IMG/VR virus record: IMGVR_UViG_2671180395_000013
From: a virus
Lineage: Duplodnaviria > Heunggongvirae > Uroviricota > Caudoviricetes
Reading direction: 5' to 3' (one strand)
Length of the DNA: 5,839 nucleotides
In this document: piece by piece, positions 1-5,839 of the stretch
How positions within the stretch are numbered: position 1 is the first letter of the stretch
How the letters are laid out: every line of letters starts with the position of its first letter
Made by a program: the position numbers and the translations under genes
Notes under the pieces: model-generated
What the model was told of the DNA's origin: nothing
Database searches by the model: none
What the model saw: the letters and a program-made list of their open reading frames with translations, nothing else

Positions 1-270
1 GGCCACCAGCAGAGGCGGCATTGCCTTTTCGATCGCCGGTAACAGAGCCTGCATTTTTTCAACTGCATCAGGGGTGTCTTTCTCTATCCAGCGGAAAATT
101 TTCTGGGTATTGCGAGCCAGGGCTTCCGGATGGCTGTCGTCGTACAGTTCAGGAAACGTCATACCCAACTCAAAATAAGCCTGGGTTATTCCAGCTGCCG
201 GAACTTTTTCGCCATCAGGACGCGCCCAGGCATTCATCGCCATGCGGATGTGTTCATGCTTGATTTTCAT
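1..270 (-). CDS. YdaT-like (CII-analogue) prophage regulatory protein, N-terminal 90 codons only; gene continues past the window start
   Basis: Minus-strand ATG at 270-268 with a G-run Shine-Dalgarno (complement of 275-280). Translation MKIKHEHIRMAMNAWARPDGEKVPAAGITQAYFELGMTFPELYDDSHPEALARNTQKIFRWIEKDTPDAVEKMQALLPAIEKAMPPLLVA stays open to the window edge. N-terminus and overall pattern resemble Rac YdaT as I recall it (not searched). Sits directly downstream of the cro-like gene, as cII does in lambdoid phages. Confidence 0.7.
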   Translation of the reverse strand, partial: MKIKHEHIRMAMNAWARPDGEKVPAAGITQAYFELGMTFPELYDDSHPEALARNTQKIFRWIEKDTPDAVEKMQALLPAIEKAMPPLLVA

Positions 271-496
271 GAATCCCCCCTTGGTTAGAAGGCGGATTAT
301 GATCAGAATCGGGAATGACAACCGTCGGTATGTGTAACTCATATTTGAGCGCCCCGGCAGTGACTGCCTGAATTAGCAACGCCCATTTCCACGGAACGTC
401 TTCCCCCCACATGCTGACTGTGGTTTTTGACGTTCCTAGAGCGGCGGCTGTTTTAACAACTCCGCCAAAATAGCCTAATACTTCTGATTTTTTCAT
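254..496 (-). CDS. Cro-like HTH DNA-binding protein (YdaS/Cro family), 80 aa
   Basis: ORF-track frame 254..544; preferred start is ATG at 496 with GGAG 6 nt upstream (complement of 503-506). Alternative starts are ATG 508 and TTG 544. Helix-turn-helix segment GGVVKTAAALGTSKTTVSMW. Divergent from the cI-like gene; 3' end overlaps the YdaT-like start by 17 nt. Confidence 0.75.
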   Translation of the reverse strand: MKKSEVLGYFGGVVKTAAALGTSKTTVSMWGEDVPWKWALLIQAVTAGALKYELHIPTVVIPDSDHNPPSNQGGIHENQA

Positions 497-524
497 GAGT
501 CGCTCCATAAAACTGAACGCCAAA

Positions 525-588
525 AGTTTAATAATCAAAACCAAAGAAAGTCAAGAAACAAAACCATCTGTGTTTTAAAATCAAAACA
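525..588. promoter_or_regulatory. OR-like divergent control region: three operator-like sites (526-541, 548-563, 572-587) overlapping PR-like and PRM-like promoters
   Basis: Two 16-bp sites share GTTT-N8-AAAC symmetry and are 14/16 identical (gtttaataatcaaaac at 526-541; gttttaaaatcaaaac at 572-587). A weaker third copy ends in caaaac at 558-563. Spacing of 22-24 bp resembles lambda OR1-3. Minus-strand -35 TTGACT (complement of 548-553) and -10 TAAACT (complement of 525-530) would drive cro. Plus-strand -10 TAAAAT (576-581) lies 6 nt before the cI ATG. Confidence 0.5.
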
Positions 589-1226
589 TGAACAAGCAAA
601 CAATATCTGAACGCATAACCCAACGTATGCATGCGCTAAACTTGAAAGGCAAAGACCTTGTCAATGCCACTGGCGCATCAAAAGGCTCCGTAAGTCAATG
701 GATGAACGGTGGAGGAGCGCCGTCCTCGCGTTACATAAGTTCACTGGCAAAGATATTGAAAGTAAACGAAAATTGGCTTCTTAATGGAGGAGAGTTAAAT
801 ACAGGTGATTCGCTTGATCTATCTTTACCGCCGATAAAAACGGTTCCGCTACTATCACTTCAGCAGGCAGCAAGCTGGAGTGATTATATGAAAAATTCCT
901 CAATAACCTCTTGTGTGCAGCTTGTCGGAGAAATCCCGGCCAATACCTTTGCTGTTGTTCTAGAGAGTGACAGTATGTCGACATCTGGTGGTGGAGTTTC
1001 CATCCCAAATGGTTCAACAGTTTTTGTTGATCCCGATCGAATCGTACAACCAGGAAATATTGTCCTTGCCTTACCCAAAGGGACCACAACGCCTGTCATT
1101 CGCAAACTGGAGATAGAAGGGCCGGATATTCTTTTAGTCCCCACGAATCCTCGCTACCCTTCAATTATGCTGGATGATCTATCTTGCATATTGGGAGTAT
1201 GCTTTAAAATTCAACAAGATATTTAA
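588..1226 (+). CDS. CI-type prophage repressor: N-terminal XRE-family HTH plus C-terminal S24 (LexA-like) peptidase domain, 212 aa
   Basis: HTH segment DLVNATGASKGSVSQWMNG. S24 signature with candidate catalytic Ser129 (LESDSMS) and Lys173 (VIRKLE), about 44 residues apart as in lambda CI. No Shine-Dalgarno before the ATG, consistent with a leaderless PRM-type transcript. Divergent from the cro-like gene. Confidence 0.85.
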   Translation: MNKQTISERITQRMHALNLKGKDLVNATGASKGSVSQWMNGGGAPSSRYISSLAKILKVNENWLLNGGELNTGDSLDLSLPPIKTVPLLSLQQAASWSDYMKNSSITSCVQLVGEIPANTFAVVLESDSMSTSGGGVSIPNGSTVFVDPDRIVQPGNIVLALPKGTTTPVIRKLEIEGPDILLVPTNPRYPSIMLDDLSCILGVCFKIQQDI

Positions 1227-1293
1227 CCAACCTCATCTATTTGATTAACTGTATGCCATCGTAGTGATGGCGTAACAGCTGCCTGCTTAAAAT

Positions 1294-1339
1294 GTTTTGA
1301 TAAAAAAACATTGACCTTAAATGTTCGTTTTTCTAAACT
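1294..1339 (+). promoter_or_regulatory. Sigma70-like promoter with operator-like site; candidate repressor-controlled promoter of the downstream operon (dicBp/PL analogue)
   Basis: -35 TTGACC (1311-1316), 17-bp spacer, -10 TAAACT (1334-1339). Directly upstream, gttttgataaaaaaac (1294-1309) matches the reverse complement of the OR site (gttttgattttaaaac) at 13/16. Inverted repeat aacatt/aatgtt brackets the -35. Confidence 0.4.
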
Positions 1340-1518
1340 TCATTCATTCCCTCACCCCGCCCCACAGAATGCAGGGCAATACTTCGAGTTACCAGGCAGT
1401 GGTCAGGGGTTAAGTAGCCAGCCCGAGGCGTAAGAACATGACGGCAGGGTTCAACTTTAATAACTATGCAGCAGGTTTTTGTTCCGCTACCCCGGCGTTA
1501 AGGGGAAATGAGGTCAAC

Positions 1519-1671
1519 ATGGATACGCTCAATCTTGGCAACAACGAATCTCTGGTATGTGGCGTGTTCCCCAACCAGGACGGTACGTTCACCGCGATGA
1601 CGTATACCAAAAGCAAAACGTTTAAAACTGAAGCTGGCGCGCGTCGCTGGTTAGCCAGAAACACTGACTGA
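1519..1671 (+). CDS. Small hypothetical protein, 50 aa (first gene of the operon; similar size and position to Qin ydfA)
   Basis: ATG 1519 preceded by GAGGT with 5-nt spacing. Translation MDTLNLGNNESLVCGVFPNQDGTFTAMTYTKSKTFKTEAGARRWLARNTD. The ORF track offers a longer in-frame start at ATG 1438 (77 aa, GAGG 9 nt upstream). Stop TGA overlaps the next ORF's ATG (TGATG at 1669-1673). Confidence 0.55.
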   Translation: MDTLNLGNNESLVCGVFPNQDGTFTAMTYTKSKTFKTEAGARRWLARNTD

Positions 1672-2321
1672 TGAGGTTGACGATGGAATTTAAAGATTTA
1701 CCTCCTTCAATCCAGGAGATTGCAGCACACACACTTCGTCATCGTCTGAACGAACTTGAATTGGAATCGGTAACGAAAAAAGACACTGATAATATGGCTC
1801 GTAATGTGCGCGATGCGTTTACCGGATTGTATTTCTGTGCGTCTATAAATAAACACGACTCAGAGAGTGTGGCAAATAAAATTGCAGAAACGACAGCGCA
1901 AAACATCAATACGAAACCAACGGAAGAAGAAATTGATCAGTTTGCTCATGATGCTGGTTTAAAAAACAAGAAAGAAAAATCGCCATATGCGGGGAACATG
2001 TTTGTTTATGACAATCTCATCAGAATTCGTGGCGAAATTCCGGCGGAATACCTGGCAAGAGTCCATCAGGCATTGCTTAAAAATTTGGAAACAGAATTAT
2101 TTGATGGCAACACTAACGGTTTCTTCATGGTATCAGGCCTTGAGAAAGACTGGGATGCAGAAAAACGCTGGAATGTTGCTACATGGTTATTCAGTAACAG
2201 AGCCGCTGCACTGGAAGCTTCGGCATGTATTTGCGGCCTGTTCTTAACAGACCACAAATATAATCTGGATGTGTACAGTTATATTTACGCTGAACACGGT
2301 CCACTCTGGATTGACTGGTAA
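1671..2321 (+). CDS. Hypothetical protein, 216 aa, no recognisable domain
   Basis: Long open frame with enterobacterial codon usage. ATG 1671 overlaps the upstream stop; an alternative ATG at 1683 has GAGG 5 nt upstream (MEFKDL...). No TM segment and no motif I can assign. Confidence 0.7.
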   Translation: MRLTMEFKDLPPSIQEIAAHTLRHRLNELELESVTKKDTDNMARNVRDAFTGLYFCASINKHDSESVANKIAETTAQNINTKPTEEEIDQFAHDAGLKNKKEKSPYAGNMFVYDNLIRIRGEIPAEYLARVHQALLKNLETELFDGNTNGFFMVSGLEKDWDAEKRWNVATWLFSNRAAALEASACICGLFLTDHKYNLDVYSYIYAEHGPLWIDW

Positions 2322-2531
2322 TTATAAGGAAACACCAGCAGGGCCGCGGCGACCAACAGAACGATTAAAATCAATAATGCCATTATAAAGGACATTATTT
2401 AATTTATCGTCGAATGCTGATTCTGTGAGCCTCAACTCTGAATGAGTTTTTAATAACCCTGATTGCCTGAGTTGATTTACCAGGCATTCAATCTGTTTTT
2501 CAATAAGCGGATTTCTTTTTTTGTTTGGCAT
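2322..2531 (-). CDS. Hypothetical small protein, 69 aa, antisense to the operon
   Basis: Minus-strand ATG at 2531 preceded by GGAGGA (complement of 2536-2541). ORF-track frame extends to 2543. Stop codon abuts the 216-aa gene's stop with zero gap. C-terminus (RSVGRRGPAGVSL) looks like read-through of GC-rich non-coding DNA. Confidence 0.3.
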   Translation of the reverse strand: MPNKKRNPLIEKQIECLVNQLRQSGLLKTHSELRLTESAFDDKLNNVLYNGIIDFNRSVGRRGPAGVSL

Positions 2532-2858
2532 TTTATCCTCCATTGAGGTTCTGGGTTAAAAATGGAGACCAACACGCTGTCACGTGTGGTCGTGCGCCGG
2601 ACACGGATAAGAATCCGGTACTGACAGTTTACTGAAAGGATATTTCCCTGAAAAGTCAGTGCATAACGCGAAAGCGTACGGCGAAGCTCTTTCCCTTAGA
2701 AGGCTTGTCGTTAGATTTCTTCGAACGTGCGCTTCCGGTTGTGGCACTCCGCGAAATGGCGCGGCGGTAAGTATGGCGGGGTTATTCCTTCCCCATTGAG
2801 GACACCGGGTTGTCAGGTTGACCATACGCTTAAGTGACAACCCCGCTGCAACGCCCTC

Positions 2859-2908
2859 NNNNNNNNNNNNNNNNNNNNNNNNNNNNNNNNNNNNNNNNNN
2901 NNNNNNNN
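2859..2908. other. Assembly gap: run of 50 N
   Basis: Fifty consecutive n characters. Identical 15-mers cgctgcaacgccctc flank it at 2844-2858 and 2909-2923. Confidence 0.95.
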
Positions 2909-2933
2909 CGCTGCAACGCCCTCTGTTATCAAT

Positions 2934-2986
2934 TTTCTGGTGACGTTTGGCGGTATCAGTTTTACTCCGTGGCTGCTCTGCCGCCC
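2934..2986 (+). ncRNA. dicF: DicF-like small regulatory RNA (53 nt)
   Basis: tttctggtgacgtttggcggtatcagttttactccgtggctgctctgccgccc matches the E. coli Qin DicF sRNA as I recall it, with about one substitution. Lies about 175 nt upstream of a dicB-like gene, as in K-12. Ends in a GC stem plus T-run. Confidence 0.75.
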
Positions 2987-2991
2987 TTTTT
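2949..2991 (+). terminator. Intrinsic terminator forming the 3' end of DicF
   Basis: Stem ggcgg(t) 2949-2954 pairs with gccgcc 2980-2985, with an internal helix (cag 2957-2959 / ctg 2973-2975), followed by TTTTT at 2987-2991. Must be leaky, since operon genes continue downstream. Confidence 0.6.
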
Positions 2992-3160
2992 AAAGTGAAT
3001 TTTGTGATGCGGTGAATGCGGCTAAGCGCACGCGGAACAGTTAAAACCAAAAACAGTGTTATGGGTGGATTCTCTGTATCCGGCGTTAATTGTTAACTGG
3101 TTAACGTCACCTGGAGGCACCAGGCACTGCATCACAAAATTCATTGTTGAGGACGCGATA

Positions 3161-3349
3161 ATGGAAACGTTATTACCAAACGTTAATACGTCTGAAGGTT
3201 GTTTTGATATTGGTGTTCTGCTCAGTAACCGGGAGTTTACTGAAGATGCCATTAACATGAGGAAATATGAGCCTTATCTGCTCAATGATAATTCCATACT
3301 TTCCCGAATTGCTCTTCTTGAACTTGGTATTTTCGGAGAACGTCAATGA
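3161..3349 (+). CDS. dicB: DicB-like cell-division inhibitor, 62 aa
   Basis: ATG 3161 with GAGGA 7 nt upstream. N-terminal half METLLPNVNTSEGCFDIGVLLSNREFTEDAIN closely matches recalled K-12 DicB (MKTLLPNVNTSEGCFEIGV...); same 62-aa length. The C-terminal half diverges. Confidence 0.8.
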   Translation: METLLPNVNTSEGCFDIGVLLSNREFTEDAINMRKYEPYLLNDNSILSRIALLELGIFGERQ

Positions 3350-3534
3350 CTTCAGCATTTGCACTGATGATGACGGTTTTTCTTATAACGGGTGAATCAC
3401 AGAATGTGATTACCGGAATTTATGCCAGTAAAGAATCCTGCCTCCAGGCAAGAGACGAGCAAAAAATTTCTGGTGAATGCCTCCCGGTAAAAAAAGTATC
3501 GCTGTACCTGAATAACGAAACACCGGCTGGATAA
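3346..3534 (+). CDS. ydfD: YdfD-like small membrane (lysis-associated) protein, 62 aa
   Basis: ATGA start/stop overlap with dicB-like gene; GGAGA 6 nt upstream. Hydrophobic N-terminus MTSAFALMMTVFLITG followed by a polar domain with two Cys. Size and position match Qin ydfD. Confidence 0.65.
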   Translation: MTSAFALMMTVFLITGESQNVITGIYASKESCLQARDEQKISGECLPVKKVSLYLNNETPAG

Positions 3535-3626
3535 CCCTCCAGCCATATTAACACCATACCAACGGATTAAAAATGCCAGCAATGGCAGGGATTTGTTCAC
3601 CCTTAAATCTGTAATGAGGTTTATCA

Positions 3627-4871
3627 ATGAGCACTGATAAAGAAGAATTTGCGCTATATTGCGAAGCAAAAAATGACAAAGTCAGAAAACGTCTGGGAAT
3701 TAAAGGTGGTTTTTACTGGACTACAGCAAAAAAATTATCTGTTGCCATCTCCCGCTGCATTACCGCAATGGATGACAACGATTATGATGAAGACGACTTT
3801 AAAAAACCCGTTCGCGTCCATTTACCCGTTGTGAATGACCTTCCACCTGAAGGCGTGTTTGATACCGAATTCTGCAACCGATACGAAAAAGGCGGGGAAG
3901 ATGGCATTACAATGGTATTTATCGCGCCCTCTCCCTCCGTGCAGGAGAAACCAGCCAGTACTGACAATACCAACGTCAACGGCGAAGACATGACGGAGAT
4001 TGAGGAGAATATGCTCCTGCCGGTTTCTGGTCAGGAGCTGCCCATTCGCTGGCTTGCGCAACACGGCAGCGAAAAACCAGTAACGCACGTTGCACGGGAA
4101 GAACTTCAGGCATTACATATAGCACGGGCGGAAGAACTGCCGGCTGTTACTGCCTTGGCCATTTCTCACAAAACAAAGCTGCTCGACCCGCTGGAGATTC
4201 GCGACCTTCACAAACTGGTACGCGACACTGACAAAGTTTTCCCTAATCCCGGTAATTCAGACCTGGGACTGATAACTGCTTTTTTCGAGGCATACCTGGA
4301 CGCTGACTACACTGATCGGGGTCTGCTGACAAAAGAGTGGATGAAAGGAAATCGTGTTTCGCGTATCACCCGTACGGCTTCCGGTGCAAATGCCGGTGGC
4401 GGGAACAAAACCGATCGCAATCCGAATTTAGTACACACCTTCGATACGCTGGATGTGGAGATTGCAGCAGCCACACTTCCGATGGATTTTAATATTTATG
4501 AAATTCCGGGCAGCGTTTATCGTCGCGCAAAAGAAATCGTCCTGAAAAGAGAAAGTCCGTTCAAAGAATGGTCCGCAGCACTTCGCGCAACCCCGGGTAT
4601 TCTGGACTATTCCCGCGCCGCTATTTTTGCACTTATCCGGAGCGCTCACCCTGAGTTTTATCACTACCCGGGACGCCTTCAGGGGTATATCAACGCCTAC
4701 TTAACGGAGACTGATCACGAGAACCCCAGCAAGGAAACTCTCACTGCTGCACGACATACACCGGAAAAAGATATCCTGGAAGAAGTTAACCGCGAACTGT
4801 CTGCTAAGCAGGAAACAGAAGAAGAAAATGATGAAGAAAAACCGCAACCATCTTGCGCAATGGCAGAATGA
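3627..4871 (+). CDS. Hypothetical protein, 414 aa, acidic C-terminal tail (position of Qin ydfE)
   Basis: ATG 3627 with GAGG 7 nt upstream. Long open frame with a Gly-rich loop (SGANAGGGNKT) and an acidic tail (ETEEENDEEKPQPS). No domain I can assign. 3' end overlaps the integrase remnant frame. Confidence 0.75.
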   Translation: MSTDKEEFALYCEAKNDKVRKRLGIKGGFYWTTAKKLSVAISRCITAMDDNDYDEDDFKKPVRVHLPVVNDLPPEGVFDTEFCNRYEKGGEDGITMVFIAPSPSVQEKPASTDNTNVNGEDMTEIEENMLLPVSGQELPIRWLAQHGSEKPVTHVAREELQALHIARAEELPAVTALAISHKTKLLDPLEIRDLHKLVRDTDKVFPNPGNSDLGLITAFFEAYLDADYTDRGLLTKEWMKGNRVSRITRTASGANAGGGNKTDRNPNLVHTFDTLDVEIAAATLPMDFNIYEIPGSVYRRAKEIVLKRESPFKEWSAALRATPGILDYSRAAIFALIRSAHPEFYHYPGRLQGYINAYLTETDHENPSKETLTAARHTPEKDILEEVNRELSAKQETEEENDEEKPQPSCAMAE

Positions 4872-5404
4872 TAATCAGAAGAAATCTGGCAAAAGACCGT
4901 TTTACAGTACCAAAAACACAGGCGGGAACCAATCGTGTGATTCACCTTATTAAGCCCGCAATCGACGCTCTCCGGAGTCAGATGGCACTAACGAGACTGA
5001 GCAAAGAGCATATCATCGATGTTCACCTCAGAGAATTCGGCAGAACAGAGAAACAAAAATGTACCTTTGTTTTTCAACCTGAAGTGTCAGCGAAAGTAAA
5101 AAATTATGGCGACCATTTTACCGTTGACTCAATAAGGCAGATGTGGGACGCAGCGGTAAAGCGTGCCGGAATCCGCCATCGCAAATCGTATCAGTCGAGA
5201 CACACTTATGCCTGCTGGTCGTTAACAGCAGGAGCTAACCCGGCATTCATTGCAAACCAGATGGGCCATGCAGATGCGCAAATGGTGTTTCAGGTGTACG
5301 GGAAATGGATGTCAGAAAATAATAATGCGCAGGTAACGCTGTTAAATACACAGTTAAGCGAGTTTGCCCCAACCATGCCCCATAACGAAGCGATGAAAAG
5401 TTAA
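4853..5404 (+). pseudogene. Tyrosine recombinase (phage integrase) C-terminal catalytic-domain remnant; N-terminal and core-binding domains absent
   Basis: Frame opens after TGA 4832-4834; first start-like codon is TTG 4853. Contains a beta-hairpin Lys region (TVPKTQAGTNRVIHL), box II-like SRHTYACW, GHAD, and candidate catalytic Tyr in VYGKWM. Only about 183 aa against roughly 350-400 for intact integrases. No upstream frame encodes the N-terminal domains. Confidence 0.7.
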
Positions 5405-5581
5405 TTTTTTATTTATCAATTAGTTAGATTGAATGACTCTTGAAATCCATAATTCATAGATGTTTTTTACTATTCTGTGGGTTTTTGGGTGTTTTCTAAG
5501 TTTTTTCAGATGGTTGTATTTTTTCTAAAAATCCCTAATCTCGATTTTGCTGTTTATTTGAGGCCTTTTTATGTCCCATAT

Positions 5582-5824
5582 ATGCCCCACAGATACCCCG
5601 CAGCCAAAATCAACAAAATGCCAAAAGGTTCTGTTCCTGCCCTGCAACAAGAAATGCTGCGACGTGTCAGTAAACGTTATGACGATGTAGAAGTGATCAT
5701 CAAATCCACCAGCAACGATGGCCTTTCAGTTACTCGCACCGCCGATAAAGATTCTGCAAAAACTTTTGTTCAGGAGACGCTGAAAGATACCTGGGAGTCT
5801 GCTGACGAGTGGTTTGTTCGCTAA
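5582..5824 (+). CDS. Hypothetical small protein, about 80 aa
   Basis: Open frame 5477..5824 in the ORF track starts at GTG, but the first 35 codons are Phe-rich translation of T-rich DNA. First ATG in frame is 5582 (alternative 5618); neither has a clear Shine-Dalgarno. The C-terminal 70 aa look like real protein (charged, mixed composition). Confidence 0.4.
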
Positions 5825-5839
5825 TTAACGAGTAAAATC

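Follow-up and report, generated by a model that had tools for sequence, protein, structure and literature searches.

A 212-residue orphan protein and a convergent small gene in an exchangeable cassette of a dicBF-type prophage operon

The DicA-repressed dicBF operon of the Qin prophage (ydfA-ydfB-ydfC-dicF-dicB-ydfD-ydfE) is a standard model for the effects of cryptic prophages on host division, metabolism and phage resistance. In K-12, the polycistronic ydfABC-dicF-dicB RNA originates at dicBp, upstream of ydfA, and extends through dicF to dicB, and the upstream part of this transcript shows a so far unexplained dependence on RNase III (PMC10448788). The dicBF literature treats the role of ydfABC as unknown and, within the terms searched, does not mention an antisense promoter. 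No function is known for the YdfA/DUF1391 family (PMC5069750), and our literature search likewise returned nothing on the function of DUF1391.

The window analysed here, which is the whole 5,839-nucleotide stretch from virus record IMGVR_UViG_2671180395_000013, belongs to a defective, Qin-like lambdoid prophage of E. coli O157:H7 and represents its immunity and early-left region; recE is truncated in this prophage, and the integrase is present only as a fragment. Comparison with the dicBF operon revealed a shared order of repressor, operator/promoter, ydfA, dicF, dicB, ydfD-like and recE-like genes, the recE-like gene following the ydfD-like gene in both and being truncated in the window. In contrast to the 135-aa DicA, the repressor of the window is a 212-aa protein with HTH and S24 domains, and ydfB-ydfC are replaced by a 212-aa gene and a convergent 69-aa gene. 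The features of the locus are as follows, with position 1 as the first letter of the window.

571-588, unstranded: operator-like palindrome TGTTTTAAAATCAAAACA in the cro/repressor intergenic region, exact TGTTTT-N6-AAAACA
588-1226, plus strand: cI/LexA-type repressor, 212 aa, HTH_3 and Peptidase_S24 (Pfam S24 E 8e-13, HTH_3 E 2e-4)
1293-1310, unstranded: second copy of the operator palindrome, exact TGTTTT-N6-AAAACA, abutting the -35 element of the operon promoter
1311-1339, plus strand: sigma-70-like promoter of the early-left (dicBF-type) operon, -35 TTGACC (1311-1316), 17 nt, -10 TAAACT (1334-1339)
1519-1671, plus strand: ydfA homologue, 50 aa (DUF1391), first cistron (Pfam PF07151 E 3.6e-30; PHROG 751)
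1683-2321, plus strand: 212-aa orphan protein, WP_000394548.1, PHROG 2151, the 216-aa ORF of the preliminary description with corrected start
1683-1847, plus strand: N-terminal module, residues 1-55 (MEFKDLP...NVRDAFTGLY), predicted two-helix hairpin
1848-1973, plus strand: polar linker, residues 56-97, predicted disordered and weakly constrained (pLDDT 32-44)
1974-2318, plus strand: C-terminal domain, residues 98-212, ferredoxin-like beta-beta-alpha-beta-beta-alpha-beta
2322-2531, minus strand: convergent 69-aa basic protein, WP_001133037.1, PHROG 4274, C-terminal GRRGPAGVxL
2532-2621, minus strand: structured leader of the minus-strand gene, hairpins 1 and 2 and an anti-SD/SD pairing
2626-2654, minus strand: putative promoter of the minus-strand gene, -35 TTTTCA (2654-2649), 17 nt, -10 TAAACT (2631-2626)
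2935-2986, plus strand: DicF sRNA with its own terminator in the same operon (Rfam RF00039, 75 bits; terminator-like site 2969-2984)
3161-3349, plus strand: dicB (Pfam E 6e-37)
3346-3534, plus strand: ydfD-like DUF1482 gene (Pfam E 3e-15)

A preliminary description, made from the sequence alone, had placed two uncharacterised ORFs (1519-1671, 50 aa, and 1671-2321, 216 aa) directly after the repressor, behind an operator-bearing promoter and upstream of DicF, DicB-like and YdfD-like functions. Both ORFs are present at these coordinates and are real genes, their operon position is correct, and the downstream functions are borne out by the Rfam and Pfam matches. The operator is supported by the two palindromes, the second of which abuts the sigma-70-like promoter. 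The copy at 571-588 and the segment at 1292-1310 form an inverted-repeat pair, and with a pattern taken from the window itself, none of 200 shuffles contained any exact match, as compared with two copies observed. The repressor N-terminus is DicA-like (NCBIfam E 1e-10, under the cut-off). The putative operon promoter, a consensus match at 9 of 12 positions, corresponds in position to dicBp of K-12 (PMC10448788), and a terminator scan of the window returned no terminator-like site between it and dicF. The resulting order reads cI/LexA-type repressor, operator-flanked promoter, ydfA, 212-aa gene, dicF, dicB, ydfD-like gene and truncated recE.

The first ORF is YdfA, the near-ubiquitous first cistron of such operons. 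It scored 103.8 bits against Pfam PF07151 (cut-off 27.3), with residues 2-48 aligned to positions 1-47 of the 48-position profile, is named 'DUF1391 family protein' in RefSeq, and its DNA is 88% identical to ydfA of K-12 Qin, from which it differs neither in family nor in slot nor otherwise in substance; as a family, it thus had a name before. DNA similar to the window ydfA was detected in about 4400 of 5426 complete E. coli genomes, and the gene takes the position of first cistron after a prophage repressor, upstream of dicF/dicB. Neither YdfA (start MDTLNLGNNESLV) nor the 212-aa protein (start MEFKDLPPSIQ) carries the arginine-rich motif of lambda N-type antiterminators at its start, and neither gave an N-family Pfam match.

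For the second ORF, the most likely start is the ATG at 1683, giving 212 rather than 216 residues. The PHROG 2151 alignment begins at residue 5 of the 216-aa ORF (E 1.9e-147, residues 5-216 on profile positions 1-212 of 212), the RefSeq annotation covers 1683-2321 (WP_000394548.1, hypothetical), and 23 of 24 aligned homologues start with MEFKDLP. The TGATG overlap at 1669-1673, previously read as translational coupling, does exist, but its start codon is probably unused. As a conserved start it was rejected: the upstream ATG is missing in other contexts, namely after ydfB in L002, after ydfC in L005 and in Salmonella L007, while a GAGG/GGGG/GAGC Shine-Dalgarno-like element is kept 5-6 nt before MEFKDLP in all three. 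With the start at 1683 and the SD at 1674-1677, ydfA and the 212-aa gene are separated by 11 nt; the genes are thus tightly packed, but the overlap is not a conserved arrangement.

Both the 212-aa gene and the convergent 69-aa gene were found to be under purifying selection, with dN/dS of 0.19-0.33 for the former (E. coli and Salmonella L007 comparisons) and 0.19-0.28 for the latter. Within the 212-aa gene, omega was 0.13-0.22 for the C-terminal domain, and dN/dS of the linker was mostly 0.33-0.64, with one pair at 1.18. Intact frames are present in most of the 80 viral contigs examined, and the frames are annotated in the E. coli genomes sampled. The two frames of the preliminary description are under purifying selection and so are more than chance ORFs.

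Three parts make up the 212-aa protein: a helical module at the N-terminus, a loosely constrained linker and, at the C-terminus, a ferredoxin-like domain. The module, for which AF2 predicted helices at residues 8-24 and 32-55 (pLDDT ~65-70), occurs in many prophage proteins whose C-termini are unrelated, further loci having been sought with one single module sequence. PHROGs 1363, 9419, 6937 and 33007 match residues 5-79 only, and about 40 of the 54 hits obtained in an HMM search of 1.84 billion representatives match the N-terminal part alone. The linker of a Salmonella relative, P0141, which is found on four contigs and at two integration sites, contains an inserted XRE HTH domain that is 41% identical to the DNA-binding domain of the window's repressor. 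The C-terminal domain is marked by the motifs NMFVYDNLIRIxGxIP, FDGxxNGxF and WxFSxxxAAxEA and is confined to Escherichia and Salmonella. With 24 close homologues as input, AF2 gave a poor model (pLDDT 62.8); with 65 sequences, the C-terminal domain became usable, the model being only moderately confident (mean pLDDT 65.5). The best matches of the predicted fold are ACT-type regulatory domains, and the domain did not show the combination of a Pfam ACT-family HMM match and the ligand-binding beta-alpha-beta-beta-alpha-beta fold.

Homology searches gave no functional assignment for either protein. Pfam, NCBIfam and PADLOC scans of both proteins and their Salmonella homologues, with Pfam taken up to E 10, returned no match, and neither protein was recognised by the HMMs of anti-phage defence systems in PADLOC 2.0. 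Against PDB sequences, neither single-sequence queries nor profiles built for the C-terminal domain and the 69-aa family gave more than noise (E >= 0.28). The 54 hits of the large HMM search included no distant annotated relative, and no relatives of the C-terminal domain turned up when a single genome of each GTDB species was scanned. PHROG 2151 carries no functional annotation, and no mention of Ybl81, either WP accession or PHROG 2151 was found in the literature. The earlier statement that no domain could be assigned to the large protein is consistent with these results.

DNA comparison across prophages established that the 212-aa gene lies in an exchangeable cassette, whose left border is the DNA of the N-terminal module and whose right border is the minus-strand leader. 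Between these borders, prophages differ in the C-terminal halves and in the convergent small ORFs, and the same layout was observed with other cargo: a 135-aa protein with a 77-aa convergent ORF, 133 with 92 aa, 106 with 91 aa and 124 with 73 aa, the 3' ends of the partners overlapping by 10-40 nt in all four. All but one of these four convergent ORFs belong to a PHROG family of their own, as does a fifth alternative, 162-172 aa in length. The cistrons upstream are mosaic (ydfA alone, ydfA-ydfB, ydfA-ydfB-ydfC or ydfC-like), and some strains carry ydfA-ydfB-212aa or ydfA-ydfB-ydfC-212aa in series. In K-12, as the preliminary description stated correctly, the slot holds ydfB and ydfC after ydfA and is without a minus-strand ORF; DNA homology to the window ends at 1662 and resumes at 2591, and the gap is filled by the unrelated ydfB-ydfC. 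Of the two origins suggested earlier for the large ORF, 'different cargo' is therefore the right one.

The 69-aa gene was not listed in the preliminary description. Its stop codon abuts that of the 212-aa gene, and its product, soluble and not a membrane protein, is basic (pI 9.7), the 212-aa protein being acidic (pI 5.2). No homologues of the 69-aa protein were detected in the deposited-phage collection. Among the E. coli genomes, C-terminal domain DNA was found in 600 and the 69-aa gene in 597, of which 594 have the two genes adjoining (one place covering >= 80% of the joint query). The pair is present in about 11% of complete E. coli genomes, and most sampled carriers belong to O157, O145, O111, O103 and O121. 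It is also kept in the sampled Salmonella Cox-type elements at several integration sites, where the C-terminal domain is ~30% and the small protein ~50% identical and where the N-terminal region and the upstream genes differ from those of E. coli. These observations replace the gene pair first proposed: ydfA combines freely with other cistrons, and it is the 212-aa gene and the convergent 69-aa gene that travel together. Neither of the latter strictly requires the other. In L010, L080, L086 and L090, an internal deletion affects the 69-aa gene and another convergent gene of 162-172 aa lies nearby, with the 211-aa gene remaining intact; Salmonella L008 and L009 have a broken 69-aa frame; and in L065, L067 and L074 the large gene is frameshifted beside an intact 69-aa gene, although some of these frameshifts may be sequencing errors at A-runs. 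N-terminal-module proteins of Stx phages have no annotated convergent partner.

Upstream of the 69-aa gene, an unannotated conserved antisense leader extends, putative promoter included, over 2532-2654 on the minus strand. Hairpin 1 lies at 2618-2597 and hairpin 2 at 2591-2567, and an anti-SD TCTCCAT (2568-2562) pairs with the SD ATGGAGG (2543-2537). The fold z-score was -2.6 for the minus strand versus -0.5 for the plus strand, and covariation and G-U pairs fit a minus-strand RNA only. Across the variants, 85.5% of cells pair, as compared with 31-49% when the partners were slid, and 24 compensatory cells were counted versus 1-11, the observed score being reached by none of 500 shuffles; as hairpin 2 is out of register between leader variants in the MAFFT alignment, these pair counts are a lower bound for hairpin 2. 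Hairpin 1, hairpin 2 and the anti-SD recur in 16 variants that precede unrelated ORFs, and one leader sequence stands upstream of at least six unrelated small ORFs in other prophages. A second copy in L007 precedes another ORF, far from any gene with the C-terminal domain. About two thirds of E. coli genomes carry the leader without annotation, including that of K-12, where it lies in Qin, likewise has its hairpins and points into ydfC. The -10 element and the bases between it and hairpin 1 are conserved in most E. coli copies, and the putative promoter itself was identified by eye (8 of 12 positions, under the scanner threshold) and would give the 69-aa gene a promoter of its own. Our literature search found no description of one structured leader as a common platform for many antisense cargo ORFs.

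Taken together, we consider the best explanation to be an exchangeable cassette in which the 212-aa and 69-aa proteins form a reciprocally expressed two-gene unit, a tentative reading to which we assign a probability of roughly 0.4. In the lysogen, the repressor would silence the plus-strand operon, and the 69-aa gene would be transcribed from its own promoter via the 5' hairpin leader, which could mask its ribosome-binding site. Upon derepression, the early transcript would yield YdfA and the 212-aa protein and would then run antisense through the 69-aa gene towards dicF, dicB and ydfD, and this read-through may shut the 69-aa gene down by polymerase collision and RNA duplex formation. More speculatively, the N-terminal module might be a shared handle for docking or oligomerisation, and the C-terminal domain might provide specificity as a module that either binds the 69-aa protein or stands in an antagonism with it, in one direction or the other. 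A wider form of this proposal, which we regard as unlikely though worth stating, would be a family of modular cassettes, not described before, that serve conflict or regulation in the early operons of enterobacterial prophages, with a ~55-aa handle, interchangeable effectors and cognate convergent small proteins behind one SD-masking antisense leader, derepression flipping expression from the small protein to the effector.

The covariation of C-terminus and convergent ORF could also have a simpler origin, for which recombination in the conserved flanks would suffice. The 212-aa and 69-aa proteins might then be functionally unrelated 'morons' inherited as a block, an alternative that we take seriously while holding it to be somewhat doubtful. 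It agrees with the occurrence of each gene intact beside a damaged or replaced partner, with the freely mosaic upstream cistrons, with the Stx-phage module proteins and with the use of the same leader before many unrelated ORFs, the distant second copy in L007 among them. However, mosaicism would be expected to part unrelated neighbours, and yet the adjacency, seen in 594 of 597 E. coli carriers, has outlasted both divergence to ~30% (C-terminal domain) and ~50% (small protein) identity and transfer between two prophage types with different left flanks.

Alternatively, the protein with the C-terminal domain could be a switch-associated regulator (an anti-repressor, co-regulator or read-through factor) that uses its ferredoxin/ACT-like domain for sensing or oligomerisation. 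The gene always lies one or two cistrons past the immunity switch: in E. coli it follows the cI-type repressor and ydfA, and in Salmonella it comes immediately behind Cox. The early transcript must pass the convergent gene and the dicF terminator before it reaches dicB. The repressor-like HTH domain in the linker of P0141 and the ACT-type regulatory domains among the closest fold matches point in the same direction; overall, we judge such a role to be rather unlikely.

A classical toxin-antitoxin or abortive-infection module, in which one protein is a toxin and which stabilises the prophage or excludes phages, appears improbable. The module is small, two-gene and prophage-borne, combines an acidic with a basic partner and lies in prophages rich in such modules (relBE, hok, YdaT), and its convergent 3' ends recall type I systems of Bacillus prophages. 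On the other hand, no toxin, antitoxin or defence model in Pfam, NCBIfam or PADLOC matched, the genes are convergent with abutting stops and are not co-transcribed, and the large gene sits in a repressed operon. Strict co-dependence was rejected, as each gene is kept intact beside a broken or deleted partner, contrary to addiction logic, and the classical reading is weak because neither gene strictly requires the other. It is highly improbable that one or both ORFs have lost their function and persist as remnants while the prophage decays: the defective state of the prophage and a few frameshifted copies would fit, but dN/dS is well under 1 for the C-terminal domain and the 69-aa gene, 23 of 24 aligned homologues share the start, and most of the 80 viral contigs have intact frames. 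The idea that K-12 ydfB/ydfC are decay products of a gene still intact as the 216-aa ORF has little beyond the common operon slot in its favour and is refuted, since the K-12 DNA homology breaks cleanly at 1662/2591 with a non-homologous ydfB/ydfC slot between, YdfB and YdfC do not resemble the 212-aa protein when compared by eye (not formally aligned), and ydfB or ydfB and ydfC stand intact upstream of the 212-aa gene in other strains.

The promoter-proximal slot of the dicBF operon is hereby shown to be a site of cassette exchange with two conserved borders, one of them an unannotated antisense leader. If the leader is active, the operon would make sense-antisense RNA pairs, which could bear on why the upstream part of the dicBF transcript depends on RNase III (PMC10448788). 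The payoff is likely to be modest if the genes are ordinary accessory cargo, and considerable if the modular reading with effector and partner is true.

In its layout, the cassette can be compared with three groups of known systems. Pore-forming colicin operons combine an SOS-type repressed toxin gene, an opposite-strand immunity gene and a downstream lysis gene in the same transcript. The window likewise has a gene behind a putative repressor-controlled promoter and a small convergent gene with a putative promoter of its own, and read-through of the convergent gene would lead to lethal or lysis functions (DicB, YdfD-like). This likeness is one of layout only, and both promoters in the window are consensus matches only. 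Neither protein resembles immunity proteins or the translocation, receptor or killing domains of colicins in sequence or fold; in contrast to colicin systems, signs of export are absent from the window proteins, the 69-aa product is a soluble, basic protein and not a membrane protein, and loss of the partner is tolerated.

Polymorphic toxin systems (CdiA-CT/CdiI, Rhs) resemble the window in that the N-terminal part is conserved, the C-termini are unrelated and can be swapped, and a small neighbouring gene changes with the C-terminus. However, the window-type proteins comprise only 100-220 aa and are cytoplasmic by composition, the neighbour is convergent, the match between C-terminus and partner is not strict, and Pfam revealed no toxin domain and no secretion or trafficking domain. 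Accessory 'moron' genes and conserved boundary sequences are familiar from lambdoid early-left operons, and the cassette resembles them in location, mosaicism, narrow host range and an independent, here putative, promoter for the inserted gene. It differs from them in that cassettes of the window type use one structured leader for many different antisense ORFs.

Chromosomes of E. coli O157:H7 carry the segment with 100% identity; it comes from a defective Qin-type lambdoid prophage, of which it covers the immunity and early-left region. The preliminary description had singled out two plus-strand frames of 50 and 216 aa, both present as described, as the pair of interest; our analysis places the unit elsewhere, in the large gene (212 aa after correction of its start), a convergent 69-aa gene and a conserved antisense leader. 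The main features are:

254-496, minus strand, P22-Cro-like gene
588-1226, plus strand, 212-aa repressor with HTH_3 and Peptidase_S24 domains
1311-1339, plus strand, sigma-70-like promoter of the operon (TTGACC, 17 nt, TAAACT)
1519-1671, plus strand, 50-aa gene
1683-2321, plus strand, 212-aa gene
2322-2531, minus strand, annotated 69-aa gene
2935-2986, DicF (Rfam, 75 bits)
Past DicF, dicB, then a YdfD-like DUF1482 gene, a RecE-type exonuclease represented by its N-terminal half (3627-4871), an integrase fragment (4853-5404) and a DinI-like gene

DicF, DicB and the YdfD-like gene were thus found downstream as proposed. The prophage is defective: the exonuclease has been cut down to its N-terminal 414 aa (profile positions 1-409 of 877), and a C-terminal fragment is all that is left of the integrase. 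The repressor frame is unbroken, and its DNA-binding half is probably under-called in RefSeq, where the 'LexA family protein' annotated on identical DNA comprises just the C-terminal 113 aa. A 50-N run at 2859-2908 is flanked on both sides by an exact 15-nt duplication, CGCTGCAACGCCCTC (2844-2858, 2909-2923); since a complete O157:H7 genome carries this sequence once and nothing extra at the site, the run reflects an assembly or scaffolding join and not biology. The dicF-dicB spacer is bracketed by a 19-nt inverted repeat (2996-3014 and 3125-3143, 95% complementary, 110 nt apart), the second arm ending shortly before the dicB start, and an Rfam match to STnc100 at 2984-3193 stays below threshold (34.7 bits vs a gathering score of 47).

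The proposed operator-bearing promoter is supported by an exact palindrome, TGTTTT-N6-AAAACA, found at 571-588, where cro and the repressor gene diverge, and again at 1293-1310, touching the promoter; window shuffles gave 0 exact matches, a descriptive figure and no formal test, as the pattern was derived from the window itself. K-12 makes a polycistronic RNA that begins ahead of ydfA and extends through dicF and dicB (PMC10448788), and no terminator-like site was found between the promoter and dicF in the window, so that this transcription unit is, by homology, likely present here too.

The first cistron, initially considered uncharacterised, is YdfA, as shown by a full-length match of the 50-aa protein to Pfam DUF1391 (103.8 bits, cut-off 27.3) and 88% DNA identity to K-12 ydfA. 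Of 5426 complete E. coli genomes, about 4400 contain similar DNA. Pfam and RefSeq back the 50-aa form. An in-frame ATG 27 codons upstream (1438-1671) would lengthen it to 77 aa, and the 19 additional N-terminal positions of the PHROG 751 profile imply a longer annotated start in some members of the databases.

For the second gene, translational coupling through TGATG had been suggested, and here the evidence favours ATG 1683 and 212 aa: the PHROG profile alignment begins at residue 5 of the 216-aa frame, RefSeq annotates 1683-2321, and 23 of 24 aligned homologues start with MEFKDLP. Comparison of the upstream region across five genomic contexts revealed a GAGG-like Shine-Dalgarno element 5-6 nt before this start in every one, while the upstream ATG is absent wherever the preceding gene is other than ydfA. 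The spacing from ydfA to the corrected start is 11 nt.

Whether this protein is an intact form of something decayed in K-12, or different cargo, is decided by the DNA. Homology to K-12 covers 1481-1662 (ydfA) and resumes from 2591; the intervening K-12 segment holds ydfB and ydfC, as had been suggested, whose products are, by eye, unlike the 212-aa protein. Other strains show the orders ydfA-ydfB-212aa, ydfA-ydfB-ydfC-212aa and ydfC-like-212aa; these genes are separate cassettes joined in varying combinations; the decayed-remnant reading is refuted and the cargo alternative borne out.

The large protein is real and, as anticipated, uncharacterised, with no match in Pfam, NCBIfam, PADLOC or PDB sequences. 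Its homologues form about 150 clusters at 90% identity, some named 'Ybl81', and all named ones are from Escherichia or Salmonella. Among 1.84 billion cluster representatives, an HMM search found 54 hits, about 40 of them limited to the first 35-93 residues and belonging to short proteins (42-201 aa) with unrelated C-termini, while two of the hits, P0141 and P0153, match in the C-terminal part only. A profile of the C-domain (residues 98-212) retrieved Escherichia and Salmonella proteins only, and no relatives were found in one genome per GTDB species. An AlphaFold2 model from a 65-sequence alignment predicts two N-terminal helices forming a hairpin (pLDDT about 65-70), a linker of low confidence at residues 50-99 and a beta-beta-alpha-beta-beta-alpha-beta C-domain (pLDDT mostly 75-93). 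Selection tracks this three-region architecture, dN/dS being 0.3-0.7 for the N-terminal module, mostly 0.33-0.64 for the linker (1.18 in a single pair) and 0.13-0.22 for the C-domain.

The stop codon of the 212-aa gene (protein pI 5.2) directly abuts that of the 69-aa gene (RefSeq-annotated, PHROG 4274), which encodes a basic protein (pI 9.7) with a conserved C-terminal GRRGPAGVxL and has a dN/dS of 0.19-0.28; these values for both genes argue against mere junk frames. Among complete E. coli genomes, C-domain DNA occurs at 751 places in 600 genomes and the 69-aa gene at 744 places in 597, and in 594 one place covers at least 80% of the joint query, a count that mainly reflects clonal descent, as most copies are near-identical. 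Stronger evidence comes from Salmonella elements of a different kind, ordered integrase, C-type repressor, Cox and C-domain protein (about 30% identical in this domain, with a different N-terminal region), where a convergent, 3'-overlapping homologue of the 69-aa gene (64-69 aa, about 50% identical) again follows, across several integration sites and three sequence variants. The adjacency of both families is therefore conserved, and the 69-aa gene is likely the partner of the 212-aa gene.

The pairing can nonetheless be broken. Four loci retain an intact 211-aa variant beside a 69-aa gene that has lost about 160 nt internally, and nearby lies an alternative convergent gene of 162-172 aa (PHROG 1244; minus strand, L010 4013-4501, L080 5526-6044, L086 4478-4996, L090 5526-6044) whose product begins with a coiled coil and ends in a zinc-ribbon-like part (CxxC...CxxC). 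Two Salmonella assemblies have a broken 69-aa frame, and three viral contigs carry a frameshifted large gene beside an intact small gene (L065 ~4810, near residue 38; L067 ~3040 and L074 ~5000, at an A-rich run near residue 96), which could be true inactivation or homopolymer sequencing error.

The N-terminal module also occurs in proteins with other C-termini, each followed by a convergent ORF of its own with overlapping 3' ends:

135-aa module protein, convergent ORF of 77 aa
133-aa module protein, convergent ORF of 92 aa
106-aa module protein, convergent ORF of 91 aa
124-aa module protein, convergent ORF of 73 aa, or none

Like the 162-172-aa alternative, three of the four listed ORFs have a PHROG family of their own. 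A leader of about 90 nt is common to them, to the alternative, to the 69-aa gene and to a 64-aa ORF of Salmonella locus L007; in the window its three elements lie just downstream of a putative promoter:

2654-2626, minus strand, putative promoter, weak match (TTTTCA, 17 nt, TAAACT)
2618-2597, minus strand, hairpin 1, five G-C/A-U stem pairs invariant in 16 variants
2591-2567, minus strand, hairpin 2, fixed in position, stem in three or four entirely different sequences
2568-2562 with 2543-2537, minus strand, CUCC(A/U) element pairing with the (A/U)GGAG Shine-Dalgarno

Transcription from this promoter would start at the foot of hairpin 1. Single folds of eleven variants place both hairpins identically, with the Shine-Dalgarno region paired in most. 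In the alignment, where hairpin 2 is partly out of register, 85.5% of cells pair (31-49% with slid partners) and 24 are compensatory (1-11 in slid controls); 0 of 500 shuffles reached the observed covariation score, for a structure derived from the tested sequences and three or four independent lineages only. Several G-U pairs are compatible with minus-strand RNA only, and the window fold has a z of -2.6 on the minus strand vs -0.5 on the plus strand. Of 5426 E. coli genomes, 3531 carry the hairpin-1 part, at 6319 places in all, with no annotation among the matches listed. K-12 Qin keeps both hairpins (L003 ~4133-4200, homologous to 2591-2650) and lacks the ORF, the element being directed into ydfC antisense; any RNA made from it could bear on how RNase III affects the upstream dicBF transcript (PMC10448788). 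In L007, the 64-aa ORF (MSEQELKL...), unrelated, lies behind a second leader copy (7306-7500, minus strand), and further downstream three tandem isrK and C4 antisense-RNA modules are interleaved with Phage_ASH genes (9064-10578).

The variable segment is bordered by N-terminal-module DNA on the left and the leader on the right. Both borders are conserved and act as expression signals, which explains the joint exchange of C-terminal halves and convergent ORFs. Beyond the established anatomy, selection, cassette exchange and adjacency, we propose that the repressor would silence the plus strand while the 69-aa gene is transcribed from its own promoter; derepression would then send polymerase and antisense RNA through the 69-aa gene, toward dicF, dicB and the ydfD-like gene. 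More speculatively, the 212-aa and 69-aa proteins may act on one another, the N-terminal module serving as a shared handle. Alternatively, the 212-aa and 69-aa genes may be independent cargo that descent has kept adjacent, consistent with the losses of either gene beside an intact neighbour and with the second leader copy driving an ORF elsewhere. A regulator at the switch is also suggested by the constant position of the 212-aa gene next to the immunity region, by ACT-type domains as best fold matches, and by P0141 (L175/L176/L177 5001-5861), a Salmonella-type relative of 286 aa present on 4 contigs and at 2 integration sites, whose linker carries an inserted XRE HTH domain 41% identical to the N-terminal DNA-binding domain of the window's repressor; a convergent 64-aa gene still follows it. 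A classical toxin-antitoxin reading is weak, given the lack of a PADLOC match and a pattern of partner loss that does not fit addiction, whichever gene is counted as toxin.

A literature search did not find this layout of 212-aa gene, convergent gene and antisense leader described. Pore-forming colicin operons combine a repressed toxin gene with an immunity gene on the opposite strand and a lysis gene downstream; membership in that family is without homology support, and the likeness is one of arrangement, in which the colicin operon is the closest known counterpart of the 212-aa/69-aa unit.

Follow-up and report, generated by a model that had tools for sequence, protein, structure and literature searches.

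A full-length DicF small RNA with an A39G substitution in the early-left operon of an EHEC-type lambdoid prophage at ydfJ

Does the 58-nt stretch that precedes a dicB-like gene in this prophage DNA encode a true copy of DicF, the small RNA (sRNA) of the Escherichia coli K-12 Qin prophage, and would the single base by which it departs from K-12 alter the hairpin or the pairing with ftsZ? The original prediction, made from the letters of the window (the whole stretch of 5,839 nt analyzed here), had taken it for DicF, and the comparisons that it proposed bear this out. When the window was scanned against all of Rfam, the DicF model RF00039 matched positions 2935 to 2986 on the plus strand at 75 bits (E 9.2e-16; curated gathering threshold, 48 bits), covering model positions 1 to 52 of 52, and a rescan of the gap-free sequence from a complete genome returned the same 75-bit score. 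Alignment to the K-12 reference dicF (b1574, NC_000913.3 1649382-1649434) was ungapped, with 52 of 53 bases the same and bases 1 to 38 identical throughout. The sole difference is A39G, at window position 2972 (gtgActgc in K-12, gtgGctgc here), which is the one base that the original prediction had noted as unlike K-12. Likeness to K-12 extends on either side of the RNA: about 67 nt directly 5′ of DicF are the same, and the spacer between the DicF 3′ end and the dicB ATG (3161) is 174 nt long in both, on the same strand, with only 2 differences, so that the predicted distance to dicB holds to the nucleotide.

The claim that DicF carries its own terminator is likewise supported. Both the minimum free energy (MFE) fold and the consensus structure of Rfam show a hairpin of 7 bp plus 4 to 5 bp (−15.4 kcal/mol) followed by U5, and a terminator scan of the window detected part of the DicF stem together with the T tract. 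Since the 58-mer alone folds no better than its shuffles (z −1.37), we dropped fold stability as evidence for DicF, and the identification rests on homology instead. Sequence comparison confirms the window DicF as a genuine, full-length copy of a known sRNA, an identification that is not in itself new; what is gained is a further dicF copy, correctly identified, from a prophage of the EHEC type. The coordinates of all features are collected in Table 1.

Table 1. Features of the window, with the strand and the evidence for each
Feature	Position	Strand	Evidence
P22-Cro-like regulator	254..496	-	Pfam P22_Cro, E 1e-15
Repressor, 212 aa, helix-turn-helix + S24 peptidase	588..1226	+	Pfam, PHROG
Palindrome TGTTTT-N6-AAAACA abutting promoter -35	1293-1310	+	
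Candidate PL-type promoter TTGACC-17-TAAACT	1311-1339	+	promoter scan
ydfA-like, first operon gene (DUF1391)	1519..1671	+	Pfam PF07151, E 4e-30
212-aa ORF, PHROG family of unknown function	1683-2321	+	
Convergent 69-aa ORF, PHROG family of unknown function	2322-2531	-	
Non-coding leader, ~345 nt real sequence	2591-2933	+	
Module A, upstream part of conserved non-coding leader	2591..2748	+	~90% identical to K-12 ydfC-dicF spacer
Element B, 95-nt structured leader element	2749..2843	+	covariation-supported
Element B H1	2749-2753 with 2760-2764	+	
Element B pseudoknot, GUAUGG with H3-loop CCAUAC	2771-2776 with 2822-2827	+	
Element B H2	2777-2781 with 2791-2795	+	
Element B H3	2807-2815 with 2835-2843	+	
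Assembly artefact: 50 N (2859-2908), then 15-mer repeat (2909-2923)	2859..2923		complete-genome flanks
Precursor hairpin GUUAUCA/UGGUGAC, AUUUUC loop	2925..2944 (2925-2931 with 2938-2944)	+	precursor-unit folds
Mature 53-nt DicF sRNA, A39G allele	2934..2986	+	RF00039, 75 bits; 52/53 K-12 b1574
Terminator hairpin + U5	2949..2991	+	MFE fold and Rfam consensus structure agree
Terminator outer stem	2949-2955 with 2979-2985	+	
Terminator inner stem	2957-2960 with 2972-2975	+	
U5 (T5) tract	2987-2991	+	directly 3′ of DicF
Structured dicF-dicB spacer	2984..3193	+	fold, inverted repeat, sub-threshold STnc100
dicB, 62 aa	3161..3349	+	Pfam DicB full length, E 6e-37; RefSeq annotation
ydfD-like (DUF1482)	3346..3534	+	Pfam PF07358
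Exonuclease VIII / RecE fragment	3627-4871	+	
Integrase remnant	4853-5404	+	
DinI-like gene	5582-5824	+	

We asked what the substitution does to the RNA. In the numbering of the 53-nt form, bases 16 to 22 pair with 46 to 52 in the outer stem and bases 24 to 27 with 39 to 42 in the inner stem. The partner of base 39 is U27, within the upper terminator helix, so the substitution does fall in the stem-loop, as had been foreseen, and it turns the U27-A39 pair of K-12 into a U·G wobble. The effect on predicted energies is slight: the MFE hairpin is −15.9 kcal/mol for K-12 versus −15.4 kcal/mol for the window, and the Rfam consensus structure is −13.7 kcal/mol for K-12 versus −14.0 kcal/mol for the window. 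A duplex with the K-12 ftsZ leader (−100 to +30), predicted with intramolecular structure ignored, has an energy of −38.5 kcal/mol and the same pairing scheme for A39 and G39. In this predicted duplex, DicF bases 26 to 36 pair with ftsZ −2 to −12, spanning the GGAG ribosome-binding site, and bases 41 to 52 pair with −18 to −28, while bases 37 to 40 form an internal loop in which base 39 is unpaired. Every DicF base that pairs in this prediction is the same as in K-12, so the ftsZ-pairing residues, which were to be checked, are kept. The ftsZ leader itself varies little: 5,389 of 5,426 complete E. coli genomes match it at 99% identity or more, and strain E2865, whose leader is 100% identical, carries the exact window DicF allele too. 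In published work, DicF engages the ftsZ ribosome-binding site through its 3′ part, and xylR and pykA are targets of its 5′ part (PMC5069750, PMC9438474). The predicted duplex, with the 3′ half on the ribosome-binding site, agrees with the division of roles described in PMC5069750, and the 5′ region to which that paper assigns target binding (xylR, pykA, and manX) is unchanged relative to K-12. By these structure and duplex predictions, A39G leaves the hairpin in place and spares all bases predicted to pair with ftsZ. It would be a structure-preserving change, and K-12-like DicF behavior is to be expected of this allele.

The sequences that would govern release of DicF from a longer transcript are also conserved. 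In folds of the precursor, the 5′ processing site (the DicF 5′ end at 2934) lies in an AUUUUC loop, closed by a hairpin predicted to sequester DicF bases 5 to 11, and the sequence of hairpin and processing site is the same as in K-12, for which PMC5069750 and PMC9438474 name RNase E as the enzyme that generates the DicF 5′ end. Downstream, the dicF-dicB spacer folds at −65.5 kcal/mol with a z score of −4.84. Its closing helix is 19 bp long (2996-3014 with 3125-3143); the inverted-repeat search recovered it at 95% complementarity, and exchanges between C-G and U·G and between G-C and G·U preserve it from locus to locus. The closing helix is likely an RNase III substrate; a 72-nt form of DicF would end near 3005, in mid-helix, as would be expected for an RNase III cut.

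The original prediction went further and held that DicF anchors the whole window as a dicB-type division-control operon. This stood for ydfA, the leader, dicF, the spacer, and the 5′ part of dicB; it did not stand for the immunity switch or for the genes in the place of ydfB and ydfC. Homologous to K-12 Qin at the DNA level are ydfA, the leader, dicF, the spacer, 5′ dicB, 3344-3384, 3573-3621, and the integrase remnant, and the block from the leader through dicF and the spacer into 5′ dicB, at 90 to 95.5% identity, is the best-conserved DNA of the operon. No DNA homology to K-12 Qin was detected in the immunity region. Where Qin has DicC and a 135-aa DicA, the window has a P22-Cro-like regulator and a 212-aa S24 repressor, which matches DicA at 24 of 65 aligned residues and has only the helix-turn-helix in common with it. 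With a repressor of the cI/LexA type rather than DicA, the induction signal and conditions may differ from those in K-12. At what we take to be the Ala-Gly cleavage site of related repressors (lambda cI, LexA), this protein reads QQAASW. The RefSeq annotation of O157:H7 strain TR01 shows just the C-terminal 113 aa of the repressor, and the ORF is open from 588. The palindrome beside the candidate promoter has a second, exact copy at 571-588, in the interval that separates cro from the repressor gene, and both copies are plausible candidate operators, an arrangement of promoter and palindrome in keeping with PMC6832061, where the dicBF promoter is regarded as an analogue of PL.

Within the operon, the ydfA-like product shares 43 of 49 residues with K-12 YdfA. 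K-12 has ydfB and ydfC next, whereas the window has an ORF of 212 aa and, convergent to it, one of 69 aa; the latter is antisense to the operon transcript, which must cross it to reach dicF. Neither ORF has a Pfam or PADLOC match, both fall in PHROG families of unknown function, and on this outcome the idea that the pair forms a defense system was rejected. The dicB product is full length, with a C-terminal half strongly unlike K-12 DicB: 37 of 55 aligned residues are identical, mostly N-terminal, and DNA homology to Qin ends about 100 nt into the gene. Downstream, the RecE-like ORF (414 aa) retains the N-terminal Exonuclease VIII domain only. It is open in the window and is an annotated pseudogene in TR01, from which it differs by 7 small indels. 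In TR01, the homologous DNA makes up the early-left arm of a lambdoid prophage of ~40 kb that interrupts ydfJ, where Qin sits in K-12; IS elements and a second prophage directly follow it. Each end of the TR01 prophage codes for the same DinI-like protein (226-468 and 39441-39683 of our locus L004). The window represents a dicBF-type early-left operon from a lambdoid prophage at ydfJ.

Genome searches show how widespread the RNA and this allele are. Of 5,426 complete E. coli genomes, 3,823 have dicF at 90% identity or better, each with at most 6 copies, and the exact 58-nt allele was found in 493 records among the same 5,426 genomes. In canonical DicF, variation among the loci compared falls mainly at positions 12, 39, and 53. 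Genomes of O157:H7, O26, and O121, two assemblies of strain 86-24 among them, match region 2560-3200 of the window at 100% identity, and, judged from such matches, the A39G allele is common in EHEC/STEC strains. Among the matches listed in complete genomes, RefSeq automatic annotation places no feature under dicF. A further 61 phage records carry the leader-dicF-dicB block, and the annotation of phage Tritos names DicF. A scan of species-representative genomes returned 7 loci, from E. coli, Escherichia ruysiae, Shigella flexneri, and three metagenome bins; outside Escherichia/Shigella, none of these genomes had DicF except the three bins, which were assigned to Veillonella parvula (L008), Collinsella (L010), and a soil proteobacterium (L009). 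Given their E. coli-prophage-like flanks in unrelated taxa, these contigs are probably mis-binned.

Three alternatives to a functional, correctly placed DicF were weighed, and the first concerns the assembly. The run of 50 N lies 26 nt 5′ of DicF with the 15-mer CGCTGCAACGCCCTC on both sides (2844-2858 and 2909-2923), and in complete genomes the flanks of the run are contiguous, overlapping by exactly 15 nt. It is most likely a scaffold joint between two contigs with a 15-nt overlap and is not to be taken for biology. Masked or hidden sequence was rejected as an explanation, since complete genomes have nothing between the flanks, and a real insertion in the source strain keeps a slim residual chance. 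A joint of this kind, so near to DicF and in a group of strains with several dicF loci and up to 10 matching places per genome, could mean that the dicF-dicB contig was attached to the immunity region of the wrong prophage. However, at least 25 complete genomes have exactly this order, contiguous and 100% identical over the joint, and we regard such a chimera as extremely improbable. For TR01, identity is 100% over window positions 1-2858 and 99.7% over 2909-5839.

A correctly assembled DicF might nonetheless be a silent relic, DicF by descent but never made, or it might be a mere internal operon terminator with no role in trans. The prophage is partly decayed, with a truncated integrase, a RecE fragment, and, in TR01, a frameshifted portal gene, and in K-12 no natural inducing condition has been found for the dicBF operon (PMC6832061), all of which would fit a relic. 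We nevertheless think this very unlikely, given that the leader-dicF-spacer block outranks the rest of the operon in conservation, the immunity region having no detectable homology to K-12, that no damage is seen in the repressor, the promoter-like site, ydfA, dicB, or ydfD, and that four DicF orthologues of O157:H7 are reported to be produced microaerobically (PMC6832061, PMC7873438). Finally, the A39G allele could be functionally unlike K-12 DicF in termination efficiency, stability, or target preference (for example, for pchA). Its frequency (493 exact records), its enrichment among O157, O26, and O121 matches, and the standing of base 39 as one of only three commonly variable positions of canonical DicF would be compatible with a difference in function, but the pair is retained as U·G, hairpin energy shifts by no more than 0.5 kcal/mol, and base 39 is unpaired in the predicted ftsZ duplex. 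We consider a functional difference unlikely, if somewhat less so than silence.

Our preferred reading, to which we give a probability of roughly 0.93, is that this is a real dicF, of an A39G allele common in EHEC/STEC, in the repressor-controlled early-left dicBF operon of a lambdoid prophage at ydfJ. From homology to the K-12 and EHEC literature we infer how it would act. Relief of the repressor would allow the promoter 5′ of ydfA to transcribe through the ~345-nt structured leader into dicF. Termination at the DicF hairpin and U5, together with an RNase E cut in the AUUUUC loop, would yield the 53-nt RNA, while in transcripts that read through, RNase III would cut the 19-bp downstream helix to give the 72-nt form and dicB mRNA. 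With Hfq, the 3′ half of DicF would pair with the ftsZ ribosome-binding site, blocking translation and causing filamentation, and the 5′ half would repress xylR, pykA, and manX, with activation of pchA also expected in EHEC. For Sakai and 86-24, both EHEC strains, four dicF copies are described as being made microaerobically and activating pchA (PMC7873438, PMC6832061, PMC9438474).

The leader upstream of DicF contains a structured element of its own, which we call element B. It follows module A, which occurs alone in phage phiSTEC1589-Stx1c. A four-helix model of element B (H1, H2, H3, and a pseudoknot) was tested on 29 diverse sequences, in which 93.8% of cells were paired versus at most 51% with slid partners. 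Five pairs were changed on both sides (shuffle mean, 2.2), and the covariation score was 0.097 versus 0.069 for the control, with 0 of 500 shuffles reaching the observed value. H2 has been rebuilt from wholly different sequences in several lineages. A scan of IMG/VR found 120 further element B loci. The element occurs without dicF in phages cdtI, Ayreon, 2H10, Stx2c, Salmonella F1055, Actinobacillus, P1, P7, SJ46, and RCS47; its coordinates are 2501-2595 in L012, 1501-1623 in L013, and 1501-1604 in L015. In the lambdoid cdtI, 2H10, and Actinobacillus phages it lies ~350 nt 3′ of the repressor gene, and in P1 and P7 it comes just after the C1-controlled Pban promoter. No Rfam model matched element B in scans of the window and of other loci. 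A tRNA- or tmRNA-like nature was rejected, as ARAGORN called no genes and the Rfam tRNA and tmRNA models gave no match. Homology to the put element of HK022 was also rejected: putL, located in the HK022 genome by the primers given in PMC9378689, aligned with nothing beyond the 9-mer GCGCGGCGG. Two additional pairings were dropped from the model, a second pseudoknot segment (UAAG/CUUA), broken by P1, P7, and cdtI variation in the alignment, and a long-range pairing of GCGGGGUU with AACCCCGC (repeat I4), which has no support in P1 and is displaced by preferred local hairpins.

What follows element B varies from locus to locus. All loci examined have a hairpin and a T run after it, with different unit sequences, and the DicF position is taken by at least 10 different sRNA-like units, each ending in a terminator (loci L013, L014, L015, L027, L038, L043, L049, L072, L108, and L012/L018). 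Some are hybrids that retain part of DicF: the L027 unit has the DicF 5′ half with a different hairpin, the L038 and L056 units have the first 11 nt of DicF with a short hairpin, and the L043 and L138 units have a different 5′ part with the DicF hairpin. At least 6 are unrelated (the cdtI, Actinobacillus, L108, L072, L049, F1055, and P1/P7 types). Against RF00039, L043 alone of the variant units passes the threshold, L027, L072, and L108 score below it, and the others gave no match at E values up to 0.01. In L108 (894-1359) and L072 (4732-5215), a DicF-like unit is followed by an STnc100-like element, IsrK, and C4 antisense RNA, a series that is a dense early-left array of non-coding RNAs. In Actinobacillus phage vB_Apl-pPE4 (L015, 1600-1800), a tandem duplication takes in the DicF-like unit together with its linker; this region is ~85% identical to E. 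coli prophage sequence, which is unexpected for a Pasteurellaceae phage. We suggest, tentatively and at less than even odds, that DicF is one cassette of a modular phage sRNA system in which element B always stands ~20 to 90 nt before a variable, terminator-ended unit. By its predicted structure and position, element B could be a cis platform steering how the following sRNA folds or is processed at its 5′ end, or it could let RNA polymerase pass the sRNA terminator to reach dicB/kil-type genes. If element B is needed for DicF-family RNAs or for dicB read-through, it would help to explain the control of these toxic operons and the swapping of sRNA “seeds” between phages. Element B and its variable cassettes might be the sole part of this analysis that is new.

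Comparison with known systems places both the leader element and DicF itself. Element B resembles HK022 put in position, as a structured RNA in an early, repressor-controlled transcript 5′ of intrinsic terminators, and HK022 and the element B phages are alike in having no obvious N gene; put differs in having two stems without the pseudoknot proposed for element B, and the sequence relation is limited to the 9-mer. In the leader of the P1 ban operon, a segment annotated as a “dicF-like region” (NC_005856, 68791-68892) shares element B at 79% identity with compensatory changes, likewise under a repressor-controlled promoter, and a hairpin with a T6 terminator comes next. In P1, however, this terminator-ended unit is unrelated in sequence to DicF and gave no RF00039 match. 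The dicF-dicB spacer, for its part, aligns with STnc100 (RF02076) over all 206 model positions, with the long closing helix and the CACCNGGAGGCACCNGGCAC hairpin in common, at a score of 34.7 bits against a threshold of 47, and so is not a member of that family by the Rfam criterion. A 2026 preprint ties the STnc100 family to PasD prophage sRNAs (bioRxiv 10.64898/2026.05.13.724894), from which the window spacer differs in lying within an operon, as the dicB 5′ UTR.

With K-12 Qin DicF, the window locus shares the hairpin, the U tract, the leader, the spacer, the 174-nt distance to dicB, and the order ydfA...dicF-dicB-ydfD; it differs in A39G, in the replacement of ydfB and ydfC, in its immunity type, and in belonging to a much larger lambdoid element. 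Melson and Kendall, in 2019, are said (in PMC7873438) to have placed multiple dicF copies of EHEC O157:H7 in CP-933/Sp prophages. From these EHEC copies (Sakai, EDL933, 86-24) the window locus has no detectable difference, the 86-24 locus being 100% identical over 2560-3200, and on this identity the window dicF is very likely one of the EHEC O157:H7 copies. Another paper describes both multiple dicF copies in EHEC O157:H7 and a composite prophage, CP-933O (Balasubramanian 2016, PMC5069750); the position of the window prophage at ydfJ, beside a second prophage, would be consistent with that composite.

Follow-up and report, generated by a model that had tools for sequence, protein, structure and literature searches.

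The window, the whole stretch of 5,839 nucleotides analysed here, is 100% identical to Escherichia coli O157:H7 EDL933 and Sakai and constitutes the left end of the lambdoid prophage Sp11, adjoining the tandem prophage Sp12, while homology to the Qin prophage of E. coli K-12 stops at position 5456, just beyond the annotated end of Qin. The early region is Qin-like, with a Cro-like gene on the − strand and a cI-like repressor (HTH and S24), and it contains an early-left operon of the dicBF type. In K-12, the dicBF transcript is ydfABC-dicF-dicB-ydfDE and arises from the DicA-repressed promoter dicBp (bioRxiv 10.1101/2023.04.14.536235). The final intact reading frame of the operon in the window is an ORF of 414 codons, hereafter recE', and the ORF that comes next, hereafter int', is of the tyrosine-integrase type. 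The features of the locus are the following.

1311-3534, + strand: early-left (dicBF-type) operon upstream of recE', from Pfam, Rfam and PGAP features
1311-1339, + strand: candidate promoter, consensus match only
1519-1671, + strand: DUF1391 ydfA-like gene (Pfam)
1671/1683-2321, + strand: ORF of 212-216 aa, function unassigned, operon member
2935-2986, + strand: dicF sRNA (Rfam DicF, 75 bits)
3161-3349, + strand: dicB, operon member
3346-3534, + strand: DUF1482 ydfD-like gene, operon member
3616-3619, + strand: Shine-Dalgarno GAGG, 7 nt 5' of the ATG, read from the sequence
3627-4871, + strand: recE' ORF, ATG to TGA, 414 codons (Sakai ECs_2216)
3627-3926, + strand: predicted small alpha/beta domain, codons 1-100, pLDDT mostly 80-96
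3963-4817, + strand: predicted mainly helical domain, codons 113-397 (AlphaFold2)
4383-4412, + strand: Gly-rich loop GANAGGGNKT, aa 253-262, motif conserved in the family
4818-4868, + strand: acidic tail, predicted to be disordered, aa 398-414, pLDDT <50
4859-4867, no strand: deletion junction from three-way base alignment, with recE-type identity up to 4867 and integrase-type identity from 4867/4868
4868-5404, + strand: int', 5'-truncated tyrosine-integrase pseudogene of the IntQ type, last ~179 of ~432 codons (Sakai ECs_2217)
4869-4871, + strand: TGA stop of recE', integrase-derived bases, out of frame
5405-5442, no strand: end of Sp11 and boundary with Sp12, placed at ~5442 (8043/8044 in the Sakai feature table, locus L001)

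Two ORFs of the early region, between the DUF1391 gene and dicF, carry no assigned function. A consensus scan for promoters and terminators returned 7 promoter-like sites, against 8.6 expected from shuffled sequences, and hence no enrichment. The record itself is draft-like: ~720 bp upstream of recE' it has a gap of 50 N, with a copy of one 15-mer on either side.

As stated in the preliminary description, recE' is the largest ORF of the window (414 aa, the next in size in the ORF listing having 216 and 212 aa), and the chance of so many open codons is ~(61/64)^414, roughly 2e-9 per start. Its ATG is colinear with the starts of the full-length genes in the Escherichia phage vB_EcoS-640R1 (locus L002) and in E. 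coli O26 RM10386 (locus L006), and position 3627 is thus the native translation start of the exonuclease gene. The two ORFs are already known as a pseudogene pair, annotated in both reference O157:H7 genomes. In the Sakai record, ECs_2216, a pseudogene 'exonuclease', occupies 3627-4871 and ECs_2217, a pseudogene 'integrase', is the next ORF, and RefSeq PGAP describes recE' as 'RecE family exodeoxyribonuclease, incomplete, missing C-terminus' and int', which it draws at 4853-5404, as 'tyrosine-type recombinase/integrase, incomplete, missing N-terminus'.

Family membership of the 414-codon ORF

The ORF had been regarded preliminarily as having no recognisable domain, a view overturned by HMM searches, which place it in a characterised family, that of RecE/exodeoxyribonuclease VIII. 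Pfam PF06630 (Exonuc_VIII) matches aa 57-189 with an E-value of 1.6e-34 (120 bits, for a cut-off of 25), PHROG 607 ('exonuclease') matches at 1e-194, pairing aa 1-399 of the ORF with positions 1-402 of the 883 in the profile, and NCBIfam NF007259 (exodeoxyribonuclease VIII) is covered over positions 1-409 of 877 with 619.6 bits. The equivalog cut-off of NF007259 is 1269 bits over its 877 positions, and the ORF scores under this full-length threshold because half of the protein is gone; recE' thus reads as a fragment of a RecE-family member and not as a functional equivalog. A large word-indexed homologue search, which confirmed the family, returned near-identical E. coli entries only, many of them partial sequences at contig ends. 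When the ORF was compared by sequence with solved structures, only a chance match came up, to an exopolyphosphatase (E = 0.2), and it was discarded.

No Pfam match to a C-terminal nuclease domain, either PD-(D/E)XK (DUF3799) or Rv2179c-like DEDD, was obtained in the ORF. The catalytic domain lies past residue 600 in full-length relatives, namely as an Rv2179c-like DEDD 3'-5' exonuclease domain at residues 632-803 of the vB_EcoS-640R1 protein and as a PD-(D/E)XK (DUF3799) domain at residues 614-849 of Rac RecE, and, therefore, the ORF keeps only the part without known activity. A 5'-3' dsDNA exonuclease activity would not be expected of its product, since the catalytic domain is missing, and any product of recE' would probably be devoid of nuclease activity. 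Pfam and PHROG searches found no recT in the window; the intact loci of vB_EcoS-640R1 and O26 RM10386, where xis is directly next to the exonuclease gene, lack recT as well, and Rac has it.

The 813-aa ExoVIII protein of vB_EcoS-640R1 shows 92.7% identity to residues 1-413 of the ORF. Rac RecE (866 aa), which is matched by PF06630 and NF007259 as the ORF is, shows 57% identity in BLASTP (ORF 58-413 against RecE 49-396, E = 1e-128), and both share the GANAGGGN-TDR loop and an acidic EEKPQPS stretch. However, their first ~57 residues differ, the ORF has no counterpart of the PD-(D/E)XK domain, and its nearest full-length relatives bear a DEDD domain instead of the PD-(D/E)XK domain of Rac RecE. 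The Gly-rich loop GANAGGGNKT had been said not to fit a Walker A motif, and this observation holds, as the pattern GxxxxGK[ST] has zero occurrences in the whole 414-aa protein. Its reading as the loop of a P-loop NTPase was rejected, since N stands where Walker A requires G. The loop follows the consensus R-T-x-S-G-[AT]-N-A-G-G-G-x-x-T-D-R, with R264 found in 34 and A256 in 30 of 40 diverse relatives, and it is also present in Rac RecE, where the BLASTP alignment gives it as GANAGGGNLTDR.

The C-terminus is indeed strongly acidic, as noticed earlier, with 11 D/E against 3 K/R in the final 30 aa. The tail EEENDEEKPQPSCAMA runs on into ...DEQATAETVEPD... within the 820-aa protein of O26 RM10386 and pairs with DDEEKPQPSGTTA of Rac RecE in the alignment. 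By these alignments and the predicted disorder, the tail is where the native interdomain linker starts, and not a functional C-terminus.

Parental genes and the deletion junction

An intact exonuclease of 820 aa, WP_000102117.1, is encoded in E. coli O26 RM10386 at L006 1178-3640, and its residues 1-414 are those of the ORF bar two differences: the ORF has one Glu fewer in an EEEE run, and its last residue changes from D to E because it is made by the junction. Window positions 2909-4867 are 99.8% identical in nucleotides to the O26 locus (L006 460-2421), and positions 4859-5589 are 95.5% identical to the 3' part of the O26 integrase gene. The order of genes in O26 RM10386 is DicB, DUF1482, the 820-aa exonuclease, xis and an integrase of the IntQ type interrupted by IS600; the first two encode proteins that have identical counterparts in the EDL933 annotation. 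In vB_EcoS-640R1, the 813-aa exonuclease is followed by xis and then by a 372-aa Int. Both loci have dicB and a DUF1482 gene upstream, like the window, and the order exonuclease-xis-int is seen intact in L002, L006 and a further related locus, L007. Whereas the O26 and phage proteins add the linker, a Cys-rich CxxC...CxxC stretch and the Rv2179c-like DEDD domain, the window copy ends at codon 414.

At the join, the exonuclease parent reads ...GCAATGGCAGA up to the breakpoint and TGAACAGG after it, the integrase parent reads ...AAAAATGGAACA and then ATGATAATCAG, and the window has GCAATGGCAGAATGATAATCAG. The two parents show an imperfect microhomology across 4859-4871 (AATGG.A ... ATGA), of which ~5 bases are contiguous, a pattern commonly seen with illegitimate recombination. 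With its last codons (4859-4871) the ORF runs, in another reading frame, over the first bases of integrase homology, and both this overlap and the loss of the 5' region of the integrase at the junction, which the preliminary description had suggested, are borne out by base alignment to the two parents. At the stop, the recE parent reads GCA GAT GAA and the window GCA GAA TGA; the ORF has 414 codons because the exonuclease frame meets this out-of-frame TGA one codon past the junction. The ORF had been called intact, but it comprises only the N-terminal 50% of the gene and is 3'-truncated by the same deletion.

Once the IS600 of the O26 strain (L006 4337-5600) is subtracted, the deletion amounts to ~2.32 kb (~2324 bp) of IS-free sequence and takes exonuclease codons 415-820 with the nuclease domain, the entire xis gene and ~253 of the 432 integrase codons. 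With a junction-spanning query, the join was found in 225 of 5426 complete E. coli genomes, in all of them at an identity of at least 99%. Matches were obtained in 2942 genomes, and the other ~2700 cover one side only and break at window positions 4859-4871 (query 120-132); these one-sided matches independently confirm the breakpoint. The 225 junction-bearing copies, being at least 99% identical, are too alike for sequence evolution to reveal decay. The full-length gene (at least 80% of 2463 nt covered) occurs in ~1275 of the 5426 genomes and it is the truncated form that is found in 225, so that the idea of a rare intact copy had to be abandoned.

On the other side of the join, int' is 90.8% identical in nucleotides to K-12 intQ and aligns to residues ~216-398 of K-12 IntQ, and Pfam PF00589 matches it over profile positions 52-165 of 172 only. 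The box-I Arg motif TG[VI]RPGE lies 5' of the join in both parents and is missing from int', which does not hold a complete tyrosine recombinase catalytic domain (R...K...HxxR...[H/W]...Y). Moreover, profile searches found no arm-binding or SAM-like domains in int', unlike in K-12 IntQ and the Int of vB_EcoS-640R1. The lost part of the integrase, ~59% of the gene, includes the arm-binding and core-binding regions and the first catalytic Arg, whose box-I motif is 17 codons 5' of the join.

With a probability of about 0.93, recE' is a dead remnant, fused to int' by a deletion of ~2.3 kb, and represents the 5' half of an exonuclease gene of the RecE family from a lambdoid prophage. The ancestral early-left operon would have run dicF - dicB - ydfD-like gene - exonuclease (820 aa) - xis - int, and the ancestral exonuclease would have had an N-terminal 'Exonuc_VIII' module, connected by a disordered acidic linker to a nuclease domain at the C-terminus, which is of the DEDD 3'-5' type in the closest relatives. 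One deletion of ~2.3 kb would then have brought exonuclease codon 414 next to integrase codon ~254, most likely through illegitimate recombination at the short imperfect microhomology. A pseudogene created by another route, either IS-mediated adjacent deletion with subsequent loss of the IS or aberrant Int/Xis recombination, seems unlikely. The same segment is hit by insertion sequences in relatives (IS600 in the int gene of L006, an IS3-family element in the recE gene of L007 and IS2 in K-12 ydfE/intQ), and a microhomology of merely ~5 contiguous bases could also speak for such a route. Nevertheless, no IS sequence or IS end is left at the junction, where recE-type and int-type sequences are cleanly joined with a shared AATGG.A, and the right-hand endpoint lies ~400 bp from the IS600 site of L006.

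The retained N-terminal module

An AlphaFold2 model of the ORF, built on 40 diverse relatives, reached a mean pLDDT of 83.5 and a pTM of 0.53. The predicted elements of codons 1-100 are E6-14, H17-23, E27-34 and H37-50, and a Foldseek search with the model of the whole ORF against PDB and BFVD gave no match at E <= 0.001. According to a review (PMC11611040), the activity of RecE resides in its C-terminal PD-(D/E)XK domain (residues 564-866) the function of the N-terminal domain is unknown, and full-length RecE is better than the nuclease domain alone in linear-linear recombination.

Several features count against viewing recE' as dead, namely its native start and ribosome-binding site, the open frame, the functional-looking dicF and dicB upstream and the confidently predicted fold. 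The start signals, the open frame and the predicted fold indicate, therefore, that a stable N-terminal fragment could be made. By analogy with K-12, a putative read-through expression of recE' upon derepression is plausible, and its expression, if any, would come from the repressor-controlled early-left promoter.

An exhaustive HMMER search over 1.84 billion cluster representatives recovered 222 related clusters only. All 39 diverse relatives selected from the family run 83-625 residues past the module, for a total length of 491-1089 aa, and no natural stand-alone module was found among the relatives spanning the whole module. Among 40 diverse members, the effector domains were PD-(D/E)XK in 12, DEDD in 7 and RecT in 2. 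Forms of ~340 aa (P0129, P0153 and P0157; PHROG 6528) were considered as stand-alone candidates and rejected: P0129 and P0157 have divergent, frameshift-like tails, and P0153 ends inside the conserved region. The phage matches of P0129 fall under long ExoVIII genes. Since the relatives all extend past the module and the short forms are unconvincing, the module seems always to accompany an effector domain.

It is very improbable that the truncated protein is expressed and performs a nuclease-independent role, either by binding a partner or DNA ends or by modulating, perhaps as a dominant negative, the full-length ExoVIII-type proteins encoded by sister prophages, for instance Sp10. Such a role would be in line with the native Shine-Dalgarno sequence and ATG, the open frame and the two-domain fold that is confidently predicted. 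It would also agree with the better performance of full-length RecE in linear-linear recombination (PMC11611040), with the up to 6-7 paralogous places that the ORF has in O157 genomes and with the retention of the module across relatives with different nuclease domains, which suggests a role of its own. However, complete-module relatives add 83-625 residues and none stands alone, the short cluster representatives appear to be frameshifted, truncated or cut, the ORF ends by accident, at a stop read out of frame where the deletion joined two genes, and both Sakai and PGAP call it a pseudogene. A residual function for the 414-aa fragment is, in sum, unsupported. Very little credence can likewise be given to the proposal that the module is an autonomous accessory or targeting unit with interchangeable effectors and that the Sp11 fragment, whose start signals persist within the inducible dicF-dicB operon, is made in O157:H7 and acts without a nuclease; if true, it could, for instance, compete with the full-length paralogues of sister prophages over DNA ends or a shared partner.

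The K-12 counterpart and consequences for prophage Sp11

At the corresponding position of K-12 Qin, after dicB-ydfD, the arrangement is ydfE' - IS2E - insD7' - intQ'. In ydfE' as in recE', what is left is the 5' part of a large exonuclease gene, and a damaged integrase of the IntQ type comes next. The preliminary description had taken ydfE as the K-12 counterpart of the ORF, which is right as to the position in the operon and as to the K-12 copy being cut by an IS2 remnant, but not as to homology: the best BLASTP match between the ORF and K-12 YdfE has E = 2.1, and blastn found no match of the window to the ydfE coding region. YdfE corresponds to the first ~257 of the 823 positions of PHROG 2082 (E = 5.6e-195), a different mosaic exonuclease family, whose profile is matched further along (245-378 and 440-822) by the ORF and its O26 parent. 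From these comparisons, YdfE is a positional analogue, truncated as well, and not the same sequence. Moreover, the damage differs, since in K-12 an IS2 insertion or rearrangement leaves most of intQ, whereas in Sp11 a clean deletion has taken xis and ~253 N-terminal integrase codons.

That the ORF is an intact gene, a rare uninterrupted version of ydfE from a new family without domains, is accordingly extremely improbable. It shares its operon position with ydfE and has no solved-structure relative by sequence or fold, but the RecE/ExoVIII profiles match it strongly, over the first half of each profile only, the N-terminal half of an 820-aa protein is identical to it, and YdfE, which belongs to PHROG 2082, is dissimilar to it. 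An assembly or sequencing artefact fusing unrelated pieces, for which the draft-like record and its 50-N gap with the duplicated 15-mer could be invoked, has a negligible probability, as the gap is ~720 bp upstream of the ORF and >200 genomes finished independently of each other, Sakai and EDL933 among them, have the ORF and the junction with 100% identity, so that the fusion artefact raised earlier as a caveat does not apply.

The reading of recE' as a deletion remnant agrees with what has been published on Sp11. The defective state of this prophage is already known from Asadulghani et al. (2009; PMC2669165), whose Sp11 is the same locus, 100% identical. In the sections of that study that concern these prophages, Int is reported to be disrupted in Sp3, Sp11 and Sp12, and in Sp11 the excisionase is absent and the ExoVIII-type recombination function is disrupted. 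ExoVIII-type recombination genes are listed there for seven Sakai prophages including Sp11 and are intact only in Sp10. Sp11 was predicted to be non-excisable, and in the experiments it showed no excision, replication or packaging (PMC2669165). Those sections deal with each prophage as a unit; the present analysis adds the junction at base resolution, its origin in one deletion and the parental arrangement seen in O26. A single deletion would explain at once the missing xis of Sp11, its dead integrase and ExoVIII-type exonuclease, and its failure to excise, and the deletion probably locks Sp11 in the chromosome.

The main practical effect of the remnant may be to offer a homology patch at which it can recombine with its exonuclease paralogues in other O157 prophages. 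For ECs2216 ('putative exonuclease'), six clustered, recombination-derived SNPs that separate two isolates of a single patient have been reported (PMC7645076), which shows that prophage-prophage recombination involves the remnant. Recombination at such patches can confound the SNP-based typing of O157:H7, as with this ECs2216 cluster.

Coupling of the RecE-family module to different effector domains

The RecE-family N-terminal module is coupled to differing effector domains across phages, as in phage vB_EcoS-640R1 (L002 5001-7442), the O26 RM10386 prophage (L006 1178-3640), the K-12 Rac recE locus (L004 5787-8387), and an alignment of diverse module members (A1). A PD-(D/E)XK 5'-3' nuclease, as in Rac RecE, is carried by 12 of the 40 diverse members, an Rv2179c-like DEDD 3'-5' exonuclease, which is the type of the closest relatives of the window ORF, by seven, and a RecT domain by two. 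In vB_EcoS-640R1 and the O26 prophage, xis comes immediately downstream of the DEDD-type exonuclease gene, and recT is absent. The proteins of this type are therefore probably not RecET-type recombinases, the name "RecE family" notwithstanding. At approximately residues 545-565 of the O26 protein, the linker is followed by a Cys-rich stretch (CTACGQTGGGNCPDCG) that resembles a zinc ribbon and precedes the nuclease domain; this stretch is also found in the vB_EcoS-640R1 protein and belongs to the half that is deleted from the window copy.

A Pfam search with K-12 YdfE (L003, the Qin locus, 10079-10999) returned no domain. Residues 1-257 of YdfE match positions 1-257 of PHROG 2082, an "exonuclease" family of 823 positions, and the C-terminal part of the same profile matches the 820-aa O26 protein. 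Together, both matches indicate that the exonuclease genes at this dicBF-type operon position are mosaic and that their N-terminal ~250 aa come in two or more unrelated variants.

Repressor and early-left genes

The following features were located in the window:

588/627-1226, + strand, cI-like repressor frame of 212 open codons with HTH and S24 peptidase domains
1671-2321, + strand, 216-aa ORF conserved in prophages (PHROG 2151, 1.9e-147)
2322-2543, - strand, convergent 73-aa ORF conserved in prophages (PHROG 4274, 1.4e-51)
2935-2986, + strand, complete gene for the DicF sRNA (Rfam RF00039, 75 bits; gathering score 48)
2969-2984, terminator-like hairpin following DicF
3161-3349, dicB, downstream of dicF
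3346-3534, DUF1482 ydfD-like gene, downstream of dicF

The Sp11 repressor is listed as disrupted by Asadulghani et al. 2009 (PMC2669165), and the Sakai and PGAP annotations include only the final 113 codons. The window frame is colinear with the 199-aa cI in the vB_EcoS-640R1 record, with just three substitutions, and a wrongly annotated start may be the simple cause of the short annotation.

Although the prophage is defective, its cassette for inhibiting cell division appears to be intact. Just 5' of dicF, a run of 50 N (2859-2908) is flanked on either side by the 15-mer CGCTGCAACGCCCTC (2844-2858 and 2909-2923). Since this 15-mer is single-copy at the corresponding site in EDL933, Sakai, and K-12, where no bases are absent, the comparison indicates that the N-run and one 15-mer copy are a scaffold-gap artefact of the draft assembly.

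The 216-aa and 73-aa ORFs both lie within the early-left operon region, the latter on the strand opposite to the operon, and Pfam searches with them returned no match.

Insertion sequences

In Sakai, an IS629/IS1203 copy (L001 8326-9635) lies within the 3' end of the Sp12 DinI-like gene; the window and EDL933 are without it, and the DinI-like ORF (5582-5824) is uninterrupted. The insertion point corresponds to window 5722-5725, with a 4-base overlap there.

Three relatives carry insertions in the exonuclease-xis-int segment:

L006 4337-5600, IS600 in the O26 int
L007 6003-7216, element of the IS3 family in the exonuclease gene of PK8241
L003 10844-11549, IS2 in K-12

The presence of a different element in each of them suggests that prophages are often inactivated in this segment.
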